64,000 nt of DNA, taken from the NCBI RefSeq assembly GCF_036588685.1, contig NW_026963302.1, positions 2,108,001-2,172,000 of the forward strand, written 5' to 3'. The first letter of the stretch is position 1; each line of letters begins with the position of its first letter. The stretch is from Mytilus trossulus (Eukaryota). The notes below the pieces were generated by a model. That model was not told the origin of the DNA. It saw nothing but the letters and a program-made list of their open reading frames with translations, and did no database searches. A program made the translations under genes and the position numbers. Of the stretch, positions 1-64,000 are shown one piece after another.

Positions 1-410
1 TACCCTCGGCGACGAAACGTCCACCAGCAATGGCATCGACCAAGTGGTGTAAATAGTTAGCAAAGGTACTAGAATTATTATTTAGTACGCAAGACGCGCA
101 AATACATTAAAATTATTATTTGCGCATTTGTGAACATGTCATGAATTATAGGATACCAATATTTTGTATATTGAATCCTATACTAAATGTCCGTCAGATA
201 GAATTCACCTGACCCTGAATTTGCCTCATTTCATGGATGAAGATTCATTTTAGTGGTCAAGTTCGTATCGAGGATTCGTTGAGCTTTATGATAACTGTCT
301 GTTGTTATGATTGTAAGGTGTATATTTTCGACTTGTGCAAGGTTTCAACTAACATTGAACTCATTATCACGTATCATTCGGCAATGTTTGTATTATGTTG
401 TTTGGCCTTT

Positions 411-3400
411 TAGTACGGTGACTGAGTAAGGAAAAATCGCTTATTTAAGGAGTTTAATTGTCATTCGAACTATACGGCTATAAATCACAGTATTGGTAGT
501 TCAAATGTTAAACTTAACATTTTTACTTGTCGTCAAAAAATCGTACGGTGCAATTTTCGTAAAATGGGCTTTGAAGTACGTTAGTTTACTTGAACGAAAA
601 ATTGACTAAGAAAAGGTTTAAGGTCAACATTGTAAAATAACATCCATGATATGATTTCTGTTATTATATACATTGTTATTACACCTTATTCATGTTATTT
701 TAGCGATTTCAAATAAAGTTTAGCAAAATGTATTCGTTATTAAAGAGTTTTTGTAAAAGTTTAACACTACAAATACTTTGCATTTATTAGTTTAATTTCC
801 TGATTTTTTTAACGCAAAATGTAAAATATTTAACATTTTTATGATATTTCATACATTTGGGTACCTTTATTAATCAATAGTATCAAGTTCATTTGTCTTA
901 GAAGCACTATTTCAGCAATTCAAGTCAGAAAAAATTCATAACGTTCACATGACATAGACGAAGCTCATATACAGCCTCTTATAGATACAAATACGCAACT
1001 GGTATGTGATGTATTACTTACATTTACATACTGGGATATGTTCCTTAAAGCAGTAAACATTCAGCTGTCAAATGTTAGAGCAGAACGAGAGGGAAATTGG
1101 TCTCCTCCTTGATATCGTCATCTCAAATGTAACATTATATGTTTGTAACTACCCGTACCACACAAAGGTGGATGCCAGTTTACATACTCAATATGCTTCA
1201 ATTTTCTGAGAAAATTCGATCACCTTATATATATGGCTTTTTCCTTTTTTGACATATTCCTGGACATTTTAACAGTACTATGACATGGCAACAGAAAAGA
1301 CCGTTACAAAAGCCTCAAGGGGATTAGGTGGCACTGTAGGCATAACAAATCAAAAGTCTGCACTTGTTAAGTGAACCCATACTAGACATTTAATAGAATC
1401 CATTAGTCGTGTAATGCTGAAAAGGGATGGAATTGCTGCAAATTATGCAAATTCACAAATAGAAACAAAGCCAACAGCAATCGAAAGAGACGAAGAACAA
1501 ATTATTGTCACTGTGAACCATCTAAATGATTCATGACTGATCCCTTTGGTGTGGAATCCCACACTCAATGATTTATCAATATCTCTTCTTAAATGCATGC
1601 TTCAAGACATATTCGAGGTTTTTTGCTCACAGTTGTCGAGGAAGGCTTGAACATGTCTAAACATTTTATCACTAGTGCTCTTTCTTAAGATCACAAGGAG
1701 TTTTATAGTCCAATATCAAATTCAAACATAAACCTTAAATATAAATCGGGGGAAATACTTTCAGGTCGCATAAATACATAACTTGTGATTAGATGTGCAC
1801 TGATTTCGGCAAAATGTAAAGATGATGTTATCATAGAACATGTGTTGTCGCACCCATTCCATCATCCCCTTTTCAAAATGACGGCACCATGAGAAAATCA
1901 TGCAAGTCGGATTTTGTGAAGCAATTCGAATCTAAAGTCTCTTGCGCACTTTAAACAAAAATTCCCTACCTTCCTTTATACCATCATGATGAAGCACAAC
2001 TTACATCAGATATTGTATGGCATTGGTTCAATTTATTAACGCTAAGAAAGGTAAAACATACGGCAACCTTGCAGCTGGCTATTAAAAATATATGTCCCAA
2101 TGAATTTCTATGGCGCACATAGTAGCACATGGTTTTGACCGCTACGACACGAACAACTCTTTAAGTCTGCCGAAAGGAAACGCCGCACAGAGACTACAGC
2201 TTCCATCAAAGTGTATCAGATTATAGAACAGAGAAGTATTCCTGACTGGAAAACTTTGAAAAATCCCATGAGATTCCACCTGATGTGAGCTTTACATAGT
2301 CAGAACGTTTGTTAATTCCAAAATTGTCAAAATTATTTAAACCAACACTGTTCATGGCTGTCGTAACTTTTTCAGCATGCAAGATAAGTCCTATACCCAA
2401 TGCTTTAAACTTTGACACGGAGTTTAGGAAAATGTGAAAGTGTCGAAAAACAATCATACGGACCTCTTATACAGTTGTAATTGTTCTGTGTGTTCGCTAC
2501 TATGAAAATAGGGCACATACAAGCGAGTTGTGGTTGCAGATGTGGAACATTAGCAGTGTAAATGATGGGCGGAGAATTTCACCCATTCAATAACTATGTG
2601 TTTGTCAATCAATTTGTAAACTATTGCCTGCTGCACATGTTCTTACCGGATGCGACGCACATTCGTCTCTGTTTGGAGTAGGTATACAAACTGTCTACAA
2701 GGCTTCGAAGAACACGCACGACTATTTCAGTAGTTTTTAGAGTTTCGGTAATATTGACAATGATGAAGCCCTTGTTTTGGCATGAAAGATAATTTTTAAA
2801 GGTTTATGATGAGAACTATCTCTATGTTATTGTCAGGTTACCTTCCTGCGAGAAGGCACTGAAACAGTATGTTTTACGTACTTCGTTTCAAACTACAAAT
2901 TTAGACCGCATTACACATTGCTACACCCCTATCCGATTACCTTTAGAATACGGTTGGCGAGAGTAAAATGATGCATTACACACCGTGTATTTTAAAGAGC
3001 ATATTTCAACAGAATATTTGCAGGATATTGTGTCTTCATTGAAAGGAATATCTGCAGTCATGTGTTTGTTCACTACAAAACCTTACATATCCGGGGCTTT
3101 GATCCTGTAAAGGGTCAGAATTATGTAGAAATTTCAAATCATGTTCCTTGACAATTAATCAGAAGATATAATTCTGTTGTGTGGACCTTTTTTTATTGGA
3201 ATGTTGAATTGTTACTATTTTCGAAGTATTGAGTGCTTTTTAGTTTCAATAAATTTCATTTATGATCTTATGCTAAATATGTCTTCAAGACAGTAGGATG
3301 CAGGTAAAAATAATATTTGTCATTTTTTGATGAGGTTGAATGTCAGCCCGCAAGGTTACTACTGTTATTTTAACAAAATATGTGTAGAATCTAAATAGTT

Positions 3401-3614
3401 GTATATTTCTTCAAATTTTTTAAGTATGGAACAAAAAAATAAAAACAGAATTTGATCTTTGACCTCATTTTATGCAAAACTGTTACCACATTTCTTTTTG
3501 ACGACATCGATATTTCAATAGTACTCATTTTTCCGAATCCAATGATATATAATATAGCCATATAGTGTGTTTGACGATTAAATCTAAAAAACAATGGTTC
3601 TCGTCACCGTACTA
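411..3614 (+). mobile_element. Decayed AcademX-type DNA transposon (Academ transposase + XPG-like nuclease relic)
   Basis: Termini TAGTACGGTGAC (411) and GTCACCGTACTA (ends 3614), imperfect inverted similarity over about 90 bp (tttaattgtca..actatacggctata vs reverse complement tttaatcgtca..actatatggctata), TTT on both flanks. Broken-frame peptides typical of Academ proteins: RAEREGNW (~1077), RWMPVY, DMATEKTV..GLGGTVGIT (~1282-1345), GFDRYD (~2131), HVLTGCDAHSSLFGVG (~2636-2683), PLEYGW (~2940). Confidence 0.82.
1020..3130 (+). pseudogene. Academ transposase/XPG pseudogene with many stops and frameshifts
   Basis: Collinear conserved motifs on the + strand but no long ORF in the six-frame track. 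Confidence 0.75.
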
Positions 3615-4350
3615 TTTTGAATATATACATTTTGTGCCTGTATGCTATAGCGACAAGGTGTTTCGTGTATGGTGTATATGTCTGTCTGCATGTTTCTTAT
3701 ATGACCATGATGGCTTCAATTGTGTTTGATTTATTAAATGATAGTTAGATGTCTATGCCTGGCTGTCAGTCAGGGTTCATATACTTTTGACCTTATGTTC
3801 CGAATTAATTGGCCAAGCATAACTTTTACAATTGTCAGTTTCTAAGGCACTGTAAGGATCGGACCACATTTATTTGGTGTACGGGATATTTGTAGAGATC
3901 TGTATGGCATCGTTCATCTGACCATGACCTTTTTTATGAATTATTGACAATATTAAGTGCACTTGACACTTCTAGTAAAACCCTTGATATTATAGACGTT
4001 CAACAAATATACTATCATAAGTAAAGAAAACAAGACATTACAGCATTTGCGCTTTGGTATTCTATAGTATGTCCTATATACAAGTAGTTAAATCAATCTT
4101 TATCTGCGTTGTTGATAAAGAACTTAAAATGTTCTGTTGCACAAAATGTTGGTTATCGTTCAATCAAAAATTACACATGAAATGTCCTTTTTTGCTATGA
4201 TTTTTTGTTTGATGGATAACAAAACATTTGGTTTAAACGTTGCATATCCATATTATTTGCTACTTAGTGTCGGTATGCCTGGAGTGCACATTCCGATTCA
4301 CAGAGCTGAATCTTTCACACTTATTTAGACACGTTATTAGTTTGTTTTTT

Positions 4351-6130
4351 TTAGCTCACCTGGCCTTAAGGGCCAAGTGAGCTTTTCTCATCACTTGGCG
4401 TCCGTCGTCGTCGTCAGTCGTCGTTAACTTTTACAAAAATCTTCTCCTCTGAAACTACTGTGCCAAATTAAACCAAACTTGGCCACAATCATCATTGGGG
4501 TATCTAGTTTAAAAAATGGGTGGCCTGACAAGAATTTCAGATAAATCCGACAACCTGTTGTTGGGTTGCTGCCCCTAAATTAGTAGTTTTAGAAAAGAAT
4601 TTGCTGATTTTGGTTATTATCTTGAATATTATAAAGATAGAGATAAACTGTAAACAGCAATAATGTTCAGCAAAGTAAGATTAACAAATAAGGCAACATG
4701 ACCAAAATGGTCAGATGACCCCTTTAGGAGTTATTGCCCTTTATAGTCAATTTTAACCATTTTTCGTAAATCTTAGTAATCTTTTACAAAAATCTTCTCC
4801 TCTGAAACTACTGGGCCAAATTAAACCAAACTTGGCCACAATCATCTTTGGAGTATCAAGTATTAAAATTGTGTGGCATGACCCGGCCAACCAACCAAGA
4901 TGGCTGCAACGGCTAAAAATAGAACATAGGGGTAAAATGTAGTTTTCGGCTTAGGGTGCAATCAATAGTTTATTTCTATGACGTCATATTTTGAGGGACC
5001 ATCTATAATTGACCCTTAGTGGTGTTAATGTTAATGAAGATACTTGTATAAAACTAGATATCTTTAGAATCAGAATTTTCTCTAGTGTATAATGAAATAA
5101 AAATAAATTGTACTTTTAATAGTACCAAAAAGTTTTATCCAGAGAAAATGGGAAAAACATTGCCTAATCTATGCATAAAAAACATGAAATCAGGCCATTT
5201 GCACACCCATGCAGACATGATACATGCACATTTTTCATATTCAAAACTGTATGAATTTCATAGGTTTTTACCTAGTCTTTCTAAAAATTTATGCTTCAGG
5301 CTACGTTCGCCTGCTCCGAAAAGAGCTACAGTGGGTGCAAATAAGTTTTGCACTTTTCACTGCCAAAAAAACAGGATGTTTACAGTTTGTCTCCCCTTAA
5401 AACATGTGTATTTAATCTAAATTTTAAAAATTATTTTAATCATTCAACCTGTTTTAATTGAAGCTAATTAACTTATTTTTACAATCAAATATAAAAAACA
5501 TGATACTTTTTTTACCAATTATGTTGATAAAAAGGGACTTCCCTCCAAGTCTATTTTTAGTCGGGGAATAGTTTTTTATACGAAACTGTTTATAGCACCC
5601 TTATAACTCAAAAACCAAAGAATAAAGAGCAAATCTGACATGCCGTAAATTTTTTCATCAGGTGAAGATCTATCTGCCTTGAAATTTTCAGTTGGATCGG
5701 ACAACCTGCTGTTAAGTTGCTTCTCCTGAATTGGTTATTTTAAGGAAATTTTGCGGTTTTTTTGGTTATTATCTTGAATACTATTATAGATAGAGATAAA
5801 CTGTAAACAACAATAATGTACAGCAAAGTAAGACCTAAAAATAAGTCAACATGACCAAAATGGTCAATTGACCCCCTAAGGAGTTATTGTCCTTAATAGT
5901 CAATTTTCATAAAATTTGTAAATTTTTACTAACATTTCCAACTGAAACTACTGGGCCAAGCTCATTATAGATAGAAATAATTGTAAGCAGCAAGAATATT
6001 CAGTAAAGTAAGATGTACAAACACAACCCCATCACCAAAATACAATTTTGTCATGAATCCATCTTCTTCCTTTGTTTAATATTCACATAGACCAAGGTGT
6101 GCGACACAGGCTCTTTAGAGCCTCTAGTTT
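4351..6130 (+). mobile_element. Non-autonomous Helentron-associated (HINE/DINE-like) element with internal tandem core repeats
   Basis: 5' inverted pair agctcacctggcc..ggccaagtgagct, (CGT)n microsatellite, repeated core blocks (ttttacaaaaatcttctcctctgaaactactg; tttggttattatcttgaata..atagagataaactgtaaac), 3' ccaaggtg sub-terminal repeat plus palindrome aggctctttagagcct, T-rich flanks. Confidence 0.75.
4954..5600. mobile_element. PIF/Harbinger (Tourist-like) MITE nested in the HINE
   Basis: Imperfect TIRs GGGTGCAATCAATAGTTT / AAACTGTTTATAGCACCC; TTA duplicated at 4951-4953 and 5601-5603. Confidence 0.75.
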
Positions 6131-9100
6131 AACTTTCGAGGCAAAGTGTTGATTAGTAAAAAAGATAATAGCTTTAATGATCATCCTTATCAAAATAGTT
6201 ACAACCTTCAACCACTTGCAGATTTATCAAATGATAAAAGAAATACTGATTTCTGATTACTAGTATTGAGTCTGGTCACGCATTTTCTTTCACGATCGAA
6301 ATAATACGTTGCCTGATCCTTCACGATCAAGTTTGATGGAAATTCAACAAATCCAAGGTTTTTATAAACAAATTAACGCTTTTAATGGAAGAACATACTT
6401 TAATTTTACTGTACTATCAGATACCACAAAGAATAAATTTCCAATATATCATGATATTCTGAAATATGACAATTATAGGTACAAAAAGCGTGTTATTTGT
6501 AATTAATTTCATAGACACGCATTGCGCCTTTTGTGTTTTTTCAAAAAGTACTTCAAATTTTCTTTATCTTCTTTCACAGTTTTATATGTTGAGTAATTTA
6601 AACCATTCTGACAGACATATTTTTTTGTTCGGATTTGTTCCGCGTTTTAAAAATTAAGCGATTTTTTTCAAAGATTCTGAACTAGAATGTACATTAAATG
6701 TCTTTCACGATCCGTTACCAGAACTTTCACGATCGTCTCTCAATACTTGACCGCCGTTGAATATTCTTTCACGATCATTTCTCTCGATAAACCGAATGAC
6801 ACCCGTGTAAGCCCTTTTTAACTGATTTTTTAAGTTTGTTCTTGTGCCTGTCATGATTCTGTGGTTACGGGGCTGACGTTAGTTCATGTTTGTCATATTT
6901 TTTTCTGTTAAATTACATTTTTTTTTTTACACAAGGGCGTTAGTAACCCGTGACTGATATTTTGCGATATCGACATGTAAAAAACTCATAATTTCATATA
7001 TATCACATTAAAAACTAGACCGAAAAAATGTATATTGACTGTTTACCTAGAGATGTTTAGTTTCGTAATACAAGTTAATTAAAAAAGTATGTGATAATTC
7101 CCACGAAAAGTTGACGCACCGGTAGACTTTAACAAAAGCTCTTTTTTTATCCAGGAAATGAAGTTAAAACAGCTAATGTTCACATTCTGACAATCATTAT
7201 GTCGTTTCTGACACTTTATTTATCAGAGGTATGGAATGACGTCTTACGATCGATAAAACAGTTCTCGCAGCAATCAATTATTCATAAATAGATATCATTT
7301 GTATTGACGTGATAAATCTTTGAATTTAAAATGCTATATAAAATCTTTACAATCAGGCAGACTAATGGTTAAAACAAAATAGTCTTTTACGTCTATAGTA
7401 CTAACAATACTTCCTCAGATTGTTTTAAGAATTAATAATTCATTCATATAAAGGAAATTGTTTGAAAGTTTTTTTTATTACCAATATTTCCTTGTTGTAA
7501 TTCTCCAGACTTTTAATTGAGATTTCGAGTTTCAAATTGCAATATCTCTTACAAAAATGTTTGAATTGTTAATGTTTGTCGAAAAAAAGAAACTGAAATT
7601 GATCAATCAGTCTTCGAAGAACATTTTATTGAGATTCGATACCTGTTTTTCTTGAAGTGCCATCAATTAGTTTCAATTTACAACGAAACATTAATTATAG
7701 TAACTCATATCTGTAATAAAAGTGATTATTTGACTGAAAACAAATCACCAGCAGGAATATAACTCATAAAATCGCATAATTTACAAACGAAAAGTGCATT
7801 CAAACACATTTCATCTTTAATCAACTTCAAGAGAACATAAATGTTTTAAACATGAATTTTACTTGATGCTAAAACTCTAAATTTGTCTGCAAAATCAATT
7901 TTTAACACAATTAAATCAAAAGTAGAGTAATATTCAACCCATTGCTTTACATAAAGATGAAAAAAAAAACTGAAAAGCTTTCAGAACACTTTTTATAAAA
8001 GCTGTCAATCACTCCGGAAATTCGAACGCACAGTTGAGCATTAATATGTACATGTATTATGTAGAAACATTTCACATGGGCGATGCTGTCTTAATTTAGA
8101 ACCAAGCTGCGGTTAGAACTGATATTGAGTCCAAATTCCTTTGATTTTTTACCGTAGCTAGAGTCAATTCATATGTTTTGCGTCTGCTTGTGATGCGATA
8201 CGTATAAGGGGATACAGATGTATTACATTTTTCCTGTTTTAAGTTTGTTTGCCTTTTGTGTAACCAATCAGGTAAAGGAAGCGGTGTGATGTAATGTAAA
8301 GGTACACATGAGCAAGAGTTAATTCACTTTTTTTTTAAGTCGCGTCCCATGATGATCATCTGTTTATGATGGGCAGTTCTCTACAATTGTTGGGGTTTGA
8401 AGGACATGACCTAGTTTTCTTCAGATTGTCACAGCATATCTTACTTATTGGAAGGTCAATGTACGAAACCTTTCGAATGTTTCGAATTTCTCCATTGGTC
8501 AAGGTAAAAATAAAAGTGACAGAAGTGTGATTGTACAAAAAGTACATGAAGCCCGCCATAACTTAGCTTCTTCAGTCTGGAAACTCGTTAGTTCAATTAC
8601 AGTTGTCTTTCTATAATCTTCACGCAATGTATTTGACATACCTAGCAGATCTTTAATAGTGTATGTCAAAATAATTCCAAGTCTAACTCGTAAAAAAAAT
8701 GTTATTCCGTAAAACGTTATTTAAATGTTATTTGCTCTTTTATTTTCATTATTTTATTTATGGACATTTTCTAGTCAAAGACGTATCTGACATAAACAGA
8801 CACATTTCGTATTTAATCATCTTTTTTGGGGCAAACCGGAGTGCCTCAGTAAAACAGGCGAAGAGATAGACTTTCTATTATATCATTTTAAACTTTTACG
8901 TGTTTTATATAGAATATTGTGATTTTTATTTCACTTCCGCAATAATTAAATTTCTTTCCGTGTTGATTTCATCGTCTGTCTACACGTAGTTATCATGTTT
9001 CAGCTTTTTAAAAAGCTACAACGCTTTTTATTAGAAGAATATATTCTGATATTAGGGATAATTTTTGAAATGCATACAATCTTCTATCATGATTGATTCA

Positions 9101-11248
9101 CTTTCGTGTTGTGGAGTGCAATTTACAAAAAACAAACTTACGCAGCTTCATTATTATTAAAAGTTCCTTAAGTACATATAATCTGTACCGAGGTCTATGG
9201 AACAATTATTTCGAAACGACGTCTTGCGTGTTCCTGGTATATATAAATCAATCATCTATTAAGAAAGTAAATAACAATTTATCAAAAACCGAAAACGTAC
9301 AAGCAGGAACAATGGTCGGATACTGGTAATGAAGATAAAAATAAAATGCAAAGTAAAAAATAATCAAATTGATATACTACTGCTCAATCTAGATTAATTT
9401 TTAAACATATACCTCATTGGCTGATAAATGTATACGTCTAATCTTTTATATGCTTTTTTTTAAAGAAAATTTAATGTTTTATTGGAAAGAAGAGGGGAAA
9501 GTTTGCTTTATGAAGTAGTGGTGATTGTTATTGTGGCAATAGTATTGGGGTGACGTTAGTGATAATGGTGACGGTGTCGTTGTTTATGTAAATAGTGATG
9601 GTGGTGGTTATTTTGATAATGGTAATGGTGGCGGTGATTTTGCATGTGATAATAAGATAAGATCTGATAAAAAAAAAATCCAATTAAAAATACCTGAAGG
9701 AAATACATGTACGATTTGACTTTTAGATGTGTCGATCCAAAGGCCTTATTTGGTATAACTTTGTGAATTTCTGATTTATAATGTTTTTAATGTCGTATTA
9801 GATTTTGCCTGCTTATTGTCTTATTGAGCGCCACTTACGATTCTTATGTAAAAGAAACGAGTGCCTGGTGTACCGAAATGAGCATAGATTCATTTATAAT
9901 TTTACTCATATATTTCGCGTCAGTTTCATCCAATGGACTAACGGTCTAATCTATATAAACAAAACGAGAAACGAGAAACACGTATATATTACATAAACAA
10001 ACGACAACTACTGTACATTAGATTACATACATATTTAAAGAAAACGCAACTCCCTTTAAAATATCTTCTGTAGACTGGAATAAGTATTTTCAACAAGACT
10101 AAAAGTCTTCGTTAACTGTATCATTTGACCTAATACTTCTCCTCAATACCGTGGCATCTCGCCCCCTTCCCCTAGCCACGCCACTTTACAATTGTATCTA
10201 GTTTAATAATGTATTGTTGGACTTGTTCATGACCTATAAATATGATGAAATGTTTTCCACTATTTTCAATCGAATTACACTTTGATGGCGTAATCAATGA
10301 CATTGGATACGATAGTTTTAATAACAAGCCCTACATTGTAATATTGACATTTGATTTTCGACTTCAAAATAATCCCAAAATACTCAGATCTCATTTCTAT
10401 AAATGATCAAAATCTGTTTTACGGTCGATCTTTTGGTTATTCTAGCACAAGTAATAAACGGGAATGTGAATGTTTAGAATGGAAATTTCATCTAATATGA
10501 CTTGCACTGTACATTTGACAAATTGAAAATACAATTTGGAGAGAGTAATGAATATGAACTATGGCATAACTAACAAACGAAGACAAATGTAGTTTTCAAT
10601 GTGATACATTTGTGTACTTTGATTTGCAAGTTGTATGATTAAGTCACTTGGATATATTCGTATAAGAATTAATGTTGACAATTTTAATCTAGACTTAGTA
10701 GCAAAATAATAACCTCCTGCAAACACTGTTAAACTGGAACCCTACAACCGTTCGCACGTTCTAAGCGGAGACGCTTCTGATTTCAAACTCATAAGAAACG
10801 TTATAGACGTTACGCACGATGTAATTACATTTAATAATGAAAAAAAAATAAAAAAAAAAAAAAATTACCACATAACGTTGTCATTTTCCTCCAAAATTGA
10901 TCATAACTGTACAGGATTTCTATGTAAACTGGTTTGCAATGTTGACTGTGTATTATTTCAAAACAAACCAGCCTCTGCTTATTTTCTACTGGCTGTGTAC
11001 GTCAATTGAACACCCCAATTCCCTTTATGAATATGATGTCACAGATATCTAGTAAAAAGTATCAATATAGAGTCGTGCTCAAAATTTTAGGTGCAGTCAA
11101 CTCGAGTTCTACTAACTTGGGAAAAACATTAACAGAACGTGGCAACGTAAGACATGTTTGTGAGCGCCCAACACTCCACCTTACATGATATAATAGTGTG
11201 ATAGCACAAAACACAAGAAGGACTCATAGATCGTAAATAAACTGACAC

Positions 11249-11380
11249 CATAGGCGGATTTCCTTTTTGGAAAAAAAATTGGCTGCTAATATAGGGAATC
11301 ACTGAAGCTTGACTGGAGCGGGCTCCCTCTTATGTCAGCCAGTGGGCCCCCACTTATGAAAATTTCTGGATCCGCCACTG
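11249..11380. mobile_element. Short GC-rich MITE (CAGTGGCGGATCC-type termini), related copies at ~15768-15927 and ~42590-42676
   Basis: Shared core atagggaatcactgaagc.tgactggagcggg..ccctctta and end ggatccgccactg / gatcagccactg. Confidence 0.55.
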
Positions 11381-13785
11381 GACACAACCTAAGAACAAAC
11401 TGTACAAAACAGTAGGATATGGTATTATTCTTCGGATAAACACGAACTAAAGCATACTTTTAACATAAAGACAAGATATGATACAACGTACTGATATAAG
11501 AGTACTCGCGGTTATTGACATCTACAGAATTTCAAAAACAACTAAAAACTTAGAAATAATCATTTTCTCCCTGACAGAAGTGCCACTCAGTACGTATTCA
11601 ATGGAATTAACTTTTAAGACGTAAAAATAGTCCTAGAGTATATGCGATGTAGTATTCTCGTAAAGACAGAAAGTTGTAAAATGCAGCGAGTATTCTTGAA
11701 AATAAAAGTGGTTAAGCCAAATAACCAAAGAATTTTGATTAAACAAATGTATTGAAAACGCGAAAAAAATCAGTTTATTGAAAATTCATTAACTAAAAAG
11801 CTTCGTCCTCATTATAGACTTAAAGTAAACTATTATAGCCGCATGGAGGTCTTGAACTAGAAAATTAAAATCGTTCTATCTGTGTTCCTTTGAAAATTCA
11901 ATCTCTCATATAAAGTCCTTATACAAATATTTGTTCTCACAAATTAGTAATTGATTTCGAGATTAATCGATTCAGAATGTAAATTTCATTACATCATCTT
12001 ATGTCACATCAAGTACAATATTTAATAATAGTTATTGAAAATATCTTAGATGCTGTGAATTCTCGTGTTACTTGAAGCTTTGGTTTATGTAAACACTAAT
12101 CATATCTATCATTATAATCAAATATAGGTTTGTTTTTATGAATCACAGTCAAGATATGATTGTTCATTTTGCCCGTACCGTCAAATCTCGAATCTTCAAT
12201 TTTCTATCTTCTAATTGGCAGTTGTTTCAATTTTTCATTAGAATCTCATGATTTTCGTGAAAATGCATAATTTGTCATTACATAAATTCGTCACTTTGAA
12301 AATGCATGTCGTGAACTGGCATGTCGTGAACTGAATTAATTGAGGGATTTTAAGAAAAACAAATGACTTCCAAACATGTAATTTTCCAAAATTGACAGGC
12401 AAACACGTTTAGAAGTCAAAATCATTGGTCTTACAATTTCATATGTTGGTTTAACTTTTCAGTTCGTCGTTTTAATACACTTGCAAAAGTTTTCATTGTT
12501 AAACCTTGTATCTATAACAATAGTTTAGTATTAATGATAAGTCTTTTACGTAACAGATACTGATAAAGTCAGTGAAAATAAATATAATTCTAAAAAGATG
12601 TACTTGACTAGCCTCTCTTCTGAACCGTTCTACATGTTCTTGTCATTTTAATATATTTAGTGCAATTTCACAAGCAAGTTTTCCTTAATCAAAAACAATG
12701 AAAAAAAAAATCATATTTCCATTGTGATTTTTAATTTATAATAAGATCAAAATTAGTGCATGTTTTATCAACTGGAATATACATATATTATATACAAGCG
12801 AAATGCAGCAATAAATGACGGAACTGATTAATGTAGTTCCCCACCAGCAGTATCTATTCATTAGTACAATGAATAAAAAACGTCTGATAACATTTTGGAA
12901 TGTTTGAAAAAAGCATCCGCTAAAACAAGTTAAAAGTTACGCTCGAAAACAAAACTCTGGACAGTCCAAAAATAGAAAACGTTTACAAGTGAACATAAAG
13001 AGAGACCAATCAAAACCGTATTTGGTAAACTTTGCTAGAGAGTTGCGGACCCACTTTTAGCACAAGGAATATTTATAACATAAAAGTTATTGAACAGAAC
13101 TATATATCATTTAAATTATGCCTGTTCAAACGTTATTGGATGTTCAGCTGGTACCCTCGAAAACTGATAGTCAACCAGCAGTACTAGATACCTACTTTGT
13201 GGGCGATGTGCATGATACCGATATCTTATTTGAGATAATCGAAAATGTCATCTGTCTAAACGTTGACTTCCTAATGCATATTTCAAATCGTTTGTCTTTG
13301 TTCATTTTAACATATTACGTAAAATCGTTTAAAAATATATTTTATAAAATATGCAATTTCTGTACAAGTCACTGTTTCCAATTTGAACAAATTTTGTGAT
13401 GTAAATTCTAACATAATATATATAAATTGATTATAAATTATCCCGAAATACTAAAATTTGAACATTTTTAAGTATCGTGATAGGATAATATCATACATGT
13501 ATTAAATAGAATAAAATAGCAGAATATGTCTCTATTATAAATGAATTAGAAACTTTATATAGTATATAGTCCAAATAGATTTGATGGGAAATTGCATGAG
13601 ACAATAATCATGATATGGTTTTGATGTAGTGGAATTTGCAAAACTACTTCATTATGATATCTTGGTATTGTCCCCTGCTGCACGAACGAAAGTAGACAAA
13701 CATGTACTTATAATAATTTTGTTCTGTCCGTTTGATTCACAAAACAGCAAAACAGTTATAGTATAAATCCGTTTGCAATAAAGAC

Positions 13786-14200
13786 TTGGGCCTTTTATAG
13801 CTGACTATGCGGTATGGGCTTTGCTCATTGTTGAAGGCCGTATGGTGACCTATAGTTGTTAATGTTTGTTTCATTTTGGTCTTTTGTGGATAGTTAAATA
13901 AAATTGAGAATGGAAATGGGGAATGTGTCAAAGAGACAACAACCCGACCAAATAAAAAAACAACAGCAGAAGGCCACCAACAGGTCTTCAATGTAGCGAG
14001 AAATTCCCGCACCCGGAGGCGTCCTTCAACTGGCCCCTAAACAAATATATACTAGTTCAGTGATAATGAACGCATACTACTAATTTCCAAATTGTACACA
14101 AGAAACTAAAATTAAAATAATACAAGACTAACAAAGGCCAGAGGCTCCAGACTTGTGGATAGTTGTCTCATTGGCAATCATACCACATCTTCTTTTTATA
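13786..14200 (+). repeat. Copy of the abundant SINE-like interspersed repeat, interrupted by a retroelement 3' fragment
   Basis: 13786-13895 and 14153-14200 match the longer copy at ~60730-60872 (ggccttttatagctgactatgcggtatgggc...ttgtctcattggcaatcataccacatcttctttt). Confidence 0.8.
13896..14152 (-). mobile_element. 257-bp 3'-end fragment of the Penelope-like element, with 12-bp target-site duplication
   Basis: Near-identical to ~17479-17736; TTGTGGATAGTT duplicated at 13884-13895 and 14153-14164. Confidence 0.85.
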
Positions 14201-14982
14201 TTTGGTCTTTGTTGAAGGCCGTATGATGCACTATAGTTTAATAAGGTTACTATAAATGACGCGGTTTAAAGCAACTATCGGTCACTGTACGGCCTATGAC
14301 CATGGGTAAAATCAATACCATATTGTCTGCTATAGCAGATCCCGTAATAACAAAATGTAAAACGTATCAAACGAAAAAACTAGTACTAGAAAAATAATCA
14401 ACGAAGAATAAATGTGACAGGCAGCAATAAACGACAACCACTGAATTACAGGCTCCCGGCCTAGGACAGAGGGGGGAGGTATAGATTGTGGCGAGGTAGA
14501 ACATGTGTGTATGCGCTAAATCCTTCCCGCTAGCTGAGACAGTTGTGAAACAGCACAACCTAAGGACTGTAAAAATCTGTTTGAAATTGCTTGCCTCATT
14601 ATACGATGTATAACAACAACTAACAAATAAATTCTTACATGTTACCTTTTTTGAAGCGTTATGTAATTGTATTTGAAATATATTTTCGTATTCGTAAGCC
14701 AGAAAATCTACAAGCCAGTTACCTTTTTCGTTAGCTTTTTACACAAAAAAATCGAATGACTTAATGTCAAACAAACAACTTCAATCAAGTTCTAACAATA
14801 TGCATGTAGAACAAGTACTCGGTACACATTTTAAAATAAAACGTCCTCAAAATGTGCAAAACGCAAGCTTTAAAGTAACCTATAAATTGGAAATATAAAA
14901 ATGTGACAAATTCAAGAGAGAAAACTAACTTTCTGGTACATGTATAATCTTATAAACCTTAAGAGAAAACAATTGTACCAGA

Positions 14983-15321
14983 CGACAACGGACTAAAGAC
15001 TCATGGACAGAGACAACGGACTAAAGACTCATGGAAATAAACAACAAACTAAAGACTCATGGAAAGAGACAACGAACTAAAGACTCAAGGAAAGAGACAA
15101 CGGACTAAAGACTCATGGAAAGAGACAACGAACTAAAGACTCATGGAAAGAGACAACGGACTAAAGACTCATGGAAAGAGACAACGGACTAAAGACTCAT
15201 GAAAGAGTCAACTAACTAAAGATTCATGGAAAAAGACAACGGACTAAAGACTCATGGAAAGAGGCAACGGACTAAAGACTCATGGAAAGAGACAACGAAC
15301 TTAAAACTCATGGAAAGAGAC
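14983..15321. repeat. 28-bp minisatellite, about 12 copies
   Basis: Unit agagacaacggactaaagactcatggaa repeated head-to-tail with no spacers. Confidence 0.95.
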
Positions 15322-15595
15322 AGATATGTATTTAAAGAAAGCGGCAATGTTAAATATATTTGCGACCGCTCTATTTCTTTGCAAATAACATTGGACAATT
15401 GAGTTACATCACAATATTATAAAAACACATAGTACAAATCAGTTGTTAAAAGGCCTTGACTCGTCAGATTTAATAATAACTTATATATTCAAAACAACCA
15501 ACAAAAAACAAAAAGTACCGATTTCAGAATACTAAAGCAGTAACGTATTATGAAGGGCAAGTTATTTTTTTATATTACAAAAAAAATAAAAAAAT

Positions 15596-15760
15596 AAATG
15601 TGATATGTTTGCCAATGAGACAACCCTCCACAAGAGACCAAAATAGCACAGACATTAATTAACTATATGTCACCCTACGGCCTTCTACAATGAGCAAAGC
15701 CTATACCGCATAGTCAGCGATAAAAGGCCCCGAAATGACAATGTAAAACAATTCAAACGA
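15596..15760 (-). repeat. Partial copy of the SINE-like repeat (other diverged copies at ~26700-26955, 27345-27470, 33437-33820, 43770-43930, 44410-44520, 56250-56360, 59608-59810, 63670-63825)
   Basis: Recurring signature atgtggtatgattgccaatgagacaac...tacggccttcaacaatgagcaaagcc. Confidence 0.7.
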
Positions 15761-16520
15761 TTATTATCAGAGACGGATTTCAAGGGTTTTTAAGGGGACC
15801 CGCCCCCCTTTTTGTGAGAAAAAAATGGTTACTTATATAGGAAATCACTAAAGCGTGACTGGAGCGGGTCCCCTCTTAGGCATTCAGTGCCCCCCCCCTC
15901 TTACGAAAATTTCAAGATCAGCCACTGATCATCCATACTTAACAATACAAACCGAATAATGAACCTAGATATGGAAGTTTAACGCACCCCACATACTATT
16001 TTGAGTCAATCAAAGTAACTTTTGTTAATCACTTTAAGACTCGGTTCTCGATTACTTTAATTAAGAAAATTAAATGTTCAGTTATTAAGTGCACTGTATT
16101 ATGTCATTTGCTATGGTTTTGATTTTTATGGTAATACTTTTCTAATTTTTTCCGATTATTTTTATGACGATAAAGCCGTTACAACAATGATGGTTTTAAC
16201 TCTCGATAGTATCATGTATTTAATCAAACGGAATCTTTTGAAAATGTTTAGATCTGAGAATTTTTATATTAGTTGTAAATTGCAAATTGAGTTATTTTTA
16301 TAAATATGTAATGACTCTCAAGGGAATGAAATAAATGAATGAAATGAAAAGGATGATAATTATAAAGGAAACATGTCATTACAGTTTAACGATATTATGT
16401 TATTGCTTTAAAGACATTAAATAACAAGAGTAAAAAGAAGTATTAAAAGTGCGTGGCTCATCTTTTTGTGTTCAATTTTATCAATATTATTTGAAATGAC
16501 TCAAAGCAGGTTAAAATACG

Positions 16521-16682
16521 ACAATGTTGAACCAGTTAAAAATCAAGTTCAATAGCCTCAGCAAAATAACTTTTACGTCAGTCGGGCTCTTGTGGAAAAT
16601 TGACAATGTTGAACCAGTTAAAAATCAAGTTTAGCCTCAGAAAACTAACTTTTACGTCATGCATGTTGGTCTTTTTGTGGAA
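16521..16682. repeat. Local direct duplication of about 80 bp
   Basis: gacaatgttgaaccagttaaaaatcaagtt...tagcctcag...aacttttacgtca occurs twice in tandem. Confidence 0.8.
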
Positions 16683-17478
16683 CGTTGTTACATCGGCAAT
16701 TATACCAAATCTTCCTATTTTTATAAAACAAGAATCGATTTGAGGGATTTATTGTTGCTATACATATATATTGTATAATTATGTTCATTTCTTGTATGTG
16801 TGAAAAATTCAGCATGTCAAATTTGCTATCTATCTTTTTACAGAATAATATATATATAGTAGACAGTGTATGAAACCATATCAACTACCTACTACCATCA
16901 CCTCCGAAAAATAAAATACACGTTTAAAACTTCGACAACAACGAGCAACAAATGGTCCAGACAGTTTGATGCAATTCATTCTGTAAATGTAATAAAAAAG
17001 GGTTTAATTTAAAGATTATTGAAATTGTCTTAAAAATTCGGCTTACCCTGAGGGAGATGTAAAATCTCACTATATCTATTAGAAGATTAATCACCATGCG
17101 GAAAAAAGTTCGAAAAAAAAATGAAGCAGGAGGAGGCGTGAATCTTAAGAAATAGGATAGTATTGTCAAAATCTATTTTAAGTTCGATTAACTCTTTTGG
17201 AGGTGCAATTTTACTGAATTATAAAAATAACAATTATCCCAGGTTACTTTTATAAAAATGTTCGAACTACATGCAAATCATTGTAAATAACTGTCAGTGG
17301 CCGGTACTTCAGTTTACTAGAAACTTTTGCTGCTGAAATTCAAAACAGTTATATTGATACGGGATTTGTTTTTCAATTGTTATGTTTAATAACTCATGTG
17401 TACATGTACCTATTATAGTTTATATAGACTTTGGTAATAAAGATATTATATATATTATTACTACAAAATTTTAGAAAA

Positions 17479-18853
17479 CAAATAAAATTGAGAATGGAAA
17501 TGGGGAATGTGTCAAAGAGACAACAAACCGACCAAATAAAAAAAACAACAGCAGAAGGTCACCAACAGGTCTTCAATGTAGCGAGAAATTCCCGCACCCG
17601 GAGGCGTCCTTCAGCTGGCCCCTAAACAAATATATACTAGTTCAGTGATAATGAACGCCATACTAATATCCAAATTGTACACAAGAAACTAAAATTTAAA
17701 TAATACAAGACTAACAAAGGCCAGAGGCTCCTGACTTGGGACAGGCGCAAAAATGCGGCGGGGTTAAACATGTTTATGAGATCTCAACCCTCCCCCTATA
17801 CCTCTAACCAATGTAGAAAAGTAAAAGCATAACAATACGCACATTAAAATTCAGTTCAAGAGAAGTCCGAGTCTGATGTCAGAAGATGTAACCAAAGAAA
17901 ATAAACAAAATGACAATAATACATAAATAACAACAGACTACTAGCAGTTAACTGACATGCCAGCTCCAGACTTCAATTAAACTGACTGAAAGATTATGAT
18001 TTCATCATATGAACATCAGGCACAATCCTTCCCGTAAGGGGTTTAGTATCATACCATCATAACATATATGAGAAGAACATAACCCGTGTCATGCCAACAA
18101 CTGTTTTTAGAATAAATGTGTTTAGTTCCGACGCAAAGACCTTATAAGTGACTCAATATTAACGTCAACATATGCAATCTTTAATGACTTGACAACAGTA
18201 TCGTAATTATATCCCTTCTTACTAAGTCTATTCAAAGGTTTTGTAAGTTTATGAGGTGAATACTGACACCTTTGTGCTTTATAAAGAATATTTCCATAAA
18301 AAATTGGATGTGAAATACCTGAACGTATAAGAAGTCTGCATGTTGAGCTATATTTACGAATGATGTCTTTATACCGATGATAAAATTTAGTAAATGTTTT
18401 GACTAGTTTGTGATATCGAAAACCCTGGTGTAATAATTTTTCAGTAATACATAAATTTCTCTCGTTAAAATCTAAAACATTGTTACATACACGAGCGAAT
18501 CGTACAAGTTGAGATATATAAACACCGTAAGATGGTGACAAGGGAATGTCACCATCTAAAAACGGATAATTAACGATAGGAAATGAAAAATCATCCCTTT
18601 TATCATAAATTTTAGTATTCAGCTTTCCGTTAGGGATATAGATATCAAGATCGAGGAAAGGGCAGTGGTCATTGTTAGTATTAGCTTTATTTAAAGTAAG
18701 TTCACCAGGATAAATTTCATTAATATACATACTGAAGTCGTCATTATTGAGAGCCAAAATATCGTCCAAATATCTAAAAGTATTATTAAATTTGTTTATC
18801 AGATGTTGTTTTGATGGGTCTTTGCTTATTTTTGTCATAAATTGTAACTCATA
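17479..18853 (-). mobile_element. 5'-truncated Penelope-like retroelement (RT C-terminal half + ~640-bp 3' UTR)
   Basis: ORF 18122-18838 with RT motifs followed by a 3' UTR whose end is copied at 13896-14152. Confidence 0.75.
18122..18838 (-). CDS. Reverse transcriptase C-terminal fragment (palm motif to thumb), Penelope-like
   Basis: FRYLDD catalytic motif, PFLDL, YDKRDDFSFPIVNYP, YGVYISQLVRFAR; N-terminal RT motifs absent; no GIY-YIG before the stop. Confidence 0.8.
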   Translation of the reverse strand: MTKISKDPSKQHLINKFNNTFRYLDDILALNNDDFSMYINEIYPGELTLNKANTNNDHCPFLDLDIYIPNGKLNTKIYDKRDDFSFPIVNYPFLDGDIPLSPSYGVYISQLVRFARVCNNVLDFNERNLCITEKLLHQGFRYHKLVKTFTKFYHRYKDIIRKYSSTCRLLIRSGISHPIFYGNILYKAQRCQYSPHKLTKPLNRLSKKGYNYDTVVKSLKIAYVDVNIESLIRSLRRN

Positions 18854-21800
18854 AGTTTGTTTCGTGTTCCTGTTTGATATTTTATAGATACAAGTACCAT
18901 AAAAATTATTACGATTTTGCTGAAAAAAGTCTGTAATAATAAGAATATTTTTTATAATACCTTTGTTTAGAGAAAGGAACTCATTTGGATTACAATAAAT
19001 TTTTATTAAAGCTCTCTTAATGCACTAAATCAGCGACGCACCTTTATACCATTGTGGATTTTAAGATATAAACTATATTTGTCTTCGCTTATTACTTTGA
19101 ATAGAAATTCCCAGTATCATCATAGTTTATTTAGCATGATTTATAAGACCGAAACCTGCTGTTTATGTGTGAATTAAGTAAGCTTCTTAAACGAATATTA
19201 TAAATTAATCTGCGTCCAGCCTTTTCAAGTGTTGCCGTCTTCAATTGACAAACATTTTTGAGAAAGATGTAAGTTTTTAGGTGTAAATAAATGTATGAAT
19301 GATTTTTTTTTAAATTTTAAATGATTTTTTAAACTCTTAACCATGATATCTCAAATGTAGTGTAGATAAAGCGTAAGTGTCCTATGGGAAAAGCGCAAAC
19401 GTCATGTTACAAAAGCTTACAATCTTAGTCGATTCAAATAGGTGGCGAATGTGCCACGTGCGGGAAACGAAATCACAGCCACAGAACAGTGATACAGATT
19501 TAGAACTCTCGGCAGCAAAAACACCTTCATTTTGTATAACCGAGTACAAATACAAAATTATAAAAAAATTCCCACAATGAATGATCAAGATGTAAAATTG
19601 TAATTAAATATGAATGGTTATATGATAAGTATTATATATTCATTGAAGACGATATACCAAAAAAGGTAGTTATGACATACTAGACACCGAACAGGAAGTA
19701 AAATGAACTGTGACATTAACAATTTATGAACATCACCGTTCGCTCACAATGGAAGCGTAAGACTATACGTTATTTTTTTATATCTATATATAATATATAT
19801 TCCTAAATAAGATATACATGTATCATTTATACATAAAAGTTCAAATATACAAGAACAATATTTTTTTTTCTTAAACTCCATGTTGAATTTATGTTCCTTT
19901 ATTTTTTAATGGAAACAAATTGTAAGAAATATATATAATGCATATACTTATATGCAAGTGTTCTTGAAAGCACTAGTACTTCGAGAAATTGTTATTAACC
20001 TTCATGTTCCTAATAAATTTCAAAATGCTCTCCAAACATATAAATATCTAAACATAACATGTATTTCTGAGCAGATTGCATGTTCGTCAAACTAAGCTGT
20101 AATTTCTCTGAAAAATATGTATAATATAGAAAACGAAAATTGTCAAACAAAAATCACTTCGATTTTATGTCGTGGGTCTGCTGTCTACACTGATCTTCTT
20201 TTTATTCAGATTTTAATTTTGAGTTGTGTTATTTATTAATACTATTATTATTATTTTAAAATTAATGTAACAGTCTCATATGAATATGAAATAAAGAATA
20301 TACTATTATATCAAAATCAAATGAGATTAAACTACATATCCAACAAGATTAACATATTTTATGTTTTTGGAACTTTAACATTAAATCTACAGATCGCATA
20401 ACAAACATGCCTTACCTTATTTGATAATCATTTTTTGATCGCTAGTCAATCCAACATTATGGAAGAAAGTTATTTGAATTCTGCTGTGATTGACTTTCCG
20501 TGTTTCATTTCAGTGTCAGAATAGTTTTGAAATTCAATCATTCAAAAGTCAATAATGTTCTAGAGGGAGACACCTACTGTCAATGGCTCATTTCACCGGA
20601 AACAAAAAGTAATACGTACGTACTAGCGACAAGTGATTAAATCTAAGTGCCATATGATTTTTACGATGGAATAATCGATACCTACGAAATTCAAAAGTCA
20701 CAATGAACACTTGTCCGAAGAAAAAGTGCTAAATAATCGGGAAACTTAAACCAGCAGAAGGAATAATTCTGTTATTGTGTAATAAGGCTTGAGGATGAAC
20801 ATTTGAAATATGACGTTTCCCCTTTAATCAATGAAGTCGAATAAAAAAGCGTTAACAAGATTCTGAAGTTAGGTTAAATGTCAATTTAACGTGATGGAAA
20901 GCCAGCGTGCTGCTGAGTTTTACTGTTCGACATTTTGTTTTTTGTTTGGAATTCGATAGGTTGCAGATAAATGACAGTTCCAGTAAAACAATCAATAATT
21001 GAAATGTCAATTATGATATCGCAATTTCAATCTTTATATGAAAAATGGTAAATAATTTCATAATTTGTTTCAATATTTATGTATAGGATATTGATACAAT
21101 GCATTACATCAGCATTTTCTTGATGTTGTTTTCTAAATAAGAAAAGATCGTTAACTATTATCATAACAACCAAATGCAATATATTTTTTTCCCGACTGAC
21201 GCGATTGGAAAAATTATGACAAATTAACATGTTTCATTCTATAGATTGTCTGATAATAACCTCTGTTTACGTCTAATATTGAACAAACGTGTCGACATCT
21301 AGTGTTTCATTGGAGTATTTTCTTTTTGTTCTCTGAAAGTGTTGTAAATAATACGTGCATAACGTTTTACAAGTCACGAATAATTTACTTTTTGTCAAGA
21401 GTTTGATCATAACCTAATCTGTTTATCTACAGTAGTGGTTGGCATATGATATATTGCAAATGAAACTATGCTTCCTTCAAGGACAGTACATGCAAGTAGT
21501 TAAATAACTCATTGCTTTGAGGGTTTTAAAATAATTTCAAGAGAGCACTTGCATATGTTGCCGGTATGTATTTCGATAAATCTAGTCGATAAATGTCTCT
21601 TAAACAAACCTGTAAAAGTACTGCTAAGATTTCTTCCGAAAAAAGGAAAATCACAAAAATACTAAACTCCGAGGACAATTCAATTAGAAAGTCCCTAATC
21701 AGATGGCAAAATAAAAAACTCAAAGACATCAAACAAATGAACGGACAACAACTGTCATATTCCTGATTTGGTACAGACATTTTCTTATGTAGAAAATGGT

Positions 21801-23574
21801 GGAATCAACCTGGTTTTGAAGTTAGCTAATTCTCTCTCTTGTATGACAGTCGCATAAAATTCCAATATGTTGACAACGATGTGTGAACAAAACAAACAGA
21901 CATAATAGGTAAAAATGTTAAAAAAAAACAGGAATACAGCAGTCAACATTGTGTTATTATCTTAATCACTACTAAAACAAACAAACATGTAAACAAACAT
22001 TACGATTTTACCATTTGATAAGGGACTTTCCGTTTTGAATTTTCCTCGGATTTCAATAATTTTGTGATTTTTCTTTTTACCATGGCAGGTCATGGCACAA
22101 TGACGGGTCAAATGTAACAAATAAACAGAAAAAGGCATATAGATAATGCATATGAGCAAAAATTAAGAATACACAAATCATTATAGAACAATGACACAAC
22201 GACGGAATGTATAAGTACAGAGCCATGTCATGTGTAAGATTCAGTATACATGGGACTATTTAACTAAAATAGTAATAGTCCCAGAGTATACACTGGTTTG
22301 TTGTTATATACTATATTAATGTAACTGTTACATGTATATATAATTTTCATCCATTCGTATATCATTCTATTCTACTATTCTTATAATAGTGCAGTGCAAG
22401 TGCATGGCGGACACTCTTCTATAAAAGAAAACGATTTTTCTTAAAGATTGGACATGAGAAGCCGTTCATATTTTCACGCAAAAACAATAACAGAGCTACC
22501 GGTCCTTGCCAGGGGTGTCGCAAAACATTCTTGAGGTATTCTTCCGCAGCTTTAACACAATTTTTTGGTACGTGTGCATTGATATTATTAATATGTTTTT
22601 ACTTTATATATATCTTACGACAATTTTCATTTTATTACTTTGAGTTTTAAAAACAAAAAATTTAAAGGAGTATCCATTGAAAAAATGAAGTTAAAACATG
22701 TGAGAAGGAATTTTAATTTGCACTAGATAATGTCCGCGGATCTTATATTTTTATAGATCGGTTGAAAACCCCAAACTAATTTGCATAATGAAAATTTAGA
22801 CGATAGCAATACATTGGAATGACCTCAAGGTCATCTCGATGCAAAAAATTTAGGACAAGAATACAGAAATTATCATAGAACAATATCACAATGACGGGAT
22901 GTATAAATACAGAGCCACGTGTAAAAAGGAAACACTAAAAGGCATATAGACAAAGCATATTATCAAAAGTGAAGACAATAACACAACAGTTACAGAGCAA
23001 TAACACAACGACGGAATGTATAAATACAGAGCCACATCAAATGGATACCACAATAAAAAAAAAACAGACCAACCAGTAAAATTTATATTCGTAAAGAGAA
23101 ATAAAAGAATAATATACCACGTTATTTAGATGATTTACAACGTCAGTATCGAAAATCTATACTACAAGACCATTGTATATTATTTGTGAAGTTGAACTTT
23201 TTTTTGAGAAAAAAAGGACCAGACGTTCAGGTTCGTCAACTTTCTTCTCATACACTTGTAACGTTTTACAAATTTAGTAGTTTCTGCATGCTCTTAATTA
23301 ACAAATAAGATAGGAAATGTATATCCCATATGCAGGTGAAGATGGTATATTGCTTCTTAGGGGAAAAGGGGGAGGGAATTGATAATTTCAAAATGAAAAT
23401 CGTCTCGTTTATAAAAGAATCTGGTAGTGAGATGACCGTGTATGTCAAATTCGAGATATAAGTCTACACATGAGGTGAATGAGGATTGAATATAAAAAAA
23501 CGGTTTGCATTTTTGTGGAAAAGTTTTTTTATTTACAAAGCCATAAAAGATATATCATGATTCTTTCTTTGTCT

Positions 23575-24212
23575 CACACATTTACCAACTCACATACTCC
23601 ATCTTTGCCTTTTTCCTTCACATTCCCTATCCCCTTACCATATCACACACACACCAACACACCAACACACCTCACATACATACTCTCTCCTACACACATA
23701 CACATTCTACCCTCACATTCATACTCTGTCCTACACACACAATCTAACTGCCACACAGCTTCACTCTCACATACTCACTCATACTCTCTCTCTCCAAACA
23801 CTCACCTACATATACACTCTCAACCGCTAACATACACACACACTCTCACCCTACATACACCACACTCTTACCTACATACACCACACACACACTCTCATCT
23901 ACATACACCACACACACACTCTCACCTACATACACCCTACATACACCACACACACACTCTCACCTACATACACCACACACACACTCTCACCTACACACAC
24001 CACACACACACTCTCACCAACATACACCACACACACTCACTCTCACCCTACATACACCACACACTCGCACCTACATACACCACACACTCTCACCTGCCTA
24101 CATACACACTCTCACCCACCTACATATATACACACCTCTCACCCTACATACACCACACACTTTCACCTACATACACCACACACGCTCACCTACATACACC
24201 ACACACTCTCTC
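23575..24212. repeat. CA-rich low-complexity minisatellite (~23-27-bp unit ctcacctacatacaccacacacaca)
   Basis: Visible degenerate tandem array; accounts for the His/Thr-rich ORF 23479-24249. Confidence 0.9.
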
Positions 24213-27200
24213 TCCTAGTAAGAATAAGAAGAAAAAAATGAAAGACTGAAAGATTAAGAGACAGAGAAAGAGTGAGAGAATGAAAAAAAGTGTGAAATAT
24301 AGACAAAGAGAAAAAAGTTGAAGATTGAAAGAGAATTTTAAAGAATAAAACGAATGAACAAAGACGAGAAGAGATCCGTTCCAAAATAATTTCAAAAATT
24401 ACACCTTGTAGAGGTGCACGGCTAAAGCAGTAACGGGTTCTCCTCCGTCGGCGCTGTAATTTATAACAGTCCATTGGCGAGAATACCACTGCCTACCAGA
24501 ATTTTGGAAGGGTTGGCGCTCTTACCTTCAGTTCCCTTCATTAGGTAAAAGAGCACTCAACATTTTGAAATGATTCATTTTATCTAAATAAAAGTATAAT
24601 GGAATTTGCGGTGTTTTTTATTTTTGATTCTTGCAATTTAACTTTTGGGATGGAACTCGTTGTTAGGTTAATTGTTTTTGTATATGAATAGTTTATCACT
24701 CTATGAATTTATAGGTGTAATAGAGTAAAAAATATTTAGTTTTTCAAATATTTCAAATTAATTAAAATGAACATAATAATGGGTGGTAACTTCATTGTCG
24801 TAAAATATATGTGCTACAAGTAAAACATAACACGTGTTTTCCAGTCTATTCATGTGAGATGATTTAATCAATAAACACAAAAAAAAAACACAAACTATAC
24901 TCACTTATACCTACATTGTATCTATATACAAATAAGGAGATATGGTTTGAATGCCAATGAAACAACTATTTGCCAAATTGCAACTAAAGTGGATGTAAAA
25001 AGTTACCTAAATTTCATGTCAAAGGGATGCATGATAATTACTAGTAGTGATATCGCGGGTCCGTGACTGAATCAAAGTATTGTAACTATCATATGCGTAA
25101 GCCTTTTTTTAGTTTTGGGATTGTCATCTGATAAATTCATGCCGATTATAAGACTCACAGTTTTCTCTGCTTTAAAAAATGTTCTGTTTGGTAGTACTTA
25201 CTCTTAGTACTAATTATTTGGACCTGCAGGTCCTGCATATATAATGGAGTATTTTTAATCAACAGCATTGTCCTATATTAGTTATAAATTAAGTTGAATT
25301 ATTTGAAACGCTGTTTTACGTCTTGTGGAGTGCCCGCTTACAATTTGAAAACTGTACTTATTTTAAGTCCAATATTTAAGTATTCGTATTGTCATCTTAA
25401 AAAGTCTTAATTATTAAAATACTACAATAGGGAATAGTTTGACAATGATTGAATTTAGTAGTATCAAACCTGTGATTATGACCCGTGTTTAAAGCAAAAT
25501 CCGAAATACACCGTTGGTGGTGCGCATGTCAGATGCGGAACAGCGCTGATTTCACGGTCGTTTTTAACCCATGACGACTGACATTGGACCTCGTTATTTA
25601 AATATTATAGATATCTGTGTGAGGCAACGGTCTAATCTATAATATAAAAAAGAGTCACATCAACAAACGTTATAACTACTGAACATCACCTACTCGTTTC
25701 GGATGATTATGATAATTTGTCATTATTAAATTTCTCAGACTTAGATCTAAGAGTGTGTTTTCAGTTTATCTTCTCCCTTTTCGTTATTCGTAACAAGACT
25801 TGGCGTTTGCTACAGTATAACTGCATATCATATTTGTTTTTCGTTAACAATTCTATCCATAAACCAGGCTGTTATTCTTATCGCTTGTATTGTTTTACAT
25901 TTGTCATTTCATGGTCTTCTTAGCTTAATTGCTATGTGGTTTGGAATTTGCTCATTGTTGTAATTTTAATATTGTTCACAGCTGTTTTTGAAAATAGTAA
26001 ATTTTCTTTATGTTACAAATCATCGACGGACATTTACATGTGTGCTGAAGTTCGCTTTTTTATAAGAGGGTCTTTTAAAGGGAACCTTTATTGGCACACA
26101 AAATGTTTTGTTAAATTTACAAGCCTAAGTGGGAGGGGGCAAACCCAATAGTAAGATCAGCCATTTTGAAATGGGGTGCCAATGTGTAATCTTCTGATTT
26201 TAGAGATAAACAGAGGGTGTCAAATTTTAAGAGGGTTATTGATTCGAAAAGTGTTGGGAAACCTCTTTTGTTAGCATCCGAACTCGCAAATTCTGTGAAG
26301 GTAGTTGCCTTTTTTTGCAGCCGTAATCGAATTTGAGGATAATTATATTTTTCGTTTCATAGTTTTTTACTTTCATAGCTAAAGTACAACAACTTTTGTT
26401 TGCTTGATGTGTGGCATTGAAGTATATTACACACATCTTCTGTTAATCGACTTAAAATTTCCTTTCGATTTTTTTCAGACTCCCATATTGGTCTTTGAAC
26501 AGTTTTTGGAATTGTTTCGTTGGAAAAATGAAAATGCCAACCATCTATAAAATATCTTGTACAAAAGTCCAGTTCTCCTTTGCTTGGTGCTTCAAGATTT
26601 TTACGAGACATCCCCTGTTATTCTCAAATTAATTGGACTTTTATGACATTAAAAGTTTAGACGATGTATTATAGACACAGTTCGCAGTTCTGTTTAACAA
26701 TAAAGAGATGTGACATGATTGTGAATGAGACAAATATCCGCCTGAGACCAAATGACAAAGATATGTACAACAAAAGGTCACCACACGGCCTTCAACAATG
26801 AACAAAACCCAAACCCCATAGTTAGCTATGAAAGTCAAATGTTAAACAATTCAAACTAGAAAACTAACGGCCTGATTTATATACAAGACAATGAACGAAA
26901 AACAAATATAAATAAATATACACCAACAAACGACAACTACCGAATTAGAGGCTTGCATATTTGAGATTAGCATAATTTAGACAGAAAGCCTTTGTTTTTA
27001 AGTGTTTTATATTTTTTATCATCACCATACATGCATTATGAATGATTATTGTAATTTATCATCATTTGTAAAACAGTGGGAAATGGTTTTGTAATTATTG
27101 AATTATTTGTTGTTAAATGTCAAAAGTGAATGGTATTCTCTTATCAAACTGAATGTAGTAAAGGCTACAATACTTGTGTAAGTAAACTTATTATTATTTC

Positions 27201-27631
27201 TTGCAAAACGTGAAGGCTATTTTATTCTATAAAGATTGATACATGTATGTTGCGATTGTATATGCTTCTACACAATATCTATTAGCTTTCCACCAAATTC
27301 TATATCCTTCAAATAAGTAGCATGTATTCGTCATGCTGTGTGAAATAAGAAGATGTGGTATGACTGCCAATGAGACAACTATTCACAAGAGACCAAATGG
27401 CAGGGAAATTAACAGCTACAGGTCACCGTGCGGCCTTCAACAATGCCCTAACCACATAGTCAGCTTTAAAAATCTATTTATTTTTAAAACAGATATATAT
27501 AATTTTTTTTATAGTACAATTCATAATTAATTCAGCAAATTCTTTATTTAAACAAAAAGTTAGCTTCAACAATAGATATTTGTTTCTTTTGAGAATGTAT
27601 CTTTGATTTAAGCAACTTTAAAACATTTACA

Positions 27632-28218
27632 AAAGGAGTAGGTCCGGTAAGGGGCGATTTTGGCCTCAGTTTTCATGTTCATTTAACGAAATATTTTTTT
27701 ACATTTTTTAAACACGTAAGTGTCTATTTCTATTGATTTAATTAGTTTATGTGACGGTTTTTAACTGAGTAAGTCATTAAAAACGCTCCTTTTCAAGCTT
27801 GAATATGAAAAATGTATCAAATATGCAAAAAACCGTCATTTTTCAGATGGTGTTTGTCAAAAACGAAAGTGGCCGCATCCGTGTTCATCCTCAACCTTTA
27901 TATATATTATGTATTATTAGGAAATACAACTTACGTTTTAATATTATGAATGAACACGAATGCGGCCACTTTCATTTAAGACGGAAACCGTCTAAAATTT
28001 AAGTAAAATGCTAAAATTCTGAAGATTTTAGAAATTTAGCATGACTAAATGATGCTAGACTACCCGATATATGTGCATTGTGTTGTCAAAAACAGCCCAT
28101 ATTTATGTAGCAGAATCATTCTACTTTCCAACAAATAGCTTAACGATTACATTTTCAAAATTTTGTAAAACTGCTATATTTTGGGGCCAAAAAGGGATCT
28201 TACTGAACCTACTCCTTT
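27632..28218. mobile_element. MITE with ~35-bp imperfect TIRs and an internal inverted repeat
   Basis: aaaggagtaggtccggtaag..ttttggcc vs ggccaaaaa..cttactgaacctactccttt; internal IR gaaagtggccgcatccgtgttcat (~27865) / atgaacacgaatgcggccactttc (~27950). TSD unclear. Confidence 0.75.
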
Positions 28219-28332
28219 GTTTTAACCTTACGGCTGATTTCCCGGTAAAGACCATTAAATCGCTAATCAACATCTAAGTTACATTAGTGACCAACTAAAT
28301 CTTTTAGTTTTACATGATGGAACCTATGCTAT

Positions 28333-29886
28333 TTATAATTCTTGAAAAATTGAGATCTTTCTAACTCCATGCACCAATAGCAGTTTTCTTTTCTTTCGGT
28401 GCACCGCCAGTGATCTAGGTGAAGCTATTTCGTTCAGTTCTAATCTCAGCATTTTATCCTTCCCGTCTTGTGAAATATGTGTGATACTATGCCTCCCGGG
28501 ACTAAGTTTCGCAACAAGAATACTGCTATCTTTTAGCAACGCTATTCCATGTATATAGCCAAAACCATCAATTTTCAAAGTAAATTTTCGTTTGCCACTA
28601 TGTGTGTACGAATGCACCAAACATTTCTTTGTTTCAGCATAACTTATAGTTTCTGCATTTATGTCAACTGGACCTTCGTCATTGTGTTTCATCGATATTA
28701 TGTTAATACTATTATCGCTCCCAACTAAATATAAACCAGTTTTCTCGCAAACTACTACTAAAAGACTGTCTTCAAATGCGTTTAGACCGGAAGCGTTACT
28801 AGGGAGAATAAGTTCATCAATTTGTTCCATAGTACTGATATCCCGAACATCTACTCGCCGATCATTCAACATTGATATAAAGAGTTTCGAATTTCCCAGT
28901 ACAGCTACATCAAACGGTTCGAATGGCAAGGAAACTTCTTGGAAAATTTGACCCTTGTCTTTTACATGTAAAAGCCTCTTGTGAGCCGTGTCAGCTAAAA
29001 TTATACTCTCATCTGGCATAAATGCAGCCCCTGACACTTCAGGGAGAAACTTGTCAAGAGAAGTATTCATATTAAACTCCTTACTGCGTTTTAAACGTGT
29101 TCTATGCCATCGGTTGTCTTCTTTGTTTTCAATTGATGTTTTTGGTTTCACAGTTTTAATACTGGGTAAGAACGGATTGATATTAAGCATTTCTAAGTTC
29201 ACGTAGGCGTTAGCTTCTATTGTTTCAACTGAACCTAAAGATTTTATGTTCAAAACATCTTTTATCGCTTCAGCGAGTTTGAATTCGACCGAATAGTTTC
29301 GGATGGTTTCATTTAGTTTCGTAAGATGTTCTACCTCGTGTTTTGCAATCGTCATGCCTTGCTTAGCAGCTAAAATAATTTGTAAATTAGACCCATATTC
29401 CTTAGCTTTCGCGGATTCGTCGTCATGTGAATCAAGAACAGCACTTCGATATTTATAATCAGTTATTTCTCCCGAAAGGTTGGTAGCGTATTTTTCACAT
29501 GTTTTATCCAGTTGACTTATAAGTTTGTTCTCTAGTTCTATCAAATGATAATTAAGATTTTCTCTTAATTTCCTAATTTCATCGCGAATTTGTACTTTTT
29601 GAGTTTTTACACTCTCTATATTACCTTCTCTTTCTCTTTGCAACTTTTTATATATTTTTCTTATGTTTCCAAACTTAATTTTCAACGTTTTGAAATCACT
29701 GTTCAGCTGAGCTATGCTGGCAATTTCACTGACTGATTCCACCCCATCACAATCAGAATGGTCATTTCCTTGACATTCGGCACACACGCCAACGTCATGC
29801 ACAGGACACCATGAGACAATCTCTTTAGATTCATGCTTTTCACAATGCTCTGAAATCTTAATGTCAGGTTTCCCACGCAAATCCAT
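28333..29886 (-). CDS. RING-less TRIM-like protein: B-box2, coiled coil, NHL-like beta-propeller (517 aa, single coding exon)
   Basis: CEKH..WCPVHDVGVCAECQGNDHSDC B-box; heptad-rich helix; blade-like motifs (PFDVAV, PRSLAV, IILADT); splice acceptor ttattttcag ~96 nt upstream of the ATG. Confidence 0.88.
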   Translation of the reverse strand: MDLRGKPDIKISEHCEKHESKEIVSWCPVHDVGVCAECQGNDHSDCDGVESVSEIASIAQLNSDFKTLKIKFGNIRKIYKKLQREREGNIESVKTQKVQIRDEIRKLRENLNYHLIELENKLISQLDKTCEKYATNLSGEITDYKYRSAVLDSHDDESAKAKEYGSNLQIILAAKQGMTIAKHEVEHLTKLNETIRNYSVEFKLAEAIKDVLNIKSLGSVETIEANAYVNLEMLNINPFLPSIKTVKPKTSIENKEDNRWHRTRLKRSKEFNMNTSLDKFLPEVSGAAFMPDESIILADTAHKRLLHVKDKGQIFQEVSLPFEPFDVAVLGNSKLFISMLNDRRVDVRDISTMEQIDELILPSNASGLNAFEDSLLVVVCEKTGLYLVGSDNSINIISMKHNDEGPVDINAETISYAETKKCLVHSYTHSGKRKFTLKIDGFGYIHGIALLKDSSILVAKLSPGRHSITHISQDGKDKMLRLELNEIASPRSLAVHRKKRKLLLVHGVRKISIFQEL

Positions 29887-30407
29887 TGTAAATAAGAATT
29901 TGAATAAACACTAAATATTCTAAGCTAAGAGTAAAAAAAGTAGGAATAACGATGCGGTCCTACACTTTGCGTACTTGCATATCTGAAAATAAAATAAACA
30001 AAATGACCAATAATGTAAACTGGTATAAATAGCTTCAATGAAATGGGTTCTTTCTTTGTTTTTTAATGTTGTTTCTTGTCTATCGCTCAATATTCAAAAC
30101 AATGCATTAAAATCTTACTGAATCATTGATGCTTGTTATCTAACAGAATTTTTAGATAGCAAACATTTCTAAAAATGAGTTAGTTTACAGAACTTATAAA
30201 TAATTGTCCGGAAAATTCCCCCTTTAGACTTTCTTGTCGAAACAAAAAGAGAACACACACAAAAAATATCACAATAGACTGTACTTGATTCAAAATGTTT
30301 ACAAAAGTCATGTAAATGAATTAGTATCATGTCTAGACATTTCAATACAGTAAAGTATAATTGTCTGATGCCTGAATAGAACCAAAAAATAAAATCATCG
30401 GATTTGA

Positions 30408-30814
30408 ATCATGACAGATAAGTAAGAATTGTCGGACTATCATGACAGATAAGTAAGAACTGTCGGACTATCATGATAGATTAGTAAGAACTGTCGGACT
30501 ATCATGACAGATGAGTAAGAACTGTCGGACTATCATGACAGATAAGTAAGAACTGTCGGACTATCATGATAGATAAGTAAGAACTGTCGGACTATCATGA
30601 CAGATAAGTAAGAACTGTGAGACTTTCATGCCAGATAAGTAAGAACTGTCGGATTATCATGACAGATAAGTAAGAACTGTCGGACTATCATGACAGATAA
30701 GTAAGAACTGTCGGACTATCATGACAGGTAAGAAAGAACTGTCGGACTATCATGACAGATAAGTAAGAACTGTCGGACTATCATGACAGATAAGTAAGAA
30801 TTGTCGGACTATCA
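30408..30814. repeat. 31-bp minisatellite, about 13 copies
   Basis: Unit atcatgacagataagtaagaactgtcggact in tandem, high identity. Confidence 0.95.
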
Positions 30815-33800
30815 TTAGCACAGACATTCAACCCTGTGTCTTACTCTCTTGGTATGGTTCGCGTCGATAGTCCAATATTGTTTAGTTGTGTCATAGTGCT
30901 GTTAGATCTTTGATATAATGGAATTGATACTGTATTCAATGTCTTTTTTTCTTTTTTTCCCTCAGTTTTGGTCATCCCCTTATTGTAAATTAGTCTTTGA
31001 CCTGGTCAAACAATGTAACTTACCTTCGCACTTTGTACCCTTTCCAGTCTTTGTTTTAAAACTACGTTTGTCTATATTTTGTGTTTTGATTTAAAGTGTC
31101 GATTTCTTTCAATCGTATTTATGTTAACAAAGAAATTACGACTAAATAACACAAAACATTAAACGGTATTTGAACATATTGATGTTCTATTGTTCTATTG
31201 ATTATTATCGATACAAGATTGTCACCTTTCAAGTTTGTTATTGAAATATGTATTTCATGTATGACGTACAAAAACATTTCTGTACATTTTCTTTTCTGCG
31301 TATTTTTTATATTGTTATATACTATTTTTCAACTTACAGTAAAAAAAAGGGAAAGTAAAATAAAGTAAAACCCCAGTTAAAAGGACATTAGTAAACTTCT
31401 GAATTGAAATCGATATGGAACCTAAAAGTTTAGCAAAATTCGTCTATGAACGAAAGTTGAATGCTTGTTAATTACTTCAGTAATACTGACTATTGAACTA
31501 AGGAATTATGACACAAATGTATGTCTATTTCATATTGATTGGTTAAACAAGTCCACAGAAGACGGCTACCATACAACTTTCTTCCTAATTCTTAATCTTC
31601 CCCTTGTTATTTTTAACTTGCAGGAGCATTTGAAAATATTGGTTGTAACAATAGTTCTAACTGGGAATGATTGCTTTATGTTCAGTGGCAAATATTTCAT
31701 ACTCATTCAGAACGAAAAGTCCAATAGAAAGCCGATAGTGCAAAGTCGGTTCAGATGGACATATATATAGGATAGGAATTTCGACTGTAACTGTAAAATG
31801 AGCTAGGGCATGTTGAATATGGACAGACATTTTGTATTGCAACATGTCGTATAAGGAACGTCGCACTTCCATGTGCAGACGTGATACCCTCTTTGAAATT
31901 TGCATCGGTATCTATAGGTTGGACGTGACTGTGTATTTATACATCCGAGAGATGATAATACTTAATGTATCCCTCTGATATGCTCAAAGAAAGATAACTC
32001 TATACATTATAGACTACAATTGTTCTTGAAACAATTGCAACATCATAATATAAAAAGATATATCAATGTGAACATACATGTATCAACCAAAATCCAAATG
32101 GAGTTAATGTAAGAAGCTACATGTCACAGCATGACCTTCAACAATGAGTAAAACCAAATACAGTTGCTAATTATAATTTAGGCATTTCACCCCATAAACA
32201 CATATTAGTAGCCATATTTAAAATGCATATTTATCACAAACATATATATGCACCTGTATAATTCCCCATACATAGTATTAAATTTACCTGTAAAATTTCA
32301 CTTTTGATCTTAGGTCAATAGGGGATTGATACACAAAGTAAATAAATAAACAATGGTGTTCACGTCTTTTAAAGTTGTTTGAACTCAATCTGGGTATCTT
32401 CATTTTCATTTATCTAGATTCGTCCATTACTGGCATTATATTTGTATCTTTATAAAGAATACATAATGATTGAATGAAATGATCATCATCGACCGATAAA
32501 AATAATCGTCAAGATACTACTAGTAGGCTTATAGTTTAGAATGACAGATGCATGTTTCAGAACTATTTGACGATATTCGTCGCACAGTTTATTCGCTTTA
32601 TTTACCTGAATTTCTCTGCGAACCCCAAGACCCCCTGCCCCTGGGATCCTACACTGGGATCAGATTCTGTTGATTTGAAAAGTCTATTAAGGATCATATA
32701 TTGCCTTACATAGTAGCTACGTTATCAGGAATCAGTATTACAAAACTTTACTTGTCAGCAAAACGTAGAATGCGGTTGTAATATTAAGAATTTAACCTTA
32801 CCTAGCTTTACAATTGGGTTTTTTCACCGCTTCTGGGGTACCTATATCCGGTGGTGATGCTACACTGTGGTTTCATATCAAGTACGAAGATTGAAGATAA
32901 TTGAAACCTTGTATTCCAACTGAAAACTTGTGCTAAATCTGCGGTAAAAAAAAATCCCGACAGGGGCGTAACTGTTTGGGTTTGCAGTGTGGTGAGCATA
33001 TATTTGTGTGTAACTCATTCTCCACAGCCTTATTGGATGGCTTTAGAAACAGCACATGCAATGTCCGTTAACTCCTTCATATACACAGTTTACAATCTAT
33101 GATCGTTCGAACGTGGTAACGGCGTAATTTTCCAAATGGAACTCCGTTGACAAGAGTAGTTGGTAATATGACTACATCATGCAGAAGGAAAATAGGTACA
33201 TTTAAAAATAATATTCTTCAATAATTTGGGTTAAATGAATCACAACAAGAAAAGACAGAACTAAAATATAAAAATATCGAGAACAGACACAAAACAAACT
33301 CTTAACACACAACCAAAAACAAAATGTCATAAACTTCAATATTTATCTTTAAAAGAAAGTTGTTCTAAATTATGTCTGATTCCTTTAGATACATCGTTTT
33401 TTACTCCTGGCAAGTTTACTTTCCGACAAATAGAAATAAGGAGATTGGTATGATTGACAATGAGAGAACTCTCCATCCAAGTCACAATGTGTGAAAAGTA
33501 AACACTTATACATGTATGTCAAAGTATGTTCTTCAATACGGCGCATTGGCTCACACCGAACAGAAAGCTATAACGGACCTCAATTGAGTAATTTTTAACC
33601 ATTCAACAGGAAAACAAACTGTCTAATTTATTATTATTTATAAAAAAAAAAAAGAAAAAAAGAAACACATATGAAACACATACAAAAAACCATAACAACT
33701 GATTGTAGTGATCTGTCCCTGTTCTGGTTGAAGACAGGGGCAAACCAATACAGCGGGTTTTAACGGTTAAACAGGCGCCAACCTCCCCCTAATCTGAAAC

Positions 33801-34957
33801 AGTAGTGTAACATTACGGCATAAGACGACACACTTTAAAATGTACCTTTTCTACCTTTCTGCGTCTTGATAACTCTGATTTATATAATTATGATAGGCTC
33901 ATAAGTATTCGTCACTTGAGATTTTTCGCTATATATTATATATAAAACTACATTGTTTAAAAAAATATATTTTAGGGTCATTTTTGGTTTGATTTAAAGC
34001 AACTTGGTACCATTAGAAGCAGAATTGTCACAGGTTTATTTTGTATTTGGTTATATTTTTGGTGGATCATTTTCATTTTTTTTTACAAAATAAACACAAA
34101 AATTATTTTCTGTTCAGAAATTCGCTATATATGTTCAACAAAATTAAATTACAAAAAGATATTGTATGTGTTCACATCAAGTGGAAACAAAAAAACCTGG
34201 AGACATAACTATTACCAAATAAACAAACATACTTTAGACAATTTTTCGTCTTTTAAGGCCTTGTTGATAAAAATCCAACCATAAATGCCCTCTAAATATT
34301 TTTTTTGAAAAAATGTGTTTTTATATAAATATACAATGTATAGCAAAAAATGACAGGTTTTGGCCAGGTACTATAGCTTCTTTACAAAAGAAACAGAAAA
34401 TAAAAATTTCCCCTAGGCTGGTATTCCTACGTTAGTCATGTTCGAAGTCCGAAAAATATAATATTTTTTTCTATTTTACATAGCCAGGAAAAGTTATAAC
34501 CTTAAATATTACTACATGTAACAGCTTAAGCATTGAGCATAGACTATTCATTTACATACGAGATGGCGAGAAAAAAGTTGCCATTGTTTAGCAATAGAAA
34601 CTGGATGATACAGGACACTTCACCCATATATAAGTCTTTTTACAATTTGTCAATTTCTAAAAGACGAATTCCTTTTTTTTTCGTAAACATTTTAATATCA
34701 ATGCAAAATTGAGAAAAAATAATCTTTTTATCCATAGTACATGTAGTATGATGGGACGAAACAGGATGATACAACGTTAGATTTTTTGGGGAAAAAATAA
34801 GAACACGAAAAATTGAGGTCAGTCCTTGAAAATATATTCGATATAAATATAGTAGTATGTTTATATCAAAATTTTGTTTATTTTTGTTTGTTTGCCAATC
34901 ATAATTTATCTAACTAGCATATTCGTCTATATTGAAAATATAAAACATTCTGCAATA

Positions 34958-37920
34958 TTATTAATTAACTGGAGCTTATTTGACTAAATACGAGTAAAAC
35001 TGCCAAATCGATAATTTTGTCCTATAAGGCCAATACGGATTTTTCCGTATTGGCCCGGGTTTAGCAAGCCCAATATTAGCATATTCGATTATCTCTAGAC
35101 TAATCGGTTGAAATCCCGATAACTCTAGAGAACTACGGCTAGTGTCGTCTGACAGGAGAAAATGACAACAAAACGATGGAGCAATAGCTCTATACAAAAT
35201 ATAGATGATGCGATGGATGCGTTAGTTGAAGACTATTTTCACTACGACGATTTATCTAATAGGGAGGCAGAGTACATCAAGAGAAATCTCGCGGATGTCA
35301 ATGGGGAAGGAAATTTGATTCTGGAAGAAGTTGATTCAGCGAATTTCAACTTCCCAAATGAAATTCTGCAGGACATTGAAAATGCACAGAATCATGAGAT
35401 TGACGAATCAGACAAAGAAAATAGCTCGAGTAGCAAGAGGTTTCGCTCTGTCACTGATGAAGACACTGACTCTTTTCTAGCTTTAAGTGTTAACAAGAAC
35501 ACAAAAACTAAAACAAAGAGTGACTTGAAAGTGATGCTGGATTTTTTCATATCTGTTGGAGAAATGCGTGATTCAGTGGAAATACCTGCCAAAGACTTAG
35601 ACAGTCTGTTATCAAGATTTTTTCTTGGAGTCCTGAAGAAAAATGGTGACGAATATGAGCCTGACTCTTTATCCTCTATGTTCAACAGCTTGGATAGACA
35701 TTTGAAGGACTCAAAAAGTAGTATAAGGTACGATTATTTTCATGTAGATTATTTGATATCTGTGAGACATGTAACTCCCTTGTCTTGATATAGCATGATA
35801 GCCTTTGCATTATTCTGTCAAGCATTATGACTCGAATATTCAGTGCCAATATTTTAATTTTAGCCTTGTGTCATTTTTTTGGGTAAAAACTATATATATC
35901 ATCTGGGTCAATGTGGTTTTGATGAACTTAAGCTTGTGTACAATGAATATTCCTTGGTTTCTCTTTGCTATAAGTATAAAACATGTACATACAAAAATTA
36001 CATGTCAGATATTATGCATATCTTTTCTTTAATGTTTCAGTATTAAAAAGGATCCTGAGTTCAACCACACAAGACGGGTATTAGAAGCGAAGCGAAAGGC
36101 ATTAAAGTCATTGGGCAAGGGCAGTAAGCCAAACAGAGCTGAACCTTTGACGACTGAGGAAATCCAAATCTTGAGGGAGAAAGGCGTTATTGGAACACGT
36201 AAGTTTTAAAAAAATGTTGTATTCCAGCGTGTCAGTCAGTAACTTTTAATTACACATTTTTCTAACCTTGTGGCAAACAAATTATTTTATTTCCTTGTCG
36301 CCCTCTATCCATCCCTGATTATTAAATGGTTGTTCTAATAAAAAATGTTTAAAATACACATAAGGTCTTGAACAATGAGAGTGTCTCCAGAGGTCTTTTG
36401 CATTTTGATACAGTATTTGTCCTTTAAATACTATTTTAAGTTGGATATTTACATTAAGATACATGTATTTTAGTTAAGTTCTTTTTTTTTCTTTTTCCAG
36501 AAAACCCTGATGCATTACTGAATGCTGTGTTTTTAAATAATGCAACATACTTTGGTCTACGAGGTCGACAAGACCATGTTAACATGACATGGGGAGATGT
36601 CAAGTTAAAAGCTACATCTGATGGAAAGGAGTATTTGGAATTTAATGGTGAGATTATGTTATGATTTCCATCATTTAAATAGTTGATATTTTAAATCTTT
36701 TAGAAATCACAGAATATATACTTCTGTGGATAATGGATGTACATGTACAACAGTCCTGACAAAAGTTGGTAATTTGTGCTTTTAAGGATATTAACCATTG
36801 TTTTATATTTATCAAAACAAATCTTATTTACTATGCAATACATGTTTTTTGTTATATAAAAGTGAAAGTTTTGTACAGACAGGAAGGATAATTCTTCTTT
36901 AAATATTGACATAAGCATACTTTTTTCAGAAAGAAGCACCAAAACCCGTAGTGGAGCAAAAAGCAGGGATTTCCGGGATATTACGCCAAAGATTTTCGGG
37001 GAAGGAGGAAGTAATTGCCCTATTCATGTTTACAAGGAATACAAACGGCATAGACCTCAAGACACATTAACTGATGAACATAGATTTTATTTGAGGCCTT
37101 TAGATAATAAACATGAGGAAATATGGTACACTCGCTAAACCATAGGCAAAGATAAATTAGGTAAAATGGTAAAAAATATGGCAGAAAAAGGAGATCTTCA
37201 AGGAAGAAAGGTTAATCATTCGGGACGTAAAACTTTTGCTACCACACTACTTCAAAATGGTAGACCTGCCAATGAAGTTGCTCAATTAGGAGGCTGGAAA
37301 GGCATTAGTACCTTAACTCATTATTCAGTACCGTCTATTGAACAACAGCAACAAGCTTCTCACACAATATCTAAGGTCATGTTGCCGAACTCAGATTTAC
37401 AGACGACATCAGATTCAGAGGAACCTTGTGAACTTTCAAACTCAAATACATTAGTTCATAATAATTTAAATGCAAATGTATCAAATACAAATAATCAAAC
37501 TGCTAACAAACATGACAACCCAATGGCCATGTTTGCAGGTGCAACTATAACAGGTGGTGTTTTCAATATTAACATATACTCAGGGGAAAGAAAGAATACT
37601 ATAAACTGCAGCCAAGAGCTTTAATCTGAAAACTAGATAAAAACATGTTTTTTACTTGTTGTGTTTATTTACTGTTGATTATTTAATAAAATTGTTACTA
37701 TCTTATTGTTTTGATTAAAATCCTCAATTTTCATTGATACATATTCAAATCACTACTATTGAAGTCCTGAATGTCAGATTTTCACACTATTTTCAATTTT
37801 CATATTGGCCCGGCTAGAGTTCATATTGGACTGGTTAATTAATAAAGGTATCATTGCGTAACAATTTTCATATTGGCTTAGTTATAGGTCCGAGGGTACC
37901 ATATTGGCCTGAGGCGAAGC
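34958..37920 (+). mobile_element. Crypton-type tyrosine-recombinase element, copy 1 (nonsense mutation; terminal hairpin inverted and truncated)
   Basis: 34958-37891 matches 37959-40892; begins TTATTAATTAAC; ends in half of the terminal hairpin. Confidence 0.88.
35162..37624 (+). pseudogene. Crypton tyrosine recombinase (DUF3504-like) with premature TAA in exon 4
   Basis: Exons 35162-35727, 36041-36198, 36501-36647, 36930-37624 with GT..AG introns; TAA at 37136-37138 where copy 2 has CAA; predicts a 359-aa product. Confidence 0.88.
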
Positions 37921-38162
37921 TTCCTCCTTCCCCGAAAATTATTGACATAAGCATACTTTTATTAATTAACTGGAGCTTATTTGACTAAATACGAGTAAAA
38001 CTGCCAAATCGATAATTTTGTCCTATAAGGCCAATACGGATTTTTCCGTATTGGCCCGGGTTTAGCAAGCCCAATATTAGCATATTCGATTATCTCTAGA
38101 CTAATCGGTTGAAATCCCGATAACTCTAGAGAACTACGGCTAGTGTCGTCTGACAGGAGAAA

Positions 38163-40625
38163 ATGACAACAAAACGATGGAGCAATAGCTCTATACAAAA
38201 TATAGATGATGCGATGGATGCGTTAGTTGAAGACTATTTTCACTACGACGATTTATCTAATAGGGAGGCAGAGTACATCAAGAGAAATCTCGCGGATGTC
38301 AATGGGGAAGGAAATTTGATTCTGGAAGAAGTTGATTCAGCGAATTTCAACTTCCCAAATGAAATTCTGCAGGACATTGAAAATGCACAGAATCATGAGA
38401 TTGACGAATCAGACAAAGAAAATAGCTCGAGTAGCAAGAGGTTTCGCTCTGTCACTGATGAAGACACTGACTCTTTTCTAGCTTTAAGTGTTAACAAGAA
38501 CACAAAAACTAAAACAAAGAGTGACTTGAAAGTGATGCTGGATTTTTTCATATCTGTTGGAGAAATGCGTGATTCAGTGGAAATACCTGCCAAAGACTTA
38601 GACAGTCTGTTATCAAGATTTTTTCTTGGAGTCCTGAAGAAAAATGGTGACGAATATGAGCCTGACTCTTTATCCTCTATGTTCAACAGCTTGGATAGAC
38701 ATTTGAAGGACTCAAAAAGTAGTATAAGGTACGATTATTTTCATGTAGATTATTTGATATCTGTGAGACATGTAACTCCCTTGTCTTGATATAGCATGAT
38801 AGCCTTTGCATTATTCTGTCAAGCATTATGACTCGAATATTCAGTGCCAATATTTTAATTTTAGCCTTGTGTCATTTTTTTGGGTAAAAACTATATATAT
38901 CATCTGGGTCAATGTGGTTTTGATGAACTTAAGCTTGTGTACAATGAATATTCCTTGGTTTCTCTTTGCTATAAGTATAAAACATGTACATACAAAAATT
39001 ACATGTCAGATATTATGCATATCTTTTCTTTAATGTTTCAGTATTAAAAAGGATCCTGAGTTCAACCACACAAGACGGGTATTAGAAGCGAAGCGAAAGG
39101 CATTAAAGTCATTGGGCAAGGGCAGTAAGCCAAACAGAGCTGAACCTTTGACGACTGAGGAAATCCAAATCTTGAGGGAGAAAGGCGTTATTGGAACACG
39201 TAAGTTTTAAAAAAATGTTGTATTCCAGCGTGTCAGTCAGTAACTTTTAATTACACATTTTTCTAACCTTGTGGCAAACAAATTATTTTATTTCCTTGTC
39301 GCCCTCTATCCATCCCTGATTATTAAATGGTTGTTCTAATAAAAAATGTTTAAAATACACATAAGGTCTTGAACAATGAGAGTGTCTCCAGAGGTCTTTT
39401 GCATTTTGATACAGTATTTGTCCTTTAAATACTATTTTAAGTTGGATATTTACATTAAGATACATGTATTTTAGTTAAGTTCTTTTTTTTTCTTTTTCCA
39501 GAAAACCCTGATGCATTACTGAATGCTGTGTTTTTAAATAATGCAACATACTTTGGTCTACGAGGTCGACAAGACCATGTTAACATGACATGGGGAGATG
39601 TCAAGTTAAAAGCTACATCTGATGGAAAGGAGTATTTGGAATTTAATGGTGAGATTATGTTATGATTTCCATCATTTAAATAGTTGATATTTTAAATCTT
39701 TTAGAAATCACAGAATATATACTTCTGTGGATAATGGATGTACATGTACAACAGTCCTGACAAAAGTTGGTAATTTGTGCTTTTAAGGATATTAACCATT
39801 GTTTTATATTTATCAAAACAAATCTTATTTACTATGCAATACATGTTTTTTGTTATATAAAAGTGAAAGTTTTGTACAGACAGGAAGGATAATTCTTCTT
39901 TAAATATTGACATAAGCATACTTTTTTCAGAAAGAAGCACCAAAACCCGTAGTGGAGCAAAAAGCAGGGATTTCCGGGATATTACGCCAAAGATTTTCGG
40001 GGAAGGAGGAAGTAATTGCCCTATTCATGTTTACAAGGAATACAAACGGCATAGACCTCAAGACACATTAACTGATGAACATAGATTTTATTTGAGGCCT
40101 TTAGATAATAAACATGAGGAAATATGGTACACTCGCCAAACCATAGGCAAAGATAAATTAGGTAAAATGGTAAAAAATATGGCAGAAAAAGGAGATCTTC
40201 AAGGAAGAAAGGTTAATCATTCGGGACGTAAAACTTTTGCTACCACACTACTTCAAAATGGTAGACCTGCCAATGAAGTTGCTCAATTAGGAGGCTGGAA
40301 AGGCATTAGTACCTTAACTCATTATTCAGTACCGTCTATTGAACAACAGCAACAAGCTTCTCACACAATATCTAAGGTCATGTTGCCGAACTCAGATTTA
40401 CAGACGACATCAGATTCAGAGGAACCTTGTGAACTTTCAAACTCAAATACATTAGTTCATAATAATTTAAATGCAAATGTATCAAATACAAATAATCAAA
40501 CTGCTAACAAACATGACAACCCAATGGCCATGTTTGCAGGTGCAACTATAACAGGTGGTGTTTTCAATATTAACATATACTCAGGGGAAAGAAAGAATAC
40601 TATAAACTGCAGCCAAGAGCTTTAA
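38163..40625 (+). CDS. Crypton tyrosine recombinase, 521 aa, four exons
   Basis: Exons 38163-38728, 39042-39199, 39502-39648, 39931-40625 join in frame (1566 nt). Motifs KKNGDEYEPDSL, LEAKRKALKSLGKGSKPNRA, FGLR262GRQDH, STK295TRSG, CPIHVYKEY, NH387SGR390KT, GGW413K, TLTHY422. Confidence 0.92.
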
Positions 40626-40847
40626 TCTGAAAACTAGATAAAAACATGTTTTTTACTTGTTGTGTTTATTTACTGTTGATTATTTAATAAAATTGTTACT
40701 ATCTTATTGTTTTGATTAAAATCCTCAATTTTCATTGATACATATTCAAATCACTACTATTGAAGTCCTGAATGTCAGATTTTCACACTATTTTCAATTT
40801 TCATATTGGCCCGGCTAGAGTTCATATTGGACTGGTTAATTAATAAA

Positions 40848-40989
40848 GGTATCATTGCGTAACAATTTTCATATTGGCTTAGTTATAGGTCCTCGGGCAG
40901 CCATATTGGCCTTCGGCTTCGCCTCAGGCCAATATGGTACCCTCGGACCTATAACTAAGCCAATATGAAAATTGTTACGCAATAATACC
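40848..40989. repeat. 142-bp imperfect palindrome (terminal hairpin) of the Crypton element
   Basis: 45-bp outer stem 40848-40892/40945-40989 (1 mismatch), asymmetric bubble, 12-bp inner stem 40901-40912/40926-40937, tip TC-GGC-TTC-GCC-TC. Confidence 0.97.
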
Positions 40990-41969
40990 ATATTAATGAT
41001 TGATTTACGGTTAGTTACATAACTCCAGTCAAAACAAGTTGAACAATATTTTTTGATGCAGATGTTCATTGATGCATGAGATGTGCATAGATGTATAAGA
41101 TGTGCAGACAGCTGTGCAGGTGTAAAATGATTTTTTAACTTTAACTTTGAATAAGGCGCGGAAGATTAATTTTATCAAATTTGTTACTGTATACAATATT
41201 TTGCCATTTTTAAACTATCGCCTTAAACTCAAGTGCAACTGTTCTTCTGGTCAATATTATATTTGATAAAGTATCGCGTATCAGTGTAAAATTTTACCTT
41301 GAACTGATATGGCAGTGTTATCTATTACTTTTTACAAAACATTATTTGACAAGGTGAATGACATACTTAGTTAAACAGTTATGATGACTGCTGGCGAAAT
41401 ATAGAACACATAATTATAGTGCATTTCTAGAGAAGAATACTCAGTTTGGATAACATCACAAAATTGTAAATACGTAAGAAAACTTTATTAATTCTAATAT
41501 ACGCTTGTTTAACCCTATTAAACATGTGAATGGGTGGACGTGAAGTAAATAAGCTTTAAACTTTAGCATGGGAACTAACAAAATGGAAGGATGCATGTGT
41601 CCGACTAGACACACAGTATCGTTATGTTGATTAATATATTATAATGCGCACACGTTTTTTTTTTTGCCATGTGCTTTTATTATCTGTTGTGTTTGAAGGA
41701 CAAGTGGTTGTCAAAACCGTTAAAGTTGCAGCTATTTAATGCAATAATAATATTTTTGACTTTTTATGTGTGTGCAAAACAAATACCCTTTAAAAACAAA
41801 CGAAATTTCCATTGTCATCTGTATGCTAATTTACAGAGAGTAACTCATACAATATAGAACTTAGAATAGGAATTTTACATAATAATTATGAAACAAGGCA
41901 TGTGAACTGATTGTCGGCGTATATATTATTTTACGTCTATTTTAAAACAGTCAGGTTTTGGAAGTTGCA

Positions 41970-42236
41970 TTGATCTGTAGTACTTCTTGTATTGTTGGTA
42001 GTTTGTATGATCTATTGTATTATCTAATATATTTAGTAGTTGGTGTGATCTATTATTTTGTCTAATATTTTTGGTAGTTATTTTGATCTATATTGTATTG
42101 TTCAATATTTTTGGTAGTTAGTGTGATCAATAATATTGTTTCACATTTTGGTGGTTGTTATGCTTTATTGTACTGTCTACTATTTTTGGTAGTTGGAATG
42201 ATCGATTAAACTGTCTAAAATTTTTAGTAGTTGGAT
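41970..42236. repeat. Degenerate ~41-bp tandem repeat, resuming at 45749-45820 after the inserted transposon
   Basis: Recurring ttggtagttg..tgatctattgta.tgtctaatatt unit on both sides of the insertion. Confidence 0.75.
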
Positions 42237-45200
42237 TAGTCTCGATAACCCAGACGCATATTTAAATATAGCGTCTGGGCTGGTCAGATATTTATAGGGG
42301 GCGTAACAAATAATTAAATATAGAACATATCTATAAATAGCACTTCCGGTATCCCCATTCTATTTAAAAACAATTAATGCAAACAGTAAACAGTGTAACG
42401 TTACATGTATAAAAGTTATGTGATTATTAAAACTGACATTTTGTAGTTGACCCTATTTTGCCCAACTTGCAGATGGGCAAATTTAAAAGAACGATCGAAA
42501 ACTGTAATTTATAGCGGTGGTCATTTTTCCTGAATTTTGTGTCACATGTAAAAAAAAATAATTAAGAATTAAGACAGAATTTTTTTTCGTGGGAAAAATT
42601 TGGTTGATTATATAAAGAAACAATGTAGCATGACTGTAGAGTGCCCTCATTATAACAAGGTCTGGATCAGCCACTGTTTGTGTATAGGGGGTATCACGCT
42701 CCGCTATGCGCTAAGAGAGCCCAGGTATCCGTATAGGTGGACCGTTGTACATAAAGCCATACAATATACCCTAATTTTCTGGTGAATTATAGTTTCTCCG
42801 ACATGTATCCCGAACGGCCTATAATCTAGGACCTCATCTTTATATTTATTGTCATTTTTTCAGTCCTGAACATTTAATACCAATATTTACCACAAGACGA
42901 TAACCAAGCAACCCAAAATCAATCTATTTTTATATTATAAAACACCACGTTTAATATTCTCTTATCTTCATACTATAAAATGTTCGATAAAATGTCATTT
43001 TTCTATATTTGTATTATAGCATACACTCTCTATTCTATGAAATATTTTCCACTTGACGTTATAAGCAACCAACAATTTATATTGTATCCACATTAGTCTG
43101 TATTCTTTATTTTCCCCCCTTTTTTCTTAGTTTTGTCTCGTTATTCTTATTTCTGTAAATCCTTGTTATAATTTATGCTTTCCTTTTTATATAATCTTTC
43201 AGATATCTGACGCACTTACCTAACTCGAAAAGCACACATCAAGTTACGTTTATGGAAAGAAAAACAACTCATACAAATACTGAGATTTCAATGTAGAAAA
43301 TCCTCCATAACAACTTATTACTGGCAGATTAGTGAGATCATACAATGAGCCAACTTTTTATTTACAAAATTAACTGATCTTAAAATTGCAAACGACAGAA
43401 TAGTCTGAATGTTTCACAATAATCTATATCGCCTAATCCTTTTGGGAAGAAAACATTTAGGGACCAATGTTCACACAATACCACTTTGTCAGTCTCCGTG
43501 TTCATGAGGAAATACATAAGTTAACCAGTCATTCATGAAACCCAATTTAATACTCTCTGAATACATGTATAAATCAATCACATGGAAAAGATGGAATGGG
43601 ATTTGTCCCATACTGCATAACTTGTAAAAAAAATAACTGAAAAGTGTATTCTCCTACTACAAACTATTATGCTGAGTTCACACGTAATATATTATATACG
43701 AATCCATCATGTATTTAAGGGCAGCTTCACAGAAATTCTCCTGTACATGCGAACCTTTACATAAAATAAGTAGATTGGTATGATTGCTGATGAGAACAAC
43801 CTAGCAAAGTTCAAATGACATGTATGTTCGCAAATATAATCACTGCTGGGCCTTCAATATTAAGAAAACTCCATACCATATAAATAACTGAGAAGGGCCA
43901 GACATGTAAATGAGATAAATTCAAACGTGAAAACTGTTAAATTTCTTATATGATTGTTGATTTGTTTAATTTCTCTGACATATCTGACAACAATGTGATT
44001 CTTGATTTTTGTTTTATTTACTTAATGACTGTTTGTGTACCTTTTTTCGCTTTATGGTTGCTGTCAGTATAATGTTTATACTGTGATTATAATTAATGAT
44101 TGCTGGCAGCTTCAGTATTTCAAAACAAATCTTTGAATATTTTTTTCTTATAAAATTGGAGCTGTTTATGATACAATGAAAATTCAAGCATATATGAAAA
44201 ACAAAATGTTTGGAAAAAACATCATATATAAATAAACATTTTAAAATGTCTTGGTGCAAGCTGAATCCTGCTACGGCATGCAAGATTATCTCGCTGTGTT
44301 GATGACACAACCCATTGGTAGCATTGGGTTGTTTCCTGTTCTTTTGTCGGGTTGATGTCTCTTTGACACATTCCCTGTTTGTAATCTCTATCAAAATCAT
44401 GCATGAACTGTTATCATTATTGAAGGCCATACCGTTGCCTATAAGTGCTCACATCCACCTTGTTTGAACTTGGGGTGGATAACTGTTTCATTGGTATTCA
44501 AACCACATCTTCTTATTTTTATAATGTTGACCTTTTGGTACTTTTATTCTCAACTTTTGTTTAAGTCAACAGTATGTCCTCTTAATTATGTTGATGTCTA
44601 CTTTTGGTAATGTATATCACTGGGATCAGTCATCGGTTGTTGCCTCATTGAGACCTCCTTTCATTGATGCTGGATCTATTGTTTTGCATAAAATCGAATT
44701 TTCAGTGTTTTCCTCATGCCATGTTTTTATTTTAAGGTTTAGAAAGCCAATTGGTATATATTCAACGACAACATTGTATGATTTCTTTTATGATTTTTTT
44801 TTAGTATGGAAAAAATGCCTTTTAAAAGTGCAAAAAAAGTATTGTCCAGTTGACCAGTCCAGACTTTGTTTACTAACAGTATATTTAAACTACTTTTTAT
44901 AACAACGTGTCCCACTTCTTCTATGTTTGTTTAAGCTAAATGCATTTGTTTAAAAAAAATCGAGCACAAATCATTTACACCGTTTGGTATATGTTCAAAT
45001 TGGCATCTTCTAGATATACTTTGTTTGGTTTTCTTCTGCTAATGGTTTTGGATTGCTTTCCCTCTTTTAAATGTGTACAACATTGCGCATCATTCCTCCC
45101 CCTTTTTTTTTTACACATATCAAAATGCTTTCTCCATTATACATTGCAGACAGATACAACAAACTTATCCTGGATGAAGTTCATATTTCATAGCACTTTC

Positions 45201-45748
45201 AATAAAATTTATAAAGTTAAAGATAATACAAATCAACCACAAAATGTATTTATAGCGTACACACGACTGTTCGAGTGGTCCCAGTCAATACAAAAATTGC
45301 CATTTATTATATTATTAACTGCTTGCGTAGCACGGACATACATGAAAGAATATAACTACTCAGTGTTTCAGGTTGTATTAAAATTTATGTAACAGTTTGT
45401 GTTGTTATATTATGATTATATCTTACCAAAGTTTGATGTGCTGTTATTTTCCTATGCGGTGATGGAAGCCATGCTCTCTGGTGTTTTCCACGACTTGTAT
45501 GTCGTCACAGAAAAATATAAATAGCTTTAAACAACAATCGGTACACTCGGGCTTTTCAATAGTATTATCGTAATATAATTTCTTCCGAAGTCAATAACCA
45601 ACTTCTTGGTTATTCGTCTTGGACATTATCTTTAAATACAAGCTAAAAAATCCGATACTATTCCGAATGTCATAAATTACCATTTTTATATCACTTGTCA
45701 TCCAGACGCTCTACTTTGAAAAATAAAGCGGCTGGATGATCGAGACTA
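42237..45748. mobile_element. 3.5-kb non-autonomous DNA transposon, AcademH-like (TAG..CTA termini, 9-bp TSD)
   Basis: TIRs TAGTCTCGATAACCCAGACGC / GCGGCTGGATGATCGAGACTA; perfect TSD TAGTTGGAT at 42228-42236 and 45749-45757; each end has a ccagacgc..gcg(t/g)ctgg stem-loop. Confidence 0.82.
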
Positions 45749-46726
45749 TAGTTGGATCGGTCTATAGTATTGTCTTTAATTTGGTAGTTGTTGTAATCTG
45801 TTGTACTGTCTAATATTATATGTATCACTGTCATCCTTATTGCGTATTATTTTGGATCATAAAATTCTGTTGAGGTACATCTCAGGATTGATTGATTGGT
45901 TGTTGTCTGTTTTACACTAAATGTCCAATATTTTAGTCATGTCCAAAACGAGAGCAAATACAACAAAACAGCTAATAAGTACATGTAGGTACTGCAAGTC
46001 AGTCAACATGGAGAGGGAGGAAGTAATTTCTTGAATACATGCATATGCAATTCCTCAATTCACATGTTCTTGATATGCTTCATGTATCTGCTCTCACTTC
46101 AAAATAAAATTCATCAACTTTAAGGATTGCCTAAAATAGAACTAAGAGACCCTTATGTTATGAATTATTGTATTTCATTATGCAAAAAAAACCCACCCTC
46201 CTTTCTGAACCCCCGACCCCGACTCTCTTTAGTCAAACTCTACACCTCTGGAATGTGTTATTTTAGTGATTATTTTAGCCTTTAAACACAGGCACTTGTC
46301 GCAGAAAAAAAATCCTATATATATATGCCTGTGTCTTTAAATCAAGCAATAAAGGCGCCATGATAAATCGTTTTTTCTAAAAATAAAATAATAAATTTTG
46401 AGTTGTATTAGTATAAAATATAAGAATGTTCAGTACCGTTTTATTGCTATTCATATATATTAAATCAAAAGACGTGGTATGAAGGCCAATGAGTAAACTC
46501 TCTACGAGGGGCCAAGTTTGTATCACGTTTGTTTGGAGGGAGTGCAAGATTGTATAAGTGCATGTAAAACAGTTCTATAAAATGTGTTATACTGGCTTTA
46601 AAATATATTACAAACGTTACGGTTTAAACTAGATAGACATTTTTCGGAATTACTGCTAATTAAGCTATTAAATAGAGTTTAGACTTCATGTTTATATATG
46701 TTTGTTTCTCTTTCACAGCTGGTATT

Positions 46727-49700
46727 ATGACAGATCCTAAATCCAGGCGATCATTGGGAAGATGGCGTTTAGCAGCCATCATCTTGGCGATTGTATCATT
46801 AGTACTATTTATTTGTCTTATAGCAATTCTTGTGACAACTCACACTAGGAAAAAGAAAATAACTACCTGTGGTAGTAAAGAAAAAGGACAGTATGGTCAT
46901 ATTGATCTTAAGGAATCAGATAACCCATCTGTGTTCCATCATTTAACTTCAAAAGAAATAGAAGGTTTGATGACGTATTTATATTCTCAGAAAACGCTCA
47001 ACTTAGTTAAGGCAGCAGACATGAAAGTCAATACAAGCTACGTCTTTTTAAGTGAATTATTTTTGCCAAGCAAAAGTTCTGTACTGGATTATCTAGACAA
47101 AAAGGGAACTCAGCCACCACGAGAAGCACGTGTTGTTATGTTACGAGGAGACAAACAAACACCAGATATTGAAGAAATTATAGTTGGTCCGTTACCGAAT
47201 CCAACCAAACACAGACCGAATCCTAACAGAAAAAAATCCATTCCATTTATATACCGTCCTGTTACCGGACCAGAACACGTTGGGTCAATAGAAATGGCTA
47301 CAGTGCAAGTTGACCAAGTACTTGGAACAATGTTCGAAGATATTTACGACGGAAAACTATTTAATTGTAATAGCAAATGCTTAATGATTCGGTACATAAC
47401 ACCGGTGTCTTCTGTGCAGTCCGGAGAGAAAAGACGTAAAACATGGTATTGGCTGTCACAGTCTGCGGAGTACTTCATTCTACACCCTCTAGATTTTTCT
47501 GTTTTGATAGACTTGGATGGACCAGACTATACAATCGAACAAGTTTGGTTTAATGGAAAACTGTATAAAACGCTGACAGATGTTTTAGATTACTATGAAG
47601 CAAATAAGGGGTCGATCTTAAAGGTTAAATTTCCAGATGTTAACAGAGATCTCTTCTCGACAATGAACCAACGTGGTACACCACCAATTAGTCCTCCTTT
47701 AAGAAATCCAGTACAAGTCTCACCTGATGGAAAGAGATATAATGTTAAGGATCGACATGTTGAATATATGTCTTGGCAATTTGATTTCGGGATGTCACCA
47801 ATAAGAGGCCCACAGCTGTTTGATTTAAGGTTTAAGAACGAAAGGATTGCGTATGAATTGAGTTTACAAGAACTTTCTGTATTCTATGCGGGATACAAAC
47901 CGATGCAAGCTTTAGCTAATTATTTAGATGGTGTTGGTTTAATAGGAATACAAGCAAAAGGACTTGTCCCTGGGGTCGATTGTCCACAAGACGCCACTTA
48001 TTTTAGTTCTACATTTCAAGTGGAGTCAGATGGTCCATTCTCATTTGAAAATGCTTTTTGTCTTTTTGAATACAACATGGGTATGCCTTTACGTAGACAT
48101 CATTCTTATTCGTTTTCTTATGGCAGGTTTTACGAAGGGATGGAATCAACAGTGTTGATCTTACGAACAATTGCAGTTATTATTAATTATGATTACGTAA
48201 TAGATTTTATGTTTTATCCGAACGGAGCTATGCAGGTCAAGGTTGTTTCTACTGGTTACGTACTTGGCACTTTCTATACGGACAATGAAAGTAAATACAG
48301 CTTCAAACTTCACGAGAATTTTGCAGCTAACATACACCAGCATTTGTTCAATTTCAAAGTAGATTTAGACATTCAAGGAACTTCAAACCGATTTGCAACA
48401 GCTAACATTGAAACTGAAAGTATACGGAACAAGTTTTCGAAAGATTCCAATGCAAGGTTAATACAACATAAATTTTCGACTTCTCTCAAAAGAACAGAAA
48501 AAGATGCTGCATACAAATTTGATTTTGAAACTCCAAAATATTTACTCGTATACAAAGAAGATGATAAATCAAGAAACGCGTATCGAAAGAGTAAAAGTTA
48601 TCGAATACTCAATAATGGAATGTCTAAACTAATTCTCCCAGAAGGAAAAGGAAACGAACCAAGTATAAGTTGGGCCAGAAATCAAGTTGCTATAACAAAA
48701 TACAAGGATTCGGAGCCGACGAGTAGTTCTTTGTATTCAATTCTAGATGCTGAAGACCCAATCGTACATTTTCAGAATTTTATTGATGATAATGAACCAA
48801 TAGTGGACGAGGTAAGTTGTATATGACGTATTCAACATTTAATTATAAAAACTAAACGATAATCTTGTAGAAATTAGCCCATCAACACTCCTTTGTTGAC
48901 ATGAAATATAATGATATGGTCATAATTATAAATTAACTGATTACAAAACTTAGAATGTTTGAAAACAGAGGCTTTTCTACCTCATGTGTAGAGTACCTTA
49001 GGTGTATTTGGCAACACTTTTTTTACGAATTTGCAGTCCTCAAACTCTTCAACTTCGTACTTTATTTGGCCTTTAAATTTGTTTTGATTCAAGCGTCACT
49101 GATGAATCTTTTGTGCACGAAACGCGGGTCAAGCTCATATACATAATTTCAATCCTAGTGTTTATGATGAGTTTATTTAAGAGGTGTAAAATTATGCATA
49201 TTTTATCTTTGAGTAAATGTCGGTGATATAGACCATACAAACATATATATTCAGAGTGTTTACATTCTATAAACACGATAAATGCAAGATTTTTGAACTC
49301 ACATTTAGGTATTTACTAAGTTATTTGTTTTGCTTCCAGGACGTACTATATAGTTTTGTAACTTGTGTGCCTTAGTCCTGTTTTGTTGTTGTAAAATTCT
49401 TAATGATATAAAAAAAAAGAAAAGATGCACCAACAACTAAATCGATGCACGCAACTTCTAGAATGGCATTCATTATGTATGATTGATGTCAAAACTTTAG
49501 AAATCAAAGAAAATTGCATTTAATTTTTCATATCACTATATATATATATTCATTCGAATTACAGATGAAATAGCACGACTATATGAGAGGTTTAATCTTT
49601 TGCTCAGAAAATTTAAGTTCATCATATCTTAAAGGATGATATATTGTGAACATAAAGTGCAATTAATTTTTCACAAAACATAAATGATCATACACACTGT

Positions 49701-50184
49701 TGTATCATTTCAAAAAAGCAAGTTGCATTCCATAAACTCTGAAAACACTGCGGATAGTCTGATACTGTTGCATTGATATATTCTTTGGAGAAAAACATCA
49801 CAGATTACAGAAAGAAAATATGCATTCATTTCTTATATAATTTGCAGATTATATTTATTTTTTTAGGATTTGGTAGCATGGGTCACAATGGGTATTCACC
49901 ATATTCCACACACTGAAGACTTGCCTGTTACACCTACTCCAGGGATGGAGTTAAGCTTTTACCTATTACCATACAACTATTTCGATGAAGATCCAGCAAT
50001 TTCTTCCTTGAATGCAGTCCGTATTGAACCAAAAGATAAAACCAAACTGAAGACATCTATTAACATAAACCGTTATGGCGTCAAACAAAGTATGCAGTGT
50101 GTACCTGAAAAAAATAAATATGACGAGGAAATTACAGAAAATCCGTCATTAATAATTGACACTGAAGGAGGCACATTCTTGTAA
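46727..50184 (+). CDS. Copper/TPQ amine oxidase, type II membrane-anchored (AOC-like), paralog A, 800 aa
   Basis: Exons 46727-48811 and 49867-50184 (gag|gtaagt..ttttag|gat, phase 0); N-terminal TM helix; catalytic base NYLD; TPQ motif NYDY; Cu ligands HQH and HIPH; PLRRH, DLVAWVT. Confidence 0.95.
49093..49135 (+). ncRNA. Degenerate minimal type-I hammerhead ribozyme motif in an intronic repeat
   Basis: gcgtca-CTGATGA-atcttttgtgcac-GAAAC-gcgg-GTC: conserved core boxes in order, but stems II and III are mismatched. Confidence 0.45.
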
Positions 50185-51222
50185 ATTTATAAGTAATAGA
50201 AAAACAAGATTCACGAATCAAACCGTCTGACCAGTAAAAAAAATATTGTACTGTCATATATTATGACAATATGTGTGTACATTTACTTGACAAATACTGC
50301 AATTATGTATGAATTTACTTAACAGCTAATATGCATTTTATACTATTTTTTAATTCGTGACGTATATAAATTGTATGCTTGATTCCATGCCATAAGAGTG
50401 TATATTTGTGTGTGTGTATGTCATTAAATGTTCATTACTGCTCCTTTAAAAAGCAAACGCATTATTTCATATTTTCATTAAACACAATTTGTGCATTGGA
50501 CTCTGTCAATTTTAATAACTACTTTTGGTGCCGGAATAACAAGTTTTGTTCACTCGGTATCCCTTAGATTTTGGGAGATTTGGCTAGCCATAAAACTAGG
50601 CTTAACCAACCATTTTTTTTTTTAGAATGAGCTGTGATCATGTCGGGAATGTGGAAGTCCGTCTCTATGTATTTTGGCGTTTGTTTTTGTTGCAGTTCAG
50701 TGTTTCTATTGTTCCGTTGTGTTCTACTTAAAGTTGATGCGTTTCCATCGTGTTTGGTTGATTTGCAATCCGGATTTGTTTTCGCTTTATCGATTTATGA
50801 CTATTTATCAGCGGTATATTTTTTTCTTTTTACGGGGACATCATTTATATTTGTATAAAAATCTTTGTTGTGAAGTTGTTCGAAAAGAAAATATAATGGT
50901 TTTCGCCTTCTCTACGTTACAGGTTTTTCGCCTTGTTTATGCCACTCTTCAAAATACGTTTTATATTTTACATGTATACAAATTGTTTATGTACCGAAAT
51001 TGTCTTTTTTTGTAGACTGCATGCTAATCCCTTGGTGATTATATATTTGGCTGTTGATGTGTATATACACTCAACATTTATATGTATTTATACATTTATA
51101 TGGCATGCAACTTCTCTGCAATTACCGATAAAGTTTGAAATAAACATACAACTAATTTTTCAGGAATATTAAGTATGAACAAAAGTTGGTAGTGTGAACA
51201 CTAATAACTTTACCCTGTGATC

Positions 51223-54184
51223 ATGGCAGATCCTAGCTTCAGGCAATCAGTCGGTGGACGGCGTTTACTCGTTTTACTCTTGCTACTGATAACAATATCA
51301 CTAGTAATTGCAATAATAGTGATAGTTATTAATACTCATAGCAATCGAAAGCATCAACCTACCTGTGGTCAAAAAGAGAAAGGACAGTATGGCCATATTG
51401 ATCTAACGGAATCCGACAATCCTTCTGTTTTTCGCGATTTGACTTCAAAAGAAATTGAAGCTTTAATGAATTATTTACATAGGCAACATAGTCTTAATAT
51501 AGTCAAAGCAGCGGACATGAAAGTAAATTCTAGTTATGTTTACTCCTGCGAAATGCATCTACCTAGCAAGAGCTCAGCCATTGATCATCTTGACAATAAT
51601 GCGAAAAAGCCTCCAAGGGAAGCGCATGTCATTATCTTCAGAGGAGATAAACAAAAACCAGACATTGAAGAAATAATCGTTGGTCCTTTACCCAATCCAA
51701 CTGGTCATAGACCTGTTCCACATAAAAGGAAGTCAATTCCTTTTATATATCGGCCCACGACCGGACCGGAACATATCGCGGTAATAGATATGCTAAATGT
51801 AAAAATCGACAACCTTCTTGGAACAATGCTTGAAGAGTTGTACGGGGGACGACTTTTAAATTGTGATAGTAAATGCTTAATCATTCGGTACATAACACCG
51901 GTAGCGTCTACACTGTCTGGGGAAAGAAGACGTAAAACATGGTATTGGGTGTCGCAATTTGCTGAATATTACATCCTACATCCTCTGGATTTTGCTGTAT
52001 TGGTAGACATGGACGTAACGAATAATACAATAGAAAACATATGGTTTAATGGACAACTTCATGACAATCTATTGGGTGTTTTAAATAATTACAGTGCAAA
52101 TAAGGGTTCTATTACTAAAATTCAGTTTCCAAATGTGAACACTGATAGTTTTTCTGCAGCGAAACAACGCGGCACACCACCAATTAGTCCTCCTTTAAGA
52201 AATCCAGTACAAGTCTCACCTGATGGAAAAAGATATAATGTGAACGATCGTCATGTTAATTATATGTCCTGGGAATTTGATTTCCGGATGTCGACAACAA
52301 AAGGTCCACAAATATATGATTTAAAATTCAAGAAAGAAAGGATAGCATATGAAATAGGCTTACAAGACATTGCCGTCTTTTATTCAGGATACAAACCCAT
52401 GCAAGCTATGGCTAATTATTTAGATAGTGTAGGGTTACTCGGATCCCGTGCACAAGGTTTAGTACCTGGTGTCGATTGTCCAAAGGACGCAACATTTGTA
52501 GGGACGACGTTGCTGGTGGAGTCCGATGGTCCTTTTTCGTATGAAAACGTATTCTGTCTGTTTGAATATAATACAGGCATGCCATTACGGAGACACCACT
52601 CCTACTCATTTAATTATGGTAGGTTTTATGAAGGAATGGAAACGACAGTATTGGTTTTGAGAACAATTATCGTTATTATCAACTATGACTATATTATCGA
52701 TTTCATATTGTATCCAAATGGTGCAGTGCAAGTAAAAGCCGTTTCCACTGGCTACGTATCAGGTACATTTTATACTAAAAATGAAACAAAATACAGTTTT
52801 GAACTTCATGAGAATTTGGCAGCTAACATACACCATCATATGTTTAGTTTTAAAGCCGATTTAGATATAAAAGGAAATGAAAATAGATTTGCGACTGTTG
52901 ACATTGAAACGGAAGATTTACCGAATAAATTTTCAAAAAACAAGGATTCAAGATTAATTCAACATAAATTTTCTTCAACTCTTAAGAAAACGGAGAAGGA
53001 AGCTTCGTATAAATTTGATTTTGAAACTCCAAAATATTTACTTCTTTACAAAGAAGATGACAAGACAAGGAAATTTTACAAAAAGAGTAAAAGTTATCGT
53101 ATACTGAACATGGGAATGTCGAAACAAATCCTACCAGAGGGCAAAGGTAACGAACCTAGTATAAGTTGGGCTAGATATCAAGTTGCAGTGACCAAATATA
53201 AAGACTCAGAACCCACCAGTAGTTCTATATACTCTATACTAGATGCTGAAGACCCAGTTGTACATTTTCAGAACTTTATTGATGATAATGAATCAGTTGT
53301 TGATGAGGTAAATGTATAAATAACCAATAAGTCATTAAAGATTTCTCAAGGTTCAAATTTTCATTGAAAAAAAGAAGATGAAAGAAACACTTGAACACTC
53401 GGCCGGGTCAAACTATTTCTATCAATGTCTGAACATGATATAACAAATACCAATTGTGTTTGGAACATCACTTTCAACCACAATCAACAATATAGAAGAT
53501 AACAAAAAGTAAGTACACAATGTGTCATGTTGTACAAACAAAATGAAAAATAAAAACACACTTTATAAGATTATGTACGGTGTCTGAAAGCAGACCTTGG
53601 CTTATGTATGTAACTTAAAGTTACTGATATGCAGTATCCGTCATACTCTAAAGTCGTTGGCTGTATTCCACAGTACATTTCAAACTGAAATGGCATCAAC
53701 AATACAGGAAGACAATGATTAACTTATGCAAACGATGCTTAAAATAAAACCATTTAAAACAAAAACAGACAAAAGAAACATTTTAAGTAAGCAAATTAAT
53801 GTATAATATAAAATTTAAAAAAAAGTGTTTATAGACTGAGATTTTTTATATTTAAAGGTGACTTTGTATCTTATATGTTTGTAGGATTTAGTAGCATGGA
53901 TCACTATGGGAGTTCAACATATTCCACACACTGAAGACTTGCCAATTACCACTACCCCGGGGATGGAAGTAAGCTTTTATCTATTACCATACAACTATTT
54001 TGATGAAGATCCAGCAATATCATCATTGAATGCTGTTCGTATAGAACCAACAAACAAGCTGAAGCATAAGACATCTATAAAAATAAACCGATATGGTGTT
54101 GGGCAAAATTTTGAATGTCTGCCAGAGGAAGACAAATACGATGAAGAAATTAAGAAAAATCCTTCTATAATCCTTGATGCTTGA
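51223..54184 (+). CDS. Copper/TPQ amine oxidase (AOC-like), paralog B, 794 aa
   Basis: Exons 51223-53307 and 53885-54184, same intron position as paralog A; TM anchor, NYLD, NYDY, HHH, HIPH motifs. Confidence 0.95.
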
Positions 54185-54957
54185 TCATGAGAAGACAATG
54201 TCGCTTTACATCGATATTTGCTGTCTTCGTTTGGAATAATTTTCAGACATATTATTTAATAACATATATGGTGGTTTTTTGGTGTTTTTTTTTTATTCAA
54301 CAATATATTGCTAGCTGTTAACAATTTACTTCGCTAGTCCAACATTCTAGTGAAGGGTCTCTTTATCTTAACAAGAAATAAAGGATTTCTCTCTGTTTAA
54401 CAATAATACATGATTACATAAATGTATCTATTTTTTGAATTTTATTTTAAAATACTTATAATAATGTATATGCAGCATTAATATAATTAATCAGTTATCG
54501 CTACGAAAATTTTTGATCAGAGGCCTTTTTAAAATCATATATGTATAATCTTGCTTTGTGATAAACTTTAGTTTTACAGGTACCAAGGGCAAGAATATTG
54601 CATTAAAAAGCAAAATATATTTAAATTGATGGACGAAATTTTAACAAAACAATACAATATAATTATCAAAAAAATCCGTAAAATCAGTTCATAATTTAGA
54701 TGCCATGTGTTTTCCTTGAAACGTGTATGTAAAGTATGTTAGAAACTAGTAGTTCACTCTACGAATTTTTTAAGTGTACATTGTATTTCAAAATTGCAAA
54801 TCAAAATACAACCAGCAATAGTGTTGGATATGATTTTAAGTGTAAAAAAAACTGTGTTTACTATGTGTCTTTACTAGTATTCACATAATTATGCTTGTGT
54901 CATTAAAATATATACTTTCTAGTAAATCATATACAGTGGATTTACTAAACAAAAAAA

Positions 54958-56016
54958 TTATGATGGTTTACACCCATCTACAGATGATTTTGAATATCTG
55001 GATTTAGTCGACATATTTGATGCTTTCGAAAGTCTTCCAGACAATGAACCTGTTTCTGTCGAGTTCTTTATGGGAGTGCGTGTTTCGGGTCTTTTACTGA
55101 TCTGGGTTGTCGGACGACTGTTTATCAGTGGAAGTGTATAATTATCCTTTTTGATCTTTTGTTCACTCGAAAGATGGTTAAATGGATCAAGCGTTGTTGT
55201 TAATGTTCCTAAAGTTGTCAAATAAGATTCTTGATTTTTCGGATGGATATATAAAATATTTATATCTTTAAAAGAATGTATTAGTACTTTGATTTGTTTT
55301 CTTTCTTCAGTGGTGGACGATTTCAAATTATGAAGTGTAATAAAAACTTGGCTATTGGACCCGTATTCATTTACAAAATCTAGCTCCGTTTTATGCTCAT
55401 TAACTTTTTCGATCAACCCCGAAATCTTTTCCTCCTGCTTTTCAATGTTTGACGATTTCAAAAGATGCACAGTTGATAATTCTGATAGCAATGCATGCTC
55501 TAATGCTTCAAGGCGATCAATAATGTTTTGCTTAATTGCCGCAATAGATTTCTGTATATCGTCCTTTTGCTTGTCTAGTCTTTTTAAATTTTCGGTTCGG
55601 TTCTGTGTTATTTTTTTCAATAATTGAATATCTTCTTCCATATCTTTAGTCAGTGTCTGTAACATAGGCGATTGTTTGATCCCCTTAGCTACAGTATCTA
55701 ATGACTGCATTCTATCACACCCTCGGTGTTTTTCCGTCATGCATGATCGACAACACAGGGCATCATGGTATGCACAGTACAGATCTACAATTAAATCAGA
55801 GTGCAAAGGACAATACTTTTGAGCGGTTAAATTTGAGGATACCTCTGGCGGCATATCTTCATTTTTCTTTAGTGTATGAGACAGAGTAATTTTATTTATT
55901 CGATGCGCTTTATTACAGTTCTGGCATAATGATTCCATACAGTCACAACACCAGCTTACTGCTTCTGATGAAGTCTTTTCTCTTTGACAAGGTTCACAAA
56001 ACGGAATTGAAGACAT
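54958..56016 (-). CDS. RING-less B-box1/B-box2/coiled-coil TRIM-like protein with Ser/Thr/Lys-rich tail (352 aa)
   Basis: CEPC..WCCDCMESLCQNCNKAH..H and CPLH..YCAYHDALCCRSCMTEKHRGC; coiled coil; acceptor tttttgtag 9 nt before the ATG. Confidence 0.88.
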   Translation of the reverse strand: MSSIPFCEPCQREKTSSEAVSWCCDCMESLCQNCNKAHRINKITLSHTLKKNEDMPPEVSSNLTAQKYCPLHSDLIVDLYCAYHDALCCRSCMTEKHRGCDRMQSLDTVAKGIKQSPMLQTLTKDMEEDIQLLKKITQNRTENLKRLDKQKDDIQKSIAAIKQNIIDRLEALEHALLSELSTVHLLKSSNIEKQEEKISGLIEKVNEHKTELDFVNEYGSNSQVFITLHNLKSSTTEERKQIKVLIHSFKDINILYIHPKNQESYLTTLGTLTTTLDPFNHLSSEQKIKKDNYTLPLINSRPTTQISKRPETRTPIKNSTETGSLSGRLSKASNMSTKSRYSKSSVDGCKPS

Positions 56017-59000
56017 AGTTATTATCTACAAAAAAAAGTTAGCATGAGAAATTCATGTACTGTACATATGAATAACATAATGATGGTCGATTACAGGAAA
56101 TTATTATGAAGCCTTCAAACTTGAAAAAAAGTATCAGTTCCTTGATCCAAAACTAACAATTTTGCTCTAATTTTTTTTTCAATGAAGCATTAGTCAACTT
56201 CGAGTTTCCCGAACTATGATTAAAATGAGCAACAGGGTCTGGCGTCAGAAAACATGTTTAACCCCGCCATATTATATACATGTAGATTCCCGTCGCTAAT
56301 CAGGAGCCTTTATTTCATTGGTTGTCGTTTGTTGCTGTATATATATATGCGTTTTGTTTAATTATACTTTTTCACTTTTTTGGTCTTTTGGAAAATGTTG
56401 TTTGTGCTGTTTTTAGACCTTTCTACAACGAAATTTGTTTTACATGCACACGTATAAAAATTGCGGTTTTTATCCAACGCAATCATAGGTTTGAACGTAT
56501 TTTCAATTTTGACTCATATTTAATTATGATAACGGTTATTAACTTGTCTCAAACAGAACCACTTTCTTTTTTAATTTTTAAAACCATTTGACTTCTATTC
56601 AGTGAGTGTAATTCAGCTAATTAATTCTTTAACACATAAAGATACAGAGGAGGCTTCAGAAAGATACTGCCTCAGCAATGCCAAATTAGTACTTTAATCA
56701 TAGAACCCATTGCTTGACTTCATATTGTCAAAGATAATATAAGTTCTATAGGGCAAAGTAAATGATTATGTACAAGGGGAAATGTTCGTTTTAACACTTT
56801 GTTGACTTAATATGCAGTTATTATAAAGTTAGTTGTGAGCATACCTCATGAGACGATCTTGCTGTTCAGTGACCGTTCATATGCACCTTTTACAGGAAGT
56901 TCGTTCGGAAACTTCCTATAAAGTTTACGCATTTTTACATTATATTATTAGGGCATCCGAAGCCATAAATTGAGATTCCTTATGATCAACTAAAGTTGTC
57001 ATTACATTTACACATTGCACCAATAGAACGAATTACAACCACGATTTTCCTTATCTTTTTACGCATATAATGTGAAAATATTGAATAAACAAAGAATTCA
57101 TATATACTTACATACAATGCTTTATGCATGTGCAGAATTAGTATTTTTATACTATGTCGTTAAAAGTAAATCGTATGTTGTTTTCAAAACGATATTTAAT
57201 GGAACAATGACTTTTTGAAAGAGAATATCTAACTACACATATAATTATAACAATAAGACTAACCGATCCGAAAGATCAAACCGACAACAGTAATTTAAAT
57301 ATCTTAATCAGTAAAACAATTGCCATTATATTTTCACATTAGCATATACGTATATATACAATCAATTGCAAAAGTGTGTTAGAAATCTTACAAACATGTC
57401 AGTTGCTTCATTCTGTGATGGAAGCTTTGATAGATAATAATCGAAATTTGACCAGATAAGTTAATTGTTTTAAAGGTATTTATCAAGGTTCGTTTCCGTC
57501 ATCTTTTCTTTCAGTTATTGATATCAGACTACATGCATATTAAATTTCATAAAGCATGGCCCAATACAAACCATAACACCTAATAGCAAATAGTTCGATA
57601 CGTATTATTAATAACGATAAAATTTTACTAACAAAATTAGTACTAAAAATCTCCCAAGAGTTGTTGCAAGGGTTCTTTAGTGTGCAGAGAGTGTGTCACT
57701 GTAAAGTAATTATACACAAGAAATTGAATTTAATTTCCAAATCTGAACAGACGTGGCTGCGTATTTGTACATTTCACTCAATGAAACGGAAGCTCATTTT
57801 CTCGTACACAATCAATTTATTATTAAAAATATATACCATTTTTCTGTTTCCTTTGATGTTCTAGCACAGCTTGTGTAGTTTTAAAAATAAATAATAATCT
57901 TAAACCGAGCGTGCAATTACAGAATAAACATTTTCAACAAGCAAGTGTCAAATTTTAACACAACTTTTATATTTAGGCGTGCGTTTATACTATAAGAAGA
58001 GAGATAACTTTTGTTTAAATAAATACCAAAAACGTAATATATATTTCTTTGACAGGCCCCTAGTATTGTTTGGGGATAACCTTGAGTTTGATAACATTTT
58101 TCAAATATCACATTAGGATCAAGTTGCGGATCCCAGATTTCTTTATAAGGAGGACATAAAATGGATACTTTTTAGACAATTTTGAACGATTTTATGCTGA
58201 TTATTCAATCCTAAAAAAGCCTATGCCTAAGAGGGGTGTCTGTTTTGCTGTTAGGGATGTACAAATACTCGGCAATCTGATCGGAATTCTTTTCTTTGGC
58301 CAGGTTAAACCCGGTATAGATTTATTTTGGTCATCTCCATGGAATTATCCCAATCAAGAAGCAAAGTCCATGCTGAAGTAGGTGTTTATTTTGCTGTTCG
58401 GTATTGCAGGTACTTGTTATTTTCCTTGACTAGACTAAGTATACATTTGTACCTTATTAATAAGGTATATTGGGGGGGGGGGGGGGGGGATCTGAGACAA
58501 GTGCCGGTGTTCGAGATGTACAAATTTTTAGTCACATCTGATCGGAATACGTTTCTTCGTATATAAGGAACGTGTCACGGATACTGCGTGTAACTGTGTT
58601 GTATCAGCTCATTTTGGAGATCAAAAACATTTTAAAGGCTTAATTGCCTCAACCCTACATACTGCCTTTTCCCATTGGCAGTCTTATTTGCACACCGACA
58701 TCACAGATGATCCACATCTTAACCTCACCTAACACCTTTTTTTTTTGGGGGGGGGGGGGGGGATTTGATTTCCCACATGACGACAAACGGTTAAATCTTT
58801 CCATAATTGTAGTGATTAAAACTCTTTATCCTGCAATTGGGTGTCCTATTATACAGATACAGCCCTACAGATATCGCTATGATATGAGTATTGTATAAAC
58901 CTGTGTGACCTCAGAACGTGTATTGCAGTCGCATTCCAATGGCGTATCAATTGCGAATTAACGATTTCTTAAATACGTTCTGTTTGTTTTCAAACATTTC

Positions 59001-59460
59001 TTTAGAGTAATAAGAATCACACCAATTTTCTGATTACATACACACACGAACATCAGTCTTTTCTACGATGACAACTATCCATTTCAAAACCTGAATGTGT
59101 ATTATTGTGTAACAAAAACAACCATGATCAACCATGTCAATTTCAGCATGCATGTTTAGTGAATGTCGAGTCTGAAGCGAGGGACAATTCGTACAATTCT
59201 GTTTCAAATTGGACAATGTTTTGTTATTTGTTTCTATACTGTTGAAATTAGTTGTTATGTTAAAATAGATAGTTATTCACCTTGAGCGATGTATTATTGT
59301 TGACCATTCGAGATTCTTTTTATGCGAAACTCGTCTTCAGCTGAATGTGTGCTTACTGTATCGTATTACTACACGGGCCTCAAGGGATTTCATATCGAAA
59401 ATAATTGCAAACCATTTGTTTTGTGTCTTTCAAACACAAATGATATTTACAGGATAAAGA

Positions 59461-59603
59461 TAACAACTGTTTAGTGTCTTTAAATATCAGCTGTATTTGT
59501 ACTCGGCACGAAACAGGTGTAATAGCTCGCTAAAAGCTCGCATACACCTTGTTTCTTAGCCTCTTACAAATGCAGCTGATTTAAAGACACTAAACAGTTA
59601 TTA
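59461..59603. repeat. 143-bp imperfect palindrome, candidate non-autonomous Crypton-type hairpin
   Basis: Arms aactgtttagtgtctttaa-atcagctgtatttgta-ggc-gaaaca-ggtgta pair with tacacc-tgtttc-gcc-tacaaatgcagctgat-ttaaagacactaaacagtt; tip GC-TC-GCT-AAA-AGC-TC-GC. Confidence 0.85.
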
Positions 59604-60454
59604 GATATAGGAAGATGTGGTATTAGTGCCAATGAGACAACTCTCCCTCCAAAAAGCAATTTTAAAAAAGTAAACCATTATAGGTCAATGTACGGCCTTC
59701 AACACGGAGCCTTGGCTCACACCGAACAACAAGCTATATAGGGCCCCAAAATTGCTAGTGTAAAACCATTCAAACGGGAAAACCAACGGTCTAATCTATA
59801 TAAAAAAAAACCCGAGACTATATCTACTCCGTTTGACGGTAGCTGTAGCTAACAATACGATGTAACGAATGAAGATAAAATTGTAAGGCTCATTTGATTC
59901 GAGAGCAGAAAATGGACGTTTCACGCGTACGATTGACGATAAAGAACCTTTCAACATTCGTTTAATCGTCTTTCGAGACAGCGATTTGTTGTTCATTTGT
60001 CAATACACATCCGTCTCTTTGTCATTTTAATTTTTTCTTCAATGTATTGATACATGTTGCTTTAATAAGGCAATTGGTTATCCATTTTGATTTTTCTTAC
60101 ATTTAAGGGATAATCGTAAGGATTTCAGGGGCGAGGATTAAAAAGGTTAATGCACTGGCCTGGTAAGAGCTTAAAAAAAAGTCTTGCATAAGACCGGATG
60201 AAAATGAATATTCCGCAACACAAAATGCAGAAAAAAAATTTGTGTACAAAATTAAAGCCTGAAAAATATTTAATCGCGCGCGAAAAATTAGTGACAACAG
60301 ATGATAATAAATGTTCAATCCAACACCTCCTCCATCTCCCAAAAATCTTAAAGATCGTCCCTATTTAATGGCGGGAACCTAATATTACATATTTCATTAA
60401 GGCTTCAGGTCTCGTAAACGACCGATCTTGTTTGTTGCATGTTAGTGTTATTTT

Positions 60455-60872
60455 TTTCTATCTGATGAGTTAAGCCTTCTTAACTGATTTTTATAGTTCG
60501 TTCTTATGTTGTACTGTTACACCACTGTCCCAGGTTAGGGGAGGGTTGGGATCCCGCTAACATGTTTAACCCCGCCACATTATTTATGTATGTGCATGCC
60601 CAAGTCAGGAGCCTGTAATTCAGTGGTTTTCGTTTGTTTATGTGTTACATATTTGTTTTTCGTTCATTTTTTTTTACATAAATAAGGCCCTTAGTTTTCT
60701 CGTTTGAATTGTTTTACATTGTCTTATCGGGGCCTTTTATAGCTGACTATGCGGTATGGGCTTTGCTCATTGTTGAAGTCCGTACGGTGACCTATAGTTG
60801 TTAATGTTTGTGTCCTTTTGGTCTTTTGTGGATAGTTGTCTCATTGGCAATCATACCACATCTTCTTTTTAT
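60455..60872 (+). repeat. Longest copy (~420 bp) of the SINE-like repeat family
   Basis: Contains all blocks seen in the partial copies; several blocks resemble the Penelope-like 3' UTR. Confidence 0.75.
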
Positions 60873-62664
60873 AGTGTTATAGTTGATGGTTATAATACGC
60901 CATAACCTTAATTTCAGATTGTTTTAGTCCGAGAAACTAAAAGATGATTCTCAGGTGAATTATCCATTAACGTCAGCTAAAATCCTTTCAAATATCTTTA
61001 GTTTTGAAAATACAAAAAAAAAAACACCAATTTTATAGTTGTCCTGGTATGCATTAACAGTTTCTATAGAAGATCGACTGGAATACCTCTGCGTAAATTA
61101 AACATCTGGTAAGAAAACAGAAAAAGTATAAACAAGATTCTTAGATTTATAAAATATCGTCACCTTTTAACCTTAAACGTGAATGTCCACAGAGAGGCTG
61201 CATTTTTATTTAACATTTATTGTTTGTTTACTATTGGCTAAAACGTATTCACTGTATACCACATGGTGTTGTCAGAAGCATTCACATCATGTGAAAATCG
61301 TAAAAGAAATGTTCAGATAATGAAACTCAAATAAAGTTCTTGAAATTTATGATAAATATAAACAATTGATTCAAAATTCTATAAAGATATGCTATATAAT
61401 TCATAGACTAAGTGGTTGTATATAAAAGAGTTGAATTTGAGTCGATTTTGTAATATTTTGAAGCTCCTGCGTTTTGAGAAAATGGATACGTCGACTCATT
61501 TAAATTAGTATCTCTTAAATTTAACATAATTGGCCTTCAGTTCTTAACCCAAAATCTGCCACAATGTGTTTCAATGAATTCCTGTTTATTTATAAAATCT
61601 TACCAACGAATATTTCCATAACATAACAAGTGTGGACACAGATCAGTGTGGATAGTATGTTTCTCAATAACATAAATACAAGTTGAAGTTAAGAATGGTG
61701 CAGCATATATATTCGTTTGATTTATCACTTACGAACCGTTGTCTTACAGCAGAAAATGTATTTGCAATAGGGTGGCATGAGTTCTTTAAGATTTTTACAT
61801 GTTCATCAAGTCGAAATTTAAAAAAAACGTTTGTATTTTTTATGATTGCATAGCAAATCTGTTGGTGTTCCATACTGCTAAAAGTCAGTTAATTCATCTT
61901 TAAGAATAGGTGCGGCAACCAATTTCAAAATAAGAAGACTTAGTATAGTAGATAAAAATAAAAAAAAGTCCATATGTTTTAGCGGTAAACCATTTTTTGA
62001 ACATTTATTTACACTTTTGTACATTGTATTTCATATTTATATAGATTTTCAGGGGTTTGTTCTACGGAAACAGTTTACAGATTTCGCTTATTTCACTATG
62101 AATTGAAATAAATGAAACCCTCAATAGAGAGGGTTTACCTTTTAAATTGTTGTTATTTCATTGTCGAGACGAGCATGACAAACATGACCAAAACATTCAA
62201 GTCTTTAATGTCCCTTTTGTCAAAACAAGTTCTGAGATACATGTAACTCCCGTGAAAAAAAGAGTTGTTATAAAATTCAATCCAGCCGGGAAGGGAAAAA
62301 AAGGGGGGCCACTTTAGGAGGACTTAAGTTTTTTAATGCTTTTGAAGCTATTGTAGAAATTCTTACGTAATTAAATTTAAATTTATCAAGTTTAAACATG
62401 TTTAAAATGACGTCAACAGTTGCAGGTAGGTTTTTTAAGATAAATGACTAAATGTGGATTAATTATTTATTAGTATTGCTGTAAAAGTTTCCAGTTTTGT
62501 TATACACATAAGTTAAATTACATGTTTTAATGTCTTCAAATTATAATTAAATATCATTTGAAGACATTAAAATGAAAACATAATTTAAATTTAAGAAATC
62601 AATACAAGCAAGCTAAGTGTAGTAAAAAAACAAGTGTTTTAATTCCTAAGAAATATTTCGGTTT

Positions 62665-63588
62665 TTAATGTAGTATAGAGTTTTGATTGAAGTGATGTGT
62701 CACATATTCAATCATTTTCCTGTGCCTTCGTTCTTCTTTCTCCTCTTTGTACGTTTTAAAGTCCTTAACTATTGCAGAAAACGATTTATCTCTCCGAATG
62801 ATGTCTGGTAGTTGTGCTCTTTCTACCATTTTCCTAAAACTCTCATCCTTTTTATGCTTCGGTGCTGTCATTTCTTGCATAACTAGTTCTGTCTCATGTT
62901 CCATGAATCTCCTTAGAGCAGCCTGTGTTTTGCACTCCCCGGGGAATATATTCTTTCGTTGTGGCCTCTCAACCTCCAGTTTAGCCTTTGCTTTCATTGT
63001 AAGTTGAGGCTCTTTATGAGCTTTGACTTTTTTCTCTTTCATAAACAGTTTCTTAGTAGCACTTTTCCAAAGACAAAGAGCATTGTAATGTGAGTTACTC
63101 AAACTTTTATTGTCCGTTTCTTTTTCTACTGGTTCCATTGTTGAAATTTGAGGAAAAGTTTTATTCAGGGCAGCAAGTGTTAGAGTGCTGCGTTGAGGTG
63201 AAAGAGAAAGTAATGTTTCCGGGTCATCTTTTTCCGGATTCGCAATTGTCTGGAAAGTATTTGGTCTAGGTTTTTGTTTCCTTTTTCGCTTCCTCCGTTT
63301 GGCTTTTCCTTCTAAAGGATCGTCTTTGAATGGATCATATTTATCAAAACTATGAAGTTGATATACCCGAGCGTATGCTAAAGTTTTTAAGTGGTCGTCT
63401 TTAGCCTGTTGTACATTTTTTGAACAAATTTCTTCTGCAATTTTAGAATTTATGTCTATTTTATGAACAACATTTTCATATCTCCACCTCTCGTGGTCCA
63501 TTTTTTGTTTCGTTAAGTTTGCTGTTTCTGGTTTGGAATACTGGATCCCTTCAGAGAACGATTGGCAACATGGTGCCAGTTCTGGCAT
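62665..63588 (-). CDS. Uncharacterised basic, charged protein (307 aa) with NLS-like cluster
   Basis: Long ORF in AT-rich DNA with protein-like composition; KAKRRKRKRKQKPRP; splice acceptor ttcgattcag 12 nt upstream of the ATG; no recognised domain. Confidence 0.7.
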   Translation of the reverse strand: MPELAPCCQSFSEGIQYSKPETANLTKQKMDHERWRYENVVHKIDINSKIAEEICSKNVQQAKDDHLKTLAYARVYQLHSFDKYDPFKDDPLEGKAKRRKRKRKQKPRPNTFQTIANPEKDDPETLLSLSPQRSTLTLAALNKTFPQISTMEPVEKETDNKSLSNSHYNALCLWKSATKKLFMKEKKVKAHKEPQLTMKAKAKLEVERPQRKNIFPGECKTQAALRRFMEHETELVMQEMTAPKHKKDESFRKMVERAQLPDIIRRDKSFSAIVKDFKTYKEEKEERRHRKMIEYVTHHFNQNSILH

Positions 63589-64000
63589 CTTTTAAATAAT
63601 CTGAATCGAAAAAAAATTTAAAAAAATTGTAGAATAACAAATTTGGAGGTAAATTTATGTAGTATAAACAATGAGACAACACTCCGCCAAATGACATAGA
63701 CGTTAACAACTATAGGTCACTTTACTGCCTTCAACAATAAGCAAAATTCATGTCGCATTGTAAGCAATAAAAGTCCCCGAAATGACAAATGTAACACAAT
63801 TAAAACGAGGAAACTAATGGCCTGATATTTTTTAGAATCTGCTTGAGTTCTTTTTAGTGCTTTTGTAAATTATACTAGTATTCAACATCATGTTGATGCA
63901 AGACATTCTGGCTGGTCTACTAGATTGTTTTATAAACAAATAGTGGAATATTGAAAGTAAAGAGCATTTTCTAGTGTCTAAACAGTTTGACTGAACATAA

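Follow-up and report, generated by a model that had tools for sequence, protein, structure and literature searches.

A tandem duplication of a Crypton-type transposable element, 3,001 bp in length, was found in the analysed window, a 64,000-nucleotide stretch of Mytilus trossulus DNA. With a probability of roughly 55%, it arose when the long palindrome at the right end of the element triggered a break that the host repaired by template switching. The starting points are read directly from the sequence: two copies of the element, a reversed hairpin centre in copy 1, the interval holding the strand crossover, two donors for the patch between the copies, and an exact restart of copy 2. From these we infer the later steps.

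Two copies of a Crypton-type element

Copy 1 extends over 34958-37920 and copy 2 over 37959-40997, both on the plus strand and offset by 3,001 positions. The left end of copy 1 is intact and its right end is cut at the hairpin loop, while copy 2 is complete. Over 34958-37891 the copies differ at one of 2,934 positions, T in copy 1 against C in copy 2 at 37136, turning CAA into a TAA stop. The 7-bp direct repeat TATTAAT is located at both outer ends of the dimer (34959-34965, plus strand, and 40991-40997) and is likely to be the recombination overlap of the original insertion. The right-flank contig of public run X1 begins matching at 40991, and the right ends of other copies vary at the TATTAAT bases. 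The flanks of the dimer are not duplicated. Between the copies neither a target motif nor an intact circle junction was detected, and 71 nt of the far arm of the hairpin are gone. A double-insertion dimer was rejected on these grounds: the right end of copy 1 lacks the 71 nt, the spacer is derived from the element and no target motif is present. A rolling-circle concatemer was also rejected, the circle junction being replaced and the hairpin orientations differing between the units.

The recombinase gene of copy 2 (38163-40625, plus strand; exons 38163-38728, 39042-39199, 39502-39648 and 39931-40625) is intact and encodes a DUF3504/tyrosine recombinase of 521 aa. The gene of copy 1 (35162-37624, plus strand; exons 35162-35727, 36041-36198, 36501-36647 and 36930-37624) is interrupted by the TAA at 37136-37138, leaving a product of 359 aa that lacks the H-x-x-R and Y motifs. 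Three GT..AG splice joints, i.e. those of all introns, were seen in runs X15 and X16. In a scan confined to the four exons, exon 4 matched PF12012 (8.7e-10) and PF00589 (1.3e-7), exon 3 matched PF12012 (2.2e-5) and exon 1 matched PF25561 (1.4e-5), and DUF3504/tyrosine recombinase was the only recognisable domain among them. Unlike domesticated DUF3504 genes, the predicted copy 2 protein keeps R262, K295, H387-x-x-R390, W413 and Y422, which we take to be the catalytic motif positions.

The corresponding protein cluster contains 25 members, all of the 15 listed carrying the name of a Mytilus species. Eight full-length members of 521 aa differ at 1-4 residues. A database protein of 359 aa is identical to the shortened product of copy 1; as it may derive from the same locus, it was given no weight as support. 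Another database member, P0016, displays Q360K at the same codon as the copy 1 stop (37136). Among the listed members covering residue 12 (38196), five from M. trossulus have Q, as does the window, and eight from M. edulis or M. galloprovincialis have K.

Seven distinct public runs were compared, the best word share among the 24 listed runs being 0.75. In run X1 the depth of the element was 521 against 40.5 for the right-flank contig, and this contig, matching from 40991, does not run on into the element; these observations point to a high copy number and to an allele at this locus that lacks the element. The flanks ahead of the common left end differ in 5/7 runs with a listed loose end there. 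The element is dispersed and multicopy, with sharp ends and varying flanks. Matching starts at 37957-37959 in all seven runs, and the same 12 left-end bases open three of the four metagenome relatives; therefore, copy 2 begins exactly at the left terminus of the family. Judged from its sequence, this is a young, spliced, multicopy element of the CryptonA type. Marine sediment and seawater metagenome runs (X8, X10-X12 and X14) contained about 0.7 of the element-end words, and these matches are probably mussel environmental DNA.

Both copies share eight differences from all of the runs that cover them. One of the eight is coding and synonymous; they are mostly non-coding (P 0.029) and are likely, from their positions in the sequence, to be variants of the lineage. 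Their use for dating the duplication after the insertion was dropped, since they are mostly non-coding. One copy difference in 2,934 positions together with eight shared variants is what a sister template would give.

A chimeric read, a template switch during amplification or a mis-scaffold at the palindrome could in principle imitate such a junction. Palindromes are hard to sequence, the copies are nearly identical and the patch between them was crossed by none of the pieces and joints listed for the seven runs, whose contigs show presence only. However, these runs differ from both window copies at the eight positions, so that they represent other lineages and not the source. Moreover, the overlaps of the patch pieces with their neighbours are 0-2 nt, which is not what graph misjoins produce, the flanks are single and copy 1 has a substitution of its own. 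An assembly or library artefact appears quite improbable. The patch was also absent from the three relatives with both ends located, and it is not a constant part of the family.

The end hairpin and its reversed centre

The right-end hairpin of copy 2 (40848-40989, plus strand) is complete and has the same orientation as in the relatives. It is an imperfect palindrome of 142 nt, with a predicted energy of about -64 to -66 kcal/mol, and includes a perfect stem of 39 bp. In copy 1 the centre of this hairpin is reversed (37892-37920, minus strand). This segment is the reverse complement of the far arm of copy 2 (40916-40944) and differs from the forward arm of copy 2 at 20 of 29 positions, a relation on which the first-pass annotation was silent. 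It ends in the GCGAAGC mini-hairpin at 37914-37920, and the stop of copy 1 at this point just past the loop, claimed earlier, was upheld at 1-2 nt beyond GAA. The outer mismatch at 37852 in copy 1 is unchanged from the near arm. One switch from the top to the bottom strand reproduces 37800-37920, and the 40 crossover positions that do so are all located in 37852-37891, the interval of the 39-bp perfect stem. The end of copy 1 reads as folded back, or capped by a hairpin, and it stops at the stable mini-hairpin GCGAAGC.

A self-complementary pattern catching both hairpin orientations gave 17 matches in metagenome contigs, of which 13 were dropped because BLAST did not match them to the element at E 0.01. 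The other four (L002, L005, L016 and L017) were non-coding relatives, and all of them read like copy 2. Assemblers can orient exact arms as short as theirs, which are 12-30 nt at the longest. Four of four in one orientation is a small sample, with a chance of 1 in 16 under an even mixture. On this comparison of sequences, the reversal in copy 1 looks local. By tblastn, the recombinase was encoded at none of the metagenome loci. The hairpin pattern had no match in viral contigs, and the pattern for the internal site described below had none in viral or prokaryote genome contigs.

Contigs that cross the stem displayed the reversed reading in runs X17, X15 and X18 and the copy-2 reading in X16; the X15 path carries eight other letters, i.e. 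it enters a sister subfamily. The assembly word size is 31 letters. Counts of hairpin orientation from the run contigs were rejected because the 39-bp perfect stem is longer than this word. The paths of these contigs are arbitrary, yet a natural mixture of both orientations could exist. Both orientations would be normal if the element replicated through hairpin-capped ends with hairpin transfer, and the dimer would then be a mis-resolved concatemer. Parvovirus-like flip-flop hairpin termini occur in both orientations at similar frequency. In copy 2, L016 and L017, the triloop on the reversed strand is of the GNA type and has tandem GA mismatches on either side, resembling the origin hairpins of single-strand phages, and three of the four stem-crossing contigs take the reversed reading. 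Against this, these contigs are not orientable and the X15 path belongs to the sister subfamily, whereas the four resolvable relatives are all in one orientation. In addition, hairpin replication yields head-to-head dimers, and the present one is head-to-tail. We therefore regard this origin as very improbable.

At the base of the palindrome, the 12-bp left terminus recurs as its reverse complement (37834-37845); therefore, the junction of the element's ends is mirrored inside the element. The mirror site extends over 37834-37851 on the minus strand.

Some smaller features were observed near the ends. CATATTGG boxes are repeated at 37801, 37822, 37869 and 37900 (region 37794-37907), and a second small hairpin is found near the left end (38029-38056 and 35028-35055). 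Features like the small left-end hairpin and the boxes are also present in L005 and L016. From their sequence and placement, the boxes and the small hairpin are possible candidates for recombinase binding sites.

The junction patch and the proposed route of repair

The insert between the copies is wholly templated. Patch piece 1 (37920-37939, minus strand) is the exact reverse complement of 36992-37011 in exon 4, and patch piece 2 (37940-37960, plus strand) is an exact forward copy of 36904-36924 at the end of intron 3. Both matches are maximal, and 2e-9 and 1.7e-8 matches, respectively, were expected by chance in one element on both strands. As each donor is present in both copies (39993-40012 and 39905-39925 in copy 2), the donor copy is not assignable. 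The C at 37920 is common to copy 1 and the TT at 37959-37960 to copy 2, and the net insert is therefore 38 nt (37921-37958). A gap of 67 nt separates the donors, and they are 909 and 1,016 nt from the junction, the distances to be considered under the proximity-to-break criterion for a TMEJ scar. The two snippets from inside the element, the TT overlap and the donors about 70 bp apart and about 1 kb away, all proposed in the first-pass annotation, are borne out by these results.

Exact microhomologies at the three joints are 1 nt (C), 0 nt and 2 nt (TT). Longer overlaps are imperfect and were recognized post hoc. At the middle joint AAA precedes donor 2, giving an AAAT overlap with one extra T, and at the last joint the final eight patch bases match the internal mirror site (37844-37851) at 7/8. 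A match to the copy-2 loop (GCTTC, 40916-40920), again noticed post hoc, was also seen for the three bases that follow GCGAAGC and would extend the first overlap to CTTC (24 of 1043 C-starts). Among 721 TT-ending 8-mers of the element, six reach 7/8, two of them being the donor and the site themselves. In an alignment anchored at the restart, the patch end scored 17 against the fold-back path, a value reached by 5/3000 and 9/1500 of a null of random two-piece patches, for a match that had been noticed post hoc. The scores were 5 against the circle junction (141/3000 of the null) and 4 against the genomic left flank (3000/3000). The idea that the whole patch had been selected to rebuild the stem was rejected, as the energy tests were not significant (258/1000 and 1120/3000 of the null). 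If the snap-back is real, the 3' end was paired with an internal site that serves as template for the initial 12 bases of the left terminus, and the exact restart would thus be explained without the recombinase.

In the palindrome-break reading that we prefer, the 142-nt palindrome would extrude into a cruciform, the base of which is cut diagonally; alternatively, a stalled nascent strand would switch strands within the 39-bp stem. Either start would join the top strand to the hairpin of the bottom strand, and the hairpin cap would be opened at, or trimmed back to, GCGAAGC. Artemis opens hairpins 2 nt past the tip. The free 3' end would then prime twice, first briefly some 0.9 kb back on its own strand, giving the inverted piece, and next 67 nt further on the opposite strand, giving the forward piece. 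This new end would snap back on the internal mirror site and use it as the template for the 12 bases of the left terminus. The 12-base homology would allow synthesis to restart at the left end of the element on the sister chromatid and to continue through its full length. The element recombinase is not needed for the duplication.

Comparable steps are described in passages of several papers. A cruciform cut at its base gives hairpin-capped ends that are opened by Artemis or MRX-Sae2 (PMC7999016), and a spacer may be inverted by intermolecular switching in the first arm (PMC8604942). The motif GCGNAGC withstands 3' exonuclease (PMC13037366). An end extended on the sister and joined by TMEJ results in tandem duplications, sometimes with templated inserts (PMC7368036). 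Polymerase theta extends stem-loops from two base pairs, slips by +1 in runs and creates new microhomology (PMC11292364).

The first-pass annotation had attributed the junction to a break at the hairpin tip patched by host repair. The sequence fits this in part; however, the strand that stops at the tip belongs to the hairpin of the opposite strand, and an earlier switch in the stem is needed. The templated pieces fit the signature also claimed, that of polymerase-theta end joining or microhomology-mediated template switching. Polymerase theta would be the likeliest enzyme to act in the priming and snap-back steps. However, TMEJ inserts are copied, in the passages drawn on, from the 'immediate vicinity' (PMC7368036), and the enzyme is not fixed because donors about 1 kb off lie beyond this. 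Such donors and microhomologies of 0-2 nt are compatible with polymerase theta and equally with template switching in a general sense.

The exact restart would also follow from a cut by the recombinase, and this counts against the host-repair reading. The recombinase might have acted on the sister or on an excised circle, cutting or releasing a left end to which host repair joined the fold-back right end through the patch. Copy 2 does start exactly at the terminus found in all seven runs and three of the four relatives, the family is young, multicopy and spliced, and the catalytic motifs are apparently intact in copy 2. However, the recombinase would be expected to act at the TATTAAT overlap, whereas the reversing crossover lies inside the stem; the circle junction is also a poorer match to the patch end than the internal mirror is. 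The 12-bp inverted repeat, moreover, accounts for the exact restart without any enzyme of the element. We consider a recombinase-freed end unlikely, though to be kept in mind, and the same holds for the earlier suggestion of an aborted transposition intermediate, which is possible but not required.

Going further, the junction could be a fossil of Crypton movement, in which the recombinase acted on the folded hairpin and an abortive reaction left a hairpin-capped end with a reversed centre that the host tied to the left terminus. The folded-end substrate would be akin to those of integrons or CTX phage, and the hairpin caps to those made by a telomere resolvase. This reading is rather doubtful, and we view in the same way its proposal that the base of the hairpin pairs the right and left termini with the internal mirror site.

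The match of the patch end to the mirror site can also be obtained in two steps. In the first, a fold-back through the whole near arm to the mirror site would there have switched, or been recombined, onto the left end, producing a dimer with a more perfect internal palindrome; this palindrome would later have broken. This route accounts for the same 7/8 match and for a GAAAAT anchor 13 nt upstream. In yeast, according to the passages drawn on, fold-back inversions are often stabilised by secondary homology- or microhomology-mediated rearrangements (PMC7467729). Nevertheless, it requires an extra event, and the unpatched intermediate was seen in none of the pieces listed for the seven runs, which are of other lineages. 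We hold the route as a whole to be improbable, and equally so its second event, a replacement of the far arm by the patch with ATAC-TTT as microhomology.

Relation to known rearrangements and other Cryptons

The junction shares with the tandem duplications with templated insertions produced by TMEJ, as covered in part of PMC7368036, the head-to-tail duplication in the kilobase range and the short templated pieces in both orientations with minimal microhomology. FoSTeS/MMBIR proceeds through repeated switches, with orientation changing, among templates no more than a few kb apart, and ends in copy gain. Here the switches run from plus to minus in the stem, to the minus strand of exon 4, to the plus strand of intron 3 and to the plus strand of the left end, within one 3-kb element. 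A series of switches with copy gain is a feature of FoSTeS/MMBIR rearrangements, and the scar shows it. In contrast to the duplications by TMEJ, FoSTeS or MMBIR, both breakpoints here are functional ends of a transposon, the donors are about 1 kb back and the first switch reverses a hairpin centre. Switching at a fork and cleavage of a cruciform give the same product sequence.

Palindrome breaks and fold-back inversions, in passages of PMC7999016, PMC7467729 and PMC8604942, likewise involve a long quasi-palindrome, a crossover in the perfect stem, a reversed centre, a stop at the loop and a secondary rearrangement. However, only 29 nt are inverted here, and the product is a direct and not a large inverted duplication. 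Transposon dimers formed by double insertion or rolling circle (McGurk and Barbash, 2018, PMC5932611) are, in the passages drawn on, also head-to-tail and of young active elements, and many of them have deleted ends; the present spacer differs in being copied from the element interior.

The single DUF3504/tyrosine recombinase gene with its catalytic motifs intact, the lack of classic terminal inverted repeats, the non-autonomous derivatives and the animal host are shared with CryptonA as portrayed in parts of Kojima and Jurka (2011, PMC3212892) and of the Glomhopper study (PMC13465315). The present element differs from described CryptonA in its 142-nt terminal hairpin and its internal mirror of the end junction. 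For animal Cryptons, passages of PMC3212892 report no terminal repeats, and for transposition they give only a proposed circular intermediate. Fungal and oomycete Cryptons have terminal direct repeats of 4-6 bp, compared with the 7-bp TATTAAT here, which is variable in other copies. Palindromes are not mentioned in the main text of PMC3212892, and neither hairpins nor palindromes in that of PMC13465315. In the literature searched, no hairpin-ended Cryptons, flipped Crypton hairpins or such dimers were found; Repbase and the PMC3212892 supplements, which hold the termini of 94 elements, may describe such ends.

At this one locus, the scar is most likely a further palindrome-triggered duplication by template switching, a rearrangement of a known class, readable base by base in a mollusc. 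It indicates that elements of this family can be reversed and duplicated through their own long end hairpin, which would be a fragile site. The design of the element end is of greater interest than the scar at a single locus. The family offers a lead for Crypton transposition, being intact, spliced and nearly identical across Mytilus species, with the hairpin and the junction mirror defined. If the fossil reading were true, Crypton transposition would pass through a hairpin intermediate that left its direct trace at this junction, and the family, being young and expressed, would lend itself to assays.

Several other features were observed beside the dimer. The right flank at 41001-41030 resembles, on the minus strand, the left end of the element (ACTGGAG...ACTAA; about 17/20 by eye), possibly reflecting a target preference or the remnant of an older related element. 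An imperfect inverted repeat with 75-nt arms and a 7-nt spacer (27841-27997) is unlike the Crypton hairpin. Dense short perfect hairpins were also seen in GC-rich metagenome contigs (L001 1955-2165, L003 345-555, L014 147-357, L015 1483-1693 and L011 1716-1926); the runs in L001, L003 and L014 are near-identical, and all five contigs are unrelated to the element. Elsewhere in the window, tandem arrays of 31-bp and 28-bp units and a CA-rich 27-bp repeat are located at 30316-30877, 14922-15350 and 23834-24212. Diverged direct repeats (68-78%) with a spacing of 4.0-4.5 kb extend over 46719-54173 and are possibly tandem genes.

What the first reader, a model, noticed from the sequence alone, without database searches (positions are those of the whole stretch)
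37847..40989. Flip/flop isomers of a terminal hairpin in a Crypton-type tyrosine-recombinase element
Seen: the two copies are the same up to GGTCC (37891/40892). Copy 2 continues TCGGGCAG-CCATATTGGCCT-TCGGCTTCGCCTC-AGGCCAATATGG-TACCCTC-GGACC. Copy 1 continues GAGGGTA-CCATATTGGCCT-GAGGCGAAGC, the exact reverse complement of the right half of copy 2's hairpin interior. Copy 1 still has the left-arm diagnostic base in the outer stem (GGTATCATT, not GGTATTATT), so only the interior is inverted, with the switch inside the 39-bp perfect stem. Established: flip/flop isomers of imperfect terminal palindromes mark hairpin-transfer replication (AAV/parvovirus ITRs, poxvirus telomeres), and YR-fold enzymes such as TelN and ResT process hairpin ends. 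Cryptons are usually modelled as simple circular excision/integration elements. Inference: this element may move through a hairpin-ended or folded single-stranded intermediate processed by its own recombinase, a mechanism I do not know to be described for Cryptons.
Basis: partly seen in the sequence, partly recalled or inferred. Interest (0 to 1): 0.93.

Follow-up and report, generated by a model that had tools for sequence, protein, structure and literature searches.

The report
Repair scar, not flip/flop hairpin
The "flipped" hairpin copy is a broken, patched half-hairpin at the joint of two tandem copies of a mussel Crypton transposon, but the intact hairpin has a conserved one-strand-biased design that suggests a folded single-strand recombination site.

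Summary
It is the left arm plus 29 nt copied from the opposite strand, with no right arm, and it does not fold.

It sits at the internal joint of a very recent head-to-tail dimer of a 3.03-kb intron-bearing Crypton in a Mytilus genome. The two copies differ at 1 of 2934 nt. After the 29 nt come two exact templated patches from inside the element, then the exact 5' end of copy B.

Genome-wide, all 15 complete hairpins of this family have the same orientation relative to the gene. No complete flip exists. One other locus has the same left-side switch, again truncated at the tip. Flip/flop by hairpin transfer is therefore not supported.

A separate result is more interesting:
- Relatives with 47% and 31% protein identity keep the same hairpin design.
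- Every imperfection is a G.A or G.T pair, plus a C-GAA-G tip, on the strand antisense to the recombinase gene.
- The element's 5' end is complementary to the bases just left of the hairpin, so the crossover lies in a stem that forms only when the ends are joined. This topology resembles integron attC.

Other windows of this genome carry earlier notes of Cryptons with one-sided ~160-bp terminal hairpins. Read-level checks were not possible.

The parts
34958..37891 (+). Crypton copy A: exact 5' end to the end of the left hairpin arm. The 3' hairpin is truncated. Carries a stop codon (T at 37136 where copy B has C at 40137).
37847..37891 (+). Left hairpin arm of copy A (45 nt, with the C diagnostic at 37852), identical to 40848-40892.
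37892..37920 (+). Strand-switched ('flipped') segment: exact reverse complement of 40916-40944. It ends right after the GCGAAGC motif.
37920..37939 (+). Templated patch 1: exact reverse complement of exon sequence 39993-40012 (1-nt overlap with the previous segment).
   Evidence: (I3/I4)
37940..37960 (+). Templated patch 2: exact direct copy of intron sequence 39905-39925 (2-nt overlap with the 5' end of copy B).
   Evidence: (D7)
37959..40992 (+). Crypton copy B, complete (about 3034 bp): 5' end TTATTAATTAAC, 3' end ...ACCATA.
37959..37970 (+). 5'-terminal 12-mer, the exact reverse complement of 40836-40847.
38029..38056 (.). 5' subterminal palindrome carrying the GGCCAATA motif. A counterpart lies in L050 at 1652-1710.
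   Evidence: (D4)
38163..40625 (+). Recombinase gene, 521 aa, 4 exons (38163-38728, 39042-39199, 39502-39648, 39931-40625). Carries QRICH1, DUF3504 and Phage_integrase domains.
40800..40885 (+). Three direct TTCATATTGG-type motifs leading into the hairpin. The same core is repeated in the arms and the inner stem.
   Evidence: D4, D5
40836..40847 (+). Left extension: 12 nt complementary to the element's 5' end. It lengthens the stem only when the ends are joined.
40848..40989 (.). Complete 142-nt 3' hairpin: 45-nt arms, TC/TC tandem mismatch, GGG/CCC, 12-bp inner stem, second TC/TC, and GGC-TTC-GCC tip on the sense strand. On the antisense strand these read as GA/GA pairs and a GCGAAGC tip.
40990..40992 (+). 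Terminal ATA, next to the crossover point with the flank.

Best explanation
Copy 1 is a rearrangement scar, not a replication isomer.

A ~3.03-kb intron-bearing DUF3504 Crypton of a Mytilus genome is present here as a very recent head-to-tail dimer. At the internal joint, the 3' hairpin of copy A was broken or replication stalled there. Within the 39-bp perfect part of the stem, the growing or joined strand switched to the complementary strand. That produced 29 nt of 'flipped' interior, ending just after the self-folding GCGAAGC motif at the tip.

The end was then extended on two short templates about 0.9-1.0 kb upstream in the element, one inverted and one direct, using 1-2 nt microhomologies. 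It was finally joined to the exact 5' end of copy B.

This is the known behaviour of long quasi-palindromes. Either replication switches template, or the cruciform is resolved into a hairpin-capped end that is opened near the tip; joining with templated filler follows. The intact hairpin has one fixed orientation in the family.

Shown: the anatomy, the copy counts and the fixed orientation. Inferred: the order of events and which enzymes acted.
For: - Dimer: period 3001 nt, and A and B differ at 1 of 2934 positions.
- Junction: it resolves completely into four exact pieces with 1-2 nt overlaps. These are rc 40916-40951, rc 39993-40012, direct 39905-39925, then the 5' terminus.
- Copy 1 does not fold.
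- All 15 complete hairpins share one orientation. In the 11 exact pattern hits, the TC..TC strand is always the strand of the element.
- There are 0 hits for the right junction of a complete flip.
- The left-flip with the C diagnostic occurs at only two loci. Both are truncated at or near the tip and have different continuations.
- Those two loci are not sister copies: 10 differences in 1499 nt and no shared private variants.
- Other hairpin-internal accidents occur in the family. Two copies have the left TC changed to GA, matching the other arm, and one has an internal deletion (L018).
- Palindrome fragility, hairpin-capped breaks and template switching are established (PMC7999016, PMC3855049, PMC8053094).
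- GCGAAGC forms an exceptionally stable DNA mini-hairpin and pauses polymerases (PMC13037366).
Against: - The partner end is the exact 5' terminus of the element (within 0-2 nt). A purely random break-and-join would not predict this. It suggests recombinase cleavage, or a stall at the hairpin of a circular or tandem template.
- The same strand switch occurs at two independent loci. That hints at a systematic process, though a deterministic switch in a 39-bp perfect stem also explains it.
- No reads could be examined, so the junction rests on the assembly alone.
Confidence: 0.75

Rival explanations
1. True flip/flop: the element replicates or moves through a hairpin-primed, hairpin-transfer step (parvovirus-like). 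This step inverts the interior of the terminal palindrome, and copy 1 is the flip isomer.
For: The interior is inverted while the outer-stem diagnostic base is kept, as a nick inside the stem would give. A second locus has the same left-side inversion. In a distant family, two contigs (L058, L060) have the apex inverted relative to L053 and L061.
Against: No complete flipped hairpin exists: 0 of 15 complete copies, and 0 pattern hits for the right junction. Both 'flips' lack the right half entirely. Templated filler follows copy 1. Polarity relative to the gene is conserved across families at 47% and 31% protein identity. The element encodes no HUH nickase, only the tyrosine recombinase.
Confidence: 0.04
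2. Recombinase-made break: the element's own tyrosine recombinase acts on the extruded cruciform, which is a four-way junction. It resolves it inside the stem into hairpin-capped ends, as a telomere resolvase does. It also cuts at the 5' crossover. Host end-joining then links the opened cap to the cut 5' end, producing the dimer. The flipped segment is the antisense-strand cap.
For: Resolution inside the perfect stem predicts exactly what is seen: the left-arm diagnostic kept, the interior flipped, and truncation near the tip after cap opening. The partner end is the exact 5' terminus, where the recombinase is expected to cut. The arms carry repeated ATATTGGCC-type motifs that could be protein binding sites.
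Against: Host resolvases or replication template switching give the same product. There is no protelomerase-type domain, only DUF3504 and Phage_integrase. Only two events are seen and no biochemistry is available.
Confidence: 0.13
3. Assembly artefact: the copy A / copy B junction, or the whole dimer, is a mis-join of reads at a palindrome.
For: A and B are almost identical. Palindromes trouble sequencing chemistry (PMC13037366).
Against: The junction is a structured mosaic of exact local templates, not a simple collapse or chimera. A and B differ at one base, and both outer flanks are normal insertion junctions. An independent locus on another contig shows the same kind of truncated switch.
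Confidence: 0.07

Closest known systems
Crypton DNA transposons (DUF3504-bearing animal Cryptons; Kojima and Jurka 2011, PMC3212892)
   Same: Single tyrosine-recombinase gene with introns and no reverse transcriptase. No terminal inverted repeats. Short, variable direct repeats at the ends (0-11 bp here, mostly 4-7). Carries DUF3504/QRICH1-type domains.
   Different: The papers I could read describe Cryptons as lacking terminal structure and do not mention a hairpin. Here a 142-nt subterminal hairpin abuts the 3' crossover, and the 5' end is complementary to the bases left of it.
Parvovirus/AAV ITR flip/flop (hairpin transfer)
   Same: An imperfect terminal palindrome whose interior could in principle be inverted while the outer stem is kept.
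   Different: Both complete orientations are expected at similar frequency, but here it is 15 to 0. The 'flip' is only a truncated half, there is no HUH Rep nickase, and the element is integrated and circular-type rather than a linear genome end.
Palindrome/quasi-palindrome instability (template switching; cruciform resolution to hairpin-capped breaks; centre-break rearrangements; PMC7999016, PMC3855049, PMC8053094)
   Same: Breakpoints at the palindrome tip, a strand switch within the stem, correction of mismatches toward the other arm, internal deletions, and microhomology with templated filler at the joint.
   Different: The other partner of the joint is an exact transposon terminus, which suggests the element's own machinery or its circular form took part.
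Integron attC sites (and CTX phage attP(+)): folded single-strand substrates of tyrosine recombinases (PMC2727003, PMC3458562)
   Same: An imperfect palindrome kept at the 3' end of the mobile unit, while the last part of its outer stem lies at the unit's 5' end, so the crossover is inside the stem. An internal loop sits next to the crossover, and the unpaired features differ between strands.
   Different: Eukaryotic host, and the recombinase is carried by the unit itself. The stem is much longer, and polarity is set by G.A and G.T pairs and a GAA tip rather than by extrahelical bases. Single-strand recombination is untested.
DIRS retrotransposon internal complementary region (ICR)
   Same: An internal stretch complementary to the joined ends of the element could act as a splint for circle formation. 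An earlier scan note, s1-818550, used this wording for another Crypton in this genome.
   Different: No reverse transcriptase, and introns are retained in the gene, so an RNA intermediate is unlikely.

Membership tests
Crypton (tyrosine-recombinase DNA transposon) | Encodes a tyrosine recombinase with the R..HxxR..(H/W)..Y catalytic set | tested here: met
   Phage_integrase and DUF3504 hits above cut-off on exon 4. The motifs GLRGR, NHSGRK and GGW...THY are visible in the exon translations.
Crypton (tyrosine-recombinase DNA transposon) | No reverse transcriptase or other transposase; DNA element (introns kept) | tested here: met
   The 3.03-kb unit holds one 4-exon gene. No other homologues were found in the window.
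Crypton (tyrosine-recombinase DNA transposon) | No terminal inverted or long direct repeats; short direct repeats at the ends | tested here: met
   The 5' flanks of 16 copies are unrelated to the hairpin. End/flank overlaps are 0-11 bp, mostly 4-7. The definition is from PMC3212892.
Crypton (tyrosine-recombinase DNA transposon) | Multiple near-identical copies at unrelated loci (mobility) | tested here: met
   About 17 loci at 97-100% identity, including internally deleted copies.
Flip/flop terminal palindrome (hairpin-transfer replication, parvovirus type) | Both complete orientations of the palindrome present at comparable frequency | tested here: not met
   15 complete copies have one orientation and 0 have the other.
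Flip/flop terminal palindrome (hairpin-transfer replication, parvovirus type) | The inverted form is a complete, foldable palindrome | tested here: not met
   Copy 1 and the C14 locus lack the right half. Copy 1 does not fold.
Flip/flop terminal palindrome (hairpin-transfer replication, parvovirus type) | Site-specific nickase (HUH Rep) acting in the stem | tested here: not met
   Only tyrosine-recombinase domains were found.
Telomere resolvase systems (TelN, ResT) | Protelomerase-type enzyme, and a palindromic target cut symmetrically about its centre to give hairpin ends | tested here: inconclusive
   No protelomerase family hit was found. Breakpoints lie near the tip at two loci, but hairpin-ended molecules cannot be observed with these tools.
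attC-like folded single-strand recombination site | Crossover inside the outer stem, so the distal part of one arm lies at the other end of the integrated unit | tested here: met
   Window 37959-37970 is the reverse complement of 40836-40847. In L050, 1572-1594 is the reverse complement of the 23 nt just left of its hairpin.
attC-like folded single-strand recombination site | Structure conserved while sequence is not; the two strands distinguished by unpaired features | tested here: met
   Mytilus and L050 hairpins are both 142 nt with 32% nucleotide identity. Of 63 pairs, 38 changed on both sides yet still pair. Every strand-asymmetric mismatch reads G.A or G.T on the antisense strand in Mytilus (6 of 6) and L050 (5 of 5), and 8 of 9 do in L053.
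attC-like folded single-strand recombination site | Recombinase binds and cleaves only the folded strand; junction resolved by replication | not testable with these tools
   Needs biochemistry or in vivo assays.

The most novel reading that the evidence does not exclude
The 3' hairpin of these marine-invertebrate DUF3504 Cryptons is a recombination site that works as a folded single strand, the strand antisense to the recombinase gene. Its complete stem, with the crossover inside it, exists only once the two element ends are joined. This would be a eukaryotic counterpart of integron attC or CTX attP(+) recombination, or alternatively a DIRS-ICR-like splint for circle closure. The truncated 'flips' would then be by-products of recombinase or nuclease action on the extruded structure.
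Probability: 0.4. Interest if true: 0.8.

Novelty: new variant of a known kind. Interest (0 to 1): 0.55.

Why it matters
As posed, the finding would have been a new replication mode for Cryptons, and the copy census rules that out.

What remains is useful in two ways.

1. It is a clean natural example of how a long quasi-palindrome breaks at its tip and is patched with templated snippets. The imperfect interior makes the strand switch visible.

2. How Cryptons transpose has never been shown experimentally, and the papers read here describe them as having no terminal structure. This work found a hairpin of conserved geometry: 142 nt in two families, and a G.T mismatch exactly 39 bp outside the first tandem G.A. 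Its polarity is conserved, and the crossover lies in its stem. That gives a concrete, testable model of the recombination site, and possibly the first eukaryotic tyrosine recombinase that uses a folded single strand.

Tried and rejected
- 74-bp terminal inverted repeat reading (37847-37920 versus 40916-40989, I1). Rejected, because the left 'repeat' belongs to copy A and no single-copy insertion has it.
- Known RNA family or miRNA precursor. Only far sub-threshold Rfam hits (30 bits against a cut-off of 200).
- Ordinary nearest-neighbour folding as a test of strand bias. The difference is only about 2-3 kcal/mol, and the model does not score tandem G.A pairs or the GAA mini-hairpin, so this test is weak on its own.
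- Fetching the roughly 22 more divergent hairpin hits of this genome.
Metagenome contigs were used instead.
- L051 and L052 (45% and 38% identity relatives). No comparable hairpin was found within the contig, so the feature may not be universal.
- Linking the second hairpin at 59461-59603 to a recombinase gene. None is present in the window.
Full report
**Observation.** The quoted letters are correct. Sequences 37700-37891 and 40701-40892 are identical.
- At 40848-40989 there is a complete 142-nt hairpin. It has 45-nt arms differing at one base (C at position 6 of the left arm, opposite A). The 52-nt interior has a 12-bp inner stem.
- At 37892-37920 the sequence is instead the exact reverse complement of 40916-40944.
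- After 37920 nothing of the hairpin follows. The stretch 37847-37960 does not fold (z = +1.2 and -0.1), while the real hairpin gives -63.6 and -65.9 kcal/mol, z about -18.

So 'copy 1' is a left arm plus a strand-switched half interior. It is not an isomer of the hairpin.

**Context.** The window holds a head-to-tail dimer with a 3001-nt period.
- Copy A is 34958-37891 and copy B is 37959-40992. They differ at 1 of 2934 positions, and that change makes a stop codon in A.
- The 67 nt between them resolve completely:
  - 37892-37920 is the reverse complement of the right interior.
  - 37920-37939 is the exact reverse complement of exon sequence 39993-40012.
  - 37940-37960 is an exact direct copy of intron sequence 39905-39925.
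  - Then comes the element's exact 5' end, TTATTAATTAAC. Overlaps between pieces are 1-2 nt.
- The switched segment ends right after GCGAAGC. This motif is known to form an extraordinarily stable DNA mini-hairpin that pauses polymerases (PMC13037366).

**The element.** The gene has 4 exons and encodes 521 aa.
- Searched exon by exon, it gives QRICH1, DUF3504 and Phage_integrase. I did not search the joined coding sequence.
- The best protein relative is a Mytilus edulis Tyr-recombinase protein at 96% identity, and many bivalve relatives follow.
- The genome is 1.3 Gb and carries about 17 loci at 97-100% identity, three of them internally deleted.
- The ends are 5' TTATTAATTAAC and 3' ...ACCATA. 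End/flank overlaps are 0-11 bp and there are no inverted ends. This fits the published description of Cryptons (PMC3212892).

**Census of orientation.**
- All 15 complete hairpins have the copy-2 orientation.
- An exact pattern for the interior matches 11 loci, always on the strand of the element.
- The right-hand junction that a complete flip would need matches nowhere.
- The left flip with the C diagnostic matches two loci only: copy A and C14:4463405. At C14 the switched segment stops 2 nt into the loop and runs straight into non-element flank.
- The two loci are not sister copies.
- Two further copies have the left TC changed to GA, matching the other arm. One has a deletion inside the hairpin.

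The family therefore shows recurrent accidents inside a quasi-palindrome, but one fixed orientation.

**Mechanism of the scar.** Two known routes give a left arm with its own diagnostic base, a flipped interior and truncation near the tip.
1. A nascent strand switches to the complementary strand within the perfect stem.
2. The extruded cruciform is resolved inside the stem. This leaves an end capped by the antisense-strand hairpin, which is then opened near the tip.

Either is followed by joining with short templated extensions (PMC7999016, PMC3855049, PMC8053094). I cannot separate the two routes. The exact 5' terminus on the other side suggests one of two things: recombinase cleavage there, or a stall at the hairpin base of a circular or tandem template. 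Both are inference.

**A stronger lead.** Metagenome contigs encoding relatives were found.
- L050 (47% identity) has a hairpin downstream of the gene that is also 142 nt long.
  - Nucleotide identity to the Mytilus hairpin is only 32%, yet 38 of 63 pairs changed on both sides and still pair.
  - The layout is the same: outer stem, TC/TC, GGG/CCC, a bulge, inner stem, TC/TC, and a GGCC-TTC-GGCC tip.
  - It also has a C.A mismatch exactly 39 bp outside the first tandem mismatch, as in Mytilus.
- L053 (31% identity) has the same layout with a GCGAAGC tip on the antisense strand.
- On the antisense strand, all six non-canonical oppositions of the Mytilus hairpin and all five of the L050 hairpin read G.A or G.T. 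In L053, 8 of the 9 strand-asymmetric oppositions do, and a tenth is C.C/G.G, neutral between strands. All three tips read C-GAA-G.
- In both Mytilus and L050, the 5' end of the element is the reverse complement of the 12 or 23 nt just left of the hairpin. A modelled joined-ends sequence therefore folds into one continuous hairpin of about 190-210 nt. The crossover lies in its stem, next to a small internal loop.
- This topology matches an integron cassette and its attC site, which a tyrosine recombinase recombines as a folded bottom strand (PMC2727003, PMC3458562). It also resembles a DIRS-type internal complementary region.

Exceptions:
- L058 and L060, from one metagenome, have the apex inverted relative to L053 and L061. 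This looks like one fixed inversion in degenerate copies.
- L051 and L052 show no such hairpin within their contigs.

**Limits.** Reads could not be examined. The junction therefore rests on the assembly. The polarity census rests on three families plus one exception.

**Verdict.**
- Flip/flop and hairpin-transfer replication are not supported.
- The best explanation is a palindrome-tip break or template switch, patched with templated filler, at the joint of a recent Crypton dimer.
- The conserved, strand-polar hairpin with the crossover in its stem is the part worth following up.

Noticed in passing
window 59461-59603: A second ~143-nt hairpin of unrelated sequence, with TC/TC mismatches flanking GGC/GCC on the + strand (z about -12 on both strands). 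No recombinase homologue lies near it in the window.
   Followed up: partly
window 37136 vs 40137: The only difference between the two dimer copies turns a Gln codon (CAA, copy B) into a stop (TAA, copy A).
   Followed up: yes
L058:1155-1271 and L060:1140-1284, compared with L053:2787-2935 and L061:874-1017: Within one distant Crypton family, the apex between the 16-bp inner stems is inverted in two contigs from one metagenome. The outer bubble keeps its orientation in L058 and is 'corrected' to Watson-Crick pairs in L060.
   Followed up: partly
G000:C14:5750373-5750432 (L009) and L013: The left tandem mismatch TC is changed to GA, so it pairs with the right arm. This looks like quasi-palindrome correction. 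These copies are otherwise ordinary.
   Followed up: partly
window 38029-38056; L050:1652-1710: A 5' subterminal palindrome built on GGCCAATA lies about 70-80 nt inside the 5' end in both families. The same ATTGGCC core recurs in the hairpin arms. It could be recombinase binding sites or CCAAT-box promoter elements.
   Followed up: no
L050:744-896: Another long hairpin (56-nt arms, unrelated sequence) lies about 700 nt upstream of the L050 element's 5' end. It is possibly the end of a different element.
   Followed up: no
window 41985-42234: A degenerate tandem array with a period of about 38 nt, just downstream of the dimer.
   Followed up: no
window 54958-56016 (-): A 351-aa open reading frame with B-box zinc fingers (Pfam PF00643), probably an exon of a host TRIM-like gene.
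   Followed up: partly
window 2272-2355 (-): A weak DUF3504-like similarity to exon 3 of the recombinase (43% over 28 aa, E 8e-4). It may be a remnant of another Crypton-derived sequence.
   Followed up: no
3' flanks of L004, L005, L009, L010, L013: Five of 15 insertions have ATAT directly after the terminal ACCATA, and six have TTAT. The target or crossover choice seems to fall into two classes.
   Followed up: partly

Follow-up and report, generated by a model that had tools for sequence, protein, structure and literature searches.

A mismatched palindrome at the 3′ end of a CryptonA-like transposon in Mytilus trossulus as a candidate folded recombination site

The 64,000-nucleotide stretch of Mytilus trossulus DNA analyzed here (contig NW_026963302.1, positions 2,108,001 to 2,172,000; hereafter the window) carries a head-to-tail pair of mobile element copies (34958 to 37910 and 37959 to 40912, 99.8% identical). 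An imperfect palindrome at 40848 to 40989 lies at the 3′ end of this ∼3035-bp tyrosine-recombinase element, with its last base 3 nt short of the terminus (40992); the element's features in the window are as follows.

34958–34969: 5′-terminal 12-mer, copy 1
37847–37920, + strand: half of a hairpin, belonging to tandem copy 1 and interrupted 2 nt beyond the loop
37921–37958, + strand: 38-nt filler between copies 1 and 2, made of two 19-nt element snippets
37959–37970, + strand: 5′-terminal 12-mer TTATTAATTAAC, copy 2; start of homology for at least 14 copies and break point of run X1 contigs
38026–38058: small perfect palindrome of two inverted TATTGGCC motifs (GGCCAATACGG-ATTTTT-CCGTATTGGCC), 5′ subterminal, ∼70 nt from the 5′ end
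38145–40702, + strand: tyrosine-recombinase gene, transcribed and spliced (RNA contigs, GT..AG joints, PF00589, homologues)
38727–39039 and 39648–39929: introns of the recombinase gene (GT..AG)
40092–40625, + strand: catalytic C-terminal exon ORF
40800–40832, + strand: two direct motif copies TTCATATTGG(C/A)C, one exact and one variant, upstream of the hairpin
40835–40846, + strand: pre-hairpin 12-mer GTTAATTAATAA, the 3′ copy of the terminal inverted repeat, displaced inward
40848–40989, both strands: 142-nt imperfect palindrome with four TATTGGCY motifs, two per arm
40990–40992, + strand: last element bases ATA; flanks diverge past 40992

The two ends are defined by copy homology, which begins at 37959 (TTATTAATTAAC) and ends at 40992 (...ACCATA), and by short-read DNA contigs of run X1, which break at the same two positions. 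At least 14 further copies lie in the 1.3-Gb eukaryotic genome, with 94 to 99% identity over the 5′-end stretch that was compared. Copies have TA or TTA on both sides, and these flanks show no clear 4- to 6-bp direct repeat or target site duplication. Within the 3035-bp unit we find recombinase exons only, with no reverse transcriptase and no other transposase. Searched against Pfam exon by exon, not as a joined coding sequence, the C-terminal exon ORF scores 32.7 bits for Phage_integrase (PF00589), above the cut-off of 27.1, and also shows a trace of DUF3504; the N-terminal ORF gives a weak QRICH1 match. The C-terminal exon reads HSGRK...GGWKG...THY, the catalytic motif set of tyrosine recombinases, and relatives of the recombinase with 40 to 62% identity in Mytilus, Mactra, and Tegillarca carry PF12012 together with PF00589. 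These domain matches and bivalve homologues uphold the original prediction that the palindrome belongs to a Crypton-type transposon; judged by its sequence, the element is a CryptonA-like tyrosine-recombinase transposon that is expressed and recently active.

One RNA contig set lacks 39200 to 39501 in addition to the two introns. RNA contigs stop near 40680 to 40702, before the hairpin, and there is no RNA depth over 40797 to 41018; with contigs stopping near 40700, the hairpin as part of the mRNA is unsupported. An AATAAA at 40842 to 40847 overlaps the pre-hairpin 12-mer, and the RNA contigs end (∼40685 to 40702) by an upstream AATAAA at 40683 to 40688. Elsewhere in the window are a 31-bp tandem array of about 18 units (30316 to 30877), a short run of 38- to 40-bp repeats (42010 to 42224), and two long ORFs of host genes near the elements, which by eye resemble a copper amine oxidase exon (51217 to 53319, + strand) and a B-box/coiled-coil (TRIM-like) protein (54958 to 56016, − strand). 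Sequencing runs of four organism labels (runs X1 to X14) contain 0.87 to 0.89 of the element's sampled words, and mollusc and marine metagenomes likewise contain 0.87 to 0.89 of them. This suggests that either the species concerned are very closely related or the element has spread among them recently; a scan of viral contigs for relatives of the element found nothing.

The outer arms of the palindrome (40848 to 40897 and 40940 to 40989) are 94% complementary. As single-stranded DNA, positions 40848 to 40989 fold at −63.6 kcal/mol on the + strand and −65.9 kcal/mol on the − strand, compared with about −13 ± 2.8 kcal/mol for 200 shuffles (z = −17.5 and −18.8, respectively), none of which (0/200) reaches the same energy. 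The fold leaves unpaired positions 40853, 40893–94, 40898–99(–900), 40913–14, 40918–20 (TTC), 40924–25, 40939, and 40943–44, which make up five irregularities.

40853, + strand: C opposite A40984, a C·A mismatch on the + strand and a T·G wobble on the − strand
40893–40894, + strand: outer TC opposite TC at 40943–44, a CGAG/CGAG block on the − strand
40898–40900, + strand: CAG opposite TA at 40938–39, an asymmetric internal loop that becomes one T·G wobble plus one extra base on the − strand
40913–40914, + strand: inner TC opposite TC at 40924–25
40918–40920, + strand: loop TTC, which is GAA on the − strand, within GCGAAGC

The coordinates, the letters, both TC/TC mismatches, the CAG/TA bulge, and the minus-strand tip (GGC-GAA-GCC) are all as originally described, and the irregularity at 40853/40984 is added here. 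It is present in all 11 family-1 copies (those of the element itself) and shifted by one position in family 2, a set of non-autonomous relatives. The outer TC/TC pair occurs in 8 of 11 copies of family 1 and 10 of 14 of family 2 and is part of both consensus sequences; the inner pair occurs in every family-1 copy (11/11) and in the family-2 consensus. The loop sits inside a 23-nt core (40909 to 40931) that is identical between families 1 and 2. An assembly artefact is ruled out: identical palindrome letters recur at no fewer than 12 other genomic loci, and the tip is spanned without differences by independent contigs built from the short reads of another run.

All five irregularities favor the − strand, because that is where the GA/GA pairs, the T·G wobbles, and the GAA loop stand. 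The tandem mismatches read C-GA-G/C-GA-G and T-GA-G/C-GA-A on this strand, and the chemistry that the original prediction invoked for them is established: the d(GCGAAGC) mini-hairpin has a melting temperature of 76.5°C (PMC13037366), and tandem sheared pairs in a pyrimidine-GA-purine context (C-GA-G) form a stable "CGAG block" (PMC10085684). The difference between strands is 2.3 to 2.6 of about 64 kcal/mol in families 1 and 2 (family 2 folded as the majority hairpin sequence of its copies), under a standard nearest-neighbor model in which neither sheared GA pairs nor the GAA loop are given terms of their own.

Family 2 comprises elements of 0.8 to 1.5 kb (about 20 diverged matches, 73 to 79% identity; a metagenome scan yielded one more copy). 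Its members and the autonomous element have in common only the region of the 5′ 12-mer, including TTATTAATTAAC itself, and the 3′ block of 12-mer, hairpin, and ATA, making the hairpin the only long sequence that the non-autonomous relatives keep. In an alignment of 27 hairpins, a 59-pair structure has 94% of its cells paired, and sliding the partner column lowers this to 31 to 43%; its covariation score is 0.234, against reference values of 0.03 to 0.07. Fourteen stem pairs are changed on both sides, at least six of them outside the TATTGGCY motif, and these compensatory changes separate essentially two lineages. Old individual hairpin copies decay. Both consensus sequences keep the TC/TC pairs, the loop, and the C·A/T·G near the stem base, and the internal loop stays in place (CAG/TA in family 1, CAG/CAA in family 2).

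Several copies have composite or shortened structures. Two ∼860-bp chimeras, L014 (C1:72251895–72252753) and L015 (C4:853500–854364), join a family-1 5′ end, a family-2-like body with a partial family-2 left arm, and a complete family-1 hairpin, in that order. In three other copies (L018, L048, and L049), part of the hairpin is deleted between an inner and an outer TATTGG motif, the result that slippage between these repeats would give.

A further repeat in the window has a parallel layout in unrelated sequence.

58824–59602: family 3 repeat, ∼790 bp, non-autonomous
58824–58836, + strand: family 3 5′-terminal 13-mer, complementary to 59447–59459
59461–59603: family 3 terminal hairpin, 143 nt, fold z about −11

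The sequence of family 3 is unrelated to families 1 and 2; its architecture is taken from one complete copy. A first look at the genome gave more than 3000 candidates, and 40 of these were scored. Read on the minus strand from the tip outward, the inner modules are a triloop, a 3-bp stem, a GA/GA pair (GCGAGC versus GCGAGC), and a stem of ∼13 bp; farther out come an internal loop, then GGC:GCC and a purine loop (AGA/GAG), and finally a stem of ∼40 bp that has a T·G near its base. This copy also has one C·A on the minus strand. The tip is TTT or TAAAA, not GAA, and so the mini-hairpin itself is not conserved. Hairpin length, module order, polarity, and the split repeat described below are nevertheless alike across families 1 to 3, without sequence similarity in family 3, and the purine/wobble side always lies on the strand antisense to the recombinase gene, a polarity common to the three families. 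The proposal that relatives would show covarying stems with fixed GA/GA positions was thus borne out: mismatch positions are kept across families, both in family 2 and in the unrelated family 3.

The terminal inverted repeat of the element is split by the palindrome. In all three families, the 5′-terminal 12 to 13 nt are complementary to the 12 to 13 nt directly before the hairpin; in copy 2, 37959 to 37970 is the reverse complement of 40835 to 40846, and this pre-hairpin 12-mer (GTTAATTAATAA) is conserved in families 1, 1b, and 2. In the integrated element, the 3′ copy of the repeat therefore lies 147 bp inside the end, and folding out of the palindrome would bring it almost to the end. Because the 5′ end is complementary to the pre-hairpin segment, joined ends would form a hairpin of ∼170 nt: computationally, joining extends the stem to a palindrome of this length and places the exchange point ATA|TTATTAATTAAC at the hairpin base, on one side only. 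No end-to-end junction was found in four sequencing runs, three of them searched as assembled contigs and the raw one for 8 reads, a depth at which rare circles are undetectable. The TATTGGCY motif matches 14 times in the window against 3.5 expected, and 12 of the 14 matches fall at the termini of element copies 1 and 2. The motif arrangement recurs in family 2, 5′ cluster included, with a variant of its own (CTGTATTGGCC) at all sites; motifs changed in concert between families look like binding sites that may be co-evolving with their protein.

Individual copies record transfer of sequence between the arms. In five (L009, L013, L038, L039, and L051), one left-arm TC has become GA, leaving the site perfectly paired; L009 is also internally deleted, and the outer mismatch is corrected in two young copies of family 1. 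In three others (L019, which is copy 1 in the window, L020, and L050), the inner left arm is rewritten as the complement of the right arm, and these end at the tip or within a few bases of it. The half hairpin of copy 1 (37847 to 37920) is an example: its outer part matches the left arm, while its inner part and tip are right-arm complement. All eight transfer events (8/8) rewrite the left arm, and the combination of arm transfer with breaks at the tip is evidence of fold-back processing of the palindrome in vivo. Between copy 1, broken at the tip, and copy 2, which starts at its exact 5′ end, lies the filler at 37921 to 37958, the first 19 nt of which are the reverse complement of 39994 to 40012 and the next 19 nt a copy of 39905 to 39923; filler built of element snippets is what we take to be a mark of templated-insertion end joining. 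The mismatches are often corrected in single copies yet kept in both consensus sequences, a contrast which argues that they have probably been retained by selection in the transposing lineage. Regular flip/flop isomerism is ruled out, since none of the 27 complete hairpins is in the inverted (flop) orientation; this also excludes a parvovirus-like hairpin-transfer cycle. The inverted inner arm is confined to the three truncated copies.

Several systems offer precedents for folded or palindromic ends. In integrons, the folded bottom strand of attC alone is recombined, and replication resolves the product. The attP(+) site of CTXφ is likewise made for XerCD by a folded single strand, in which stem mismatches direct the strand exchanged. 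Short subterminal hairpins of IS200/IS605 and Helitrons are read by HUH nucleases, while in parvovirus terminal hairpins (e.g., the asymmetric bubble of the MVM left end) small asymmetries decide the side that is processed and flip and flop are equal. Telomere resolvases (TelK, ResT) and the enzymes of loxP/FRT have the tyrosine-recombinase fold and use palindromic sites of 30 to 60 bp with cleavage around the dyad.

Among these, integron attC (PMC5027507, PMC3053210) has the following in common with the present end: an imperfect palindrome at the 3′ end of a mobile unit with a tyrosine-family recombinase, structure rather than sequence conserved between families, unpaired features skewed to one strand (an all-purine skew on the − strand here), and a similar size (57 to 141 bp for attC, 142 nt here). 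Nucleotide skew in unpaired features aids strand choice in attC, and the first bases of an integron cassette (the rest of R′) pair with R″ before the hairpin, with the R box of the bottom strand, in its folded form, as the place of exchange (PMC5027507). Here, too, the start of the unit pairs with the pre-hairpin segment (37959–37970 with 40835–40846, and 58824–58836 with 59447–59459 in family 3). The differences are also clear. The host is eukaryotic and the element has its own spliced recombinase gene with bivalve homologues, with no IntI and no bacterial cassette array. The GTTRRRY/RYYYAAC core is absent, as GTTAATT fails RRR because the sixth base of GTTAATTAATAA, T, is not a purine. Tandem GA pairs, G·T wobbles, and a GAA loop create the asymmetry, a role that extrahelical G/T bases have in attC, and the long stem is highly ordered, with repeated motifs. 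Use of a single strand is known from integrons and is proposed here.

Cryptons have been described without terminal inverted or long repeats, with direct repeats of only 4 to 6 bp (PMC3212892), and reports on animal Cryptons found "no terminal repeats" (PMC3212892; PMC13465315). Canonical Cryptons, as Goodwin et al. (2003) are represented in PMC3212892, resemble the present element in coding for a recombinase only, in having introns and a DUF3504-related catalytic domain, and in a presumed circular intermediate and AT-rich short matches between end and flank; unlike them, the present element has a split 12-bp inverted repeat and a 142-bp structured terminal palindrome. We found no description in the literature of a Crypton end with a hairpin, palindrome, or cruciform. 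The other systems are more distant. IS200/IS605 elements and Helitrons (and Replitrons, PMC10288648) have a hairpin a few bases from one end and one-strand reading in common with it, but there is no HUH/Rep gene here, and the ends are TTATTAATTAAC...ACCATA rather than the 5′-TC...CTRR-3′ of Helitrons. CTXφ attP(+) differs in its single-stranded phage genome, its use of host recombinases, and its far shorter forked hairpin, and parvovirus termini differ in enzyme class and in the absence of inverted complete hairpins here (0/27). Tip-broken and arm-transferred copies would fit hairpin-capped ends such as telomere resolvases produce, but the normal exchange point lies about 74 nt from the dyad, unlike that of the resolvases or of loxP/FRT.

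We conclude that the hairpin is very probably a cis-acting 3′-terminal recombination structure of a CryptonA-like transposon. Whether the palindrome must fold in order to act we regard as an evenly balanced question, and that a single strand is the substrate of the recombinase we consider somewhat less probable than that. The original prediction proposed an attC-like, strand-specific folded recombination site or an origin; the terminal cis element and the attC layout hold up, whereas the origin, for which the GCGAAGC motif alone speaks, does not. The attC analogy is closer than first proposed, because the split terminal repeat puts the exchange point at the base of the extended hairpin. In the mechanism we envisage, joined ends (an excised circle) or a single strand would form one hairpin of ∼170 nt, in which the outer 12-bp stem would take the role of the attC R box, the hairpin base that of the L box, and a small AG/ATA loop that of the central spacer, with exchange at ATA|TTATTAATTAAC, on one side of the base only. 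The recombinase would most likely recognize the folded form, either the bottom-strand hairpin or a cruciform with a four-way junction at its base, and sheared GA pairs, G·T wobbles, and the GAA tip would bias folding and recognition toward the bottom strand, thereby fixing the orientation of the reaction.

Taken as a whole, a folded end structure that is recognized with a bottom-strand bias is the best explanation we can offer, and we give it an even chance. Several observations count against it: the two strands fold almost equally in the standard model; arm-to-arm conversion could keep the arms alike without selection for pairing; the outer mismatch would be dispensable if the two corrected young family-1 copies transposed in that state; the comparison covers three independent lineages only, with family 3 represented by one complete copy; and four sequencing runs (three assembled, one raw with 8 reads) are without an end-to-end joint. 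The main rival, which we consider rather unlikely, is a site used only as ordinary double-stranded DNA. The palindrome would then be an inverted array of binding motifs for the recombinase or a host factor, making up an accessory, intasome-like region, and its asymmetric positions would merely give direction, as the spacers of loxP and FRT do, while mechanical conversion keeps the arms alike. Such a site would explain why TATTGGCY is clustered at both ends and altered in concert between families, why five copies have a left arm converted to right-arm complement, and why the strands differ so little in the standard energy model, and classical tyrosine recombinases do act on duplex sites (PMC3212892). 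It fits less well with at least six compensatory pairs outside the motifs, with mismatches that conversion should erase and both family consensuses nevertheless retain, with the recurrence of GA/GA at equal distances from the tip in the unrelated family 3, and with a 3′ terminal repeat that only a folded-out palindrome would bring closer than 147 bp to the end.

The remaining explanations are much less probable. A role at the RNA level or in host regulation, with the hairpin either giving rise to small RNAs from a transcript or acting as a terminator or insulator for the recombinase gene, is improbable: an AATAAA overlaps the pre-hairpin 12-mer and the long hairpins weakly match miRNA precursors, yet RNA contigs end at 40680 to 40702 with no depth over 40797 to 41018, gene-less non-autonomous elements retain the hairpin, and the Rfam matches are far under threshold. 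No RNA family in Rfam scores above threshold, the best match being a miRNA precursor at 59 bits against a gathering threshold of 200, and a scan for bacterial-type terminators and promoters gave nothing meaningful. More improbable still is a complementary-strand origin, at which the hairpin would prime or position second-strand synthesis on a single-stranded circle, as G4-type phage origins do. We know of no eukaryotic nuclear primase that needs a mini-hairpin signal, the element has no replication protein, and the family 3 tip, TTT or TAAAA, does not conserve the mini-hairpin; on the other side, the fact that 8/8 transfers rewrite the left arm would fit synthesis from the 3′ end, and GCGAAGC-type mini-hairpins occur at phage single-strand origins (PMC13037366). 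Least credible of all is that the palindrome has no function and is a chance palindrome or foreign fold-back insertion carried at the element end, its mismatches due to decay. Palindromes arise readily by template switching and old copies do decay, but this one is terminal in every copy and retained in non-autonomous families, with 14 compensatory pairs and a 23-nt core shared unchanged by families 1 and 2, and the unrelated family 3 has a parallel architecture.

To our knowledge, no Crypton has been studied biochemically, and animal Cryptons have been described without terminal repeats, so that the recombination sites of Cryptons are unknown. The structured end described here is a new variant of Crypton ends and suggests a testable attC-like mechanism. 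Defined and conserved cis elements (the split 12-bp repeat and the 142-bp palindrome) occur together with an intact, expressed recombinase and many near-identical copies, which makes the mechanism of a Crypton directly testable. We tentatively propose that this Crypton lineage and its abundant non-autonomous relatives may transpose by structure-specific recombination of a folded strand or a cruciform at joined ends, and, with the same reserve, that sheared GA pairs, G·T wobbles, and the loop may choose the strand, making the process a possible eukaryotic counterpart of integron attC recombination. If the folded-strand reading is true, structure-specific single-strand recombination, so far the province of integrons and CTXφ, would extend to animal transposons and would explain the very abundant hairpin-ended short repeats of bivalve genomes.
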